Origin: a virus
Lineage: Duplodnaviria; Caudoviricetes
DNA length: 62,882 bases
Strand: one strand, 5' to 3'
Virus record (IMG/VR): IMGVR_UViG_3300036715_004481
Span: 1 to 62,882 of that record
Shown here: positions 1 through 62,882 of the stretch, piece after piece
Numbering within the stretch: the first letter of the stretch is position 1
How the letters are laid out: each line of letters opens with the position of its first letter
The notes under the pieces: generated by a model
What the model saw: the letters and a program-made list of their open reading frames with translations, nothing else
The model's database searches: none
What the model was told of the DNA's origin: nothing
Position numbers and translations under genes: made by a program

Positions 1-711
1 TTATGATATAAACATCTGATACTCAGAGTTTCTTCTATCTATCAAACCAGAATAACCATCACGAAGTCCAGTAGTCTTTATTAATTCAGCAGCTTTTTCA
101 AAATCTTTATGTTTAAATGTTTGTATAAAATCCGAAGTTCTAAAAGATGATATACCCATATTAAATGCCAATGATACCATAGTATCAAACTGTTTTTGCG
201 TCATTCTTATATTTATACCCTTTTGCTTCCATTCAGAAAATATACGTTTTACACCATCAGAGGCTTTATTTATATCTTTTTCTAAAAGACTATTTGCTAA
301 ATCCTCAGATATAACTTGTCCAACTCTGAATGCAGATTTACCAATCGGTTCAGCGTGGCCGAACCCTACAGTAACTTTTCCATCGTGTAGATTGTAGGCT
401 TTTAATTTCAATTTTTCATATTTTTTAATATGCTGAATTCCATTTTCACTTATTGACATATTAAGAGGATCATTATATTTATGAACAGTTTCAATCAACA
501 CTTTTTTATCAATAGAATTCAAATCTGAACGATTATTAATAAAATTAACAGCCTGATTTATAGTAAAAACTGCTAATAAACTACCAACTATTAACTTAGA
601 AACACCTATCTTATTTATTGAATTTTTCAATTTATCTAAAAGAGGTTGAAGATTCAATTTCTCAACAATCAAATCATCGCTATACTGATTATAATCTTTA
701 ATATATTCCAT
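1..711 (-). CDS. Phage lysozyme (GH24-like muramidase) with N-terminal extension
   Basis: IKKYEKLKLKAYNLHDGKVTVGFGH, QFDTMVSLAFNMG and GLIDRRNSEYQMF motifs typical of GH24 lysozymes. Confidence 0.85.
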   Translation of the reverse strand: MEYIKDYNQYSDDLIVEKLNLQPLLDKLKNSINKIGVSKLIVGSLLAVFTINQAVNFINNRSDLNSIDKKVLIETVHKYNDPLNMSISENGIQHIKKYEKLKLKAYNLHDGKVTVGFGHAEPIGKSAFRVGQVISEDLANSLLEKDINKASDGVKRIFSEWKQKGINIRMTQKQFDTMVSLAFNMGISSFRTSDFIQTFKHKDFEKAAELIKTTGLRDGYSGLIDRRNSEYQMFIS

Positions 712-752
712 ATGATGTATATATTAAAATAAAATATTAATATATAGAAAAT

Positions 753-1250
753 ATGAAATATATTAAAAAATTTGAAACAATAATAAGTAACTCATCTAAT
801 GATGCACAAAATCATCCGTTATATGAACTAGCTAAACATATAGAAACTATTCTAAAAAAAATTAAAAATATAGATAAATTTGAAAAAAGTATCACTAGAA
901 TATATTTTTCAAAAAAACGAGAAAATATGAACATAACAATAAATTATAGTTGCGATGGATATAGGTTAGTTGATATAGAACTTATAAAATTTGAAAATAT
1001 GAACAATGTTGGCATGAGAGTTGAAACATATGAAAAATATCGAAATATAGATGATATGAGAAACACATCTGATGACTTTTTAAAAATACTTAAAGATATA
1101 CTAAAAAGTTACTATACAAGAACAAATAGAGAATCTATAAGATTTGATTTTAATCTTAATGACTTAAATGATATAATGTATAAATTAAATATTGAAGAAA
1201 TTGTAGAAGAACTAAAACTCAGAAAAGACGCAAATAAATACAATCTATGA
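753..1250 (+). CDS. MKYIKKFE...KYNL family small protein
   Basis: N-term MKYIKKFE, C-term DANKYNL; ATGA overlap with next gene. Confidence 0.8.
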   Translation: MKYIKKFETIISNSSNDAQNHPLYELAKHIETILKKIKNIDKFEKSITRIYFSKKRENMNITINYSCDGYRLVDIELIKFENMNNVGMRVETYEKYRNIDDMRNTSDDFLKILKDILKSYYTRTNRESIRFDFNLNDLNDIMYKLNIEEIVEELKLRKDANKYNL

Positions 1251-1738
1251 AATATATTAAAACATTTGAAAAATTACTAAAACATACAGACGAATATGTG
1301 CTAGAACATAAGTTTAGAGCATTCGCTGAAAAATTAAAATCACTATTAATTCTACTTAAAAAGTGTGATGATTTAAAATATTCAACAGTTAGAATATATT
1401 ATGATAGCTATGGAGAAATTAAAATAATATATAATTATAAATATATAGATTTATATACATTTAGATTAATAACATATGATAGACCAACTGGACTAGAATT
1501 GTGTATAATATCAAATTATAGAAAATTTGGTAAAGATTTAATTAGTGTAAACGATACACTACATGAAATATTTGATAATATTGTTAAAAAATATGAGAAT
1601 GAAAGAAGCTTTTATTATCCAAATTCACATGACATTCCTATTACAGATATTAATAACTTGAGTATATTAGATAAAATCTATGACGAAGTCTCTGATGAAT
1701 TTGAATATATAGTAGCAGCAAATAAATACAATCTATGA
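1247..1738 (+). CDS. MKYIKKFE...KYNL family small protein
   Basis: MKYIKTFE ... AANKYNL. Confidence 0.8.
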   Translation: MKYIKTFEKLLKHTDEYVLEHKFRAFAEKLKSLLILLKKCDDLKYSTVRIYYDSYGEIKIIYNYKYIDLYTFRLITYDRPTGLELCIISNYRKFGKDLISVNDTLHEIFDNIVKKYENERSFYYPNSHDIPITDINNLSILDKIYDEVSDEFEYIVAANKYNL

Positions 1739-2028
1739 AATATATTAAAAAATTTGAAAATATAGAAGAAGAAAAATATATAATCTACACATATGGGTTT
1801 GGAGATTTAGTTTTTAATCTTAGACAACGTAGAGAAAGATTCTCATTGGATTTTGATACATTAGATAAAATTAATACTCATAATTACGAAATTGCAAAAT
1901 ATACAATTGAAGAAGCCGATAACGCTGTAAAATACTTTAATAAAAATTATAAAAATAGATTTGAATTTATAATTATTTCAGAATCTGAATTTGAATTAAT
2001 GAACGCAGCAAATAAATATAACATATGA
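1735..2028 (+). CDS. MKYIKKFE...KYNL family protein, near-identical to 2878..3171
   Basis: MKYIKKFE ... AANKYNI; 5 aa differences from the copy at 2878. Confidence 0.8.
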   Translation: MKYIKKFENIEEEKYIIYTYGFGDLVFNLRQRRERFSLDFDTLDKINTHNYEIAKYTIEEADNAVKYFNKNYKNRFEFIIISESEFELMNAANKYNI

Positions 2029-2390
2029 AATATATTAAAACATTTGAAGATATAAACACTGCTGAACCTGAAATTGGTGATTATGTAATAGTATATGATC
2101 AATTTACATACACATCAAATATGATAGAATGGAAAGAATTTATGAATACTCATGTCGGGAGATTAATCAGAAAACGTGATAGTGATATAAATAATACCAA
2201 GAGATTATTATATGATGTAGAATATGAAAATATACCAGAAAATGTAAAAAGAATAATCTTTAAATATAAATTCGACCCAAAAACAAATAAAGCGGTAGAA
2301 AAAGGATTTAATATTGATGAAATTGTGTGTTGGAGTAAAAATAAAGAAGAACTAGAATTAAAATTAGCAGCAAATAAATATAATTTATGA
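2025..2390 (+). CDS. MKYIKKFE...KYNL family protein (IGDYV subtype)
   Basis: MKYIKTFE..EIGDYV ... AANKYNL; resembles ORFs at 21435-22417 and 62101. Confidence 0.8.
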   Translation: MKYIKTFEDINTAEPEIGDYVIVYDQFTYTSNMIEWKEFMNTHVGRLIRKRDSDINNTKRLLYDVEYENIPENVKRIIFKYKFDPKTNKAVEKGFNIDEIVCWSKNKEELELKLAANKYNL

Positions 2391-2881
2391 AACACCTAAA
2401 GACATATGAAATGATAGTAAGTTTTAATACCACAACCAATGAAATATATCCGAAACGAAGTATATTCTATAATTTGTTTAAAAAAATAGAAGAAAATATA
2501 GAATTAACAAAAAATAACGATAATTTCAGAAACTCACTAATATCAAGAGAATATGATACAACTTCAGAAGAATTAAAAATTCAATATGTTGGCAAAAACG
2601 AAATACTTTTTAAATTTAGAATATTTGAAATGATTGAAGACGATGGAACAAATAAATGTAGAATAATAATTAAGAAAAATCCAGAATACATTAAAAGCGA
2701 TGTAAAATATCTATTCAATTTTATATCTGAAAAATTAGATATCTATAAACATAATGTTGAATTTCAAACTATAAAATCTTATGAATTCAATAGAGATAAT
2801 ATCGATGATATAATAAAAAAATTAGAAGGATTCGAAGAATATCTAGAAATAACTACGCAAACAGATAAATATAATCTATGA
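2387..2881 (+). CDS. MKYIKKFE...KYNL family small protein
   Basis: MKHLKTYE ... TDKYNL. Confidence 0.8.
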   Translation: MKHLKTYEMIVSFNTTTNEIYPKRSIFYNLFKKIEENIELTKNNDNFRNSLISREYDTTSEELKIQYVGKNEILFKFRIFEMIEDDGTNKCRIIIKKNPEYIKSDVKYLFNFISEKLDIYKHNVEFQTIKSYEFNRDNIDDIIKKLEGFEEYLEITTQTDKYNL

Positions 2882-3171
2882 AATATATTAAAAAATTTGA
2901 AAACACAGAAGAAGAAAAATACTTAATCTACACGTATGAGTTTGGAGATTTAGTTTTTAATCTTAGACAACGTAGAGAAAGATTCTCATTGAATTTTGAT
3001 ACATTAGATAAAATTAATACTCATAATTACGAAATTGCAAAATATACAATTGAAGAAGCCGATAACGCTGTAAAATACTTTAATAAAAATTATCAAAATA
3101 GATTTGAATTTATAATTATTTCAGAATCTGAATTTGAATTAATGAACGCAGCAAATAAATATAATATCTAA
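2878..3171 (+). CDS. MKYIKKFE...KYNL family protein, duplicate of 1735..2028
   Basis: Near-identical 97-aa copy. Confidence 0.8.
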   Translation: MKYIKKFENTEEEKYLIYTYEFGDLVFNLRQRRERFSLNFDTLDKINTHNYEIAKYTIEEADNAVKYFNKNYQNRFEFIIISESEFELMNAANKYNI

Positions 3172-3250
3172 GTACACCAGATGGGATTTGAACCCACATT
3201 TTCATCCATTATGCACATAAAGTTTAGGAAACTTCGCCAGTACTGGTGTA
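3172..3250 (-). ncRNA. Atypical tRNA-like RNA, anticodon CCT (Arg), no D arm at the normal position
   Basis: ACACCAG/CTGGTGT acceptor, TA-CTGGC linker, GAAGT-TTCCTAA-ACTTT arm, 21-nt ATGTGCATAATGGATGAAAAT, GTGGG-TTCAAAT-CCCAT T arm. Confidence 0.7.
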
Positions 3251-3256
3251 TATTAA

Positions 3257-3284
3257 AAAATCAATCATAATAATGATTGATTTT
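3257..3284. terminator. AT-rich inverted repeat, possible terminator/processing hairpin
   Basis: AAAATCAATCAT-AATA-ATGATTGATTTT. Confidence 0.45.
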
Positions 3285-3292
3285 AGTTTTTG

Positions 3293-3366
3293 TACGCCTG
3301 AAGGTATTCGAAACCCCGACCCTCAGATTAGAAATCTGATGCTCTATCCTGCTGAGCTACAAGCGC
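3293..3366 (-). tRNA. tRNA-Arg(TCT)
   Basis: GCGCTTG acceptor, GCTC/GAGC D arm, TCAGA-TTTCTAA-TCTGA, TTCGAAT T loop. Confidence 0.93.
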
Positions 3367-3422
3367 ATAATATATTTATATTCAAAAATAAATTAAAAGT
3401 TTATAAATAGTAAATATTTTGT

Positions 3423-3509
3423 TGGAGCTGCTAGAGGGATTCAAACCCCCGATGTTCTTTCGAATCTACATTACAAGTGTAGCGCACTCGGTCACTATGC
3501 GATAGCAGC
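3423..3509 (-). tRNA. tRNA-Thr(TGT) with long variable arm, CCA encoded
   Basis: GCTGCTA/TAGCAGC, CTACA-CTTGTAA-TGTAG, variable ATTCGAAAGAACATC. Confidence 0.85.
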
Positions 3510-3521
3510 ATTTATTATTTG

Positions 3522-3592
3522 AGCACCAATTCAGAATCAAACTGAAATTTCTTGGTTACGACGCAAGAGTAATATCATTATACGACAAGTGC
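3522..3592 (-). tRNA. tRNA-Thr(CGT), degenerate (possible pseudo-tRNA)
   Basis: Cloverleaf with T-T mismatch in acceptor and C-C mismatch closing the anticodon stem; loop GTCGTAA. Confidence 0.6.
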
Positions 3593-3597
3593 AATTG

Positions 3598-3671
3598 TTG
3601 ACGGATTGAGAATCGAACTCAAGACTTTTTGCATGTCATACAAACACTCTAACCAACTGAGTTATCCATCA
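3598..3671 (-). tRNA. tRNA-Val(GAC)
   Basis: TGATGGA/TCCGTCA, TTTGT-ATGACAT-GCAAA, TTCGATT. Confidence 0.9.
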
Positions 3672-3678
3672 ATATTTG

Positions 3679-3749
3679 TGTCCCCAAGTAGAATCGAACT
3701 ACTTCCCTCTGCATGTAAAACAGATACGCTTCCGTTACGCCACAGGGAC
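3679..3749 (-). tRNA. tRNA-Val(TAC)
   Basis: GTCCCTG/TGGGGAC, TCTGT-TTTACAT-GCAGA, TTCGATT. Confidence 0.9.
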
Positions 3750-3783
3750 AATTTTTAGTTATTTACATAACTATCTGATTATG

Positions 3784-3855
3784 AGCGACATGAGAATTTT
3801 GAAATCTCGACCTAAAGTTTGGAAAACTTCCACTCTGCCTCTGAGCTAATGTCGC
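3784..3855 (-). tRNA. tRNA-Gly(TCC)
   Basis: GCGACAT/ATGTCGC-T, GAAGT-TTTCCAA-ACTTT. Confidence 0.9.
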
Positions 3856-3868
3856 ATTTTTAATTTAT

Positions 3869-3944
3869 TGGAGCGATAGAAGGTAATCGAAACCTCATCC
3901 TCTGCTCGGCAAGCAAATGCACTAAACCGTTGTGCTACTATCGC
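3869..3944 (-). tRNA. tRNA-Gly(GCC), CCA encoded
   Basis: GCGATAG/CTATCGC-T-CCA, TTTGC-TTGCCGA-GCAGA. Confidence 0.93.
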
Positions 3945-3980
3945 ATTATTTATAATCATTTATATAACTATCTGATTATG

Positions 3981-4056
3981 TGGAGCTTATCGAGAACGAT
4001 TCGATCTGCTTTTCTCATTGCAAGTGAGATGACCACTCCAAGCAGTCCCAAGCCCC
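3981..4056 (-). tRNA. tRNA-Ala(TGC), atypical T loop
   Basis: GGGGCTT/AAGCTCC-A with G3:U70, TCTCA-CTTGCAA-TGAGA; T loop ATCGTTC. Confidence 0.8.
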
Positions 4057-4066
4057 ATTTTAATTG

Positions 4067-4153
4067 TAGAATAGGAGAGATTCGAACTCTCAGTGTCACT
4101 ATGACGCTTGCTTCCAGGGCAAGACCGCTACCTGATTACGGGCATACTACTCT
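4067..4153 (-). tRNA. tRNA-Pro(TGG)-like with long variable arm
   Basis: AGAGTAG/CTATTCT-A, CTTGC-CCTGGAA-GCAAG, variable hairpin GTCA-TAG-TGAC, GAGAG-TTCGAAT-CTCTC; Ser(GGA) reading not excluded. Confidence 0.7.
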
Positions 4154-4162
4154 ATATTTTTG

Positions 4163-4239
4163 AAGTCCTGACGGGATTCGAACCCGCATTCTCATCCGTT
4201 ATGCGCTTATTGTTTAGAAAACAATGTCATTACAGGACC
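4163..4239 (-). ncRNA. Atypical tRNA-like RNA, anticodon TCT (Arg), no D arm at the normal position
   Basis: GGTCCTG/CAGGACT, TA-ATGAC linker, ATTGT-TTTCTAA-ACAAT, 21-nt AAGCGCATAACGGATGAGAAT, GCGGG-TTCGAAT-CCCGT. Confidence 0.7.
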
Positions 4240-4255
4240 ATAATTATATTTTTTG

Positions 4256-4328
4256 TATGGATGGGGATGCTCGAAATCCCGACCACTTGGTCCCAAACCA
4301 AGCATTCTACCTACTGAACTACATCCAT
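4256..4328 (-). tRNA. tRNA-Pro(TGG)
   Basis: ATGGATG/CATCCAT-A, CTTGG-TTTGGGA-CCAAG, TTCGAGC. Confidence 0.9.
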
Positions 4329-4347
4329 GTATTCAATTAAAATTTTG

Positions 4348-4411
4348 TCAGTTGAAGCGGATTCGAACCACTTTGTTACGGACGTCTCATCGCAACTATC
4401 CAACACAACTG
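4348..4411 (-). ncRNA. Short tRNA-like element (acceptor-like stem plus T arm)
   Basis: CAGTTG/CAACTG-A, AGTGG-TTCGAAT-CCGCT, single internal stem GTTGCG/CGTAAC; no canonical anticodon loop. Confidence 0.5.
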
Positions 4412-4420
4412 TTAATTTTT

Positions 4421-4459
4421 AAAAACAAAAAACCCGAAGATTTTTGTGTCTTCGGGTTT
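4421..4459 (-). terminator. Intrinsic terminator between leader ORF and tRNA cluster (attenuator)
   Basis: AAACCCGAAGA-CACAAAAA-TCTTCGGGTTT followed by TTTGTTTTT on minus strand. Confidence 0.85.
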
Positions 4460-4527
4460 AATTTATATTTTATATTATTATATTTTACCATAGAATAACA
4501 TTAGATACAATTTTCCCGAACACACAA
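4444..4527 (-). promoter_or_regulatory. Antiterminator pairing
   Basis: TTGTGTGTTCGGG (4527-4515) pairs at 12 of 13 positions with CCCGAAGACACAA (4456-4444), the 5' arm and loop of the terminator. Confidence 0.8.
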
Positions 4528-4609
4528 CTGGTCTGCCTCCTGCCACTGGAGTGACGGTTGCTGTTGTTGCAGTTGTGGGAACTATCATATTTGTATTAAT
4601 GTTTTTCAT
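4478..4609 (-). CDS. Leader peptide of tRNA operon (43 aa, not in ORF track)
   Basis: MKNINTNMIVPTTATTATVTPVAGGRPVVCSGKLYLMLFYGKI*; codons 10-29 are only V/P/T/A/G/R. Confidence 0.8.
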   Translation of the reverse strand: MKNINTNMIVPTTATTATVTPVAGGRPVVCSGKLYLMLFYGKI

Positions 4610-4654
4610 TGTGTTTAATTTTTATCTTATTATTTGTTATTTTTAATTATAGTG

Positions 4655-4686
4655 CAAAATTACAAAAAGTTTTTTAATCTACCAAA
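4655..4686 (-). promoter_or_regulatory. Bacteroidota-type sigma-A promoter for leader/tRNA operon
   Basis: TTTG-N20-TAATTTTG matches the -33 TTTG / -7 TAnnTTTG consensus. Confidence 0.75.
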
Positions 4687-4762
4687 CTTTTTATTATATA
4701 TATATTTAAAAAAATGTCGTTTTTTTCTATTTTTAACTATTTTGTATTGTTTTTAGTATAAC

Positions 4763-5056
4763 TTATACTGAAAGTTTAATTTTTTTCACAATTTTTTTCA
4801 ACCGCTTACTACCTTCATCATCTGATTTTTTAGGAATATTATCCTCATTTTCTAAAATTTTAGCACTTTCTGATATTTTATCACCTTTTAATGATGATAC
4901 AATATAATTGTAGCAAATTGGGCACAATCTTTTAGATCCAATTTTTCTAATATCTATCAAAGATGTATTACGATGGCATCCTTGACATTGAATGTTGAAT
5001 GTTGAGTTTTCTATCATCTTGTTTATATTATTTTTATTTTTATTGCAAATATACAA
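4763..5056 (-). CDS. Small CxxC...CxxC zinc-finger protein (true start probably at the second Met)
   Basis: CQGC...CPIC; TATATTTG promoter-like element overlaps the annotated start. Confidence 0.55.
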   Translation of the reverse strand: MYICNKNKNNINKMIENSTFNIQCQGCHRNTSLIDIRKIGSKRLCPICYNYIVSSLKGDKISESAKILENEDNIPKKSDDEGSKRLKKIVKKIKLSV

Positions 5057-5064
5057 ATAATTTT

Positions 5065-5439
5065 TTATAGATTATAACTTCTGATACTTTTTTTATAATT
5101 TTTAACTTGTTTTGTAATATCGGTATCTAAATTAACTTCTGGAACGAACTCTCCCATCTCTTTTTTTTCATCATCAAAATCTTGTGTACCAAATTCTATA
5201 CCCATATCAGACAAATCTAATTTTATAACTTTAAAATCAGGTTGTTTTGATTCATGATATTTATTCATATGTAAATATAGAATTTCATCATTCGGCGAAA
5301 AAACTGTTCCAACACATTCATATCCACAGATTTCACTATCTGCAAAAACATCAATAATTTCATCAATAAACTCTTTTCTATTTATTGCATCAAAATCTTT
5401 ACCATTATAAGTATACGCTTCAAATTTTTTAATCTCCAT
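5065..5439 (-). CDS. MKYIKKFE...KYNL family-like protein
   Basis: MEIKKFE ... IRSYNL. Confidence 0.7.
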   Translation of the reverse strand: MEIKKFEAYTYNGKDFDAINRKEFIDEIIDVFADSEICGYECVGTVFSPNDEILYLHMNKYHESKQPDFKVIKLDLSDMGIEFGTQDFDDEKKEMGEFVPEVNLDTDITKQVKNYKKSIRSYNL

Positions 5440-5455
5440 AATATGTCATTATTTT

Positions 5456-6340
5456 TTATAGTTTACCAATTTCTTCTTTTAATCCTAAAGCGTTTACTAG
5501 TTGTTCCAATTCATTTTTATCCATATTTAAGATTTTATTTAAAATCATTTTCTTAGCATTATCATTAGTTGTTCCTTTCATTTGTTTTGACAAATAATCA
5601 ATATCATTACTTGTATTTGCACCTAGAGTATTCAATAATTGCATTTTAGGTTTCAATAAATCAAATAATGTTGTATTAATCCAATTTATAGCAGATTTTT
5701 TATATGCAACTAAATCTGCGTCAGTATTTCCAGCAGGTGCTTCTGTTGTGTTAGTTGTAGTAACATTTGTCGCAGGATCATCAGCTTCCAAAATTTTACG
5801 AATATTATACATCACATTCTCTGTTGTTGGAGTTGTTGGAGTAGTAGATACCGTTGCTTGAGGCTTATCTAAACCAGCACCAGTTTTAACTTGTGGAACA
5901 ACAGCCTGTAAAACATACTCACTAACAGCATTAGAAAATTGATCTTCTGGATAGCTCATAAGTGTTTGTAATCTCTTATCTCTTGATGTTTTAAATATTT
6001 CTTGCATTGTAAATTCTTTATTTTGAAGTTTATTTACAATAGATAATAATGAAAAATAAAAATATTTTACAGAATCACTTAATATATTATTAACAGCGTC
6101 TATTGAATCTGCTTTATTTATTTCATTTTGTGTATTTGTTTGATTTGCTTTCAAAAAACTTTGATATAAATATGAAACATTTTTTTCAGTGTCAACTTTT
6201 TTAGTGAAGTTTGTAAATAAATTATTTAAATTCTGATTAGGATTTTTAAATATATTATTATATTGTGCTTTTAAAAAGTCACTAACAGAAGATAATACAC
6301 CTTCTGTTAAAAATTCACTATATTTAGTTATATTTTTCAT
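5456..6340 (-). CDS. Hypothetical, probable head-internal virion protein
   Basis: N-term MKNITKYSEFLTE resembles T4 capsid-targeting sequence; Thr/Pro linkers. Confidence 0.6.
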   Translation of the reverse strand: MKNITKYSEFLTEGVLSSVSDFLKAQYNNIFKNPNQNLNNLFTNFTKKVDTEKNVSYLYQSFLKANQTNTQNEINKADSIDAVNNILSDSVKYFYFSLLSIVNKLQNKEFTMQEIFKTSRDKRLQTLMSYPEDQFSNAVSEYVLQAVVPQVKTGAGLDKPQATVSTTPTTPTTENVMYNIRKILEADDPATNVTTTNTTEAPAGNTDADLVAYKKSAINWINTTLFDLLKPKMQLLNTLGANTSNDIDYLSKQMKGTTNDNAKKMILNKILNMDKNELEQLVNALGLKEEIGKL

Positions 6341-6575
6341 ATTTCGTTTACATTTTTTTCAAAGTTTGCACTTTCCACACCATCTACATATAAATCATCA
6401 TTATCACCATCATAGTTGACTATTATGACACCAAAAGGATAATTCCGTACTATTTCACATCCAATTGATTCAAACTATTTAATCGCTTTTTCTTTATCAA
6501 AATCTTTTTTATAACTATAATATAACTATTATTAACTATATTTTGATTCTCAAATAATTTTTTTAAACTTTTCAA
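6337..6575 (-). pseudogene. Degraded small ORF (LKSLKKLFE start)
   Basis: Frameshift plus internal TAG before a reading frame ending in ATGA overlap with the next gene. Confidence 0.35.
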
Positions 6576-6607
6576 ACTCTTTATATTTTTAATATTTATC
6601 CTTTAGC

Positions 6608-7915
6608 TTATGTAGCAGGGTTAGTTTCTGATGTAGCAGCTGGTTTAACACCAGTTTTTGCTGTTTTAACTTTTTTTGTAGCTGTATTTGCTGCTGGTGT
6701 GGTTTCTCCTTGTGCTGCTGGTGTTACTTCACCTTGTACTGCTGGCGCTTCTTTTGACAAATTCATTAATGCACCTGCATAAACTTTAAATTTATTACCA
6801 TTTTCACCAATATGAACTTCAGCAAGTTGTTTATTTTCATCATAAGAATCAATCTTAACTTTAACTTCTTTTCCACCTTCTGCACTATAATAGTTATATT
6901 CTTTGCCAACTTCAGGTTTAAATGTAGTATCAACATTTTCAGCTCTAAAATCTTGTTCTTTATTAGCACTATCACCAAATGTATAATACGCTTTAATTTT
7001 ACCAGGTTCTTGTGATTTATTAGTGATTTTAATAATTTTTATTGTACCATCATCACGTTTATATCTATATGGCATACCGACTTTTAATTTTTTACCATCA
7101 ACATCAATTTCAACATATTGTGCTTTATCTAAACTATTCCACTTATTATTTAAATCTTTTGCAAGTTTATTTCTTTCAGCAGCAAGTTTAGTTGCAGATA
7201 CTTTATCTCCACCTTTTTCATATAAACTTATCTCAGCGTTCAAAAATGCGAGTTTGAATTCTTCTTTTTTATTATCTACAATAATAGCCAATTTTGGATT
7301 TTTTTCTCTACCACCCATGGATGTTATAACTCTTTCCATTTCATTCATAGCTTTATTTTGAAGTGACGTAAGTATATTTTGAAGAACTGTTTGTTTTTTC
7401 TTTAATGCATCAACTGTCATTTTTATATTATTTTGATCTTCTTGCTTTGCAGTATTATCTGGTTTTGGTTGTTCTGTTGCTTTTACCGCATTAGCCTCAG
7501 CTGTATCTTCATTTAATCTACTTTTAATATGAACCTTTACAGACTCTGATGTTTTTACTGCAGATGGTGCTACGGTTGTTGCTTCTGTTGTTGTTTTTGG
7601 TGCAACTGTTGTTGTTTCAGTTGTTGTAGTTTGATTTCCACCATCTTTTGCTTTCAAATTATTCAATTGTTCTTCTGATGTTAAGCTTAAATCTACCTGA
7701 GCTTTTCTTTTAAACTCATCTTCTATCAACTTAATATACTTATTATAAATATCTTCAATCTTTTGAGCACCGTTTATTTTTTTTATATATGTTTTTGCTT
7801 TATTGAACATATTTCCTAAAAAATTAAACAATCCTTCATTAATCAATTGCTCGTTTAATTTTTGATTCTTATTACGAAGATTTAAAAAGTCACTTTTAGA
7901 ATATAAATTTTTCAT
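6608..7915 (-). CDS. Hypothetical, probable virion protein
   Basis: 435 aa, LINE/RLNE putative prohead-protease sites, Thr/Ala/Pro-rich repeats. Confidence 0.6.
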   Translation of the reverse strand: MKNLYSKSDFLNLRNKNQKLNEQLINEGLFNFLGNMFNKAKTYIKKINGAQKIEDIYNKYIKLIEDEFKRKAQVDLSLTSEEQLNNLKAKDGGNQTTTTETTTVAPKTTTEATTVAPSAVKTSESVKVHIKSRLNEDTAEANAVKATEQPKPDNTAKQEDQNNIKMTVDALKKKQTVLQNILTSLQNKAMNEMERVITSMGGREKNPKLAIIVDNKKEEFKLAFLNAEISLYEKGGDKVSATKLAAERNKLAKDLNNKWNSLDKAQYVEIDVDGKKLKVGMPYRYKRDDGTIKIIKITNKSQEPGKIKAYYTFGDSANKEQDFRAENVDTTFKPEVGKEYNYYSAEGGKEVKVKIDSYDENKQLAEVHIGENGNKFKVYAGALMNLSKEAPAVQGEVTPAAQGETTPAANTATKKVKTAKTGVKPAATSETNPAT

Positions 7916-8012
7916 GTTAAATATTTATTTTTTTTATATATTAATTTTCAAAAGTCATTTTATAGACTATTATTTTTTTATATATATTAAAAATTAAAAG
8001 AAGATATAATAT

Positions 8013-9692
8013 ATGTACGAATGGGAACTAAAAGTAACTGGACCAAAAAAGCAAGTCATAGTATATAAAGATGACACTCTATTGTACACTGGGCAACCAT
8101 CATTTTCAGCTACAGAAGAATCATTATTTGAAGCAGCTTTGTTAGATTTGCAAGATAATTATCCAGATATTAGAGCTAACATTGTCAGAAAAGGTATCAC
8201 ACCAAGTTCAAAAAGCTCAACAAGTGGAGCAATTTCAATTAGCTTAGATCCTAGCGCAACATTATTTGACATTGGACCATACAAGCAATTGACATATGAA
8301 CAAGTTAGGGAAATAGTATACTCAGCATTAAACACACTGGATCCAACTGGTACAAATAAAATATGGGACGATTTTAATAAATTATGTACGGCAGATTTCA
8401 ATTATTACAGCACATTACCAACGCCAACATGGGAATCTGGTGTTCAATTTAGACAGGCAGTAATAAATAAGGCCATTGAAATTGTAAATTTAGATTCATT
8501 AGCATCATACAATACACCTAAAACTAACACAGATAGTAGTACTTTACCAAGCTCTGCTGATGCATCTTCATCTTCAGCATCAACTGGTGTGACACTTAAA
8601 AGTGGTGCTAGTGATGCTCTTAAAACTGCAACAGATTCTGTAAATGAGAAAATAACCGAACTACAAGGAATAGGATTACCACCAATTAAAGATATTACTA
8701 AAAATCTTTGGGAAAAAGTCATAAAACCACAATTACTAACAGAAAGACAAATAGCAAAAAAAATAATATTACTTTCAAATCAATCATTTCCAATTCCTAT
8801 GAAAGAAGAAGATGCTCAATTATTGGTTTATGGTAAGCTATACTATAAAGATGGTGTGCTATATGATAATGACGATAAAGATCCAGCTTGTGTTGCACAT
8901 CCAGGTGATGTAGATTATCAACCACCTATTGATGAAACTCACCCGTTGTGGCAAAAAATTGTAAAATATATTAAAGACTTTAAAGATTCTCTGATACAAA
9001 TGGGTATAAAACTAGGGGAATTCTTATTTCTTATACCAGCAACAGTTGCTAATATTTCAGTAGGATTAACATCTCTTGTTGCATCAATTGTAATTATGCC
9101 TTTTGGTGCAGGTATACCAACAGCAATGAATGCGATACTATCAATGGTAAATTCTATAAAAATTTTGCAAGCAAAATTTGCTGAAATATTACCATTACTA
9201 GCTGGAATATCTATTATTGGATTATTATTACCAAAGGAACTACAAGATATTATAGCAAAAATAACTTCATTATTTGAGGTTATCGCTGGAATAATTGCAG
9301 CGATGCTATCTATACTAGGATTAATAGACATTATAATGAAATTGTTTCGTAAAACAGAAAAAAAAATGAAAAGTATTCCAGTGACAGTTAAAGCTAAAGC
9401 AAATCCAGTATCAGTTAAACAAAATGAAAAAACTATTTTAACAGTTGAAGTATCTGGTGGAGATTACGACTATATTTATGAATGGACAGATGCTAATGGT
9501 GTAGTTATAGCAAAAGATCCAAACTCAGGTGATGATGATGGAACAAGAGAAATTACTCCATTTGGTGCAATATCAACAATAACGATAAATGACATTAAAA
9601 ACTCTCTAATAAACACATATAAATGTAAAGTAACAGATCAAAAAGGTAAAGGAACAAGTGCAGAAGGAAAAATTACAGTTATAAGAGGATAA
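8013..9692 (+). CDS. Hypothetical protein with hydrophobic helices and C-terminal Ig-like domain
   Basis: Long hydrophobic segment; SGGDYDYIYEW..YKCKVTD Ig/PKD-like pattern. Confidence 0.65.
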   Translation: MYEWELKVTGPKKQVIVYKDDTLLYTGQPSFSATEESLFEAALLDLQDNYPDIRANIVRKGITPSSKSSTSGAISISLDPSATLFDIGPYKQLTYEQVREIVYSALNTLDPTGTNKIWDDFNKLCTADFNYYSTLPTPTWESGVQFRQAVINKAIEIVNLDSLASYNTPKTNTDSSTLPSSADASSSSASTGVTLKSGASDALKTATDSVNEKITELQGIGLPPIKDITKNLWEKVIKPQLLTERQIAKKIILLSNQSFPIPMKEEDAQLLVYGKLYYKDGVLYDNDDKDPACVAHPGDVDYQPPIDETHPLWQKIVKYIKDFKDSLIQMGIKLGEFLFLIPATVANISVGLTSLVASIVIMPFGAGIPTAMNAILSMVNSIKILQAKFAEILPLLAGISIIGLLLPKELQDIIAKITSLFEVIAGIIAAMLSILGLIDIIMKLFRKTEKKMKSIPVTVKAKANPVSVKQNEKTILTVEVSGGDYDYIYEWTDANGVVIAKDPNSGDDDGTREITPFGAISTITINDIKNSLINTYKCKVTDQKGKGTSAEGKITVIRG

Positions 9693-9693
9693 T

Positions 9694-10572
9694 TTAAAAA
9701 TTTTTAAAATTTTCAAATTTTACTGTAAGTTTATTATCAACAACTTTAATAGGATATTTAATAGCAGCTTTCAATAATATATTATTCGTTTCAAAAGGAT
9801 TCAATTGGTTATTCGTAACTAAATTATTTATAAGAGTCAACTTATAATTATTCAATCTATTTTGTATAAACTCAACACACTCATCATCACTATTTCTTAC
9901 AAGGAAATCAAAATAATCTTGTAAATTATTAGCATTCATGAAATTAGTTTTAAAATCATCATAAAAGTAAACTGTATCATAAGAATCTTTTTTGATAGTA
10001 ACAAAATGATCACCATCAATAGTTAATCCAACCAAATGTTCTAATAAAATTTTATTTTTATCATAGATGAAACTATCTTTCTGAGAATAACGAATTGATT
10101 CCGAAACAAAGTATATTTTATCAATTTCTAAACCATATTCTTTTAATTTTAATCTTAGTTTATTTAATAAATTTGCATGTTTCTTTCTATCACTTCTAGC
10201 TGTAAGCACACCAATCTCAACGTCTTTACCTATCAAATGTTTAATATTATCTAATAAAACTTGAACATTCTTGTTATTTAAAATATTTTCATCAAAATAT
10301 TCACTATAAGATATACCTAAATTTCCCAGTTTATTTTTATTATTTTTATGATAAACTCTATCAAACATATCTTTTGAAATAAAAAAAGTCTCACCATTAT
10401 AATCAATAGGTAAGTTATCTTTAACATAAACTCCACTTTTTATCAAAGCAAAATCTATTATAGATATTTTAATTATAGGAATAGATGGCTTATTTTTATT
10501 AATTAGCCATATATCACTCTTTATATACCATAAAGTGTTATCTAAATCAAAAAATGCAATTTGTTTGCTCAT
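9694..10572 (-). CDS. HAD-superfamily protein
   Basis: FFDLDNTL motif I, LTAR motif II, FYDD motif IV. Confidence 0.7.
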   Translation of the reverse strand: MSKQIAFFDLDNTLWYIKSDIWLINKNKPSIPIIKISIIDFALIKSGVYVKDNLPIDYNGETFFISKDMFDRVYHKNNKNKLGNLGISYSEYFDENILNNKNVQVLLDNIKHLIGKDVEIGVLTARSDRKKHANLLNKLRLKLKEYGLEIDKIYFVSESIRYSQKDSFIYDKNKILLEHLVGLTIDGDHFVTIKKDSYDTVYFYDDFKTNFMNANNLQDYFDFLVRNSDDECVEFIQNRLNNYKLTLINNLVTNNQLNPFETNNILLKAAIKYPIKVVDNKLTVKFENFKNF

Positions 10573-10574
10573 AT

Positions 10575-11039
10575 TTATTCTAAAAATTTTAACAATTCTA
10601 ATTGGTACTTCTCAATTATTTTTACAGCATCTTTCATAGAAAAGAAGCCAGCTTCAACAGTTTCATCCTTTAAAAAATTACCTAATATCATATTATTAAA
10701 CAATTTAACATTAATATCATCTTTACCGATATTCACAGCATAGCATGTTAATTTTTTATTGACTTTTGATTTAACGTAATTTATAACTACTTTATTTGCA
10801 TCTTTCAACTGCTCTCTTGTCAACTTTATTCTAGACTCTTCTTTTAACTCTCTTAAAGCTGTATCTATTTCACTAACACCTGGTTCTACATGTCCCTTAG
10901 GAATGGACCATTTTTTCATTCTTTTTTTAAACTTCTTAGGTCTAACTAATAATATCTTATTATTATATATTAGAACAACTCCTGATAAATTATGATTTTC
11001 ATTAACAGATTCTCTCAAATATTCGTAAAAATTCATCAT
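10575..11039 (-). CDS. NUDIX hydrolase
   Basis: PKGHVEPGVSEIDTALRELKEES Nudix box. Confidence 0.9.
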   Translation of the reverse strand: MMNFYEYLRESVNENHNLSGVVLIYNNKILLVRPKKFKKRMKKWSIPKGHVEPGVSEIDTALRELKEESRIKLTREQLKDANKVVINYVKSKVNKKLTCYAVNIGKDDINVKLFNNMILGNFLKDETVEAGFFSMKDAVKIIEKYQLELLKFLE

Positions 11040-11056
11040 AAATAGTTTTTTATTAA

Positions 11057-11269
11057 TTATTCAATTTCTGGCACAATTTCACCAGATTCTGGTTGATTAT
11101 CAACAATATTAATAGGAATATTTTTTATGCCTTTAAAATCTATAAATGCATATTTTTCGCCCTCTCGCCAATGAATTTTATCAACAATATCACCAATACT
11201 TGGCAATTGATCTAATGTTATAGTAAATGATTCTTTTATAAACTCCTGATATGTTCTCATTTTACGCAT
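11057..11269 (-). CDS. Small protein with T4 internal-protein-like capsid targeting sequence
   Basis: MRTYQEFIKE versus T4 IPII/IPIII MKTYQEFIAE. Confidence 0.6.
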   Translation of the reverse strand: MRKMRTYQEFIKESFTITLDQLPSIGDIVDKIHWREGEKYAFIDFKGIKNIPINIVDNQPESGEIVPEIE

Positions 11270-11351
11270 ATTATAAAGACTTTTTCACTATATATATAAA
11301 TAAAAAATCAAAAAAATTCACATTACTGTATATTTTATTGATTTTTAAAAA

Positions 11352-11609
11352 TTAAGGTTTATATTTGTTCATAGAGTTCATTATAGAGTTCATATTTGGT
11401 ATCTTTTTTGAATAATCTGGAACAGATTGTTGAGCAACATTACCACTCTGATTTTCTTTTTGCTGCTTATTTTCACGTTCAATTTTATCATTTAGTCTTT
11501 GTACATATTCTTCATATTCCCACCAAGATAGTTTATCAATATAATATGGAGCAATATGCTCCAAATCCATAAAACCAAATTTATTATCCAAAATAGTCGT
11601 CAAGGGCAT
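11352..11609 (-). CDS. Baseplate hub assembly protein (T4 gp51-like)
   Basis: FMDLEHI..IDKLSWWEYEEYVQRL pattern; overlaps upstream hub gene. Confidence 0.5.
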   Translation of the reverse strand: MPLTTILDNKFGFMDLEHIAPYYIDKLSWWEYEEYVQRLNDKIERENKQQKENQSGNVAQQSVPDYSKKIPNMNSIMNSMNKYKP

Positions 11610-12543
11610 CTGGAATAACGAAAATATTTGATGCTCCTGAGGGAAAGCTCATATCAGTGTGGACCTCCTCGCCACACACTGGACACTCATATTTCATTTC
11701 TTTAATACCAAATATCATTTGATTAACAGCTTGATTTAAAATTTGGAATGTTTTCATACTCAATCTTTTAAATTCTTGCTCTTTTACTTTTATACCTTCT
11801 TCTGTAATTTTAGTTCTATCATGCAATAAAAATGATGCCAATTTTAAAAATGCAACATTAGGATTTTTATCAACCTGAATCTTATTTTTAATATCACCGA
11901 AAAATATTTCTTGAATTCCAATTGTTGGAGGAGCTAATTTATAATCAATATTATCAATATTGAAAACAAAAACTCTTTCAATAGGGTCAAAAAACTTAGC
12001 AAGTTTTTCTGGCATTTCATGATTTACAAATGATTTATGAACTTTATTAGAACTTGTTGCTCTCAATTCAATTTTAAATTCATTATTACATTTATGACAA
12101 GTTACATCCTTTGATAAATTTTTACCACCTGGGAAAGTTAGTTCTCTAATCATAAAAATTAAAAACAACCGATCTCCATCTCTCAAATCCTTATATGAAC
12201 CTTGACTACCTGTTGAATTTATAAATTTCACACAAGATGACAATATTTGATTCATCTTCTCTGTTATATCAAGATAATTTGAATCATCCACAACTGAATA
12301 TGCTTGTACTTCCTGCACTCTAGCTGCTCTAATGTTTATTTTTGTACCTTGCTTATAAAACATACCACACGGTAAAACTTCCAATGGTATAGATATATAC
12401 TCATTAGAAGGCACGTTATTATCCAAATATGACAAATCTGGCTTTCTTACAGATTCAATAACATCATCATTTTCAGACATAAAATTTTTTTCTAAATAAT
12501 TTAAAGCTTCTGCTTCTTTTTTATCTTTGAAATCATCTTTCAT
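11584..12543 (-). CDS. Baseplate hub subunit / tail assembly chaperone (T4 gp26-like)
   Basis: LP..G.FY, DL..GDR.FL...IR, CxxC and C-terminal CPVCG zinc ribbon. Confidence 0.65.
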   Translation of the reverse strand: MKDDFKDKKEAEALNYLEKNFMSENDDVIESVRKPDLSYLDNNVPSNEYISIPLEVLPCGMFYKQGTKINIRAARVQEVQAYSVVDDSNYLDITEKMNQILSSCVKFINSTGSQGSYKDLRDGDRLFLIFMIRELTFPGGKNLSKDVTCHKCNNEFKIELRATSSNKVHKSFVNHEMPEKLAKFFDPIERVFVFNIDNIDYKLAPPTIGIQEIFFGDIKNKIQVDKNPNVAFLKLASFLLHDRTKITEEGIKVKEQEFKRLSMKTFQILNQAVNQMIFGIKEMKYECPVCGEEVHTDMSFPSGASNIFVIPDALDDYFG

Positions 12544-12665
12544 ATTTAATTATTATTTTTGATTATATATTAAAAGATTTGTGTCCCATAAAAAAATAAT
12601 TAAAAAAAATTTACACACAATAAACTTGAACTTCAAAAATTTTTATATAAAGATAAAAAATCATA

Positions 12666-14363
12666 TGATATTGACTAAAAATATAGAAATAAGAGTAAAT
12701 CCAAACAATATGAAATATTTAAAAGAATTTAACGAAAATATTATAAACAATGAGATTATCCAAATACCAATAGAAAAACTATCTAAAAATTCACATTTAA
12801 AAATAGATGTTAAGTGTGATTTGTGTGAATTTGAAAAGAGCATATCTTATCACTCTTACATTAGAAACATTAAAAACACAAACTTATATACTTGTCAAAA
12901 ATGTAGTGGAATAAAAAACAAGCAAACAAATTTAAAAAAATATGGTGTAGAATATCCAATACAACTAACAGAAATAAAAAAAAGAAGAAAGAAAAATAAT
13001 CTAGAAAAATATAATGTAGATGAACCATCAAAATTAGATTCAATAAAAGAAAAAATAAAAAACACAAAAAAACTAAAATATGGTAATGAAAACTATAATA
13101 ATATTGAAAAAACAAAAGAAACTAAAAAACTAAAATATAGTGATAAAAACTACAACAATAGAGAAAAGGCAAATAATACTTGCATTAAAAAATATGGAGT
13201 CGAAAATGTTTCACAATCAGAAAACATCAAAATTAAAAAGTGTGAAACGACAATGAAAAATTATAATTCAGATAATTATAGTAAATCGGAAACATATAAA
13301 ATGAATAGAATTGATATTCTAAAAGAAAAATACAAAGACATAAACATATTAGAAGTGTGTGATGATAAATTGACATTAGATTGTGATTGCAATAAGCATC
13401 ATATTTATAATATAGATGTGACAATTTTAAGAAATAGAATAATTTATAAAACAGTTCTATGCACAATATGTAATCCGATATCATCATATTCTAATAGCGG
13501 ATATGAAATAAATCTTCAAAATTTTATAAAAGAGAATTATAATGGTAAAATTTTATTTAATTCTAGAAACGTGATAAAGCCTTTAGAATTGGATATTTAT
13601 TTACCAGATTTAAAATTAGCATTTGAATTTAATGGTTTATATTGGCATAGTGAAGCAAACAAAGAAAATAATTATCATTTAAATAAAACGGAGGAATGTG
13701 AGAGCCAAGGAACACAATTAATTCATATATATGAAGATGATTGGCTATATAAACAAGATATTGTAAAATCTATTATATTAAACAAATTAGGTAAAAACAC
13801 AAAATAATATTTATGCCAGAAAATGTGAAATTAGAAAAATATCTGATAACAATTTAATTAGATTTTTCTTAGATAAAAATCATATACAAGGATTTGTTGG
13901 GTCAAAAATTAAAATCGGGTTATTTTATAATAATGAATTAGTAAGTCTGATGACTTTTGGTAATCGTAAAATTGCTATGGGTAAAAAGTCTACAAATGAA
14001 GGAGAATACGAATTGCTAAGATTCTGTAATAAACTCAACACTAATATTGTAGGTGGTGCTAGTAAGCTATTTAAATATTTTGTTAAAAACTATAATCCTA
14101 CAGAAATAATGACTTATGCTGATAGAAGTTTTAGCCAAGGCATATTGTATAAAAAATTAGGATTTAAAATACAAGGTAAAACGGAGCCAAATTACTACTA
14201 TATTATTGATAACATTAAGCATCATAGATTCAATTTTCGAAAAGATTTACTTATAAAACAAGGATATGATAAAAATAAAACAGAGCATGAAATTATGCTA
14301 GAAAGAAAAATATATCGTATTTATGATTCTGGCAATTTAAAATTTATATATACTCAAAATTAA
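12666..14363 (+). pseudogene. Frameshifted Hef-like endonuclease with GNAT/Mom-like C-terminal domain (ORFs 12581..13807 + 13950..14363)
   Basis: Homology to 19902 and 23120 paralogs continues in another frame at ~13800 (NNIYARKCEI...NHIQGFVGSK). Confidence 0.75.
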
Positions 14364-14411
14364 AAATGTTCTTATTTATTTTAATATATAATAAAAAATA
14401 AACATATAAAA

Positions 14412-15122
14412 ATGATAATTCCATTATATGATGAACACTTTAAAGTTGATGATAAAGGACTTGCACACTCATATCCTAATTTTCCTCCAAATTATTCTGA
14501 ACCACAAATAACATATTCATTTACATATGATGGATTTATGAACAATGTTTCTGTTCCATTATTATTTAACTGGTCAGTACAACCGCCATTTTATATATTA
14601 TCTGGTCAAAACACCAAAACAATTACACTTGAGCTTAAACCATCATTAACAAAAGATAGAGAAGGATTTATATCAGGTTCAAATGTTACATATAAAAAAT
14701 TAAAATATAGCGATTTAAATCTTGAAATAATATATGAGCCACCAACAACTAAACCTAGAATACTAAAAGATTCTATAAATATATATTATAGACAAGGCCC
14801 ACTTTGGAAAATTCAAGGTAATAAATTTCCAAAAATAAAATTAAACACTTCTGGAAAACCAGAAACAATAGAAACATATGAATTGATACCACAATATGAT
14901 CAAACTGGATTTCCACCTAAAAATATAACAGAGCACAATTCATACACTTTCGTAATTAAAGGTGGAACTGTTAAAAAATTTTATGGCGGTATACCACCTA
15001 CTGGAACACCTCTTGTTGATATATTGTGGCATACACCAGGCTCAGGATATTTAGCGTTCTATTCAACATGGACATCAGAATCTGTTAAATTTCCAAATGT
15101 TTTAGACATTTTCATATCTTAA
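14412..15122 (+). CDS. Hypothetical protein (beta-rich, possible virion decoration)
   Basis: 236-aa ORF preceded by TAATATATA. Confidence 0.6.
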   Translation: MIIPLYDEHFKVDDKGLAHSYPNFPPNYSEPQITYSFTYDGFMNNVSVPLLFNWSVQPPFYILSGQNTKTITLELKPSLTKDREGFISGSNVTYKKLKYSDLNLEIIYEPPTTKPRILKDSINIYYRQGPLWKIQGNKFPKIKLNTSGKPETIETYELIPQYDQTGFPPKNITEHNSYTFVIKGGTVKKFYGGIPPTGTPLVDILWHTPGSGYLAFYSTWTSESVKFPNVLDIFIS

Positions 15123-15167
15123 TTAAAACATTTATATTTTTTTATTCTATATAAAAATAAAAATCAT

Positions 15168-15386
15168 ATGGGTATTTTAGAAATAATTTTGACAATTTTT
15201 GCATGGAGAAATGGATGGAAATGGCTATCTATTATTCCAGTTTGTACTGGGTTTGTTTTAGGATTCTTATTGGGTTTGTCAGGTGTTGCACCACTTCAGG
15301 CGATATGGCTAGATGTTATTGCAATCATTGTATTAATAATTATGTGCATAAAAAAACCAAACAAGATCGAATCAAAATCAGAATAA
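15168..15386 (+). CDS. Small membrane protein
   Basis: Hydrophobic helices, basic C-terminus. Confidence 0.6.
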   Translation: MGILEIILTIFAWRNGWKWLSIIPVCTGFVLGFLLGLSGVAPLQAIWLDVIAIIVLIIMCIKKPNKIESKSE

Positions 15387-15398
15387 ACTAAGTAAAAT

Positions 15399-15433
15399 TG
15401 AAAAAGAGATTTATTATATAAGTCTCTTTTTCA
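15399..15433. terminator. Intrinsic terminator
   Basis: TGAAAAAGAGAT...GTCTCTTTTTCA inverted repeat. Confidence 0.6.
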
Positions 15434-15539
15434 TTTAAACACATCTAATTTTCCTTAAATTATATTTAAAAACAAAAAAAAAACACATAATTAATTTTTT
15501 TTAATTATCTTTGCACAATATTTTTAAAAACAAATAAAA

Positions 15540-17492
15540 ATGAAAAAAATCTTTATTGCATTATGTTTTTTAATGTCAACTATGACATTGTTATCTCAAA
15601 ACGATAGTATTAAAAAAGATACTACTAAAAATATCAATTTAAATGATATTGTAGTTTCTGGTTATCGTCCAAACATCAACACACCAATTTCACAAAAAAC
15701 ACTAACCAGCAATGATATTAGTGAACAGTATTTCGGACAAGAAATGGTGTTTATCTTAGGTGACACACCATCTGTTAACACATCATCTGATGGTGGTCAT
15801 TTTAATGGCTATTCTTATTTTAGCATTCGTGGTATTGACCAAACTCGTGTTAATGTGACTCTTAATGGCTCACCATTAAATGAACCTGAAGATCAAGATA
15901 TATGTTTCAGCAATTATCCAGGTTTCGCAATGAACATAAATTCAGTTCAAATACAGCGTGGTGTTGGATCATCATCAAATGGTGTAGCATCATATGGTGG
16001 TAGCATTAATTTTGAAAGTAAAAACGGATTAGACAAAAGCATAAATGTAAACATGTCTGCAGGAAGTTTTAGTACTCAAACAACTAATGTAAGTTATAGC
16101 TCTGGACTAATCAAAAACAAATTTTCATTGTTTGCTAATATTTCTGAATATTCAAGTGAAGGATATAGATATCACTCTGGAGGTAGTGGTTATTCAGCAT
16201 TTATCTCTGGTAGATATTATACCGACAATAATGTTTTTAAATTAACTACATTTACTGGTAAATCATTAAATCAAATGGCACATTTAGCATCACCAGAAGA
16301 TTCAATTAAGATAGATAGTCGTAACAATCCAATAAAATCAGATAATGACAATTTCACACAAAGTTTTGTTCAACTACAAAATGTGCATAGCACTTCTAAG
16401 GATTTTGTTCTTACAAATACACTTTACTATAATAGATTAGATGGTAGATATGATATTTTTGGAGATTATATTCAATTAGGTTCTAATTTTATTGGCTTCA
16501 TGTCAAATTATCTTATTATTATAAATAAGTTAAAAATAAACACAGGATTTAATATAAACACATATGATCGTATACACTCTGGCGGAAAAAATGATAGTAT
16601 ATACTACACCAACACTGGAAATAAGAATGAATTTAGTGCATATACAAAATTCAACTATGATATTAAAAAATTTAAGTTATTCGCTGATTTACAATTAAGA
16701 AATTCTGATTTTAACTATCAAGGAAATAAACAAATGAGTAGAAAAAATTGGTTATTTCTTAACACGATGGGTGGAGTAACATATACTATATCAAAAAAAG
16801 AAAGTGCATACTTATCAATAGGTAACACACATCGTGAGCCAACAAGAACTAATATGTTTGGTGGATCAGATAACTTAGATAGCTTATATAATATAATTCC
16901 TGAATCTGTTGTAGACTACGAATTAGGATACAATCTAGAAAACGATAATTTTAAAATTCAAGCAAACCTATTTTATATGGATTTTAAAAATGAAATAACA
17001 CTAGCTGGTGGACCAACATTAAATGATCTTCCTTTAACAACAACAGTTGATCGTAGTTTTAGAACAGGACTAGAATCAGACTTGACATATAAAATAAGCG
17101 ACAATTTTTCAGTAGATAACACAACTGCACTGTTATATAGTAAGTTCTTTATGAATAATAATGAAGTTAGTCGTACACCTCTTTCTAGTCCATTGCTGAT
17201 GATGTCTCAAAATGTTGTATATACTAATGGTTCATTAATGGTTAATCTTTGTGGTCAAGTTTCTACTAATTACTATATTGACTTAACTAATAAAAATATT
17301 GTGCCAAGTTATTTTCTATTAAATTTAACTGTTAGATATCAATGCACTGAAAAAATATCATTAACTATTAGTGGAAACAATCTAACAAATAAAAGATATT
17401 TTAGTGGTGGTTATGTTGATGGTAATAATAATAATTGCTACTTCATTGGAGCACCAATTAATTTTTACACAACATTAAACATAAAATTCTAA
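15540..17492 (+). CDS. TonB-dependent outer-membrane receptor
   Basis: Signal peptide, LNDIVVSG TonB box, plug motifs (IRG..RVNVTLNG, IQRG, YGGSIN), C-terminal NNLTNKRY...IKF; TATCTTTG promoter upstream. Confidence 0.92.
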   Translation: MKKIFIALCFLMSTMTLLSQNDSIKKDTTKNINLNDIVVSGYRPNINTPISQKTLTSNDISEQYFGQEMVFILGDTPSVNTSSDGGHFNGYSYFSIRGIDQTRVNVTLNGSPLNEPEDQDICFSNYPGFAMNINSVQIQRGVGSSSNGVASYGGSINFESKNGLDKSINVNMSAGSFSTQTTNVSYSSGLIKNKFSLFANISEYSSEGYRYHSGGSGYSAFISGRYYTDNNVFKLTTFTGKSLNQMAHLASPEDSIKIDSRNNPIKSDNDNFTQSFVQLQNVHSTSKDFVLTNTLYYNRLDGRYDIFGDYIQLGSNFIGFMSNYLIIINKLKINTGFNINTYDRIHSGGKNDSIYYTNTGNKNEFSAYTKFNYDIKKFKLFADLQLRNSDFNYQGNKQMSRKNWLFLNTMGGVTYTISKKESAYLSIGNTHREPTRTNMFGGSDNLDSLYNIIPESVVDYELGYNLENDNFKIQANLFYMDFKNEITLAGGPTLNDLPLTTTVDRSFRTGLESDLTYKISDNFSVDNTTALLYSKFFMNNNEVSRTPLSSPLLMMSQNVVYTNGSLMVNLCGQVSTNYYIDLTNKNIVPSYFLLNLTVRYQCTEKISLTISGNNLTNKRYFSGGYVDGNNNNCYFIGAPINFYTTLNIKF

Positions 17493-17600
17493 TGTAAACA
17501 ATTGAAATTCTTACAGTTATATTTGTCGGAATTAGTATATTCTTAACAATCAAACAAGATATTATTTGCTTGGTGTTCGGACTCATTAGCTATGTTCACA
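17492..17600 (+). pseudogene. pnuC: pnuC remnant
   Basis: M*TIEILTVIFVGISIFLTIKQDIICLVFGLIS resembles the PnuC N-terminus. Confidence 0.55.
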
Positions 17601-18368
17601 CAATAAAGAAGATATACCTGTCGAAGTTAGATACAATTGGCTATTAGAAGAATTTAAAGCTGTTTATAAAATTAAAATAACACATAAAGATACATCACAT
17701 ATAAAAAATACATCTGTATCAAGTGTAGATGTTTCAAGAGTATGCCAGTATATTTAAAAAAAAAACTTTTTCCTGATGTAAATATCATATTTACAAGTGA
17801 AAAGTATGGTGATTATGTGCAAAATTTATGAACATTGAACATATGCAATATGATAAAAAAAGAATAAATACATCAATATCATCAACTTTACTAAGAGAAA
17901 GAGCATTAACATATTGGGAATTTATACCAGAATCAGTTAAACCTTATCATAGTTCGGAAAAATCATATCATTTTATATGATTTTTCCGAACTATGATAAG
18001 CAAAATAATAACTTGGCAAGCAAAAGAAATTGAAAAAAAATCTTGGTGATAAGATATTATTCTCAGATACAGATTTATTAACAACTATTTGCTATAGTGA
18101 ATTTCTATTTAATAGTCATCCAGAAAATATAACAAAAGAAATAAAAAATTTAAATAAATTTGATTTATATCTATATCTTTGGAACGACGTACCATTTGTT
18201 GACGATGAAACTATAATGGACAAAACCAAACGTTCAGAATTTCATAATCTATTATTTGAAAAATTTAAATATAAAAATATCTTTGTAATTAAAGTCTCAG
18301 ATTTTAAAGAAAGATTCAACAAATATGTAGAGATTGTTGACAAATTTATTGGGGAAATTAAAAATTAG
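17600..18368 (+). pseudogene. nadR: nadR-like (NMN adenylyltransferase/ribosylnicotinamide kinase) remnant
   Basis: Fragments EDIPVEVRYNWL, IFTSEKYGDY, ISSTLLRE..YWEFIPESVKPY, LFSDTDLLTT, DLYLYL.NDVPFVDD across frameshifts. Confidence 0.7.
17943..18000. repeat. 26-bp perfect inverted repeat, 6-nt loop
   Basis: CTTATCATAGTTCGGAAAAATCATAT-CATTTT-ATATGATTTTTCCGAACTATGATAAG. Confidence 0.95.
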
Positions 18369-19042
18369 AACTTAGAACGATTTAAATTTCCTTCATAAAT
18401 TATACCATCTATCACTCTAGTTGTTGCCCACAATGGTCTCAAATTAGATAACGCACAAACTTCTTTAACATCATCAGTATCAGAAAAATTTATAACTGGT
18501 CGCATATGATCGATGTGCCACTCACCATAATTATTCCAACTCATACCAGGCGTAAATAATTTCTCTATATGACACTTTAAGTCTAAAGCTGAATATCCTA
18601 ACATTTCAATTGTGTGAGATTGCTTAGTAGTTCCTAAACGATTTAAAGTAGAATGTAAAACTGAACGCCAAGCTATAATGTAGGGATTTCTTCTTCTGTA
18701 GTCATAAAACTTATCCTTACATTCAGTTCTATACACTTTTCCATATTCACTTGCTTTTTCTTTATTTTCAATATAATAATCTCTTTTTTGCTCTAATATT
18801 TTTTCTCTATTTTCTATATAATATTCTTTTTTTCTTTCTAAAACAGACTCTCTATTTTCAGAATATCTTTGTTTATCATATTCTTTTCTTTTTTCTTTAA
18901 AGTCTGATGCTTCTTTATATTTCTTTTGAATTTCTTTAATACATTCTTTACACTCACTTCTATGTCCATCAGATGTTCCAATTTTTTTATGAAATTCTGA
19001 TAAATCTTTAACATTTCCACATATTCTACATTTTTTATACAT
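18365..19042 (-). CDS. Free-standing HNH endonuclease
   Basis: N-term CxxC...CxxC, YYIEN(R/K)E repeats, WHIDHMRP...NLRPLW. Confidence 0.8.
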   Translation of the reverse strand: MYKKCRICGNVKDLSEFHKKIGTSDGHRSECKECIKEIQKKYKEASDFKEKRKEYDKQRYSENRESVLERKKEYYIENREKILEQKRDYYIENKEKASEYGKVYRTECKDKFYDYRRRNPYIIAWRSVLHSTLNRLGTTKQSHTIEMLGYSALDLKCHIEKLFTPGMSWNNYGEWHIDHMRPVINFSDTDDVKEVCALSNLRPLWATTRVIDGIIYEGNLNRSKF

Positions 19043-19084
19043 ATAAATTTAATTATTTTCTTTCCAATAGTCAAAAAATTTTAA

Positions 19085-19117
19085 AAAATTAGTAGGTTTT
19101 ATAAACCTACTAATTTT
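19085..19117 (-). terminator. Terminator after tail tube gene
   Basis: AAAATTAGTAGGTTT/AAACCTACTAATTTT inverted repeat. Confidence 0.7.
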
Positions 19118-19143
19118 AAAGTTATTATTATCAACCAGTTAGC

Positions 19144-19707
19144 TTAGTAATAGAAGTCTTCCCAATAGTCTGCAACAAATTTGGCATTTAAACTCATAAT
19201 TTCAGTACCAGCTGACCAATCAACATCTTCCATACCATCAAATCCTACCATCATCGCATTATGATAAGTAACTCTACGGATAACTTTTCCTTCTTTATCA
19301 TGTAAGTGAATAATAATATCACCAACAAGATTTTTCTTGTAGTGAAGAGTTCCAGTTTCGTTATTCCAAGCTAAATCGTACCAGTCTTTCAAAATTTTAA
19401 AACAGAAGATTTGATAATCATCGTTTTGGTTAAGATTAAAAGATATAGTCAAATCGTCAACGTGAGTTTTATCTGGCATCATAACGAACACTCTTGTAGA
19501 GTATTTAAATCTTTGCTCTTTACTTGTAAGTGCAGGATAAGCTGGAAACTTAGCTGTTGTTGTGTTTTCCAATAGTAAATGAGTTGCGTTTGGATGAATT
19601 GACTGAAGTACAGTTGGTAAAATAATACTGACTTCATACAAATTTTTATGTATCGGTTCATTTTTTTGTTGTGCAGTATCAACTGCGGTAAAATGTGCTA
19701 ATGGCAT
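19144..19707 (-). CDS. Tail tube protein (T4 gp19-like)
   Basis: 187 aa, EP...N.YEV, DW, F.ADYWED; downstream of sheath on the same strand. Confidence 0.75.
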   Translation of the reverse strand: MPLAHFTAVDTAQQKNEPIHKNLYEVSIILPTVLQSIHPNATHLLLENTTTAKFPAYPALTSKEQRFKYSTRVFVMMPDKTHVDDLTISFNLNQNDDYQIFCFKILKDWYDLAWNNETGTLHYKKNLVGDIIIHLHDKEGKVIRRVTYHNAMMVGFDGMEDVDWSAGTEIMSLNAKFVADYWEDFYY

Positions 19708-19901
19708 AATTATTTATTATTATTTTTTAGTTATATATCAATATATATATAAAACAAGCACCTACCTTACACAAAAAATTAAAAATAATTTTATTGTTCT
19801 AATTATAAACACTTTAACTTAAAATTTTCAAAAAATAACAAAAACCAGAAAAAAATATTTATATATACTATTAGAATAGAAAAAATAATTGTAACCTCAA
19901 C

Positions 19902-21440
19902 GTGAACATAGAAGAATTATTAAAAGAGAATGATAAATCTGGAAAGATGTTTAAAGAAAAATATTTAAAAAAATATTACGAACCAATTTATACTGAAATA
20001 ATTAAATATTCTATAGATTATAATTTAGAATCTTTAAAATTTGTAGAAAAAATGTATTACTTCTATCACAACATAAAAAATATTTTAGTATGTAAATGTG
20101 GAAATAAACTTAATATGATAAATTTCAATAAAGGATATAGCGCACACTGTAGTCAAAAATGCTCACACGAAGATGAACAAACATTAGAAAAAAGTAAAAT
20201 AAAATGTATCGAAAAATATGGTGTAGATAATCCTAAAAAAAATAAAGATGTTCAAGAAAAGGCTTACGCAACAAACTTAGTTAAATTTGGCTTTAAGCAT
20301 TCCTCACAAAACAAAGAAGTTCAGGAAAAAATGAAAAAAACAAATCTTGAAAGATTAGGTGTAGAATTCCCAGCACAAGATAAAAATGTTAGATCAAAAT
20401 ATTATAAAGCTATAATAGATAAAAATTTATTAAAATATGATAATTTAATAAATATAGATTATGAAAATAAAAATATGCTGTTTAAATGTGACTTCGGAGA
20501 AGAACACAATTTCAAAATATCAATAGATTTATTTCAAAATAGAAAAAGAACTAATATAAAATTATGCACAATTTGTAACACAAAATTTATGTCTCAATCT
20601 GAATCAGATTTTTTAAAAATATTTAATGATGGTATAATATTACACAGTAGAAGTATAATAACACCTTTAGAATTGGACGCATATATTCCAGAATTAAAAT
20701 TAGCATTTGAATTTAATGGTTTATATTGGCACAGTGAGGTAAATAAAGAAAACAATTATCATGTGAATAAAACTGAAGAATGCGAAAAGAAAGGTATACA
20801 ATTAATTCATATTTATGAAGATGATTGGTTATATAAACAAGATATAGTAAAATCTATAATATTAAACAAATTAGGCAAATCTGAAAGAATTTTTGCTCGT
20901 AAGACAGAATTGAAAGAGATTGATGATAACAAAATAGTTAGAGAGTTTTTAGAAAAAAATCACATTCAGGGATTTGTTGGTTCTAAAGTTAAAATTGGAT
21001 TATTTTATAATGATGAATTAGTAAGTCTGATGACTTTTGGTAATCGCAGAGTTGCTATGGGCAAAAAGTCCACAAAAGAAGGAGAATATGAATTATTAAG
21101 GTTTTGTAATAAACTTAACACCAATATTGTTGGTGGTGCGAGTAAATTATTTAAATACTTTATTAAAAATTATAAACCAACAAAAATTACAACTTACGCT
21201 GATAGAAGTATTAGTCAAGGTAAGCTATACGAAACATTAGGATTTGAATTTATTGGTAAAACTGATCCAAACTACTATTATATTATTAATGGAGTTAAAT
21301 ATCACAGATTCAATTTTAGAAAAGATTTACTAGTAAAGCAAGGATATGATAAAAATAAAACTGAACACGAAATAATGTTAGAAAGAAAGATATATAGACT
21401 TTATGATTCTGGAAATTTAAGATATATTTATAAATTATAA
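19902..21440 (+). CDS. Hef-like endonuclease (KYG repeats, Vsr/DUF559-like nuclease, GNAT/Mom-like C-term)
   Basis: KYGVDNP repeats, ELDAYIPELKLAFEFNGLYWHS, ELLRFC...GGASKL...TYADRS. Confidence 0.75.
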   Translation: MNIEELLKENDKSGKMFKEKYLKKYYEPIYTEIIKYSIDYNLESLKFVEKMYYFYHNIKNILVCKCGNKLNMINFNKGYSAHCSQKCSHEDEQTLEKSKIKCIEKYGVDNPKKNKDVQEKAYATNLVKFGFKHSSQNKEVQEKMKKTNLERLGVEFPAQDKNVRSKYYKAIIDKNLLKYDNLINIDYENKNMLFKCDFGEEHNFKISIDLFQNRKRTNIKLCTICNTKFMSQSESDFLKIFNDGIILHSRSIITPLELDAYIPELKLAFEFNGLYWHSEVNKENNYHVNKTEECEKKGIQLIHIYEDDWLYKQDIVKSIILNKLGKSERIFARKTELKEIDDNKIVREFLEKNHIQGFVGSKVKIGLFYNDELVSLMTFGNRRVAMGKKSTKEGEYELLRFCNKLNTNIVGGASKLFKYFIKNYKPTKITTYADRSISQGKLYETLGFEFIGKTDPNYYYIINGVKYHRFNFRKDLLVKQGYDKNKTEHEIMLERKIYRLYDSGNLRYIYKL

Positions 21441-21761
21441 ATTAAACTTATCCGCTTCATATTGCATCATAACATCTTCTATAGTTTTTCCTACATATTT
21501 TATATAATTAGAATGAATAATAATCATACCATCTTTATCAAAATATTGTTCAATATTAAAATCTATATTATGATATTTTATTTGAACATTCTTGTTAACT
21601 TTATTAACAACAACAATTTGTCCAATATTATTCTCTAAAAAATAAATATATTTATTTGGTGATACACCAGAAGCAAAAGCTTCGCTAACGTTTAGTAAAA
21701 CATAATCATTTACTTCAATTTCATTTGTATTAAAAAATTCATATATTTTCAAATGTTTCAT
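21435..21761 (-). CDS. MKYIKKFE...KYNL family (IGDYV subtype)
   Basis: MKHLKIYE ... ADKFNL. Confidence 0.75.
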   Translation of the reverse strand: MKHLKIYEFFNTNEIEVNDYVLLNVSEAFASGVSPNKYIYFLENNIGQIVVVNKVNKNVQIKYHNIDFNIEQYFDKDGMIIIHSNYIKYVGKTIEDVMMQYEADKFNL

Positions 21762-21762
21762 A

Positions 21763-22083
21763 TTACAAATTATAATTTTCCATTGATATCATAGCTTCAA
21801 CTTCTTCTTTTGTTTTTGCATGATATTTTATTTGAGTCAAAACAACCGTATAATATTTATTTTTATAGAGCCAAGTTTTCACATCTTTCGGAGCATTTTC
21901 ATATGATATTTTAGCAGTCAGATCATCTGCATAAATTTCTTCTATTTGACCAATAGTATCATTTAAAAAAATAGTTAACGGAGAAACTCTATTATATCTA
22001 TAATTATAATACAGCAAAACATGATCACCAACAGCAATATCACGCAAATAAACAACAAATTCAAATTTTTTCAAATGCGTCAT
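21763..22083 (-). CDS. MKYIKKFE...KYNL family (IGDYV subtype)
   Basis: MTHLKKFE ... MENYNL. Confidence 0.75.
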   Translation of the reverse strand: MTHLKKFEFVVYLRDIAVGDHVLLYYNYRYNRVSPLTIFLNDTIGQIEEIYADDLTAKISYENAPKDVKTWLYKNKYYTVVLTQIKYHAKTKEEVEAMISMENYNL

Positions 22084-22084
22084 A

Positions 22085-22417
22085 TTAAATATTATATTTT
22101 GTAGATACGATTTTTAGTTCTAGTTCATCTATTGTTTTAGCATAATATTTTATATCACTAATATGTCTATCAATAGAATCATACATATCAAAAACATATC
22201 TAACATCTGATGGTATATTTTTATATTGAATAGTAACAATACTATTACGTATATTTGTTATTTTTCCGATATTATTATTCACAAACAAAAAAAATTTGTA
22301 CTTATTAGTTTTCGATAAGACATCAATATATAAAAAATCAATATCCAATAATACATAGTCACCGATTCTAATATCACCGATATTGTACATATGTTCAAAC
22401 TTTTTCAAATGTTTCAT
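22085..22417 (-). CDS. MKYIKKFE...KYNL family (IGDYV subtype)
   Basis: MKHLKKFE ... STKYNI. Confidence 0.75.
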   Translation of the reverse strand: MKHLKKFEHMYNIGDIRIGDYVLLDIDFLYIDVLSKTNKYKFFLFVNNNIGKITNIRNSIVTIQYKNIPSDVRYVFDMYDSIDRHISDIKYYAKTIDELELKIVSTKYNI

Positions 22418-22471
22418 AGTTCTATATATAAAAAAAAAAGAGTAGAATTAGAAGAATTACTACCGTTGATA

Positions 22472-22651
22472 ATGAAAGCTAAAGGTGAGATTGAATTTAA
22501 TTGTATTGTAAATGGAAGATTTTTAAAATCCATAAACAATCTTAATCAAATAGATTTGTATGCAATAATGATAGAAGACTCTGTAAGAATTTTAGATATA
22601 CTAAAAAGAAGATATGCGGATGTTGTAAATAGTGTTAAATATAATTTATAA
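22472..22651 (+). pseudogene. 5'-truncated KYNL-family remnant
   Basis: Reading frame ends SVKYNL but has no family N-terminus. Confidence 0.4.
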
Positions 22652-22683
22652 AAAGAGTTGAAATTAAATTTCAACTCTTTTTT
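22651..22683. terminator. Bidirectional terminator
   Basis: AAAAGAGTTGAAATT/AATTTCAACTCTTTT. Confidence 0.7.
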
Positions 22684-22689
22684 ATTGAT

Positions 22690-23108
22690 AACTTTGTTAT
22701 CATAAATTATATTTTTTTGCAGCTCTAACACAGTCATCAACAACAATTTTTTGTGTATAAGAATCACCAAATCTATCGCCAGTAAATTCCTCATAATCTG
22801 GAACATTATTAAAAAATTTATCAATACTTTTTAATAATTTTTAAAAATATTCACTTTCAATATTAATTTCGACATCAGAATCATTATTAATTATTGTCAA
22901 TATATTATTATATAAATATATCTCAACACCTTCACTTATATAAGTGTTATATTTCCTACCTATTAATATCTCTTTAATAGAAGTTAAATCCTCTTGTACA
23001 AGTTATAAAACATAATCATCATTATCAATTTCAAATAATCCTGTATGACTCATAGGACTAACACCAAAATTCACATTTTTCACTTTCAAAATATTTCAAA
23101 TGTTTCAT
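22690..23108 (-). pseudogene. Degraded MKHLK..FE family gene
   Basis: MKHLKYFESEKCEFWC* then disrupted frames; TAATATATA upstream. Confidence 0.5.
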
Positions 23109-23119
23109 AGAACTATATA

Positions 23120-24880
23120 TTAATTATTTTTCCAAATAAATTTCAATTGTCCAGAATCATAAATTCTATAGATTTTTCGTTCTAGCATTATCTCTTTCTC
23201 AGTTTTTTCTGGATCAAAACCATCTTTTATAAGAGCATCCTTTCTAAAATTAAATCTATTTTTTCTAAGTCCATCAACAACATAATAGTAATTAGATTGA
23301 GATTTGTGAACAAAATCAAATCCTAATTTATAATACAAATCACCTTGACTCCAACTTCTATCTGCATATGTTATAATTTCTTTTGGACTATAATTATCAG
23401 TAAAATATTTAAACAACTTAGATGCACCACCAATAACATTCGTATTTAATTTATTACAAAATCTTAATAACTCATAACTTTCTGGTGAACTTTTTATTCC
23501 CATATTCTTTCTCTGCTTACCAAAAGTCATCATACTAACAAACTCTTCATTATAATATAATCCAAATTTAAATTGTGAGCCAATAAATCCTTGAATGTGA
23601 TTTTCTTCTAAGAATTCTCTAACTATTTTATTATCTGTTATTTCTTTTAATTCTGTTTTTCTAGCATATATTTTATTCGGTGTCAGGTTTAGAACATTTA
23701 AAATCCTAGAACGAACAATTTCATTTTTATATATCCAATCATCTTCATATATGTGAATAAGCTTTATACCATTAGACTCACACAATTCTGTTTTTTTTAA
23801 ATGATAATTTGAGTCTTTATGTAATTCATTGTGCCAATAAATTCCATTAAATTCAAATCCAATTTTTAATTCTGGTAAAAAAACATCCAATTCATAAGGA
23901 GATATAATCTTTTTGGAATTTTCAAGAATATCATTGAAATATTCACCTTTAACAAAGGATAAAAAATCATGCTCAGACATAGAAGTTTGATTAAAATGTT
24001 CTGGAAAACACTCATTACACATATATCTGGCAAATTGCTTTCTAGATTTATATAATTCAAAGCTAATTTTGAAAGTGTGTTCCTTACCTGCATCACATTT
24101 TATAGTATATTCTCTATTATCAGAATCTATATTAATTATATTTTCATCATTAGATATTTTATTATATATCCAGGTATTTTTTCTCTTCTCTTGAACATCA
24201 TTTACAATATCTACATTTTTATATGGGTTCAAAACACCATAGTTTTTAAATAATGTTTCTTTAGATTTTTGTAAAATTTCTGGAATTTGATATGGATATT
24301 CTACACCATATCTATCCATCATAGTTTTTAAATAATTTTCTTTATAATTACTCTTTTTAAAAGATTTTATTCTTTTTATTTTTAATTCTTCAGATTTATT
24401 TGGATTATCAACTCCATAATTTTTAAATAGTGTATCTTTTGATTTCTTTTGAACTTCATCATTCTGCAATGGACTATTACTACCATATCTTTCTTGATTA
24501 GTTTTTATCATTTTTTCTTTAATATCACTATTCATTCCTGGAGCTTTAGTGCCAAACTTCTGATAAGATTTATCTTCTTTTATTTTTTTTATATTTGGAT
24601 CACTACTCACACAGGCATTAGAACAATAATTATTATAACCTAATGTTGAATTTTTAAAATTTACTAAATTTTTACAATTTGGATTTGAACAATATACATT
24701 ATTTTTCAAATCATTAACATAATGATAAACTTTTTCTTTAAACGGCAAATCAATCAATTTATCATTACAAAATTCTATAACATCATTAAAAATTTCAGGA
24801 TAATTTTTTTTAACATATTTTTCTACATACATTCTACCAGATGCACCATTCTCTATTTTTATTGTTTCTATATTATTCAT
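23120..24880 (-). CDS. Hef-like endonuclease between sheath and tube
   Basis: Paralog of 19902..21440: YGV repeats, ELDVFLPELKIGFEFNGIYWH, ELLRFC..GGASKL..TYADRS. Confidence 0.75.
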   Translation of the reverse strand: MNNIETIKIENGASGRMYVEKYVKKNYPEIFNDVIEFCNDKLIDLPFKEKVYHYVNDLKNNVYCSNPNCKNLVNFKNSTLGYNNYCSNACVSSDPNIKKIKEDKSYQKFGTKAPGMNSDIKEKMIKTNQERYGSNSPLQNDEVQKKSKDTLFKNYGVDNPNKSEELKIKRIKSFKKSNYKENYLKTMMDRYGVEYPYQIPEILQKSKETLFKNYGVLNPYKNVDIVNDVQEKRKNTWIYNKISNDENIINIDSDNREYTIKCDAGKEHTFKISFELYKSRKQFARYMCNECFPEHFNQTSMSEHDFLSFVKGEYFNDILENSKKIISPYELDVFLPELKIGFEFNGIYWHNELHKDSNYHLKKTELCESNGIKLIHIYEDDWIYKNEIVRSRILNVLNLTPNKIYARKTELKEITDNKIVREFLEENHIQGFIGSQFKFGLYYNEEFVSMMTFGKQRKNMGIKSSPESYELLRFCNKLNTNVIGGASKLFKYFTDNYSPKEIITYADRSWSQGDLYYKLGFDFVHKSQSNYYYVVDGLRKNRFNFRKDALIKDGFDPEKTEKEIMLERKIYRIYDSGQLKFIWKNN

Positions 24881-24984
24881 ATTATATATGTTTCTATTTC
24901 TCCTATATATAATTATTTTAATAAAATTTATAAAAAAAGAGAAATAATTTCTTATTTCTCTTTTTATTTAATAATATTTTTTGA

Positions 24985-27900
24985 TTATTTGAATCCCATT
25001 GATTGAATATCACCTTTTTTAAGAATTGTAATATTGTTAACAATAATACCCATCCCCTTGATAATCTCGACATAAGTATCCAAAACGCCCATCTGTAAGT
25101 CAATCACATAATTTGTATTATTGGTATCATCGCAAACATTCCAGAAGTCATAAAATGCATCATTATCCAACATATCCTTACAAATTTTATCTGCACGATA
25201 TTTAATTTCTGCTCGTATTTCTGCAGTATTAAATGACCATTGATATCTTAATAACATATCATACAATCTATTTTCAAGTTCTATAAGAACTTCTCTTGAG
25301 TGTAATATACTTAAAGATGAATATGGAAACACTTGTGCTGTTGATTCACTATTTATACAGTAGCCATTATTTATCTTATAAGCAATTGGATTTGCATTCA
25401 TTTGATATAAGTTTTCTAAGTCAGTGTTAGTGAAGTCCATTTCAGTTTTAGTGATGCTTTGAACTCTACCGTTAGTTATACCAGCGCATATTGTCCATGG
25501 AACCATACCTGCAATATTTGATGTAAATTTTTGCATATAAGTTGTTGCTGCGAATGATGCTGGTGGAACCATTTTAGGTATACCATTATCATAAATTCTA
25601 ACATATGGGAAATAATAACCAACGCAACTTCTACCATCTACATTACCATGGGGTTTAGCAAATTGATAATAAAAATTTGGATTTTTAGATTCGTCTGCAC
25701 CAGTTTTAACATATTCAAGATTAAGTGATCCGTCAACATTAACAAATGATGGATTCGTAGATTCTTTGAATATTTTAGCACTTGGCATATTAATAAATCC
25801 TAAACAGTTCAATTTTAAACCGCAAAGATCGGCAAGTTGTTGCTTTGAACCATAACCGTCCATTGGAATAAGTCCCAATCCAAAAGAGTCAACAAGATAT
25901 CTCCAAGATATTTTATTTTTATTTGCTAATGCTTGTGCAAGATTGGTATCTTTAGCTATAACATCCAATATTAAATTTTGTCTTGCATCAGTACCATCAG
26001 GTATAGAATCATTATTTATAATAAACGGAGTTAGAACTAATGCTTTATATTCATCAACATAAGCATCAACTGATGGATATGAGAATGTTTGATAGCTCAC
26101 TTCTGTTGTACCTGTTGCTGAATCATAATCTTGTATTTTTATTGGAGCATCAGTATAAATAATTTTCAAATTAACATTGTTTGGATCGTTTTTAACATTT
26201 ATAACTCTTGTCATTGTTCTAGGAACAGAGCCTTCTAAATAACCAGCGCCGTTAGGTGCTTGCCAATTAACTTCATCATAATAAGCAGCTAAGAAACTAC
26301 CATTTGTTATTTCAGAATATCTATTTTTATCAATCCAAATTTGTTGAATAGTTGTTAGGTCGTTACCATACCAGTCTACAATTTGAATAGATTGTTCCCA
26401 ATTGGATCTATTTGAATGTATTATTAATTTTTCAGAATAATTTGACAACCAATCACCATAAACTACTTCACATGAAGAATCAGGATTAATAGATGTTAAA
26501 AAATTAACAGTCAACAAACTATCTTGATCTATAAACATTTTTAAGAATATTTTGTTTGTTGTTCCACTATTATTATTAACATAGAAATAATCTAAATTGT
26601 TAATAACACCATTATAATAATCTTGATACAATGCTGAATATGTTGCAACGATACCAGTTTTACTTGTTGTACCAAGAACATTAAATCTAGTTTTAAGAGA
26701 ATTTGTGTTTATGCTATTTTTATGTAACAAGAATTCGTTGTCTATATAATATAGTAAGAATGATGTTCCACTGTAGCAAAATTGCGGATCATCTACATAT
26801 ATCTTAATACTTGCATCTGTTGTTGTTGTCGCATCTAATGTAACAGTTGAAGCAACTGGCACTTTATCACCAGATGTAACACCATAAGTTGTTTTAACTA
26901 AAACACTTTTTGTACTTATTTTATCATATATTTCATAGAAAGAATGTATTGTTCTAAGATAATTGTAATCATTATATATACCAGTTTTTCCAGCAGTATT
27001 TGTAAATTTAATATTCATATAATCGCCTAAACTATCAGAGCTATCAGATATAGAAATACCGTAACCTGATATATAATTAAGAGGTACATAACCATTATTA
27101 TCTACGCTAACAGGATAATATGTTAAAGTAGATGTTGAACCAGAATTAACAGTAAGAGTATAACCTAAAATTAAAGTGCTATCCAAACTAAGAGTATATT
27201 GTGGTTTAACAGCACCATTATATGTGTTGGATGTTGTACCATATAAAACATTAATGGTATTATCTGGTGTAAGATATAATACATCATATCTTGAACCAAT
27301 TTGTGTTGTAATACCACTTAATGTAACACTATCTTGTGTAATACCACTAATTAATGTTCCACCGATAACATAATAAGCGTGTGCATCTATATTAAATACA
27401 ACTTTTAATGTTTGTCCAGTAATATTAGTAATAGTATCTGTAAGAACCTTCACATTATAAACATTACCATTTGTGAAAGCACCAGTTCTATCATCAGCAC
27501 CTAAAGCTAAATAATCAACTTCATAACTATTAGGAAAAGTAGTAATAACATTATTACTAGAATCTAAATATTTTTGAGTATACACCAATTCTTCTTTTAA
27601 ATTTGTTTCATACGACATAAATTTAATAGAACTAATATCATGATCAACAATTGTATCACCTAATATGTCAAGATTACCCAATTTGAAATCGGCTTCCAAA
27701 AGTGAATCTTCATTATATGTGCAGAATAATCCAGTTTTATCAGTATTATTGTTTATAACTGTTTTAATATACATATCTCTATTATTTAAATCTACAAAAT
27801 AAGGTAATAATGAAACATCATAACTTGCTAAAATGGTAACATTTCTTTCATTTAAGAAATTGCTAACTTGCGTTTTCATCAAACCATTTTTATTAAAATA

Positions 27901-28605
27901 TTTACCAAATGTTAAATCATTAGATAATGTTGTATAATCTGACCAATTACCAGCAACTACAATAACACTAATAATATAATCAGACATCCAATCTCTATGA
28001 TCTATATATGATGGTACTTTAGTTTTATCACCATACCAATCTAATGCTGTGACATCAAATCCAGTAATATTTGATTTAAACATAAATACTGTAATATCTT
28101 TATCACTCATATTGGTGATATGAAACAATCTATCAGCATCTTGAACTCCATAGTTTGCAGCTTTTACAACATTAAGAAACGCATCAGTATCTCTTTCCCA
28201 GAAATCTTGTCTATTATAGAATGATTCATAAGCAGCTCTATTAACTGCACCATTTGTATTTTTTGCTGACACAGATATTGATTGCCAGTCTACTTTATCT
28301 CTATTAGGATTTGTTGCTAATAGATTTAGTGCCCAAACTGGACCACTTTTCAACATTTGTTTCACAGTCTTGTGAAAAAATGATCCCTTATTTTCTAATC
28401 TTCTATCGTCATCACCATATATAGCTGTGAAATCAACAGGATTAGTTACGTATATAGGAGTATTAATTGGACCTTTCTTTGAAAAACCAGGCACAAGATT
28501 GATAAGTACATCTTGTACTGGAAGTTGGACAATACTACTATCAATTTCTTCAATGAAAATACCAGGTCTTTTGTATTTCCCAAAATCTTTGTCTTTGATT
28601 GGCAT
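24985..28605 (-). CDS. Tail sheath protein (T4 gp18-like), 1206 aa
   Basis: PGIFIEEID, GFSKKGPINTP, C-terminal VCDDTNNT..VID and EIIKGM. Confidence 0.92.
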   Translation of the reverse strand: MPIKDKDFGKYKRPGIFIEEIDSSIVQLPVQDVLINLVPGFSKKGPINTPIYVTNPVDFTAIYGDDDRRLENKGSFFHKTVKQMLKSGPVWALNLLATNPNRDKVDWQSISVSAKNTNGAVNRAAYESFYNRQDFWERDTDAFLNVVKAANYGVQDADRLFHITNMSDKDITVFMFKSNITGFDVTALDWYGDKTKVPSYIDHRDWMSDYIISVIVVAGNWSDYTTLSNDLTFGKYFNKNGLMKTQVSNFLNERNVTILASYDVSLLPYFVDLNNRDMYIKTVINNNTDKTGLFCTYNEDSLLEADFKLGNLDILGDTIVDHDISSIKFMSYETNLKEELVYTQKYLDSSNNVITTFPNSYEVDYLALGADDRTGAFTNGNVYNVKVLTDTITNITGQTLKVVFNIDAHAYYVIGGTLISGITQDSVTLSGITTQIGSRYDVLYLTPDNTINVLYGTTSNTYNGAVKPQYTLSLDSTLILGYTLTVNSGSTSTLTYYPVSVDNNGYVPLNYISGYGISISDSSDSLGDYMNIKFTNTAGKTGIYNDYNYLRTIHSFYEIYDKISTKSVLVKTTYGVTSGDKVPVASTVTLDATTTTDASIKIYVDDPQFCYSGTSFLLYYIDNEFLLHKNSINTNSLKTRFNVLGTTSKTGIVATYSALYQDYYNGVINNLDYFYVNNNSGTTNKIFLKMFIDQDSLLTVNFLTSINPDSSCEVVYGDWLSNYSEKLIIHSNRSNWEQSIQIVDWYGNDLTTIQQIWIDKNRYSEITNGSFLAAYYDEVNWQAPNGAGYLEGSVPRTMTRVINVKNDPNNVNLKIIYTDAPIKIQDYDSATGTTEVSYQTFSYPSVDAYVDEYKALVLTPFIINNDSIPDGTDARQNLILDVIAKDTNLAQALANKNKISWRYLVDSFGLGLIPMDGYGSKQQLADLCGLKLNCLGFINMPSAKIFKESTNPSFVNVDGSLNLEYVKTGADESKNPNFYYQFAKPHGNVDGRSCVGYYFPYVRIYDNGIPKMVPPASFAATTYMQKFTSNIAGMVPWTICAGITNGRVQSITKTEMDFTNTDLENLYQMNANPIAYKINNGYCINSESTAQVFPYSSLSILHSREVLIELENRLYDMLLRYQWSFNTAEIRAEIKYRADKICKDMLDNDAFYDFWNVCDDTNNTNYVIDLQMGVLDTYVEIIKGMGIIVNNITILKKGDIQSMGFK

Positions 28606-29003
28606 AATTTAAAAATTATTTTTTATGTATATATTAATATATTTTTTGTAAAAAAATCATATTTTAATATTTTACTCAACATTATATATTAAATCTATTT
28701 TATGAAAAAAAATCAAAAAAACATGCAAGATTAATTCAAAAACATTTGGATAATTGAGTTATTTTTATTATTTTTGTTAAAGGTGAAAATAAAAAAAACA
28801 ACTAATTATTTAATATAGTTAAAGTATTGATTATCAGATTTTAACATTTTTTTTACAAAATAAATAAGAATTTAACTAAAAATGTCAAATATTTTTATTA
28901 AATTTGTAGAAGGAGATAAATATTAAAAAAATGTATTAAATAATTAAAAAAAAATATAAACAAAGAACAACTTTTATAATATATAATAAATTAAACTATA
29001 AAT

Positions 29004-29627
29004 ATGGGGAAAAACAATAATGAACTTGAGGTTCAATTCGAAGAAAGAACAGGAGTAAACTTTCAATTTTTTTACAAAAATCACAAACCAAAATTAATGT
29101 GGTATATCACAAAGTTCACAAAAGATGTTGAGATAGCCGAAGATCATGTAGAAGATGCTTTTATTCAGGCACTATTAAACATTAGTACTTATAAAAGACC
29201 AGATGAAGGTGGTGCACAAGTAAACACTTGGGTTTACAAGATTGCGGAGAACATCGTAAAAAAATCACACAAAGATAGTGAAAGATTACCAACAGATTCT
29301 TTAGATAAAGATATGGCAATAAATTTCAATCTATCCAATGTAGTACCGTATGAAGATGATAGAAAAGAAGCTGAGGAATATAATATATTCGTCAAAAAAG
29401 CAAACATTATTAAAGAAACAATATATGGCTTACCTGACAAAGACTCAAAATATAAAAAGGTTTTAATAATGAGGGAAATTGAGGGAATGGCATACAAAGA
29501 AATTTCAGATGAATTAAATATTAATCTTTCTACAATAAAATCACAAATCAAAAAAGGTAGAAACATAGTTAAAAAGAAAGTTTTAAAGAAATTTCAAGAA
29601 ATTGATTACAACGACACAGAAGAATGA
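29004..29627 (+). CDS. RNA polymerase sigma factor (sigma-70/ECF-like)
   Basis: AEDHVEDAFIQA, TWVYKIAEN, GMAYKEISDELNINLSTIKSQI region-4 HTH. Confidence 0.88.
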   Translation: MGKNNNELEVQFEERTGVNFQFFYKNHKPKLMWYITKFTKDVEIAEDHVEDAFIQALLNISTYKRPDEGGAQVNTWVYKIAENIVKKSHKDSERLPTDSLDKDMAINFNLSNVVPYEDDRKEAEEYNIFVKKANIIKETIYGLPDKDSKYKKVLIMREIEGMAYKEISDELNINLSTIKSQIKKGRNIVKKKVLKKFQEIDYNDTEE

Positions 29628-29866
29628 TATCCTACGAATCATCAAAATGGTACACAAAAATGTGGAGAAACAGATGGTATTTATATGCCATGTTTCTTCA
29701 CATAAAAAACTTTGTTGATATTCAGCTATGGTTAGACTATATTATACACAATCAACTTGAAGATCAAGATAAAAAAATTCTAAAAAATAAATGGAAAGAA
29801 ATAAAAAAACATGTTGAACTAAGTAAAATGTACAAATTCTCATCAAAAAACTATAGAGAAGATTAA
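29624..29866 (+). CDS. Hypothetical protein
   Basis: ATGA overlap with sigma gene. Confidence 0.55.
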   Translation: MISYESSKWYTKMWRNRWYLYAMFLHIKNFVDIQLWLDYIIHNQLEDQDKKILKNKWKEIKKHVELSKMYKFSSKNYRED

Positions 29867-29953
29867 AAAACCTTAAATATTTTCATATTTATTTTTTTAT
29901 TAAAAATAATATTATACTTTTGTATCAGATATTTATTTATAAAAAATAAAAAT

Positions 29954-30691
29954 ATGACTAACAAAAATTCAAACTACAGTTTCTCATCAAAAACTAAAAA
30001 CATCAAAAATATTTTCAACTCACCAGACTATAAAGATTATAAAGAAAAAAAAGTAAAAACACAAAAACGTAAAGAAACTATTTACAAAATCACGTCTATT
30101 AATAGTTCTACAGAAAGTGTAAAGTATTTAATAATAGCAAATGTTATTATATTTATAGTAAGTTTTTATTTAATACCAAACAGCATTAATGATTTTGCGC
30201 TATATAATATTACTAATAATAGTTTTCAACCTTGGCAAATTATAACATCCATGTTTCTACATGGAAGTATAATGCACATATTATTCAATATGCTTGCATT
30301 ATATTCAATAGGAAACGCTGTTGTTCAAACCATAGGTGATAAGAAATTTTTACAATTATATTTTCTCAGTGGAATTATAGGAGGAATATTATGTATGTTA
30401 TTCTGTTATAGTCCAGTTGTTGGTGCATCAGGCGCAATCTGTGGAGTATTATCAGCAATGGCTATTTTAGCACCAGACACAAAAATATATTTATTCTTTG
30501 TTATACCGTTAAATTTGAGAAAATTTACATATGGTTTTATGATATTCTCACTAATATTTGGTGTATTATCTATGATAAATCCAGCATATGGATTTGGTGT
30601 AGCACACTTCGGGCACTTAGGCGGATTAATTGGTGGATATGCTCTTACTTATTATTGGAAAAAGAAACATAATTATACATTATACAAATAA
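29954..30691 (+). CDS. Rhomboid intramembrane serine protease
   Basis: MFLHGSIMHILFNM, VGASGA, AHFGHLGG. Confidence 0.92.
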   Translation: MTNKNSNYSFSSKTKNIKNIFNSPDYKDYKEKKVKTQKRKETIYKITSINSSTESVKYLIIANVIIFIVSFYLIPNSINDFALYNITNNSFQPWQIITSMFLHGSIMHILFNMLALYSIGNAVVQTIGDKKFLQLYFLSGIIGGILCMLFCYSPVVGASGAICGVLSAMAILAPDTKIYLFFVIPLNLRKFTYGFMIFSLIFGVLSMINPAYGFGVAHFGHLGGLIGGYALTYYWKKKHNYTLYK

Positions 30692-30762
30692 TTAGAAAAT
30701 AAATATCAAATAAAAAATAGATAGATAAAGAAAAAAGAAGCATTAAATTATAAAGAAAAATT

Positions 30763-31062
30763 ATGAAAAAAATATTTTTTATATTATTACTGATAACAGC
30801 GCCATTATTTTGTATAAACAACGTTTCTACAATTTATGCTAAGCAGCAAACAAATACCGAAAAATTTATAAATGATATTGACACAATACAAAATAAAGTA
30901 GATACATCATATATTATAGTTAAAAAAATAGGTAAAATATTATCACAGGAAACAAAAACATATGGTTTAAAAAAAACAATACAAATAAATAGTCCGATAT
31001 TTGCACCAGCTTTCGTTTTTTTAGTATTATTTCTACTTTATTTGAAAGGAAGAAAAAAATAA
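30763..31062 (+). CDS. Small exported/membrane-anchored protein
   Basis: Signal peptide plus C-terminal TM and basic tail. Confidence 0.6.
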   Translation: MKKIFFILLLITAPLFCINNVSTIYAKQQTNTEKFINDIDTIQNKVDTSYIIVKKIGKILSQETKTYGLKKTIQINSPIFAPAFVFLVLFLLYLKGRKK

Positions 31063-31094
31063 TTTGGTGGTTTAATAAATAAATAGTATATTTG
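31063..31094 (+). promoter_or_regulatory. Bacteroidota-type promoter
   Basis: TTTG-N20-TATATTTG. Confidence 0.7.
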
Positions 31095-31118
31095 CACAAT
31101 AATTAAAAACAAAAAAAT

Positions 31119-32663
31119 ATGACAGATTTTTATAAACATGTAATCCCTGGACAAATGCACGAAAAGCTAACCGAAGCTGTCGTAGCAATGATGGCAACTG
31201 GTAATTTACCATACTATGGCGAATTTGCATTATTCATGAATTTTTATGAGACAAAAAACAATCCATATGTTCCTACAGCAGGTGTTAATGTTACATCAGC
31301 AGGTATGAACTTCTATTGGGATAGAAAGTTTATTGATAGCTTACCACAGTCAGAAATTAACTTCCTTTTATTACACGAAGAATTTCACTTATTATTTGAT
31401 CACATCAAACGTAGTGTTGGTTATGACCACCGCTCAGCAAACATTGTACAAGATATGATTATCAATCAAATTATATTTGATGATATCATGAAAAAGCAAG
31501 GACTTGGTTCTGGCTCAAAACCTTTTATTAGTATACCTAAAAATATGTTTGGTAAAAACAGTGCTCTTTTTATTCCAAAAGAATATAAAGGTGAAGAAAT
31601 CTTTGAAGATTTATACGAATGGTATGTAAACAAGAAAAGAGAATGGGAAGAAAAAAATAAGGAGAAAGTTCAGCAAATGAAAAAAGAAGCTGGAAAATGT
31701 CCTAAATGTGGTTCATCTATGGAACAAGGCGAACCTGATCAAAACCAAAAAGGAAATCAAAAAGGTAAAGGAAAAGGTGAAGAAGGTGAAGAAGGTGAAG
31801 GACAAGAATCTGAACAAGAAGGACAAGGTAATGGTAACAAATGTCCTAACTGCGGACACGAACACAACAATAACAAATCTCGTCAAGGACAGAAAGATAC
31901 TGCTGGAAATGACAGATATGGTAAGAACGGTAAAAATGATGCAGAATGCTATTCACTTGATACTATTTTTGAAGGTGAAGAAAGAGAAGAACAAAATACT
32001 CTTGATGTTCACTTAGGTGATGATATACCTCAAGAACTTAAACGTGAAATCGTTGAATCGGCTATGACAAGACTTAAAAATCGTGGATTGACTGCAGGTG
32101 ATGTAGAAGCTATTCTTAATAAACTTCGAAAAACTAAAAAAGATTATCTGAAAGAAATCAAACGTGCAATGAGTAGTCATGTTTTTGGTTCTAAAAAACA
32201 AAAAACAATTGTTCGTCCAAATCGTAGAGGTATTGCTGGATTAAAAGGTAACAAAAAATACAAAAACGAAATTAATGTTCTTCTTGATACATCTGGTAGT
32301 ATGAGCGGAAGTTTTGAAAAAGTTTTATCATATATTTTTCAGAATGACATCACAATTAACTTAATTCAAGTTGATGCGAAAGTTCAACAAGTTGTGAAAA
32401 TTCAAAACAAAAAAGAGCTTGAAAAGATGCGCATAATGGGTCTCGGCGGGACTTCATTAATGCCAGGTATAGACTTCATAACAGATAAAAAGAACAAGTT
32501 GTACATGTTTGCAAATGTGATTTTAACTGACGGATATACTGACAGTTTAAATTTTAAAGATGTGAAAACCAAGACTTTAATATTATCTACTTCAGAAAAA
32601 TGTCCAATAGAATTTGATAATGGTAGAGTCAAGCAAATCACAAATATTGATAAGCAAGATTAA
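31119..32663 (+). CDS. Metallopeptidase-like + vWA domain protein (DUF2201-like)
   Basis: LLHEEFH, LLDTSGSM MIDAS, GGT, ILTDGY. Confidence 0.85.
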   Translation: MTDFYKHVIPGQMHEKLTEAVVAMMATGNLPYYGEFALFMNFYETKNNPYVPTAGVNVTSAGMNFYWDRKFIDSLPQSEINFLLLHEEFHLLFDHIKRSVGYDHRSANIVQDMIINQIIFDDIMKKQGLGSGSKPFISIPKNMFGKNSALFIPKEYKGEEIFEDLYEWYVNKKREWEEKNKEKVQQMKKEAGKCPKCGSSMEQGEPDQNQKGNQKGKGKGEEGEEGEGQESEQEGQGNGNKCPNCGHEHNNNKSRQGQKDTAGNDRYGKNGKNDAECYSLDTIFEGEEREEQNTLDVHLGDDIPQELKREIVESAMTRLKNRGLTAGDVEAILNKLRKTKKDYLKEIKRAMSSHVFGSKKQKTIVRPNRRGIAGLKGNKKYKNEINVLLDTSGSMSGSFEKVLSYIFQNDITINLIQVDAKVQQVVKIQNKKELEKMRIMGLGGTSLMPGIDFITDKKNKLYMFANVILTDGYTDSLNFKDVKTKTLILSTSEKCPIEFDNGRVKQITNIDKQD

Positions 32664-32742
32664 AAAACAAATAAAATCCAAATTTTTTAAATTTGGATTT
32701 TATTTTTATATTTATTCTCAGTTAAACGTACTTTTTGACAAT

Positions 32743-32940
32743 TTATTGTATTTTTAATAAAACACAAATTTTCAATACTATCAATTTCATAAACCGAATT
32801 ATTATTAAAAAACCATAATAACAGCTAATTTTATGATCCATAGTAGGATAGTTTTTATCGTTTGAATACAAACAAAAATTATCCTTAATATATTCACCAT
32901 CATAATAATCATATCCATCCCAATTTTCAAGCAAATCTTT
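32743..32940 (-). pseudogene. HNH endonuclease remnant
   Basis: WDGYDYYDGE...YPTMDHKISCYYGF then frameshift. Confidence 0.5.
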
Positions 32941-33202
32941 TTTTATAAATAATTTCATTATTTCTTGTACAATCAAAAAAATAGTAGTATATTTGCAATC
33001 TAATTAAAAATAAAATTTATTAAACTATTTAATTATTTTTGAAAAAGCACAACAGTTATAATATTTAATAAATCTGTTATAGAATTTGGTGTATTCATTC
33101 TAACTATATTATTATTTGTTAGAATATTAATTAAACTTGATTATTTCAATATAATATCATTAAATCACAATTAAAAAATTAAAAAACAAAAAATTTTAAA
33201 AT

Positions 33203-34207
33203 ATGAACAAGAAAAAAAATATTCTAAATTTATTCACTCAAGACACTCAGTACAACTATCATGTTGTTAAAACAACTGAACCTGATGGACATTTGGTTTA
33301 TTTAATGAGAAACGGTTTAGAACTAAACACAGACTCATTAGAATTCAAACCGACATCTATTGCTGAAGAACTTGTTAAAGAATGCGATGTAAAAATTGAA
33401 AAATTTGCACCATCGATATTCTTCACAGAAGAAACAGATACTGATGAATTGAAAATAAAACTCAATTTTAAACTTTACGACTCAAAAGATTTTTCAAATT
33501 TTATTGAAGAAGTTAAAGATGAATATAGAATTCTAGAAGTTAAAGACTCTATGTTGTATAAGAATGATCCTGAGTCTTATAAAGCGTCTAAACAGAAAGA
33601 GCATGATGAACATCAAAAAGAACTTTTTGGTAATTATATTAAGCAACTTGAAGAAAAAAAGAAAAAGAGAGAAGATTATCTTATAGCATACAATAACGAT
33701 TTGACAAAATTACTTAAAGAGCATTTTGAAAGTGTTATTGAATATGAAAAGAGAGACTTCAATTTTCATTCTGAACTTGAAAAATTATTAGGTAATCTTG
33801 TAGACGATGAAACGTGGATTAAAGTTGATGATAAACCATTTTCGTGTAATGTAAAAGTTTGTTCAATAGAACAAGATAAAATGAATGTTTTCTTAACAGA
33901 TAAAAATGAGTATTCATTTACTGCAACATTAAGGTTTGATAAAACTTTACTTTTAACAGAAAATATTGTTAAAATAAATAAAGGTGATAGTCTACCAAAA
34001 ATTATGCAAGATTTTGAAGTGTTATCGCAAATATATGATATTAATACTAGTTCAGTTAATGATTGGGAATTTAAAAATGATACTGATAAAATTGAATATA
34101 TTATAGACTATCTGGTTCCAATTTTTAAATTGGAAAAAGACAGAAAACAAGAAGAATATCTCAAATCTTTTGATGAAGATGAAGATGAAGATTTAGAAAA
34201 AGAATAA
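33203..34207 (+). CDS. Hypothetical protein
   Basis: 334-aa ORF between vWA and AAA genes. Confidence 0.65.
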   Translation: MNKKKNILNLFTQDTQYNYHVVKTTEPDGHLVYLMRNGLELNTDSLEFKPTSIAEELVKECDVKIEKFAPSIFFTEETDTDELKIKLNFKLYDSKDFSNFIEEVKDEYRILEVKDSMLYKNDPESYKASKQKEHDEHQKELFGNYIKQLEEKKKKREDYLIAYNNDLTKLLKEHFESVIEYEKRDFNFHSELEKLLGNLVDDETWIKVDDKPFSCNVKVCSIEQDKMNVFLTDKNEYSFTATLRFDKTLLLTENIVKINKGDSLPKIMQDFEVLSQIYDINTSSVNDWEFKNDTDKIEYIIDYLVPIFKLEKDRKQEEYLKSFDEDEDEDLEKE

Positions 34208-34243
34208 TAATAGTTAAAAAACAAAAAAATAATAAGAATATAT

Positions 34244-34274
34244 TTTGATATATGGAAAAAAAGATATATCTTTG
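34244..34274 (+). promoter_or_regulatory. Bacteroidota-type promoter
   Basis: TTTG-N19-TATCTTTG. Confidence 0.7.
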
Positions 34275-34322
34275 TATTATAATTAAAGCAAATAAAAAAT
34301 CGTAAAATTAAAACAAGTAATT

Positions 34323-35585
34323 ATGACAGAAAAAAATGGCAAATTTGGAAACGCTATCAAATTTGAAGAAGCAAACAATTTCCCAGAAGGTTTCAGTTCT
34401 CTATCTGATAGAGAAAAACGATACTTCAAAATTATGAATGCAAAGAGTGGTGTTCTTTATATTACATCGGCACCAGGCTATGCGAAATCAGCAATTATTA
34501 GAAATATCGCTAGAAAATTAGGATGCCAGTATTTTGATATTCGGTTATCAATGGTTGATGAAACTGACGTTGGTTTGTTTCCTGATATTGATAAAGTTGA
34601 AATCAATGGTCAAACAAAAAAGATGTTAGCACACGTTGCACCTAAATGGGCATATATGGCAAACGAAAAACCAACTATCATTCACTTTGAAGAGTTGAAC
34701 CGTTCTACACTTGCTGTACGAAATGCCGCTTTACAGATGCTTCTTGAACGAGAAATCGGTACATTTTTCAAATTTAATGATAATGTTATGATGTGTTCTT
34801 CTGGTAACTTAGGTGAAGAAGACGGCACTGACGTTGAAGAATTTGACCAGGCGCTTAATAACCGTTTGATTCATATTGAACATCAACTTCCTTATCCAGA
34901 ATGGGTAGAAAATTATGCAGATCAAAATGTTTGTCCAGTAATCGTTCAGTTTTTGAAAACACATACTGAACATTATTACAAGAAACCAGATCAGCAAAAT
35001 CAACGAAACAAAGCTTACGCTACACCTCGTTCTTGGACTTTCCTTTCTGATTACATTTTCGCAAACTTTGGTGAGTATACTGAAAGACTTGACAGCTCTG
35101 GTAACACAATCACCAATCTTGATGGAACAAATAAGAAATTCAAAAAATTTCCAAATGTTCGTACTTGGATTAATGATATCAAAGAAATCGGGCACGGTTA
35201 TGTTGGAGCTTCAAATGCAAGATTTATAAGATATTGTGAAGATACTCTTAAAATCACACTTGATGATATTCTTAACAGATATGATGAAATTGAAGATGAT
35301 ATTAAAAACTTCAACAGAGATAAGAAATCTGAATTGCTTACCAACATGAAAGAACGTAAAATCTCTCAGTTGAAAGTAAAAGAAGTTGAAAACCTTGTAA
35401 AATTCCTTCAAATCATCTCTGATGATGAAGTTATTGGTTATTTGCTTCACGTACTTGATGCTGAATATACATTATCTGAAGATAATAAGGATAATAGAGC
35501 AGCTGAAAAGTTCCTTGCTGATAAACGCTTCAACAAATTTAGAGAAGCTATGATGAAGCACGTTGATGATGATGATGAAAAATAA
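34323..35585 (+). CDS. MoxR-like AAA+ ATPase
   Basis: SAPGYAKS Walker A variant, IIHFEELNR, ALNNRL, ATPRSW. Confidence 0.85.
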   Translation: MTEKNGKFGNAIKFEEANNFPEGFSSLSDREKRYFKIMNAKSGVLYITSAPGYAKSAIIRNIARKLGCQYFDIRLSMVDETDVGLFPDIDKVEINGQTKKMLAHVAPKWAYMANEKPTIIHFEELNRSTLAVRNAALQMLLEREIGTFFKFNDNVMMCSSGNLGEEDGTDVEEFDQALNNRLIHIEHQLPYPEWVENYADQNVCPVIVQFLKTHTEHYYKKPDQQNQRNKAYATPRSWTFLSDYIFANFGEYTERLDSSGNTITNLDGTNKKFKKFPNVRTWINDIKEIGHGYVGASNARFIRYCEDTLKITLDDILNRYDEIEDDIKNFNRDKKSELLTNMKERKISQLKVKEVENLVKFLQIISDDEVIGYLLHVLDAEYTLSEDNKDNRAAEKFLADKRFNKFREAMMKHVDDDDEK

Positions 35586-35602
35586 TCATCAACAAAATAA
35601 AG

Positions 35603-35639
35603 ATTATAGCCGTTCATTTTGAATGGCTATAATTTTTTT
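35603..35639 (+). terminator. Intrinsic terminator
   Basis: ATTATAGCCGTTCA/TGAATGGCTATAAT plus T tract. Confidence 0.75.
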
Positions 35640-35672
35640 AAAATTAAAAAAAAATAAAAAAGCTAACTTAAA

Positions 35673-36869
35673 TTAATCAGTTAGCTTTTTTATTTCTATT
35701 ACTTTTTTAATAGCATCTGTAACATCTTTAGGCTGAATAGCTTTAGAACAAACATAATCATTATTCTTAGGACAAAATTTCCAATCAAAAGGATTATATG
35801 TTATGTTAGAATCATGCCAGCAGCCATTACAAACAGAAGAATTAAAAACTCTGAAATTATTGCGTTTAAACTCATTAAAAGGTTTTGTGAATCCACTTAT
35901 CATAACAACTGGAGTACCAACACCCCAACAAACCCAAGCCAATCCTGAGCTAATTGTTATCATCATATCTGCATATTTCATATCAACTATTCTATCTTCT
36001 AAAGGATAATTGCCAGTTTTATCTATAACGTATTTTGATTTTGGTGCTTGATTATAACTACCTTGAACACCAAAATTTTTATTTTTATCTATCAACACAA
36101 CTTTATAACCATTTCTACCAAGAAAATCAAAAACTCTTTCCCAACCAAAAGGATTGTTCCAATATTTTAATTGAGCTGTAGATTGCATTGCAACAACAAC
36201 ATATTTACCTTTAATTTTAGGTGCTGAATTTTCTGGAATATTAATTTTTGGTACAACTTCTTCATCAGGTAATCCTAATATCATAGGTGCAATACTCTGA
36301 AGTGATTTTGTTCTATAATCAAAATAGCCAACACAGTTATTGTATTTTTTGTTCTCTATATACCATGAGTCTGGAGACAAAACACCATTTAAAATATATA
36401 ATTCAGGTCCATAGTCTATTTTAAATTTTTTATCAACATCAGTTATATAATCTGAATTTGAAATATCTGTAAATATGACATCTGGATATACTTTATCAAA
36501 CAATTTATTATGTGAAGTATGAACAATAACTTTTACATTATTAATTTTTCTATATTCATCAACATAAGGAATCCAAGCAACAGTATCACCTATAGAATCA
36601 GAACCAAACAAAATATAAACACTATTAAACTTGTTATTTTTATTTCTATCAAAAACGACAACATTATTTGATGTTACTTTTATAGATATATTTTTATCAT
36701 CAATATCATTCAACTTTGACCAATGATTAACTCGTAAAATAGAAGAATATTCAACATAATTTGTATCTAAATCTATAAAATCAACAGTATATTCATTCAT
36801 ATCAGATTCATCACCTAATATTTCTAAAAATGCGGAATTGTCATTAAAGTTCGTTAGAAATTTTGTCAT
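35673..36869 (-). CDS. Glycosyltransferase, Aah/TibC heptosyltransferase-like
   Basis: SIGDTVAWIPY, QSTAQLKYWNNP.GW, ISSGLAW..W.VGTPVVMISGFT, CNGCW...CP...C.K.I. Confidence 0.8.
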   Translation of the reverse strand: MTKFLTNFNDNSAFLEILGDESDMNEYTVDFIDLDTNYVEYSSILRVNHWSKLNDIDDKNISIKVTSNNVVVFDRNKNNKFNSVYILFGSDSIGDTVAWIPYVDEYRKINNVKVIVHTSHNKLFDKVYPDVIFTDISNSDYITDVDKKFKIDYGPELYILNGVLSPDSWYIENKKYNNCVGYFDYRTKSLQSIAPMILGLPDEEVVPKINIPENSAPKIKGKYVVVAMQSTAQLKYWNNPFGWERVFDFLGRNGYKVVLIDKNKNFGVQGSYNQAPKSKYVIDKTGNYPLEDRIVDMKYADMMITISSGLAWVCWGVGTPVVMISGFTKPFNEFKRNNFRVFNSSVCNGCWHDSNITYNPFDWKFCPKNNDYVCSKAIQPKDVTDAIKKVIEIKKLTD

Positions 36870-37114
36870 TATGAAATATCAATTTTATCTATAAATGTCT
36901 TTATATCATCTACTTTTAATCTTTTACCAGAAGAAACAACATTATCATTAATCACTAATGCTGGAAGGTTCATAACTCTATATTTTACAATTTCTTGGAT
37001 ATCTTCTTCCTTAATAACTTCAGCATCAATATTAAATTTATTTAAAGTAAACCTAACAGTGTTTTCTAATGCTTTGCAATTTGAACATCCAGTTCCTAAT
37101 ATTTTTATAATCAT
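36869..37114 (-). CDS. Small thioredoxin-like redox disulfide protein
   Basis: IKILGTGCSNC...PALVIN. Confidence 0.85.
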   Translation of the reverse strand: MIIKILGTGCSNCKALENTVRFTLNKFNIDAEVIKEEDIQEIVKYRVMNLPALVINDNVVSSGKRLKVDDIKTFIDKIDIS

Positions 37115-37134
37115 ATTAATTTATAATTTATTAT

Positions 37135-37271
37135 ACTGCTTATACCTTTCGATAAAGGTTAAAAAGGACAACAGTCATTATTTCAATGAATTATCTTCGA
37201 TTTCGTCATTTTTATAAATGCTTGAAATATATGCTATTAGCAAAAACACTTAACCGAAGTGAATAAGCAGT
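37135..37271. ncRNA. Candidate structured RNA
   Basis: Closed by ACTGCTTAT/ATAAGCAGT with several internal hairpins. Confidence 0.35.
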
Positions 37272-37312
37272 TTTATTATTTTAAAAAATGAGGATATTAT
37301 ATTGATTATCAA

Positions 37313-40300
37313 CTAGTCACATTTTGACCAAGAACAATCCAAACACGACTTGCACCCATTTTCATATTTTAATGCGTGTGAACCACAATCTGGGCAAACT
37401 TCACCAGATACTGTAGAATTAATATATTTCTTTATAATTCTTTTTACACCGCTTTTCCATGTTCCAAATGCAGCATTATCAGATAATTGTAAACTATCAA
37501 TAAGGGCAATAACGCTTGGTAAATGTATTCTATGTCTTAAAAAGGCAGATAAAAGTTTACTTGTGTTCCAGAATTCTCTATCAAAGGCTCTATTAAGTCC
37601 TTCCATAGTTATATTATAGCCATCTTTATCTTTATAAATAAAGTCATATCTACTCTTACCGTCTTCATCTTTAAATTTTACAATTTCTCCTTTTTCAATA
37701 TTCTGAGGAATAAAGAATGCATCAGATAATCCTGTAAATAATTCATATGGATATTTTTGTCCTTTTTCATCTAACATTAAACCTAAAAATCCAATCCATT
37801 TTTCTTTGTTGTTAGTGAATCTAACAACTTCACATTCCAATCTTTTTGGTCTAGGTTTAGCGTTATTTTCTTGTACTTCTTGTACAGCATTTTTAGTTGT
37901 TCCTTCATTTGACATAATAACGCCTTGTCTTGAACCATCACGATAAACTGTTATACCTTTACATCCACTTTTCCATCCAGTTTCATATACCTTTGAAACT
38001 AGTTCTTCAGTTGCAGAATTTGGTAAATTTACAGTTACTGATATTGAATGATCAACATATTTTTGAACGCTACCTTGCATTTTAACTTTCTCAACCCAAT
38101 CAACATCGTTCGCTGTTGCTTTAAAATATGGAGATTTTTCTATAATTGATTTCAATTCAGAATCTTTCATAGATTTAACTAAATTAACATCATAATTATT
38201 AACATTAAGCCAAGTTTCAAACTTATGATGAAAAACATTATATTCTTCCCATTTTACACCTTCAGCATCAATATAGTCAACTTTTCCATTTTTATCACTA
38301 GGATTTATTTTTCTACGTCTCTTATAAGAAACCATATATGCTGGTTCTATACCTGATGTTGTTTGAGATAAAATTGAAACTGAACCAGTAGGAGCGATAG
38401 TAAGTAATGCAATATTTCGTCTGCCATATTCTTTCAACATTCTATCCAATTCTGGATCATCATTTTTTAATCTTGAAATAAAAGGATTATTAAGTTCTTT
38501 ATTATAATCATAGATAGGAAAAGAACCTCTTTCTTTTGCCATAATAGCAGAAGATTTGTATGCGCCAATAGCTAATTTTTTATGAACTTCAGTTGAAAAA
38601 TTTGTAGCATCTTTTGTACCATAAATTAATCCAAGAGCAGCTAACATATCACCTTCAGCTGTTATACCTAAGCCTGTTCTACGACCAGTTATTGCCATAT
38701 TTTTTATTTTAATCCAAGTGTCTCTCTCAACTCTTTTAGTGTGTTCATTTTCTGGATCCAATTCAATCTTTTCAAGTATTTTTTCAATTTTTTCTAATTC
38801 AAGATCAACAATATCATCCATAAATCTTTCAGCATATATAACATGCTCATTAAATAAATTCCAATCAAAATATGCATCTGGTGTAAACGGATTAACAACA
38901 TAACTATAAAGATTAATAGCCAATAACCTACAAGAATCATATGGGGATAAAGTTATTTCGCCACAATTTTTCACACATATGCCACCAGATGTAATATATT
39001 TATCATCCTCTGTTTTTGTAATAACATTATAATTGTGATTATCATCAACCGTAATATTATAAACATCTTCATATCCATAAAAATTAACACTAACAACTTT
39101 ATGATTAGTAACAACTTGATTTTTGAAATTTGCAAAATTTTCAAATCTAAAATCATTCCATAATGATTGAGGTAAATTATTTTCCTTAGCATATTTTATC
39201 CAACTTCTTGATGTAAAATTTCCATCTTTTTCAAAAAGATTTCTAGCGTGTTTTAATATTTCATTGTTTGATATGTTTATATTTTTTGTATTTTTTTCGC
39301 CAGGATGAGAAGCAAATTTAAATTTTTGTTCCTTAGTTAAACTAAAATATGGATTATTTTTTCCTCTGATTCTATCTGAATGTAAATTTTGATGTTCATC
39401 TCTTGTCATAAGTTTCAAATTATCTATATTATCATTCTGATTATCAAAGTCAGAGTGATGAATATTATATAATTTATAATCTATTCCTAAACCTTTATAA
39501 AATTCATTAATTAATCTATATTGTCTTCTATTTCTAAATCTACCTCCTGACATTTTTTCTCCAGTTTGCGCAATTTGTCTATATCCTTTATTAGAATTAA
39601 AAGAATAAAATGATGAAATAGAATCATTTGGTAATAAATCTTTCAATTCTTTATATGTATTATCTTTTAAATATATTTTATGATCAGGTGTTGCAATAAA
39701 TTCTGAATCATCATCAAGAATTAATTTCCAAACTTCTTTTTTAACTCCTGTTAATCTAGGATTTCTACCCATCTTTATTTCAATTTTACCTTCTTTATTA
39801 GTAGAATATACTGGCACATCTTTACCTTCTTCTACTAATTGTCTAATACTAACCGCATTTCTACCATCAGCAACTGCAATCAATGAATCACCAACTATAC
39901 ACGGATTCGTTGAAACAGTTTTAAACCCATGTTCTTGATAGCAATCTGGCACAGAATCTCTCATGATAGTGTCCCAAAAAAGGACACCTGGTTCAGCAGA
40001 TTTCCAAGCATTATGTATAATTTTCTTCCACAATTTTTGAGCATCAATTTCTTTTGTTACATAAGGATCAATAGAATCTATAGGATACAATTGTGTAAAC
40101 ATTTTAGCATTCATAGCAGCTTCCATAAAACTATCAGAAATTTTAATTGATATGTTAGCACCAGTTACTTTACCATCTTCCAATTTAGCATCAATAAAAC
40201 TTTCTGAATCAGGATGTTGTATTGAGCAAGTTAACATCAATGCTCCCCTTCTTCCGCCTTGTGCAACCTCATTTGTAGAATTAGAATATCTGCTCATAAA

Positions 40301-40786
40301 CGGAACCAAACCTGTAGATGTTAATGCAGAATTTTTAACTGTTGATCCTAATGGTCTAATATGAGACAAATCATGACCAACACCACCTCTTCGTTTCATC
40401 AATTGTATTTGTTCCTCATCAATTTGCATAATAGAGCCATAAGAATCAGCATCATTTCCAATAACGAAGCAATTTGACAACGAAACAACTTGATTATCAT
40501 TACCAATACCTGACATTGGAGATCCTTGTGGAATAATATATTTAAAATCTTTAATCAATTCAAAGATAAAATCTTCAGATAGAGGATTTTCGTATTTTGC
40601 TTCTATTCTATAAATTTCTCTAGCAATTCTTCTGTGCATATCATTTGGTGTCAACTCACTATAGACTGTTTGACCATCTTTTGTTTTTTTTAATGCATAT
40701 TTATTAACCCAAACGTCTGATGCCAACACATCACCTTTAAAATATTTTAGCGTTTCATTGTACGCTTCTTCTCTTTTAAAATCCAT
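37313..40786 (-). CDS. nrdJ: Class II (adenosylcobalamin-dependent) ribonucleotide reductase with intein
   Basis: SLSNCFV, GGRRGALM, TNPC|CGEI, TIAPTGS, KGITVYRDGSR, C-terminal Cys ribbon. Confidence 0.92.
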   Translation of the reverse strand: MDFKREEAYNETLKYFKGDVLASDVWVNKYALKKTKDGQTVYSELTPNDMHRRIAREIYRIEAKYENPLSEDFIFELIKDFKYIIPQGSPMSGIGNDNQVVSLSNCFVIGNDADSYGSIMQIDEEQIQLMKRRGGVGHDLSHIRPLGSTVKNSALTSTGLVPFMSRYSNSTNEVAQGGRRGALMLTCSIQHPDSESFIDAKLEDGKVTGANISIKISDSFMEAAMNAKMFTQLYPIDSIDPYVTKEIDAQKLWKKIIHNAWKSAEPGVLFWDTIMRDSVPDCYQEHGFKTVSTNPCIVGDSLIAVADGRNAVSIRQLVEEGKDVPVYSTNKEGKIEIKMGRNPRLTGVKKEVWKLILDDDSEFIATPDHKIYLKDNTYKELKDLLPNDSISSFYSFNSNKGYRQIAQTGEKMSGGRFRNRRQYRLINEFYKGLGIDYKLYNIHHSDFDNQNDNIDNLKLMTRDEHQNLHSDRIRGKNNPYFSLTKEQKFKFASHPGEKNTKNINISNNEILKHARNLFEKDGNFTSRSWIKYAKENNLPQSLWNDFRFENFANFKNQVVTNHKVVSVNFYGYEDVYNITVDDNHNYNVITKTEDDKYITSGGICVKNCGEITLSPYDSCRLLAINLYSYVVNPFTPDAYFDWNLFNEHVIYAERFMDDIVDLELEKIEKILEKIELDPENEHTKRVERDTWIKIKNMAITGRRTGLGITAEGDMLAALGLIYGTKDATNFSTEVHKKLAIGAYKSSAIMAKERGSFPIYDYNKELNNPFISRLKNDDPELDRMLKEYGRRNIALLTIAPTGSVSILSQTTSGIEPAYMVSYKRRRKINPSDKNGKVDYIDAEGVKWEEYNVFHHKFETWLNVNNYDVNLVKSMKDSELKSIIEKSPYFKATANDVDWVEKVKMQGSVQKYVDHSISVTVNLPNSATEELVSKVYETGWKSGCKGITVYRDGSRQGVIMSNEGTTKNAVQEVQENNAKPRPKRLECEVVRFTNNKEKWIGFLGLMLDEKGQKYPYELFTGLSDAFFIPQNIEKGEIVKFKDEDGKSRYDFIYKDKDGYNITMEGLNRAFDREFWNTSKLLSAFLRHRIHLPSVIALIDSLQLSDNAAFGTWKSGVKRIIKKYINSTVSGEVCPDCGSHALKYENGCKSCLDCSWSKCD
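38966..39901 (-). mobile_element. Intein (312 aa) with HNH endonuclease in RNR
   Basis: NP|CIVGDSLI...ATPDH...IHHSDFDNQNDNIDNL...VYNITV..CVKN|CGE. Confidence 0.9.
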
Positions 40787-40801
40787 ATTATTATTTTTTT
40801 T

Positions 40802-41491
40802 TTATATAAAATTTATATTATTAAGGTTATTTAAATAACCACTCTGTTTTAACTCAACTATTAAATGTGTCGCATATTCTTTATCTAACAATTTAAACAT
40901 ATTGAAAATATTATCTGTAAAATAGTAAGAAAGCTCTACAAAAATTTCAGATTTTGTATATTCTTTACCAACATTATCTATAAGCATTCTATAATAATCA
41001 TTAAATGCTTGTCTATTAGGTTTTCTTCTATTCGCTGAAAAATCCAAATCAGTTTTTTCTTGTAATAATTCATATACATCTCTCTGTAAATTAAGTCTAT
41101 CTACATAATCTTCGTTAAATTTACTCTCAAACTCATAAATTGAGCCTGATTCAATCGGCAAACCATCGGAAAAATTAAAATCCTCTTGATGTAAAATATA
41201 TTCTGATTCTTCAACATTCTCATCCACTTTTCCTTTAAATATAGTATCTCTTGATAATGAGTGCTTACCTTCAAGCTTATGATTATTAGTATTAAACTTA
41301 ACCATTATATCAATATCACTCAAATCATCATCGTCGTCATCTGCATGTATTGTAGCATCTTCTGATTCAGCTTCTAAACTTTCGTCATCTAGCATATTCA
41401 AGTCTTCAATAAAATCCTCTATGTCCTCATCTATATTTTCATCTAAATCGTTCAACTCATTCAATTCTTCAAACTCTTCATTTTTTTTCAT
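40802..41491 (-). CDS. Hypothetical protein with acidic N-terminus
   Basis: 229-aa ORF in replication operon. Confidence 0.65.
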   Translation of the reverse strand: MKKNEEFEELNELNDLDENIDEDIEDFIEDLNMLDDESLEAESEDATIHADDDDDDLSDIDIMVKFNTNNHKLEGKHSLSRDTIFKGKVDENVEESEYILHQEDFNFSDGLPIESGSIYEFESKFNEDYVDRLNLQRDVYELLQEKTDLDFSANRRKPNRQAFNDYYRMLIDNVGKEYTKSEIFVELSYYFTDNIFNMFKLLDKEYATHLIVELKQSGYLNNLNNINFI

Positions 41492-41516
41492 TCATTTTTA
41501 TTAATTTTTTTAATTG

Positions 41517-42596
41517 TCATTTTGCGCCTACAAGCACGTCATTTTCCATAGTCAAAAACTTAGTATTAAAATCAAACCTAACTTGTTCTTCATGATGTTC
41601 ACCATCTCGTAATTTTAATATCTTTAATCTATAGATATTATTTTTCTTCATTTCAGGATTTCTAATAATACCCCAAACTGAATCCGCAGTATCAGCAATG
41701 GCTTTACTTTCTGGAATATCACCCAATTTAATATCTGAAGCACCCCAAACAGCTTTATCAATCTGAGTAGCGGTAATTAATACGCACTCATATTTATCTG
41801 CAATCATTCTCAATCCTTCTGCTAAATGTTTACCTTTCAAATATAACATATTTGCAATTTCAAATCCTTTTTCAATAGACATAATATTTATATAATCCAC
41901 AATAACCATATCAACCTTTAATCTCTTAACTTCCTCAAATTTCTTAATATAATTATCAATATCTGTAACAGTACAATCACTAGTGCTATATTTTTTAACA
42001 AATATTTTACCTGGTTTCGCATCAAATAAACTACCAACAGTTGATTGTGATTTAAGATTATTAAGTTTTTGCTTCATAAAAATAGGATCCTTTGATTTTT
42101 CATCATACTCATCAGAGTTAATTTTAAGCCTCATAGATCCTAATCTTTTCATAACCTTTCTATTTGCCATCTCTAATGTTATAATTAAAACATTAGAGCC
42201 AGCATTTGCACCATTTACAGCAATATTGTGTAACCACATACTATTATGACTTAAAATATCATTACTATAAAATCTATGATTCTCATCTTCCAATTGTAAA
42301 TCATACATATTTGAAGATAAGTCTGTTTTATAACAAGAAATTATAGACTCCAAACCATTCTTAGTTATAATCTTATCGTTAGGTTTTAAGTCTTTAACAA
42401 AAACTTCTTTGAAATTTTCATCAAAAACTATGTGAGTATCAGCACAAAATAATTCCAAATTGTCTGTTTTTAATAACCACTCATCATACTCTATAGTTTT
42501 ACCAATAGCTTTAATGTCAGACCAACCTGTATCAGTTTCAACTTCCCACTCATCTATTTCTATCGTATCTATAAATTTTCTATCAAAATTCATCAT
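41517..42596 (-). CDS. DnaB/gp41-like helicase C-part with 118-aa C-intein
   Basis: CADTH block B, MYDL..ILSHN|SMWL; then ITLEM, IVDYI, TATQ, ESKAI helicase motifs. Confidence 0.9.
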   Translation of the reverse strand: MMNFDRKFIDTIEIDEWEVETDTGWSDIKAIGKTIEYDEWLLKTDNLELFCADTHIVFDENFKEVFVKDLKPNDKIITKNGLESIISCYKTDLSSNMYDLQLEDENHRFYSNDILSHNSMWLHNIAVNGANAGSNVLIITLEMANRKVMKRLGSMRLKINSDEYDEKSKDPIFMKQKLNNLKSQSTVGSLFDAKPGKIFVKKYSTSDCTVTDIDNYIKKFEEVKRLKVDMVIVDYINIMSIEKGFEIANMLYLKGKHLAEGLRMIADKYECVLITATQIDKAVWGASDIKLGDIPESKAIADTADSVWGIIRNPEMKKNNIYRLKILKLRDGEHHEEQVRFDFNTKFLTMENDVLVGAK

Positions 42597-42599
42597 ATT

Positions 42600-42722
42600 C
42601 TATTTATTTATAAAATCTATACATTGCTGTATAACTTCTTTTTTATTTTTATTATAATTATACTCCCAAATTACTAATGTTTCAAAACCAATATTCTCAA
42701 ATGATATTTTTGGAGAATCCAT
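42600..42722 (-). pseudogene. 40-aa remnant of Vsr-like homing endonuclease
   Basis: MDSPKISFENIGFETLVIWEYNYNKNKKEVIQQCIDFINK; TAATG-coupled to upstream gene. Confidence 0.7.
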
Positions 42723-43444
42723 TATTGTACTACACCTTTAATAGAATCATAGAACTCACCTATACCAATTTCTTCTATTCTACCAGTTTTTTTATTCTTA
42801 ATTTTTATAAGTGTCTGATAATTAGTACATTTTCCAACATTTGTTTCTCCCATTATAACATTTAGTGTGGATTTACTCCATCCGCCACCTAAAATATTAT
42901 CAATATTTGACCATCCTGTAGGAATACAATTCTTTGTTATATTTTGTTTGTGAGACTCAGGATCATCAAAATCATCACCCAAATCATTATCATCATCATC
43001 AACTAAAAAAACATTTCCAAACATCCCTTTAACTTTCTGTGCAATATCTGTAACACTTTCATAGTCAACAGTTTCAATATTACGAACCATATCAATAGCT
43101 TTTAGCATATCACCTTTTAGCTCGTTTTGTATTTTCCAAGCTTTAAATCTTGGTAGTAACCATTCTTCACTAATATCACTATTATCCGATTGAAGAAGAA
43201 GTTTTAAAACTTTATCGTTAATTTTTTTATCTTGATCAGCTAATGTTACCATTGAGTATATTTGCTGTACACTCGGCACAATGTGACTTTCGCTTCTCAG
43301 ATATTCTTCTCTAATAACAGTATATACAAATTGTATATCCGAATTTCTAAAGAAAAACGGCTCAACTTTGGAAAACTGATCAGAATTATCTAAAATGTAG
43401 ATAAAATAATGTTTTTCCATATTTGTGTTCATAACTTCTGCCAT
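42722..43444 (-). CDS. DnaB/gp41-like helicase N-part with 35-aa N-intein
   Basis: IPTGW..ID..LGGG, GETNVGK|CTNYQTLIKI Walker A interrupted before Ser. Confidence 0.9.
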   Translation of the reverse strand: MAEVMNTNMEKHYFIYILDNSDQFSKVEPFFFRNSDIQFVYTVIREEYLRSESHIVPSVQQIYSMVTLADQDKKINDKVLKLLLQSDNSDISEEWLLPRFKAWKIQNELKGDMLKAIDMVRNIETVDYESVTDIAQKVKGMFGNVFLVDDDDNDLGDDFDDPESHKQNITKNCIPTGWSNIDNILGGGWSKSTLNVIMGETNVGKCTNYQTLIKIKNKKTGRIEEIGIGEFYDSIKGVVQ

Positions 43445-43479
43445 GTTGCGTATATTTTATATTTATTTTAAATTTTTTA

Positions 43480-44727
43480 TTAATTAAATAGTGTATCATC
43501 ATTATCAAGGTTGAATTCATCAGATGATAACATATCTTTATCTTCAATTTCATTCAATCTTTCATCTATATCTTCCAACTCTCTTAAACATTCATCATAT
43601 GATGGATATTTAAAATAATCGAAAATGATTGGCTCCATTGCTTTCAAAACATCTTCAGTGAAAACCTTTCTATTAAATAACTGTTTTTCTGAAATAGTTT
43701 TATCTAAATGTTTAACATACCATCTATTTGATGGTTTGAATGTGATTTCACCAGTAGCTTTATCAACATCTTTTTTAACTTGAGCTATACCAATTTTTGG
43801 AAAATTTTCAAATGTGCAGAACAAATCTAATCCTTTAAATGGGTTTATACCTTTGCTATAATCAATTTCAAATTTAACTTTTTTAGGCTTAGCTAATCTA
43901 TTTTTTGCAGATCTTGCTGTAATAATAGAACCAGATCTACCAAGATCCATCTCATCTTCTTCACCAGTTTTCAATTTAGAATCACTCAATATTAAAATTG
44001 TACTTGCAGCATAATACAAGCCTTCACCACCGCTCATAATAGTTTGTGGAAACATATCTTGACTTAAGTATACATGATTTGTTGCCACAAGAGGTATGTT
44101 TAGATAACCCAAATCGTTTGTAATAAGTCTAACAAGAGATTTAATTTGTTTAGCTCTTGTCATATCTTGTTTAACGTTCAATTTAAGTGTATCTTCTTTT
44201 TCCTTTTCGGATGACAACATGCCAATAGAGTCAATAAAGAATATTGTTTTAGAAACATCGGTTCCAGCATCTTTTAATTTTTGGAGTCCATCTAAAATTG
44301 TCATCATAAACATTTTTATTTTTTCTACAATATTGGTTCTTATTAACATAAAATTATCCGAATTTGATGTATCAATTCCATACATATCAAAATCAGTTTT
44401 TTCAATAGAATATTCTGTATCAATCCACACAATATTGTATCCATTTTTTTGAGCATTTCTTGCGATACTCAATGATATGAAAGATTTTCCTGTTTGCTTA
44501 GGCCCAGCAATAATTGTAATCTTATTGTTAGATATACCACCTTTAAGTATACTTTTAGATAAAAGTGCATCTATAACGTATACACCAGTAGATATGAATG
44601 CTTTCTCTTTGTCAAAATCTTCAATTGAAATAATATCTTTCTTAGAAATACTATCTATTAAATTAGATATATTAGAAAAATTAAAATCATTATATTTTTT
44701 TTGTGAGGTTTGGTTTTTTTTAGCCAT
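43480..44727 (-). CDS. uvsX: UvsX/RecA recombinase (start probably MAKK at 44727)
   Basis: ISTG..ID, AGPKQTGKS, IDTE, FIDSIGML, NHVY, SGG.G..YAAS. Confidence 0.9.
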   Translation of the reverse strand: MAKKNQTSQKKYNDFNFSNISNLIDSISKKDIISIEDFDKEKAFISTGVYVIDALLSKSILKGGISNNKITIIAGPKQTGKSFISLSIARNAQKNGYNIVWIDTEYSIEKTDFDMYGIDTSNSDNFMLIRTNIVEKIKMFMMTILDGLQKLKDAGTDVSKTIFFIDSIGMLSSEKEKEDTLKLNVKQDMTRAKQIKSLVRLITNDLGYLNIPLVATNHVYLSQDMFPQTIMSGGEGLYYAASTILILSDSKLKTGEEDEMDLGRSGSIITARSAKNRLAKPKKVKFEIDYSKGINPFKGLDLFCTFENFPKIGIAQVKKDVDKATGEITFKPSNRWYVKHLDKTISEKQLFNRKVFTEDVLKAMEPIIFDYFKYPSYDECLRELEDIDERLNEIEDKDMLSSDEFNLDNDDTLFN

Positions 44728-44957
44728 ATTGTTGAAATTATTTTTTAAAAACAAGTATTTCTTATTTATACAAAAAAGACGTTTAAAAGTTTTAATAATC
44801 GTAAAAAATATTAAAAATAAGTTAAAGTATTTCACGGTTATAGAATTATCAGTTTATATACTTAAAAATATGAGTAAAGTTTTAATATATCTGAATAATA
44901 TTTTTAAATTGAACCCAACTCAAAATATATATAAGCTAAAATACAACAATATAATTT

Positions 44958-45359
44958 ATGGAATTCTACATAGTATTCGTAAAAAATAAAAAGAAACTTG
45001 ATAAATATATTAAAATCAATAAGATTCGGAGTAAAACAATAATAGATATCAAGCAGCAATTGGAAGATCATGGTTTAGATGATGTTAATGAATGGAGAGA
45101 ATATTTTAATCTTATAATATACACTAAAATCACACAATCTATAAGAAAAAACAAAGATGTATACTATATTCCAAATATGCAAAAAATTCAAAATTTAGAA
45201 ATAGATGACATTTTTCAAATTAAAGACAATTTATCTGAAAAAGTAAAATTTAATCTTTTATTATTTTTTGAAGACTTTAAAGACAATCAAAAGCTTAATG
45301 ATGATATTTTATCAAATATTTCATATTTTGATTCCATACAAATTATTAGAGATTATTAA
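44958..45359 (+). CDS. Hypothetical protein
   Basis: 133-aa ORF. Confidence 0.6.
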   Translation: MEFYIVFVKNKKKLDKYIKINKIRSKTIIDIKQQLEDHGLDDVNEWREYFNLIIYTKITQSIRKNKDVYYIPNMQKIQNLEIDDIFQIKDNLSEKVKFNLLLFFEDFKDNQKLNDDILSNISYFDSIQIIRDY

Positions 45360-45408
45360 TATTCAGCGGATATGTTTTTTTATATATAAAGAAAAATAAT
45401 ATAAATAA

Positions 45409-47463
45409 ATGTCTCATTATTCTGAAATGGAGTTTCTATTTAGTGATATAAATAATAATCAAAACATATCAAAACAACTAAATACTACAAGCAACAGTAA
45501 CACCTTTAATGTGCTTAAAGAACCTTCACTATCAGGTTCAAGACCTGGATACGTTTTGTTTAAAAGTAAAGATGGCGTCGATTCAGATGGTATTAAAAAT
45601 TATATACAAAGTACAGTATATAAGAAAGAAAATAAATCAACAAATCCATATGTAAATTTGATTAATGATTTTAATGCAACTGATGGATCACATGGCGCTG
45701 GATTAAGATTAAAAGCATCTGATTTTGCGTATCTACATCAATTAGGTGTATATCCTATGAACAGAATGGCTATTCTAAGAAGATTTCCAGATGGCGTTTT
45801 TGTGCCAGAGAATTTAGAAAATATGAAAATAGAGCCAATATCAACTATTGTTGGCTGGATTCCATTAGATAAAAATTTCAGTAGTGTTAGTTTTAATGAA
45901 ACTTGGACTCAAACCAACGAAAGATTTGATGTTGCATTATCAGAAATAATTAAAAAGAACACAGGTGGAAAATTGGATATTGCAGCAATAGTTCCAATTC
46001 CAGATTTTGCACAAGGTATATTGTTTGAATTTTATAAAAAAGCTGGTATAACAAAAAGTAGTAATCTAAATGATAGTGTAGATGAAGTTTATGAACACTA
46101 TGATCCAAATAGTGTAACTAAAGAAGGTAGAAAAATAGTAAAAAATAATACTTGGGGACTTAACAATATACCAGTAGGGGATCCAAATGTTTTAAATGAA
46201 GCGCCATTTAGAAATCCTGAAGGTCAAAATATAAAATCATCTTTTTCTTTTGAACTTGAAGCTACATATGAACAAAAATTATTGGGTGATGTTGATCCTG
46301 GATCTGCTATGTTAGACATATTAGATAACATATATGCTATGGGAACATCTAACATGGTATTTTATTGGGGTGATGGCTCAAATGTAATACAAGATGCAAA
46401 AAATACAGCATCTGGTAAAGGAAACAATTTACACGCATGGTGGGAATTCGTATATGATATAACAAAATCTTTTTGGGATACTATGATTGAAATTCTTTCT
46501 TCAGCATTAAAAAAAGTTGAAGATGCAGCAATATCAGTAATTGATGCAGGGCAAACCACTGATCAAGCAAATCAAAACACAGCAAAACTTAAATCAGATC
46601 AACAAAATATAATAAACGCAAATCAACCTATTGTAGACAAATCAATTAAGGACAATAAAGTTACACCAGAATCCATCACAGCACAGAAAAAAATAGATGC
46701 TGCGAAAAAAGAAATTGAAAAATTGAACACACAAGGTATTAGTAATTCTGTTGACGCTAAAAAAAATGCTGCAAAAAAAATAACAACAGATATGCTAAGT
46801 GGCTTAGGTACACTTGCGCAAACAATATTAACAAGTACTATAGCTATACATCGTTTTAGATTAAGAGGTTCAATAGAGTTGATGGTTGGAGGTGCAGACA
46901 GTTCAACGCCTTGGCATTTAACAATAGGTAATCCATATTCACCTTGGCTAAACACCAGTCATATAGTAATAGAATCTGCAACTGTTGAAACAAGCAACGA
47001 AATGGGATTCAATGATATGCCACAAAGATTAACAGCTAAATTTACATGTAGATTATCAAGATCTTTGGGTAAACAGGAGTTGATGAGAATGTTTAACAAC
47101 ACATATAGAAGAACATATTCTTCACCAGTTCGTGTATCATCATCTGGTACTATAACGCCTGGTGTCGCACCAGCAACATCTTTGAATATGAATTCTAATC
47201 AGTTCAAAGATGGAACGACATCATCTACAGTTGATAGTACTGGAAAAGCCGTTGGAGTTGTAAATCCAGCACAAACTAATCCAGGGATGAATGGAAACTC
47301 CAATGATCCATCAATTGTAAATTATTTAAATTCTAAAAACCAAAACTCATCTTATAGTTCAAGAGCACAAATGGCGGCGAATATGGGTATTCAAAATTAT
47401 AGAGGTACAGCAGAACAAAACACACAAATGTTAAACATATTAAGAAATCAAAGCAATGCTTAA
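45409..47463 (+). CDS. Baseplate/tail-associated protein with C-terminal DUF3597-like domain
   Basis: WHLTIGNP motif; SIVNYL..SSYSSRAQMAANMGIQNYRGTAEQN; first gene of baseplate cluster. Confidence 0.55.
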   Translation: MSHYSEMEFLFSDINNNQNISKQLNTTSNSNTFNVLKEPSLSGSRPGYVLFKSKDGVDSDGIKNYIQSTVYKKENKSTNPYVNLINDFNATDGSHGAGLRLKASDFAYLHQLGVYPMNRMAILRRFPDGVFVPENLENMKIEPISTIVGWIPLDKNFSSVSFNETWTQTNERFDVALSEIIKKNTGGKLDIAAIVPIPDFAQGILFEFYKKAGITKSSNLNDSVDEVYEHYDPNSVTKEGRKIVKNNTWGLNNIPVGDPNVLNEAPFRNPEGQNIKSSFSFELEATYEQKLLGDVDPGSAMLDILDNIYAMGTSNMVFYWGDGSNVIQDAKNTASGKGNNLHAWWEFVYDITKSFWDTMIEILSSALKKVEDAAISVIDAGQTTDQANQNTAKLKSDQQNIINANQPIVDKSIKDNKVTPESITAQKKIDAAKKEIEKLNTQGISNSVDAKKNAAKKITTDMLSGLGTLAQTILTSTIAIHRFRLRGSIELMVGGADSSTPWHLTIGNPYSPWLNTSHIVIESATVETSNEMGFNDMPQRLTAKFTCRLSRSLGKQELMRMFNNTYRRTYSSPVRVSSSGTITPGVAPATSLNMNSNQFKDGTTSSTVDSTGKAVGVVNPAQTNPGMNGNSNDPSIVNYLNSKNQNSSYSSRAQMAANMGIQNYRGTAEQNTQMLNILRNQSNA

Positions 47464-47481
47464 AAAATAAATTTAAAAAAA

Positions 47482-47961
47482 ATGAATATAATATCATTTG
47501 ATGGCAATACAAACAATATAATTAATAGAGATGTTAATCAAGGTGGACTTTTTAATTTATTTCAAAAAAACATAGTTTACAATAATGAAATACCGCTAAG
47601 CATATATATTGTACCTAGAGAATATGAAATGAGATTAGATAGAATATCAAATCACATTTATGGCTCAGATTCTTATGTTGAAGAGATAATGGTATTAAAT
47701 GATATAATTAATCCATATTCAGTCAAAGAAGGTCAATATATCTATTTTTGTGATGTGAGTTATTTACAAAATTTATATACAAAAGATGAGATATCAACTC
47801 AATTAGATCAAACAAGAATTTCACTTATAAATGCAGCACAACCAAATAAAAACTTACAGAATGCTGAACAAGGACTATCAACAACTATTAAACCAGCTGC
47901 ACTAAAGCAAGTTAAAGTTAGTAATAATAATAACATTCAAATAATAAATTCGTTCAATTAA
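47482..47961 (+). CDS. Baseplate wedge protein (T4 gp53/LysM-like)
   Basis: RLDRISNHIYGS...NDIINPYSVKEG. Confidence 0.75.
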   Translation: MNIISFDGNTNNIINRDVNQGGLFNLFQKNIVYNNEIPLSIYIVPREYEMRLDRISNHIYGSDSYVEEIMVLNDIINPYSVKEGQYIYFCDVSYLQNLYTKDEISTQLDQTRISLINAAQPNKNLQNAEQGLSTTIKPAALKQVKVSNNNNIQIINSFN

Positions 47962-47970
47962 TAATATATT

Positions 47971-49386
47971 ATGATAAAAGTTTTAGAAAATGCAACAATA
48001 AAAACCAAAGAATTATCATTTCAATTAAATGATGATAGATCTTCAAAAATATTTGTAGAATCTCTTGATTATACACCTCTTGTATTTATAAGCAAAGTAA
48101 ATGATCCTACAAATCCATCTATAAATGGTACTACAGTTCCTTATACTGATATAATTTATATAAAATTACACAACAGTAAATTTATACCAGAGATTGAATT
48201 ATATTGTGAAGATTCAAAAGGTATATTATTCACGGAATTATATCCTTTTGATCATGATACTATTGTAAGTATATTTATTAAAGCTCAGTCTGAAATGGTT
48301 ATGCCAATAAGAATGGACTTTAGAGTAGCAGAATTTGAAACAGTTAGAAGTGATGATAACGGTGGACTTAAATTCCTAATCAAAGGATTATTAGATGTTG
48401 ATGAGTTACATTTTTCTAACTATGAAGTAAGAAAAGGAACTAGTTATAATGTAATAAAAAATCTTGCAACTCAGATTGGATTAGGATTTGCATCAAATAT
48501 TGATAATAGTAATGATGATATGAAATGGATAAACCCAGGCGATACATATAAAGAATTTATAAAAGATGTTACCAGGTATTCTTACATATCTGATGAATCT
48601 TTTGTGTGGACATTCATTGATTTCTATTATAACATAAATTATGTTGATGTTCAATTAGAATTAAACAGTTTTATTAAAAACGAAACTCATCCAGTTGCAA
48701 ACAAACAAATTGAAAAAGATGATAAAGAAAATTTGTCACTACTATATTTAACAAGCAACAAAGCATTTAAAGGAACCAATCAATATATTAGCAAATTTAA
48801 TATTGATAACCAAGCTTTCAAAGTAAATTTAGAGATATTCTACAGAATGGAAGCAACTTGGTATGATAAAAACACAAATACAATAACTAAACAATATATC
48901 AAGGAGTTTGAAGCTGACCAAGAAAAACTAGGCAGTCCATTACAAGGTTTGCTTGATAAAAACTCAAAACTATATGAAGAAAACGTTAATGATGAATACT
49001 TTATTGGTAAAGTGGATTCTGTTGACAATGTTCATAAAAACTATGTTTTAGCAAAAGTTACAAATAAATATAATTTGGATGGACTTGAAAAAATGAAAAT
49101 GATTATAACATTAGATCAAATAAATTTTTCAATAAAAAGATTTCAAAACATAAGAGTTGAAATATTCAATGTAAACAATTTTTATAGTAGTGATGCTGAT
49201 AAAGTTAGCGAATTAAACAATGTGAATAAAAAATTATCTGGTTTTTGGTTTGTTACAGGAATAAATTACTTATATAAAAGAACAGGAGGTGCTGAACAGG
49301 AAGTTACATTAATGAGAAGAGATTTAAATATAAATTATGGCTCAAATTCTGATGAAAAACACGATTTATCTGCAACACAAAATTAA
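47971..49386 (+). CDS. Baseplate hub protein (gp27/VgrG-like)
   Basis: Position and SGFWFVTGI...EVTLMRR C-terminal pattern. Confidence 0.55.
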   Translation: MIKVLENATIKTKELSFQLNDDRSSKIFVESLDYTPLVFISKVNDPTNPSINGTTVPYTDIIYIKLHNSKFIPEIELYCEDSKGILFTELYPFDHDTIVSIFIKAQSEMVMPIRMDFRVAEFETVRSDDNGGLKFLIKGLLDVDELHFSNYEVRKGTSYNVIKNLATQIGLGFASNIDNSNDDMKWINPGDTYKEFIKDVTRYSYISDESFVWTFIDFYYNINYVDVQLELNSFIKNETHPVANKQIEKDDKENLSLLYLTSNKAFKGTNQYISKFNIDNQAFKVNLEIFYRMEATWYDKNTNTITKQYIKEFEADQEKLGSPLQGLLDKNSKLYEENVNDEYFIGKVDSVDNVHKNYVLAKVTNKYNLDGLEKMKMIITLDQINFSIKRFQNIRVEIFNVNNFYSSDADKVSELNNVNKKLSGFWFVTGINYLYKRTGGAEQEVTLMRRDLNINYGSNSDEKHDLSATQN

Positions 49387-49418
49387 AAATAAATATATAC
49401 TAAAAAACAATAAAAAAA

Positions 49419-50936
49419 ATGCCACTAAGTTTCAGAAATATTATAGATGGAAACGAATTATCAAACGCTATATCAACTGGTGATTATTCTAAAGTTATAA
49501 AAAAACCAAAATCTAATAGTGTTAGATACATTAAAGGATATGCTAAAGAAAGTGCAGCTGAAGCTTTATCTAATTCATTGGGTATAAACAAAGGTTTGTT
49601 TAAACAAGCATTTGGTTTAGAAGATAAAAAGTTAGATGCATATGATCCATATCACACACAAGATGCAAAAAGAGAAGAATTTTGGTATGATGATCAACAA
49701 AATAAAATGGATGGGAAGGCTATACAGAAAGAATATGATATAGATACAGATACATTTAAAAGATCACTATACTCAGAATTTGGTTTCAGAAGTAGCGATT
49801 TCTGGTATGAAGATCCATTTATACCATCTTTTGAGTTATATTTTGATGAAGATTCTCCATTTTTTACAGATTCTTTAAATAAATATAATAGTCTTTATTA
49901 TTTTTATGATAAATATCAAATAATTGATAGTACATATAATGATAGAATTGAACTTTGGAAAGAATTTAAAAATGTATTTTTTAAAATATTTGAAAATACA
50001 TTACAACAAAACTCAAACACTAGACAAAAAAGCAAATCGTATTATATTACAAAAATAGCAGGACTTGAAAACCTGAATAAGAAAATAATTAAATATGGTG
50101 AAGATAAAATAACAATAACATTAAACGAAGATGTTTCAATGATATCATATTATCTTTCAGAATTATATAATAACATTATTTATAGTTATAAGAATCAGAG
50201 ATATATGTTTCCTGACAATGTTCTAAGATTTGATATGATCATTAAAATTAATGATATGAGACAATTTCAAACACCACAATCAGATAACAATTTACCAGAT
50301 GGCTACGAAAATACAATTTCTCCAAAGTCAAAAATATTATATACTTTACATGATTGTAATTTTAATTTTTTTGAAAGTAGAAATTATCCTAGTGAATTAG
50401 AAATAGGTGGATATGGCGCATCAGTAAGTAATTCACCACAAACCATGACATTTGACATAATATATAAGTCAATAACAAGAACAAGTGATTTTCCCTTGAT
50501 ACAAACAATGCAAGACACAAACAGTTATTCTTTGCATCCATGGGAAGATAGTTTATATTCTGAGTATGGAGTATCTCAAGATATTGGTAGCGTTCAGGAC
50601 TATTTTAATGATATAGAAAGAACAAAAATAACAGCACCTAAACCAACAAAAGGATATCTAAATCAATTATTAACAACAGCTGGCCAAACAGTTTCTAATA
50701 TTGGGTTGAGTTATATGGATAATCTTGAATCAAAATTAAGAGAAGTTAGAGGAAGCGCAGTCAACAGTCTACTAACTCAATTTAGAAGAGCCACAGGTTT
50801 TAACAAAATAGAGCCAGATAATATATATTTATCAAATTTTAATGATAGAGCAAGTATGGCTAACTTTGGTAAACAATTAGCATCTGGACTATTGAATGAT
50901 TTGGAAAATAGCGCCAGACAAGCTACAAATTTTTAA
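49419..50936 (+). CDS. Hypothetical tail/baseplate protein
   Basis: 505-aa ORF within baseplate cluster. Confidence 0.55.
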   Translation: MPLSFRNIIDGNELSNAISTGDYSKVIKKPKSNSVRYIKGYAKESAAEALSNSLGINKGLFKQAFGLEDKKLDAYDPYHTQDAKREEFWYDDQQNKMDGKAIQKEYDIDTDTFKRSLYSEFGFRSSDFWYEDPFIPSFELYFDEDSPFFTDSLNKYNSLYYFYDKYQIIDSTYNDRIELWKEFKNVFFKIFENTLQQNSNTRQKSKSYYITKIAGLENLNKKIIKYGEDKITITLNEDVSMISYYLSELYNNIIYSYKNQRYMFPDNVLRFDMIIKINDMRQFQTPQSDNNLPDGYENTISPKSKILYTLHDCNFNFFESRNYPSELEIGGYGASVSNSPQTMTFDIIYKSITRTSDFPLIQTMQDTNSYSLHPWEDSLYSEYGVSQDIGSVQDYFNDIERTKITAPKPTKGYLNQLLTTAGQTVSNIGLSYMDNLESKLREVRGSAVNSLLTQFRRATGFNKIEPDNIYLSNFNDRASMANFGKQLASGLLNDLENSARQATNF

Positions 50937-50949
50937 ATAAATATAATAT

Positions 50950-53019
50950 ATGGAATTAGCAAGAGATTTTTACGTTGGGGTAGTTGAAGATAATAAAGAT
51001 CCTAACAGAAAAGGTAGAATAAAAGTAAGAATACAAACACTTTATCATGGTTTATTAACAGAAGATATTCCATATGCATATCCATTGGGTAGTTTGGCTG
51101 GTAAAGAGTTTCAAGTGCCAGCAATTGGTAAATTAGTTAACATATTATTCTTTTCTGATGATTTATATTCACCATATTATATATATTCAGAAAATTATAA
51201 CGTAAATTTACAAAATAAACTAACAAGTTTAAGTGATGATGAATATACAAATTTTAACGCATTAACATTTGATGATAAAACACAAATTTTTTCAGACGAC
51301 ACAGAGCTAACATTAGATTATTATTTTAACAAAGTTACAGTAAGTAAATCTGCTATAAATTTGGAACTTAAAGATAATAAGCAATTATTAAATTTAGGTA
51401 GTAAATCGGCCGATCAAGACGCCGTTCTAGGTACAAGATTTTTTGAATGGATGGATGATTTTATAGATGAACTATCTAAACCATTCTCACTTGTTGATAG
51501 TAACGGTATGAGTGTTATGAAGCCAAAAATACAAAGTCTATGCTCACAATACAAATCACTTAGACCTGATTTTTTATCTAAACATGTCAAAATAGTAGAC
51601 AACAGAAACGTAGACACTCTTAGTCGGGAAGCATCACCATATCAACATGATGCAGATTTGACAATACCAGAAGCAGACATTTCACCTGAATTACAAAAAT
51701 CTATAGATGCACAATCTTCTGCGGCTTGTGGTAAAATTTCAGATACTCTACCAACAGGTGGTATTGGATCAATACCAGACGAAAGTGACATTCCAGAACA
51801 AACAGATAAACATTCAATTTTTAAAGTTATAAGATATAAATTTTTAAAAGATAGAACTATTGGTAAATTATATGTTAATGATGTGTTTTTTTGTGACACA
51901 TTGGAAGATGTTGTTAGAGATTTGAAAAAAGATAAGAAAATATTTGGACAAACTGCAATACCTTATGGTATATATCCATTAACAATTGGTCCAACAAGTC
52001 TTAGAAGGCAAGTTGCACCAACTGGAAGATTACCATTAGTTAATAATGTACCATTTTTCGCTGGAATAAGAATACATCTTGGTGGAAAACCAGAAAACAC
52101 AGAAGGTTGCTTGCTAGTTGGAACATTAGATAAAAGTACAAACACACTAAAAAATAGTGGTGCGGCATCTATTAGAGTCACACAACTATGTGAAAAATAC
52201 AATAATAATAATATAAAGATGACAATTGTATACACAACAGAAGATAATGCAAATCTAGATACAACAGCAGCAAAAAACAGTTACAATGGTTCAAACTACA
52301 CATCAAAAAATGATGGAAATCCTACTGCTGATGGTAATTCTGATTGTACAGTTGGAACAACAGATAGTTCATGGACAACTAATTTAGAAATGTCTGATAT
52401 GAAAATAAACGGAGAAGAAATTAAATTTGACGGTAAATATATTATAACACCAGAGCAATTATATAAAATTATACCAAGAGCATCGAAAAGTAATATTCAG
52501 AAATTTATTGTTCCACTAAATGTAACTATGAAAAAATTTAATATTACATCACCGTTACAAATAAGTGCATTTATATCACAAATTGCTATTGAAAGTGGAT
52601 ATTTGAAATATACAAAAGAATTAGGAGCCACATCATATTTTAATAAATATGAACCAACAACAAAAATAGGTAAAGGTTTAGGTAACACACAAACCGGTGA
52701 TGGTGCTAAATATCGTGGTAGAGGATTAATTCAAACCACAGGTAGATCAAATTATATGGACTTATCTAAAAGTTTAGGAACAGATTTTATAAATACACCA
52801 GAACTTTTAGAAACACCTATGTGGGCATCATTATCTGCTGGCTATTGGTGGTTTAAAAATCAAAAGAAAAAGACATCAAAAATGAATGCAAATCTAGCTG
52901 GATGCATAAATAACAAAGATATAAGTGGAATCACACGTGCAGTAAATGGTGGACAAAATGCATTAACAGAAAGAGCACAAGCATATAAATCAGCATTAAA
53001 TATTCTTGGTGTAGCATAA
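50950..53019 (+). CDS. gp5-like baseplate spike: OB fold + DUF5675-like + GH19 muramidase
   Basis: GVVEDNKDPNRKGRIKVR; TLED...TAIPYG.Y..RIH.G...TEGCLLVG; AFISQIAIES, YRGRGLIQTTGRSNY, TRAVNGG. Confidence 0.88.
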   Translation: MELARDFYVGVVEDNKDPNRKGRIKVRIQTLYHGLLTEDIPYAYPLGSLAGKEFQVPAIGKLVNILFFSDDLYSPYYIYSENYNVNLQNKLTSLSDDEYTNFNALTFDDKTQIFSDDTELTLDYYFNKVTVSKSAINLELKDNKQLLNLGSKSADQDAVLGTRFFEWMDDFIDELSKPFSLVDSNGMSVMKPKIQSLCSQYKSLRPDFLSKHVKIVDNRNVDTLSREASPYQHDADLTIPEADISPELQKSIDAQSSAACGKISDTLPTGGIGSIPDESDIPEQTDKHSIFKVIRYKFLKDRTIGKLYVNDVFFCDTLEDVVRDLKKDKKIFGQTAIPYGIYPLTIGPTSLRRQVAPTGRLPLVNNVPFFAGIRIHLGGKPENTEGCLLVGTLDKSTNTLKNSGAASIRVTQLCEKYNNNNIKMTIVYTTEDNANLDTTAAKNSYNGSNYTSKNDGNPTADGNSDCTVGTTDSSWTTNLEMSDMKINGEEIKFDGKYIITPEQLYKIIPRASKSNIQKFIVPLNVTMKKFNITSPLQISAFISQIAIESGYLKYTKELGATSYFNKYEPTTKIGKGLGNTQTGDGAKYRGRGLIQTTGRSNYMDLSKSLGTDFINTPELLETPMWASLSAGYWWFKNQKKKTSKMNANLAGCINNKDISGITRAVNGGQNALTERAQAYKSALNILGVA

Positions 53020-53088
53020 CTTTCAATATGTTATTAATATAAACTTTTATTTTCATTTATAATATAAATTGAAAATAAAAGTTTTTTT

Positions 53089-54054
53089 ATGGATTTATTT
53101 AAAAACAAAAAAATATTAATTATAGGGGATGTGATGTTAGATTCATATCTATTTGGGAATGTTGAAAGAATATCACCAGAAGCACCTGTGCCTATTGTAG
53201 ATATCACAAATAAACAAAACAAACTAGGTGGTGCCGCAAATGTGGCAACAAATATAAAAAATCTTGGTGGAACACCTATATTATGTTCAATAGTCGGAAA
53301 AGACATTAAAGGTGACATTTTTATATCATTACTAAAAGAAATGGAAATATCATCTGATTATATTTATCAATCAGAAAATAGATTAACGACAGATAAAACA
53401 AGAATTATCGGAAACAATCATCAAATGCTACGCATTGATGATGAAATAAAATCAGAATTAGGTAAAGACGAAAAAAAGTTTTTGAATAGTATTGAAAATA
53501 TATTAGATAATGATGATATTGATTGCGTTTTATTTCAAGATTATGATAAAGGATTATTAAATGAATATGTCATTGATATTGTAACAAGCAAAGCAAACTA
53601 TTTAAACATTCCTATAATAGTAGATCCAAAGAAAAATAATTTTCATTCTTATCATAATGCTACATTATTTAAACCAAATCTAAAAGAATTTAAAGAAAGT
53701 ATGAAAATTGAATCATGTGATCGTGATGAACTACTTAAAAATGGTGCAAAAATATTACATAAAAGAGGAATAGAAATAGTTTTTGTAACTCTTTCAGAAG
53801 ATGGCATTTTTATTTCTTATAAGAAAGGTAGCAAAACTATCAATAAAATAGTTTCAACAACAACAAGAGATATTGTGGATGTTGCTGGTGCTGGTGACTC
53901 GGTTATTTCTGTTATTAGTATGCTTATAAATGATGTGAACATAGAAGAAATAGCAAAGATATCAAATTTAGCTGGTGGTATTGTTTGTGAAGAAATTGGA
54001 GTTATACCAATAGATAAGGATAAGTTATTAAGTGAATATTATACAAAAAAGTAA
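53089..54054 (+). CDS. rfaE1: Heptose-7-phosphate kinase (HldE/RfaE domain I, PfkB family)
   Basis: GDVMLDSY..GNVERISPEAPVP, LGGAANVA, DYDKG, DVAGAGD. Confidence 0.9.
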   Translation: MDLFKNKKILIIGDVMLDSYLFGNVERISPEAPVPIVDITNKQNKLGGAANVATNIKNLGGTPILCSIVGKDIKGDIFISLLKEMEISSDYIYQSENRLTTDKTRIIGNNHQMLRIDDEIKSELGKDEKKFLNSIENILDNDDIDCVLFQDYDKGLLNEYVIDIVTSKANYLNIPIIVDPKKNNFHSYHNATLFKPNLKEFKESMKIESCDRDELLKNGAKILHKRGIEIVFVTLSEDGIFISYKKGSKTINKIVSTTTRDIVDVAGAGDSVISVISMLINDVNIEEIAKISNLAGGIVCEEIGVIPIDKDKLLSEYYTKK

Positions 54055-54059
54055 ATAAT

Positions 54060-54284
54060 ATGAAGAAAGTAATGGAGTTTTTAGATAAATATCTAATTAG
54101 GAGTGTTGAAGATAAACATTATAATTTTGAGTTAAACGATAATATACACTATAAAGTTTTTGTGCATTGAGATTACTCTAGAAGTACTGAAGAAGAAGTT
54201 ATAAAATATATAAATTCATATTTAGCATTATTACAAAGAAAAGAAAAATTAAATATATTAAATGAAAAAAGACAAAAAATATGA
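54060..54284 (+). pseudogene. Small RKEKL-tail gene with one internal TGA
   Basis: MKKVMEFL...VH*DYS...LQRKEKLNILNEKRQKI; stop at 54168. Confidence 0.5.
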
Positions 54285-54528
54285 TGAAGAATTTAATCCA
54301 TTAGAAGATTGTATTGAAAGATTAAGTCTTTGTAGAGTAGATTATCATAAACTTTATCAAAAGAACTTTAAAGTTGCATCTATACGACTTAGGCAAGATT
54401 TAGAATATATCATACAAACAGCAAAACAAATGAAAAAAGATGCACTTGCTCATCGAAAAAAGATAGAAGAAAACAAACAATTAGAAAGAGACTATCAAGA
54501 AAAACTAAAAAATGAAGGAATCGAATAA
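54262..54528 (+). CDS. Possible Hc1/histone H1-like small protein
   Basis: K...KNFKVASIRLRQDL resembles the Hc1 family core. Confidence 0.4.
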   Translation: MKKDKKYDEEFNPLEDCIERLSLCRVDYHKLYQKNFKVASIRLRQDLEYIIQTAKQMKKDALAHRKKIEENKQLERDYQEKLKNEGIE

Positions 54529-55037
54529 TGATAAACGATTGGTTAAAATTAAAAATAATTAGAGATACTAAGAAACTAAAAAAATTTATATATCCAGGTG
54601 TAGAATATAATAGATTCAAATCAAATCTATCTCAGGAATATAAAAATATAATATCTTTATCCAGAAACACAATAAATTTACAACATTTTAATAATATATT
54701 ACCAAGTTATGATATATCAATTTCAAATTTAAATAAAATAGACTTTGATTTTTTATTAAAAATATCAAAACTTGAAAATGTTATAATAGTAGACACACCA
54801 TCTTTTATGGATTTTGAAATAATTGATGATAATCTACACACAATACAAAGATGTGTAAATGAAACAAATCAATACAACACATATGAATTTATAAACAAAT
54901 ATGATAAATATATATTCTATATTTATATAATTGATAATAATTATGTAAGATGGTATATGAAAGAAGATAGATGCTACTATAAAAGACTACAAATGAAGAG
55001 AAGAGAGAAACTTCAAAAAATAGAAAGAGAAATATAG
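54528..55037 (+). CDS. Hypothetical, RxxKL C-terminal motif
   Basis: ends RREKLQKIEREI. Confidence 0.65.
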   Translation: MINDWLKLKIIRDTKKLKKFIYPGVEYNRFKSNLSQEYKNIISLSRNTINLQHFNNILPSYDISISNLNKIDFDFLLKISKLENVIIVDTPSFMDFEIIDDNLHTIQRCVNETNQYNTYEFINKYDKYIFYIYIIDNNYVRWYMKEDRCYYKRLQMKRREKLQKIEREI

Positions 55038-55051
55038 AATATTTCTCTTTC
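55023..55051. terminator. Convergent terminator hairpin
   Basis: GAAAGAGAAATAT/ATATTTCTCTTTC. Confidence 0.55.
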
Positions 55052-55052
55052 T

Positions 55053-55502
55053 TCAATCTAAAGTTTTTGTTTCTAATAACTTATCATAATAATTAGTACT
55101 AAACAAATCCTTACCATCTAATATATAACTCAAATATTTTTTATCTGGTTTAATATTTTCTCTTATCATAGCAGAATTTGCTACATAAACAACTGCTGAA
55201 ATTTTAGAATCACCGCATAAAACATCAATATTTTGCCTATAATAGTGAATAGGATATCCTTCTTTTTTATCAATTTTCATTAAATCAAAATCATTTATTT
55301 CATATAATGCGCCTTCAACACAATCACCTGGTGATTCTACAATATTTGCAAATCCCAAATAACAATCATTTTTAGAAACTTTATTAAACATCAGTTTATA
55401 ATTTTCTAAAACTGCAAATTTTCTACTCTTAAACTTTATATCTCTTTCAGTTTTCATACGATACTCCGAAATATTTGATCCATATGCAAAATAATAAACC
55501 AT
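55053..55502 (-). CDS. Gamma-glutamylcyclotransferase family protein
   Basis: YFAYGSN, VEGALY, DKKEGYP..Y. Confidence 0.88.
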   Translation of the reverse strand: MVYYFAYGSNISEYRMKTERDIKFKSRKFAVLENYKLMFNKVSKNDCYLGFANIVESPGDCVEGALYEINDFDLMKIDKKEGYPIHYYRQNIDVLCGDSKISAVVYVANSAMIRENIKPDKKYLSYILDGKDLFSTNYYDKLLETKTLD

Positions 55503-55577
55503 ATTATATTTTTTTTATCTATATATTAAAAAACATTCTTATAAAATTTTTATATAACATATAAACTAAATTTTTAT

Positions 55578-56003
55578 ATGGCAATAGCACAGGCAACAAA
55601 AAAAATGAATATAAGTGTAATAATTGAAGGTATAAAATTTGATATCGTAGATATTTCACAAGATTTACGACATCAACAAATAACATTTAATCACTTACCA
55701 ATGTATATTCCAACTCATACAGATATAAAAATAACTGCAAAAACATCAACATCAAATTATACACTGTTAGAAAAATGGATGTATGGTAGTATGAGTTTAA
55801 GACCAATATCAAATTGCAAAAAAGATATATTTATTGGAAGTTTAAAGATATTCGGCGTTTTTCCAATAGATATCACTTTCAATAATAATTATATTGACGT
55901 AACATTATCAGCAGATCATATTATTGGAGATTTGAATCAAACATATTTACAATTTCAAAGAAAAGAAAAATTAAAAAAATTAGAAGATATATGTCAGAAA
56001 TAA
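55578..56003 (+). CDS. Hypothetical, RxxKL C-terminal motif
   Basis: ends QRKEKLKKLEDICQK. Confidence 0.65.
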   Translation: MAIAQATKKMNISVIIEGIKFDIVDISQDLRHQQITFNHLPMYIPTHTDIKITAKTSTSNYTLLEKWMYGSMSLRPISNCKKDIFIGSLKIFGVFPIDITFNNNYIDVTLSADHIIGDLNQTYLQFQRKEKLKKLEDICQK

Positions 56004-56368
56004 AAATTGATGAAAATTTCATATGTAGTGATAATTTTTTTAGATTTGGTGAAGAATACACACCAAAGATATTAAAAAAACTCAAAATTGAAATATACGA
56101 AAGATCAATAATTGATGGTGGTGTATTGTTAGATTTAGATGCAAAAAATTATATGCAAAGAAATTGGTTGGATATGTTTTTTAACTATCAACGATGTCCA
56201 ATCTTAGATGATTATATGCCAAATTATAAATGTGAAATTGCTGAACCATTTTTTACACCAAATGGAAATAAATACGTCTTAAAAATTGTAGATTTTTCAA
56301 ATGATGGTTGGAGAAATTATTTAAAAATTATAAGAAAGAAAAAATTTATATTATTAAATAATGGATGA
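55991..56368 (+). CDS. Hypothetical, RxxKL-like C-terminal motif
   Basis: ends IRKKKFILLNNG. Confidence 0.6.
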   Translation: MSEIKIDENFICSDNFFRFGEEYTPKILKKLKIEIYERSIIDGGVLLDLDAKNYMQRNWLDMFFNYQRCPILDDYMPNYKCEIAEPFFTPNGNKYVLKIVDFSNDGWRNYLKIIRKKKFILLNNG

Positions 56369-56660
56369 ATATAAAAAATGGTTGAAAGAAAGTAGATACG
56401 TTATAATTGAAAAAAGCATAAGAGAAGATGCTTGTTTATCAGTAACTAAATCAGATATATGCTCGTATGCATCAGATACTGGATGTTACGGAATTACAGA
56501 TCCAGCTATAAATTTGCACAAATTTTATATAGATATTATAAAGTGTAGATATATGACTAAGCTTTTAAAAGAAGCATATATGTTTGATGCATATAACTTT
56601 TCACGTAGATGTAGAAAGAAAAAATTAATTAAAATAGAAGAATGTCAAAAATATTTATAA
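56361..56660 (+). CDS. Hypothetical, RxxKL C-terminal motif
   Basis: ends CRKKKLIKIEECQKYL. Confidence 0.6.
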   Translation: MDEYKKWLKESRYVIIEKSIREDACLSVTKSDICSYASDTGCYGITDPAINLHKFYIDIIKCRYMTKLLKEAYMFDAYNFSRRCRKKKLIKIEECQKYL

Positions 56661-57619
56661 TAAGCAACACAAATTTTAACTTATCTAAAAACTTATCAAA
56701 TAAAGATTGGTTAAAAAATATGTACAACTATTATTATAATGAGTTCGTACCGTATCTTAAAGATAATGTAAAACCAAACGATATACTGATACATTTGGGT
56801 AACTTATTATGTAAAACAAAATCAATTGATCTAAATGTTTTAAAATTCGTTCAGACTCTATTTGAAAAAATATCAGAGATATTACCAATATATATTATTT
56901 CAGGAGAAAATGATAGCTTATCTTTAAATATACTAAAAAACTTCAAAAATATTGAACTAATAACAGAATCAAAAGAAATTGAAATTTTAGTTGAACAAAA
57001 ATTTGCAATGTTACCATTTAATACATCAATAGATGATATTTATAAATTTGATTCTGATTATTGCTTTTTAAATTTTGATTATTTGAACTCACCGAAAAAA
57101 GATATGATTGTAAGCAAATTAAAAACTTTCAAAAAATGTTATAACGGCTTTTATGATAAAAATAGTATAACAGCAAACATTAAAAATCTTGGTGCGCCAT
57201 ATAATATTGATAGTGATGATAAAAAAGGCTTTATTGTTCTTGACACATATCATGATAAAGATAAATTTATACAGAATAAATTAAGTCCTAATTTTAAAAA
57301 AATATATATTAACAATGAAGATGATTTAAAAATATCAAAAGATATACTTAAAAATAACTACATCAGTTTAAATATAAATAAAAGACTTCTTGTTGATAAT
57401 AAGCTGAAGATTGAAATGATAATGTCTGAATTTGATATAATTAATGTTACATATTCTGATGATGATAATATTAAAGACAAAATTGACATATTAGAATTAA
57501 ACGAAAATTCGCTATCTTTAAATGAAATGATTGTTGACTATATTAATCAATCGCAATCAGAAAATAAAGAACAAATTCTTAAAGAGTTTAAAATGATAGT
57601 TGAGTTAAACAAAAAATGA
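56642..57619 (+). CDS. Mre11/SbcD (gp47)-like metallophosphoesterase fold, degenerate active site
   Basis: FIISNTNF, LIHLGNL, ISGEND, NLGAPY...KGF. Confidence 0.65.
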   Translation: MSKIFIISNTNFNLSKNLSNKDWLKNMYNYYYNEFVPYLKDNVKPNDILIHLGNLLCKTKSIDLNVLKFVQTLFEKISEILPIYIISGENDSLSLNILKNFKNIELITESKEIEILVEQKFAMLPFNTSIDDIYKFDSDYCFLNFDYLNSPKKDMIVSKLKTFKKCYNGFYDKNSITANIKNLGAPYNIDSDDKKGFIVLDTYHDKDKFIQNKLSPNFKKIYINNEDDLKISKDILKNNYISLNINKRLLVDNKLKIEMIMSEFDIINVTYSDDDNIKDKIDILELNENSLSLNEMIVDYINQSQSENKEQILKEFKMIVELNKK

Positions 57620-57882
57620 TATCACACTGTGATATAATTTTTTAATATTTGAATATTTTGTCTTTTATTATTTTACATTTCAAATAATTTTCATTATTCA
57701 AATTATCAACATAATCTTTAAAATCTAAATATATATCAGGATTTTTAACAGACACCACATTCCATCAATTCTATCATATCTTCAGATTTCTTATCAGCAT
57801 CATATCTATCAGATAAAATTTTATCTCTATTTTTAAACACATCTACAATCTTATCAAAAAAACTTCTTATGTTATAATATTT

Positions 57883-59025
57883 TTAATTAAATCCTATTTT
57901 TTTAGTCTGCTCATCGCTTTCTATCAATTGTTTACTAACTTTTTCTTCATAAATTTCAGCAAGGGTTTTAGGTTCAGTATAAGTTTTATTTAAGCCAATA
58001 TGTTTTGATAATTTTGTTGATTGTTCGGCGTTTAATTTTTTAAATTTATAATCAACCATCAATCTACCCTTTCTCAACAATGCACTATCTATAACTTTTC
58101 TACTAGTATTAAATGTTGCAATAATTTGCATATCCATATTATCATTTAATAAACCATCACTAATGTTCAAAATATTACTCACGGCTTGATTTCTTTCTCC
58201 ATCTGTAGATGTCAATATACTCTCAGCATCTTCTAACAATAAAACAGAATTTTTAAATTTTGAAATAAAAGAAATCAATTCTGGATTTGCAATATCAAAC
58301 ATAAAATAAGATGGAACATATATAATAGTCTTATCATCAGATAGTTCTGAAACCAACTTACGAAGTAGCATTGTTTTACCGCATCCTGGATCACCATGAA
58401 ATAAAAATAAACCATGTTTATTATTTTTCAATTTGTCAACAATATCAGCATATTTTTCAATGAAAGATTCTCCATAATTTAAATCTAATTGTATATCAAA
58501 CTCTTTAATAGATGCTGGCTGCAAATCATAACCCATTGAGGATGATGATATCACGAAAAAAGTCTTACTAAGTTTAGGTTGATATGTAATCTTTCTAATT
58601 TTTTCTGAAAGTTCATCAACAAAATATAAAGCATCAGAATCAAAATAAATCATAAGATTTGATATTTTGTTTCTTTGTTCTTCCTCTGTTTCGTATATTT
58701 TTTTATCAATAACTTTTTCTTCATCATAAAAAGTAAAAATTATTTTATATGGCTTATCAACTCTAACGACATAATTATATATTTTCTCAACTCTATTTTT
58801 AGAATCAGTATTAATATTACAAGAAACTGTTATGTTTTCTTTTTTTATAGAAAAATTTTCTTTCAATAGTGCCCAAAATTCATCTGAATATATCTGATCA
58901 GTTATAGAATATTTATTAGTTATTTTACCAAACTCAATAAGAGCATGAATATCTTCTCTGCTATCTAATAATTGCTCCGATAATGTAAATTGCGAAAACA
59001 TACTTATTTGTGATTTATCTGTCAT
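57883..59025 (-). CDS. AAA ATPase (BCS1-like)
   Basis: GDPGCGKT, LLLEDAE, ILNISDG, ALLRKGR. Confidence 0.88.
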   Translation of the reverse strand: MTDKSQISMFSQFTLSEQLLDSREDIHALIEFGKITNKYSITDQIYSDEFWALLKENFSIKKENITVSCNINTDSKNRVEKIYNYVVRVDKPYKIIFTFYDEEKVIDKKIYETEEEQRNKISNLMIYFDSDALYFVDELSEKIRKITYQPKLSKTFFVISSSSMGYDLQPASIKEFDIQLDLNYGESFIEKYADIVDKLKNNKHGLFLFHGDPGCGKTMLLRKLVSELSDDKTIIYVPSYFMFDIANPELISFISKFKNSVLLLEDAESILTSTDGERNQAVSNILNISDGLLNDNMDMQIIATFNTSRKVIDSALLRKGRLMVDYKFKKLNAEQSTKLSKHIGLNKTYTEPKTLAEIYEEKVSKQLIESDEQTKKIGFN

Positions 59026-59027
59026 TA

Positions 59028-59666
59028 TTATTTTATATTATTTTTATATCTTTCCTCAATAAAAGAATAATCAACAAATGTGTGTTCTATATCTGAAAAA
59101 GAATTAATTTGAGTCGTCATCATAGGATTAACCATTAGACAAACACCCTTTTCTTGATAATTTTGAGCTAAAAAAACATCCATAATATCACCATGTTGTC
59201 TAATCTCCTTCAATGTATCATATTTATCAATAAAAGAATCATATGCTAATTTACTATATGCTATTGAATGTGACGCAAAAGCAGCTTTTAATATTATTAA
59301 ATTTGGTTTAAATTTTATCAATTTTTGATGAGTGTTTGCGCCCAAATAAAAAAGATGCCAATCTATACCTTTTGATTGATCAATAGATTTTTGTAAAACT
59401 TCTAAAGGATTATCTATCAAGAATTCAAAATCATCTTCAAAAATTAAAACATTTTTTAATTTTCTTTCTTTTGCTTTTTTAAGTATATCTAGATTAGATT
59501 TTATTAAACCTATTCTACCATCTTTGTGCTCTATTGCAGAGTATCTTTGAACTCTATCAGCAATACCAACCTTTTCAAATTCTAACATCGCATGCTCTAA
59601 TCTATCTTTTCTACGATCTAAATTTATAACATAAATTTCATCAAAATAATCAAATGCGTTACTCAT
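59028..59666 (-). CDS. Glycosyltransferase family 25-like (start probably MSNAF)
   Basis: IYVINLDRRKDR, VLIFEDD. Confidence 0.85.
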   Translation of the reverse strand: MSNAFDYFDEIYVINLDRRKDRLEHAMLEFEKVGIADRVQRYSAIEHKDGRIGLIKSNLDILKKAKERKLKNVLIFEDDFEFLIDNPLEVLQKSIDQSKGIDWHLFYLGANTHQKLIKFKPNLIILKAAFASHSIAYSKLAYDSFIDKYDTLKEIRQHGDIMDVFLAQNYQEKGVCLMVNPMMTTQINSFSDIEHTFVDYSFIEERYKNNIK

Positions 59667-59800
59667 ATTTATTTTATTTTTTATTCTAACAAACTTACAA
59701 TTAAGTAAATTAATTATTTCAGATTGCCTAAATTTGTCTTTATCTCTATTCACCATTTTTAAAATGGCATTTCATCAAATTCATATACGATATTATTAAC
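59667..59800 (-). pseudogene. Vsr/DUF559-like endonuclease remnant
   Basis: YEFDE...DKFRQSEIINLLNCKFVRIK, frameshifted. Confidence 0.45.
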
Positions 59801-60037
59801 TTTATAATATCAGTCTTAATCATCATATCATTATATATAATTTTAATTATGATTTGTTTTTAATATTTTATTTTTAATATATAGAATATACAATACTTAA
59901 AAAATATATAACTTATGATAAAAAAGACTACAAAAAATATATAACAGAGAAATTGTTAACAGATGATTATGATGACGCTTATAGAGGAATAGAAACAAAT
60001 ATTATAAAAATAAACGCACAAATATATAATTATAACT

Positions 60038-60553
60038 ATGATAAAAAATTTTAAATTATTTAACGAAAAATATATACATACATCACAAGATAAAATTGAT
60101 GATATGAACATTATGCAGGAATTTGCCAAAAAATTTGAAGATATATTTGAATATCGTTTAAATCTTAATATAGATAATGACTCAAAATTTAGAACATATT
60201 TAGGACATGGTGCAAATAAGAGTTATACAGGAACAGTAGAAATATATAATCAAGAATACTATAAAACAAAAAGAAAAATAAGATACTCTATCAACATAAT
60301 CACAGATATAAATCCTGCAGGTATAAGCGGACCTGATGATATAGGTAGAACATTTACAATAGACTTTGATATCAAACAAGAAAATAGGCTAACTAATAAA
60401 ATCCCAGATTTCTATAGCTATGAAAGAACTATGGATGAAATTATAGAAAAATTTAATAATTATGTATATTCAACACTAAATATAAAATACTTATCAGAAA
60501 AAGATCTAGAACAAAAAAAGATTGAAAAATCAGCAAACAAATATAATTTATAA
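60038..60553 (+). CDS. MKYIKKFE...KYNL family protein
   Basis: MIKNFKLFNE ... SANKYNL. Confidence 0.75.
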   Translation: MIKNFKLFNEKYIHTSQDKIDDMNIMQEFAKKFEDIFEYRLNLNIDNDSKFRTYLGHGANKSYTGTVEIYNQEYYKTKRKIRYSINIITDINPAGISGPDDIGRTFTIDFDIKQENRLTNKIPDFYSYERTMDEIIEKFNNYVYSTLNIKYLSEKDLEQKKIEKSANKYNL

Positions 60554-60554
60554 A

Positions 60555-60814
60555 ATGAAAAAATTAAAAACATTCGAAAGTTTTTGGAAAACACTTAAAT
60601 CTAAAACTGAAAATTTTGGTGATAGAATGACACAAATTAAAAGAAACAAAAACAATAGTTATAATATTGGCGATTATAATAATTAAAAAAGATCTTTCAA
60701 AATAAACAAACAAATATAGTATATTTACATGGTGATAATTTTGTTAGAGAAGCAAGCATTAACGAAATAGAAGAATTTGAAATAATAAAAATCACAACAA
60801 AATATAATTTATAA
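60555..60814 (+). pseudogene. Frameshifted KYNL family gene
   Basis: MKKLKTFES...NIGDY, frameshift, ...ITTKYNL. Confidence 0.65.
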
Positions 60815-60816
60815 AA

Positions 60817-61398
60817 ATGATAAAAAAATACTTGCAGTATATTAAAGAATCTATTACAACCGATGTAGATGGTTTATTAGATAGCATTAGAGAAGAAAAG
60901 ACAGACTTCTACGCTTTACATCTATCTAATGATAACTATATCAACAAAACAATTGATACGGTTTATGATGAAGCAGAATTTAATAAACAGTTATTTAAAG
61001 AAAATTTAAAGAAAGGCGAATTAGACTCCACTATGTATATTGAGAACTTTTTGAGAAAGGATATAGATATGAAATTTTTCTTTCTTTATAGTAGAAATGA
61101 AACAGTTTTAGATAATCCAAATTTTTTAATATTACAATACTACAAAGATGATAAATGGCATCCGATTGAAATATATAAAATTAAAGGTAAAGTCGAAAAC
61201 TTCTACGAAAAATTAACCGCAAAAACTATCAAATTAACATTTGATAATGTAACTTACATTTACACAACTTCAAATTCTGGTAACAATTGGATATTAAAGG
61301 AAACAGATAAAAAAACAGAAAAATTCAAAGAGAATTTGGAAACAGAAGATATTAAAACTCTCATCAGAGATGGCGCAAAATTAAATATAATTGAATGA
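60817..61398 (+). CDS. Hypothetical with capsid-targeting-like N-terminus
   Basis: MIKKYLQYIKES. Confidence 0.7.
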   Translation: MIKKYLQYIKESITTDVDGLLDSIREEKTDFYALHLSNDNYINKTIDTVYDEAEFNKQLFKENLKKGELDSTMYIENFLRKDIDMKFFFLYSRNETVLDNPNFLILQYYKDDKWHPIEIYKIKGKVENFYEKLTAKTIKLTFDNVTYIYTTSNSGNNWILKETDKKTEKFKENLETEDIKTLIRDGAKLNIIE

Positions 61399-61739
61399 AG
61401 CACTTAAAGTCATTTGAATCAGCACTATAAAAAGATATAGATTTTGATAAAGTTTATAGATATGGTAATAGTGGCTATATTACTATTGGTAAAATTAAAC
61501 CATATAAATATCAACACTTAGAACCTAAAAATAAATATTGTCTATATGATATGTTTGATAATGATTATGATGACAATTATCGTAAACATAGAAAATACTT
61601 AGATGAAGTTGATTTTAATCACAAATCAAGATTCATAAAAATCTTAACTTCAGAAGAACTTTTATATGTAAGAGAAGCCAATCCAGAAGAAACAGAAAAA
61701 TACAACTTTGCAATAGCCATAAATAATTATAATTTATGA
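61395..61739 (+). pseudogene. KYNL family gene with one internal TAA
   Basis: MKHLKSFESAL*KDID... in frame with 61551..61739 ending INNYNL. Confidence 0.7.
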
Positions 61740-62104
61740 AATACTTAAAAAATTTTGAAAATAATAATACATCTTATTTTTATAGAATAGATGGACGAGA
61801 TTTTTTAATCTGTGATATAGACACTTGTGGGGAAAGTGAACACACATTTGATATAAAATTCTTTGATTTTGCAGAAAATATAGAATTGTAGAGAGTTTTA
61901 AGAACTTGTGCGATACCTGATATAGAAGATTGTGCAAGATGCTTAGCTTCATTTGGACATAAAGATGAATCTAAAAAATTCAACAAACTGATGATGAACC
62001 CAACACTAAGAATATTAGTAGAGAATGAAAAATTGTTTATTTAGGTTTTAAGAATATTTAATCCTGATGATATCAGAGTAAAAACAAATGATTATAATTT
62101 ATGA
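61736..62104 (+). pseudogene. Degraded KYNL family gene
   Basis: MKYLKNFE..., internal TAGs, ends KTNDYNL with ATGA overlap. Confidence 0.65.
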
Positions 62105-62403
62105 AATACTTGAAAAAATTTGAAGATAATAATTTAAAATATAGAGTTGGTGATTGGGTAAAAATAAAAATCATACCCGACTTTGTTCACGGTATTGAAA
62201 GAATTGATGATAACCTATTTGTTAAAATTGAAAATATACAACATGATAAAAATTATGGACAATATGATTCGTTATACGAATTTAAAACACTACTAACAAA
62301 TCAAATGATTTTTGGCAATCAATATTACATTAGAAGAAAAATGACAAAAAAAGAAATAAAAGATTTTAAAATTAAAATTGAAGCACAAAAATATAACATA
62401 TAA
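62101..62403 (+). CDS. MKYIKKFE...KYNL family (IGDYV subtype)
   Basis: MKYLKKFE..RVGDWV ... AQKYNI. Confidence 0.8.
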   Translation: MKYLKKFEDNNLKYRVGDWVKIKIIPDFVHGIERIDDNLFVKIENIQHDKNYGQYDSLYEFKTLLTNQMIFGNQYYIRRKMTKKEIKDFKIKIEAQKYNI

Positions 62404-62430
62404 AAAAAAGCCTTTATTAAAGGTTTTTTT
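62403..62430. terminator. Convergent terminator
   Basis: AAAAAAGCCTTT/AAAGGTTTTTT. Confidence 0.6.
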
Positions 62431-62882
62431 CATTTAAAATATTTTCTAATTTTTGTTTTCTAACTATTCTTTTATATTCAGTTTCTGAATATTTGCTATA
62501 ATAATCTTTCTGAACAAACTCTAAAAATTCAGGTAATGTATACAATAGTTTATAACCATAAGCACTTGCTGATGTTTGTTGTTTATAGTAGAAATCTATA
62601 TAAATCTTCTTCAACTCATCTAATGTTGAATTTCCCCCAACAATAATAACATGTTGCAAAAACATGTGTAAATTTATCAGTTGCTATTGATTTTTCTTTA
62701 CAATGTTTCCAAGTTAAGTCACATTTTTTACAAACATCATATGCTGGACTAAACAATTTAAATATTTGATGTATTGGTTTCACTCTCTTTATAAAGTTTA
62801 AATTTTTATCTCTTTTAGAAATAAACCGAATATATAGAGTTATTAACTTTAAAAAATCTTTTTTTATTTTTTCTTCAACCAT
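62417..62882 (-). CDS. Hypothetical with RxxKL tail, apparently frameshifted (ORFs 62616..62882 + 62417..62665)
   Basis: CxxC motifs upstream; ends IVRKQKLENILNEKNL. Confidence 0.45.

What the first reader, a model, noticed from the sequence alone, without database searches (positions are those of the whole stretch)
3172..4686. Leader-peptide attenuator controlling a phage tRNA operon
Seen in sequence (minus strand): a Bacteroidota-type promoter (4686-4655), then an unannotated ORF 4609-4478 encoding MKNINTNMI-VPTTATTATVTPVAGGRPVV-CSGKLYLMLFYGKI, then an intrinsic terminator (4459-4421), then the tRNA cluster. The 20 consecutive codons at 4582-4523 (GTT CCC ACA ACT GCA ACA ACA GCA ACC GTC ACT CCA GTG GCA GGA GGC AGA CCA GTT GTG) encode only Val, Pro, Thr, Ala, Gly and Arg. 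These are exactly the six amino acids served by the downstream tRNAs, and many match at isoacceptor level (GGA/TCC, GGC/GCC, AGA/TCT, GCA/TGC, ACA/TGT, CCA/TGG, GTC/GAC). At the end of this run, TTGTGTGTTCGGG (4527-4515) pairs at 12 of 13 positions with the terminator 5' arm and loop (4456-4444), giving mutually exclusive folds. Established: this is the architecture of trp/thr/ilv-type ribosome-mediated attenuation, known for amino-acid biosynthesis and some synthetase operons. Inference: a ribosome stalled on the control codons allows antitermination, so the phage makes its tRNAs only when those tRNAs are uncharged, depleted or cleaved (e.g. by anticodon-nuclease defences). I know of no described attenuator governing tRNA genes in a phage. 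Caveat: stalling on the last few codons could itself mask the antiterminator.
Basis: partly seen in the sequence, partly recalled or inferred. Interest (0 to 1): 0.96.

Follow-up and report, generated by a model that had tools for sequence, protein, structure and literature searches.

The report
Leader-peptide attenuators govern phage tRNA operons
A short translated leader rich in just the amino acids served by the tRNA genes behind it, followed by a conditional terminator, probably lets a huge phage turn each tRNA operon on only when those codons are decoded slowly; I found no earlier description of this control for tRNA genes.

Summary
On the minus strand there is a 43-codon ORF (4609-4478). 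It contains a 20-codon run of only Val, Pro, Thr, Ala, Gly and Arg. A strong intrinsic terminator follows (4459-4430 plus T-tract), and the tRNA cluster starts about 10 nt later. A 13-nt leader segment pairs 12 of 13 with the terminator 5' arm.

Comparison with relatives supports the interpretation strongly. Eight related phage contigs keep the ORF, with in-frame indels only, and keep the terminator. The leader/terminator-arm pairing is maintained through two-sided changes.

In two complete huge-phage genomes (LR756501, LR756504), 12 further tRNA operons or sub-operons carry non-homologous leaders. Each has a codon run matching the tRNAs downstream, for example Leu/Ser/Cys, or Asp/Tyr/Gln/Lys, then Tyr/Gln/Lys, then Lys. 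None of 200,000 random leader-to-cluster assignments matched as well as the true one.

Modelling a ribosome footprint on the window's leader flips the fold to the antiterminator only for stalls early in the run.

Best reading (about 0.85): trp/his-type ribosome-mediated attenuation used as a feedback on tRNA supply. Nothing is shown experimentally. Eight literature searches found no earlier description.

The parts
4693..4727 (-). Conserved upstream motif (A-run, short core, T-run, then an alternating AT stretch). Candidate phage promoter or operator of the leader transcript.
   Evidence: Single match in the window at 4708-4727. Present upstream of the leader in relatives. Present upstream of five leaders in LR756501: four are among the 7 pattern sites (0 in the reversed control), and the fifth, at cluster B, is read by eye because it misses the pattern. 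Three of the 7 sites precede other genes.
4655..4686 (-). The downstream (-7) box lies at 4655-4662.
   Evidence: Pattern match (12 in the window against 8.4 expected, so not enriched). The -7 box is invariant in 9 of 9 relatives in alignment A3, but the upstream box is not conserved.
4478..4609 (-). Leader-peptide ORF (43 codons plus stop).
   Evidence: Conserved as a 33-36 codon ORF in 8 other distinct sequences. 6 of 6 distinct gap runs upstream of the variable 3' end are multiples of three; after the stop codon only 4 of 11 are.
4523..4582 (-). Control-codon run: 20 codons of Val, Pro, Thr, Ala, Gly and Arg only.
   Evidence: 16 of the 20 leader codons (whole leader) whose amino acid is in the five-amino-acid set ARAGORN calls have a wobble-cognate anticodon among the ARAGORN-called tRNAs. 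The run's three Ala codons lie outside that set.
4566..4603 (-). Region 1: 5' strands of the closed leader hairpin. 4591-4603 pairs with 4497-4510. 4566-4581 pairs with 4513-4528 and sequesters region 2 (anti-antiterminator).
   Evidence: MFE helices. The outer helix is also in the RNAalifold consensus of nine sequences, with a compensated change in the window.
4515..4527 (-). Region 2: antiterminator strand inside the 3' part of the leader ORF.
   Evidence: 12 of 13 Watson-Crick with 4456-4444. The core helix is paired in 92.1% of cells across nine sequences, with 2 pairs changed on both sides.
4444..4456 (-). Region 3: terminator 5' arm plus part of the loop, shared by antiterminator and terminator.
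4421..4459 (-). Intrinsic terminator: stem-loop 4459-4430 and T-tract 4429-4421.
   Evidence: 11 pairs, 5 G-C, loop 8. -15.1 kcal/mol.
3173..4412 (-). tRNA cluster. ARAGORN-called genes: 4255-4328 Pro, 3869-3944 and 3783-3855 Gly, 3678-3749 and 3597-3671 Val, 3423-3509 Thr, 3292-3366 Arg. Rfam-only tRNAs: 4163-4239, 3522-3592, 3173-3249, and a partial match at 4075-4141. tRNA-like by fold only: 4343-4412 and 3977-4057 (Ala-like).
   Evidence: The first element starts about 10 nt after the T-tract, which leaves no room for a promoter.

Best explanation
This is a ribosome-mediated (leader-peptide) transcription attenuator placed in front of a phage tRNA operon.

Proposed mechanism.
- Transcription starts upstream of 4655 and the 43-codon leader is translated at once.
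- If the ribosome runs freely through the Thr/Ala/Val/Pro/Gly/Arg run, it passes over region 2 (4527-4515).
- Behind or under the ribosome, region 2 is either masked or re-paired with region 1. The terminator (4459-4430) then forms and RNA polymerase stops about 10 nt before the first tRNA.
- If the ribosome stalls early in the run because charged tRNAs for these codons are scarce, region 1 is covered and region 2 is free. Region 2 pairs with the terminator 5' arm and polymerase reads into the tRNA genes.
- Because the operon's products are the tRNAs that decode the run, the circuit is a negative feedback on decoding capacity for one group of amino acids.

The same module, with a different codon run each time, heads other tRNA operons and sub-operons in related huge phages.

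Shown: the sequence anatomy, its conservation, the covariation, and the match between leader composition and downstream tRNA identity. Inferred: translation of the leader, the direction of the switch, and the physiological signal.
For: 1. Anatomy in the window.

2. Conservation. Pattern scans gave 9 distinct leader sequences from IMG/VR and metagenome contigs. All have the ATG ORF, the terminator and tRNAs downstream.

3. Coding constraint. 6 of 6 gap runs in the body of the ORF are multiples of 3, against 4 of 11 after the stop codon.

4. Antiterminator.
- The ORF versus terminator-5'-arm duplex beats shuffles in 15 of 16 loci (at most 5 of 500 shuffles as good). LR756501 cluster B is weaker at 33 of 500.
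- Within the family, 92.1% of 63 cells are paired, 2 of 7 pairs change on both sides, and slid controls reach at most 63.5%.
- In LR756501 and LR756504 the pairing segments have quite different sequences but are again complementary over 8-13 bp.

5. Codon content tracks the tRNA set.
- Eight pairs: the true assignment is the single best of 40,320 permutations. Without the window it is 1 of 5,040.
- Thirteen pairs: 0 of 200,000 random assignments reach the observed sum. The leader's own set ranks first in 8 of 13 and second in 3.
- Nested leaders in LR756504 match only the tRNAs still downstream: Asp/Tyr/Gln/Lys, then Tyr/Gln/Lys, then Lys; and Thr/Asn/Arg/Ile/Met, then Arg/Ile/Met.
- The Leu-cluster leader uses all six Leu codons.
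- 102 of 125 in-set leader codons have a wobble-cognate anticodon among the ARAGORN-called tRNAs of their own cluster.

6. Ribosome-mask folding of the window leader.
- With no ribosome, or with the A site at the stop codon, the fold has 11 terminator pairs.
- With the A site at codon 12, 15 or 18, it has 12 antiterminator pairs and 0 terminator pairs, even with the 3' arm available.
- On nascent RNA, the antiterminator forms for an A site up to codon 24 and is lost from codon 27.

7. The first tRNA follows the terminator by 15-45 nt in 8 of the 17 tRNA-linked scanner hits (L002, L003, L010, L025, L030, L034 twice, L035 at two of three, L031 cluster D).
Against: - There are no expression, translation or termination data. 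No RNA run was available.
- The window differs from its relatives. Its longest uninterrupted antiterminator helix is 6 bp (12 of 13 with one mismatch). Its stop codon lies 38 nt after region 2, against 15 nt in 7 of 8 relatives. Termination in the window therefore depends on the predicted region 1:2 re-pairing.
- In the family consensus the outer helix flanks region 2 rather than overlapping it. The anti-antiterminator is thus less clear outside the window.
- One close relative (L021) carries an uncompensated change in the helix.
- No tRNA-Ala is machine-called in the window. Under strict wobble rules 4 of its 20 in-set codons are not covered.
- A -7-box-like match at 3381-3390, 15 nt before tRNA-Arg, could be an internal promoter, though such matches occur at chance level.
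- In some loci ORFs lie between terminator and tRNAs, with the first tRNA at +185 to +1176.
- Two single-amino-acid leaders score poorly on the fraction measure: Leu ranks 4th and Lys 7th.
- Lak-A1 showed no such unit in 25 kb around its tRNAs.
- The folding models are equilibrium calculations, not kinetic ones.
Confidence: 0.85

Rival explanations
1. A translation-independent RNA switch. The structured leader (three nested helices plus antiterminator) would sense something other than a ribosome, for example direct pairing of tRNA anticodons with exposed codons as in T-box elements, or a phage or host RNA-binding protein. The ORF would be incidental.
For: The whole ORF lies inside a conserved hairpin. 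RNAalifold gives 36 pairs, 7 with two-sided changes. Several synonymous positions are invariant across nine sequences. The conserved N- and C-terminal residues coincide with the two strands of the outer helix.
Against: Gap runs in the ORF body are all multiples of three, 6 of 6. The ATG and stop are kept in 9 of 9 sequences. In 7 of 8 relatives and in several LR756501/LR756504 leaders the stop codon sits 15 nt or less from region 2, where a terminating ribosome would mask it. Non-homologous leaders share only the ORF-plus-run design. No T-box match or any other Rfam cis-regulator reaches threshold.
Confidence: 0.07
2. An independent small gene (micropeptide or small RNA) with its own promoter and terminator that happens to lie beside the tRNA cluster. 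The tRNAs would be expressed from elsewhere or by leaky read-through.
For: Promoter, ORF and terminator form a complete unit. The peptide's ends are conserved in the family. A -7-box-like match exists inside the cluster.
Against: There is no space for a promoter between terminator and first tRNA. The peptides of paralogous and distant leaders share no sequence, only a run that follows the tRNA set. Complementarity to the terminator arm is conserved and covaries, which a plain terminator does not need.
Confidence: 0.04
3. Chance or composition. A G+C-rich island in a 22%-GC genome automatically encodes Gly, Ala, Arg, Pro, Thr and Val, and phage tRNAs for G+C-rich codons are simply next door.
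For: 4510-4569 is 53% G+C against about 15-25% around it. The six amino acids are those with G+C-rich codons.
Against: Leaders of other clusters are A+T-rich and still match their tRNAs, for example Ile/Met/Gln/Glu, Tyr/Asn/Asp/Cys/Ile, Lys and Leu/Ser/Cys. 0 of 200,000 random assignments do as well.
Confidence: 0.01

Closest known systems
Leader-peptide attenuators of amino-acid biosynthesis operons (trp, his, leu, thr, ilv, pheA of enterobacteria; Rfam Trp/His/Leu/Thr leader families). The mechanism is recalled from textbook knowledge.
   Same: A short ORF with a run of regulatory codons, mutually exclusive anti-antiterminator / antiterminator / terminator folds, and a stop codon placed so that a non-stalled ribosome prevents the antiterminator.
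   Different: The regulated genes are tRNAs, not enzymes, so the sensed molecule is the operon's own product class. Runs mix up to six amino acids. The module is reused many times per genome and nested inside operons. It is phage-borne. There is no sequence homology: His_leader scores 20.6 bits against a cut-off of 49, and Thr_leader 18 against 55.
The pheST attenuator (pheM leader) of E. coli, which controls an aminoacyl-tRNA synthetase by attenuation (recalled).
   Same: Ribosome-mediated attenuation applied to a component of the translation apparatus. In relatives a class II synthetase-core-like ORF and a bL12 gene ride in the attenuated operons.
   Different: The target there is a protein gene for one amino acid, in a cell and not a virus.
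T-box riboswitches (recalled).
   Same: Read-through of a terminator is decided by tRNA status. A codon-like specifier matches the regulated gene.
   Different: A T-box binds uncharged tRNA directly, without a ribosome, and has a conserved fold. No T-box match appears here at E up to 10. T-box targets are synthetases, transporters and biosynthesis genes.
tRNA gene clusters of large phages, including huge phages of the Lak / LR7565xx group.
   Same: Many tRNAs are clustered in the genome. The closest complete genomes are LR756501 (47% identity over a 1,205-aa sheath-like protein), LR756504 and, more distantly, the Lak phages.
   Different: The main texts of the two source papers have no occurrence of attenuat-, leader or terminator. 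Their supplements could not be read. Lak-A1 gave no hit with my scanner.

Membership tests
Ribosome-mediated (leader-peptide) transcription attenuator | Short translatable ORF in the 5' leader of the operon | tested here: met
   43-codon ATG ORF. Kept in 9 of 9 distinct relatives. In-frame indels in 6 of 6 gap runs. Translation itself is not shown.
Ribosome-mediated (leader-peptide) transcription attenuator | Run of codons cognate to what the operon supplies | tested here: met
   20-codon run. Permutation results of 1/40,320 and 0/200,000. Ala in the window rests on a fold-only tRNA.
Ribosome-mediated (leader-peptide) transcription attenuator | Intrinsic terminator between leader ORF and structural genes | tested here: met
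   Terminators in all 16 loci analysed (with the LR756501 cluster E terminator taken).
Ribosome-mediated (leader-peptide) transcription attenuator | Antiterminator that shares a strand with the terminator | tested here: met
   12 of 13 pairs. Duplex beats shuffles in 15 of 16 loci. Covariation count.
Ribosome-mediated (leader-peptide) transcription attenuator | Anti-antiterminator (region 1:2) overlapping the control codons | tested here: inconclusive
   Clear in the window MFE, where 4566-4581 pairs with 4513-4528. In the family consensus only 3 pairs touch region 2, and the long outer helix merely flanks it.
Ribosome-mediated (leader-peptide) transcription attenuator | Ribosome position decides termination versus read-through in vivo | not testable with these tools
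   Only equilibrium folding with a masked footprint is available, and it gives the expected switch.
Rfam leader families (His_leader, Thr_leader and others) | Score at or above the family gathering threshold | tested here: not met
   20.6 against 49 bits and 18 against 55 bits. The element works like these families but is not a member.
T-box riboswitch | Match to the T-box covariance model | tested here: not met
   No T-box row among 28 matches at E up to 10.

The most novel reading that the evidence does not exclude
Huge Bacteroidota-type phages sort their roughly 45-66 tRNA genes into operons by amino-acid group. Each operon, and even successive segments inside an operon, is put under its own leader-peptide attenuator whose codon run lists the tRNAs still to come. 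Together these form a genome-wide, codon-resolved homeostat of decoding capacity. It switches on exactly those phage tRNAs that are limiting, whatever the cause: poor host supply, phage-induced host tRNA loss, or cleavage by host anticodon nucleases. It also co-regulates riders such as a bL12 gene and a minimal class II synthetase-like gene.
Probability: 0.6. Interest if true: 0.97.

Novelty: new variant of a known kind. Interest (0 to 1): 0.93.

Why it matters
- Why phages carry tRNAs, and how they use them, is an old open question. A built-in sensor that reads out decoding speed for defined codon groups would mean phage tRNA supply is demand-driven, not constitutive.
- It gives a direct experimental handle, since each leader is a natural reporter of one tRNA group.
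- It extends classical attenuation to genes for stable RNAs and to viruses. It also shows modular reuse: same terminator module, swapped codon run.
- The leaders could be used to annotate odd, program-missed tRNAs by what their leader "expects", such as the Ala-like gene here.
- They may also serve as portable codon-specific sensors for Bacteroidota.

Tried and rejected
- DNA search of the cultured and GenBank phage collection with 2 kb around the locus matched only single tRNAs.
- The search for related loci found nothing with the 97-aa neighbour or with the peptide alignment.
- A degenerate reverse-strand pattern returned the same five viral stretches as the exact one.
- Of the 21 metagenome pattern hits, 14 were unrelated G+C-richer sequences without the leader. 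I dropped them after inspection.
- I first suspected the G+C-rich island was a degenerate tRNA or another structured RNA. Rfam gave nothing above threshold. The 91-nt core folds no better than shuffles, z = -1.39. The z of -4.35 for 246 nt is largely due to the terminator. In-frame indels and the other clusters' A+T-rich leaders removed this idea.
- The composite Bacteroidota promoter pattern and the -7 box are not enriched in the window, so promoter identity stays open.
- The upstream A-run/T-run motif is not leader-specific: 3 of its 7 sites in LR756501 precede other genes.
- My first manual look at two LR756504 clusters saw no leader in front of the first tRNA. The later scan found leaders inside those clusters, but their first few tRNAs still have none.
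- The strict scanner misses the window, L006, L021 and LR756501 cluster B, because of imperfect stems or helices under 7 bp. It gives 11 hits with no tRNA downstream: 4 and 7 in 131 kb. None of these showed a matching codon run on inspection (not scored).
- Automatic terminator picking failed for LR756501 cluster E (282 of 500). It was redone with the coordinates (3 of 500).
- Lak-A1: 0 tRNA-linked hits in 25 kb.
- RNA evidence: no RNA holder was listed.
- Supplements of the huge-phage papers could not be read. They may list tRNA positions, but the main texts do not mention attenuation.
- The small tRNA groups of LR756501 (near 228.9 kb and 690.6 kb) and seven other tRNA sites of LR756504 were not examined.
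Full report
**What the window is.** The window is a 62.9-kb IMG/VR record of about 22-26% G+C, estimated 9% complete. A 1,205-aa sheath-like protein is 47% identical to that of the 735-kb uncultured phage LR756501. It is next closest to LR745206, LR756502 and LR756504, and is about 30% identical to Prevotella Lak phages and a Flavobacterium phage. It is therefore a fragment of a huge phage of the group that infects Bacteroidota. The host assignment is inferred.

**Check of the observation.**
- On the minus strand the ORF 4609-4478 exists.
- Its codons 4582-4523 encode 20 residues taken only from Val, Pro, Thr, Ala, Gly and Arg. This is the only such run of 12 or more in any frame of the window, besides its own antisense frame. 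The six amino acids make up 26.1% of long-ORF residues.
- The run uses G/C-ending codons in 6 of 19 cases, against 9.8% genome-wide.
- The terminator 4459-4430 has 11 pairs and a T-rich tail.
- 4527-4515 pairs with 4456-4444 at 12 of 13 positions.
- Downstream, ARAGORN finds Pro, Gly x2, Val x2, Thr and Arg. Rfam finds 10 tRNAs above threshold.
- No program calls a tRNA-Ala.
- The first tRNA-like element begins about 10 nt after the T-tract.

**Relatives of the same leader.**
- A neighbouring 124-aa protein led to two IMG/VR contigs with the same tRNA set: Pro, Ala, Thr, Gly, Val and Arg only.
- Both carry a homologous small ORF followed by a terminator.
- Exact-pattern scans of IMG/VR (5 stretches) and of metagenome contigs (21 stretches, of which 7 are true and 14 unrelated) raised this to 9 distinct sequences.
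- All keep the ATG, the frame and a stop.
- In the MAFFT alignment, 6 of 6 distinct gap runs in the ORF body are multiples of three. Two further runs split the variable stop region. After the stop, 4 of 11 are multiples of three.
- The middle of the peptide varies in sequence and length but stays Thr/Ala/Val-rich.
- The -7 box is invariant in 9 of 9.

**RNA structure.**
- RNAalifold on the nine sequences predicts a long hairpin spanning the ORF, made of an outer helix, a middle helix and an apical helix, plus the terminator. It has 36 pairs, 7 with two-sided changes.
- The segment just 5' of the outer helix's 3' strand (region 2) is complementary to each locus's own terminator 5' arm. 58 of 63 cells are paired (92.1%). 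Two pairs change on both sides. The covariation score is 0.234 against 0.160 in shuffles (9 of 500 reach it). Sliding the partner by one to three columns drops pairing to 63.5% or less.
- One row (L010) is misaligned by one column, and L021 has one uncompensated change.
- For nascent RNA lacking the 3' arm, RNAfold predicts the region 2:3 helix in 9 of 9 sequences.

**The decisive comparison.**
- LR756501 has 66 tRNA matches in five large clusters plus two small groups. ARAGORN shows each cluster serves a distinct amino-acid group.
- In front of each of the five clusters lies a short ATG ORF. Its 3' part is complementary to the 5' arm of a terminator that follows.
- The five leaders share no sequence with the window's leader. 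Even so, the cluster serving Arg/Thr/Val/Ala/Gly/Pro has a leader rich in exactly those residues.
- The other four clusters likewise have leaders rich in their own residues: Met/Gln/Ile/Glu, Ile/Cys/Asp/Asn/Tyr, Leu, and Trp/His/Phe/Lys/Ser.
- The Leu leader's seven Leu codons include all six synonymous codons.
- In LR756504 the tRNAs are grouped differently and the leaders follow: Glu/Ala/Ile/Val/Gly and Leu/Ser/Cys.
- An automated scan looked for a short ORF ending within 60 nt of a perfect-stem terminator, with a 7-bp or longer helix between ORF and arm. It recovered these and found five more leaders nested inside two clusters.
- Each nested leader matches only the tRNAs still downstream: Thr/Asn/Arg/Ile/Met then Arg/Ile/Met; and Asp/Tyr/Gln/Lys, then Tyr/Gln/Lys, then Lys.

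**Statistics.**
- With eight leader/cluster pairs, the true assignment has the highest summed fraction of in-set residues among all 40,320 permutations. Without the window it is 1 of 5,040.
- With 13 pairs, 0 of 200,000 random assignments reach the observed sum. The own set ranks first for 8 leaders and second for 3, beaten by a superset or near-identical set in two of those. It ranks lower for the two single-amino-acid sets.
- 102 of 125 in-set codons have a wobble-cognate anticodon among the called tRNAs of the same cluster.
- The ORF/terminator-arm duplex energies are matched by at most 5 of 500 shuffles in 15 of 16 loci, and by 33 of 500 in one.
- The scanner also gives 11 hits with no tRNA downstream. 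The anatomy alone is therefore not rare; the link with tRNAs and the matching run is what is specific.

**How it most likely works.**
- Masking a ribosome footprint on the window's leader and refolding gives the classical logic.
- With no ribosome, or with a ribosome at the stop codon, region 2 is paired with 4566-4581 and the terminator forms (11 pairs).
- With the A site at codon 12, 15 or 18, the minimum-energy fold has 12 antiterminator pairs and no terminator, even with the 3' arm present.
- On nascent RNA, the antiterminator forms for A sites up to codon 24 and is lost from codon 27.
- In most relatives the stop codon lies 15 nt or less from region 2, so a terminating ribosome would itself mask it. 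The footprint size is recalled.
- The output is tRNAs that decode the run, so the loop is a negative feedback on decoding capacity.
- The comparison cannot say which signal operates in nature: poor host supply, loss of host tRNAs during infection, amino-acid limitation or tRNA cleavage.

**Comparison with what is known.**
- The design is that of trp/his/leu/thr-type attenuators and of the pheST attenuator (recalled). There is no sequence membership: Rfam leader models score far below threshold, and no T-box match appears.
- Eight full-text searches found no description of leader-peptide attenuation of tRNA genes in phages or cells (I read listings and abstract starts only).
- The main texts of the Lak paper and of the huge-phage paper contain no occurrence of attenuat-, leader or terminator (passages only).
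- A survey of premature terminators has no occurrence of tRNA gene or tRNA operon (passages only).
- Supplements were closed.

**Limits.**
- Everything is comparative and thermodynamic.
- The promoter is not settled. Either the -7 box or the conserved upstream motif could serve. The upstream motif lies 25-52 nt before the leader start in LR756501 and also precedes other genes.
- Internal promoters cannot be excluded.
- Some tRNAs at the head of two LR756504 clusters have no leader.
- Lak-A1 gave no hit in the 25 kb scanned.

**Verdict.** The element is a new variant of a known regulatory kind, and the phenomenon is much broader than the single locus reported.

Noticed in passing
window 4163-4239 and 3173-3249 (minus); L001 9193-9270; LR756501 363030-363105: Two paralogous tRNA-like genes in which Rfam aligns only 4 nt where the D arm should be, together with a long variable region (33-35 bits). 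A copy about 80% identical exists in the 735-kb phage. Reading the Rfam alignment by eye, their anticodons would be for Arg codons. Function unknown.
   Followed up: partly
L001 10281-10948, L002 9840-9930 and 11520-11699, window 3423-3509: Many tRNAs for Pro, Gly, Val and Thr are 85-91 nt long with a long extra arm. This is unusual for these amino acids.
   Followed up: no
window 4066-4152 (minus): tRNA-like gene scored below the Rfam cut-off (24.6 bits). Its fold shows a 5-bp anticodon stem with a 7-nt loop. By eye the loop has a Pro anticodon preceded by C rather than the usual U. A paper listed (abstract start only) proposes that phage tRNAs escape host nucleases through anticodon-loop changes.
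   Followed up: no
window 4693-4727 (minus); LR756501 at 7 sites: Conserved A-run / short core / T-run motif followed by an alternating AT stretch. In LR756501 there are 7 matches against 0 for the reversed control. Four precede leaders and three precede ordinary genes. LR756504 has none with this pattern. Likely a phage-specific promoter or operator.
   Followed up: partly
L001 8301-8978; L010 4172-4849; L030 9458-10123: A 222-225-aa protein matching only the class II aminoacyl-tRNA synthetase core (Pfam PF00587, 30.7 and 38.8 bits). It sits inside the attenuated tRNA operons of relatives and has no tblastn match in the window.
   Followed up: partly
L031 19463-19831 (minus) = LR756501: A ribosomal protein bL12 homologue (Pfam L12 C- and N-terminal domains, 69.7 and 35.8 bits). 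It lies between the leader terminator and the Ile/Cys/Asp/Asn/Tyr tRNAs, so it would be co-regulated with them.
   Followed up: partly
window 753-3171 (plus) and 5065-5439 (minus): A tandem array of six small paralogous ORFs with the same N-terminal and C-terminal motifs flanks the tRNA cluster. The two 97-aa copies (1735-2028 and 2878-3171) are nearly identical. The same C-terminal motif ends several other small proteins here and in relatives. No Pfam match for the one tested.
   Followed up: no
window about 3255-3283 (minus): By eye, an A+T-rich perfect hairpin followed by a T-run lies between tRNA-Arg (3292-3366) and the last tRNA-like gene (3173-3249). The terminator scan ignores it because it has fewer than 3 G-C pairs. 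It may end the operon before the last element.
   Followed up: no
window 3381-3390 (minus): A -7-box-like match 15 nt upstream of tRNA-Arg. It could be an internal promoter, but such matches occur at chance frequency (52 against 47 expected).
   Followed up: no
L034 and L035 (LR756504 132000-138000 and 398000-404000): Attenuator modules are nested inside tRNA clusters. Each leader lists only the amino acids of the tRNAs still downstream. The first one to three tRNAs of these clusters have plain promoter-like sequences and no leader.
   Followed up: yes
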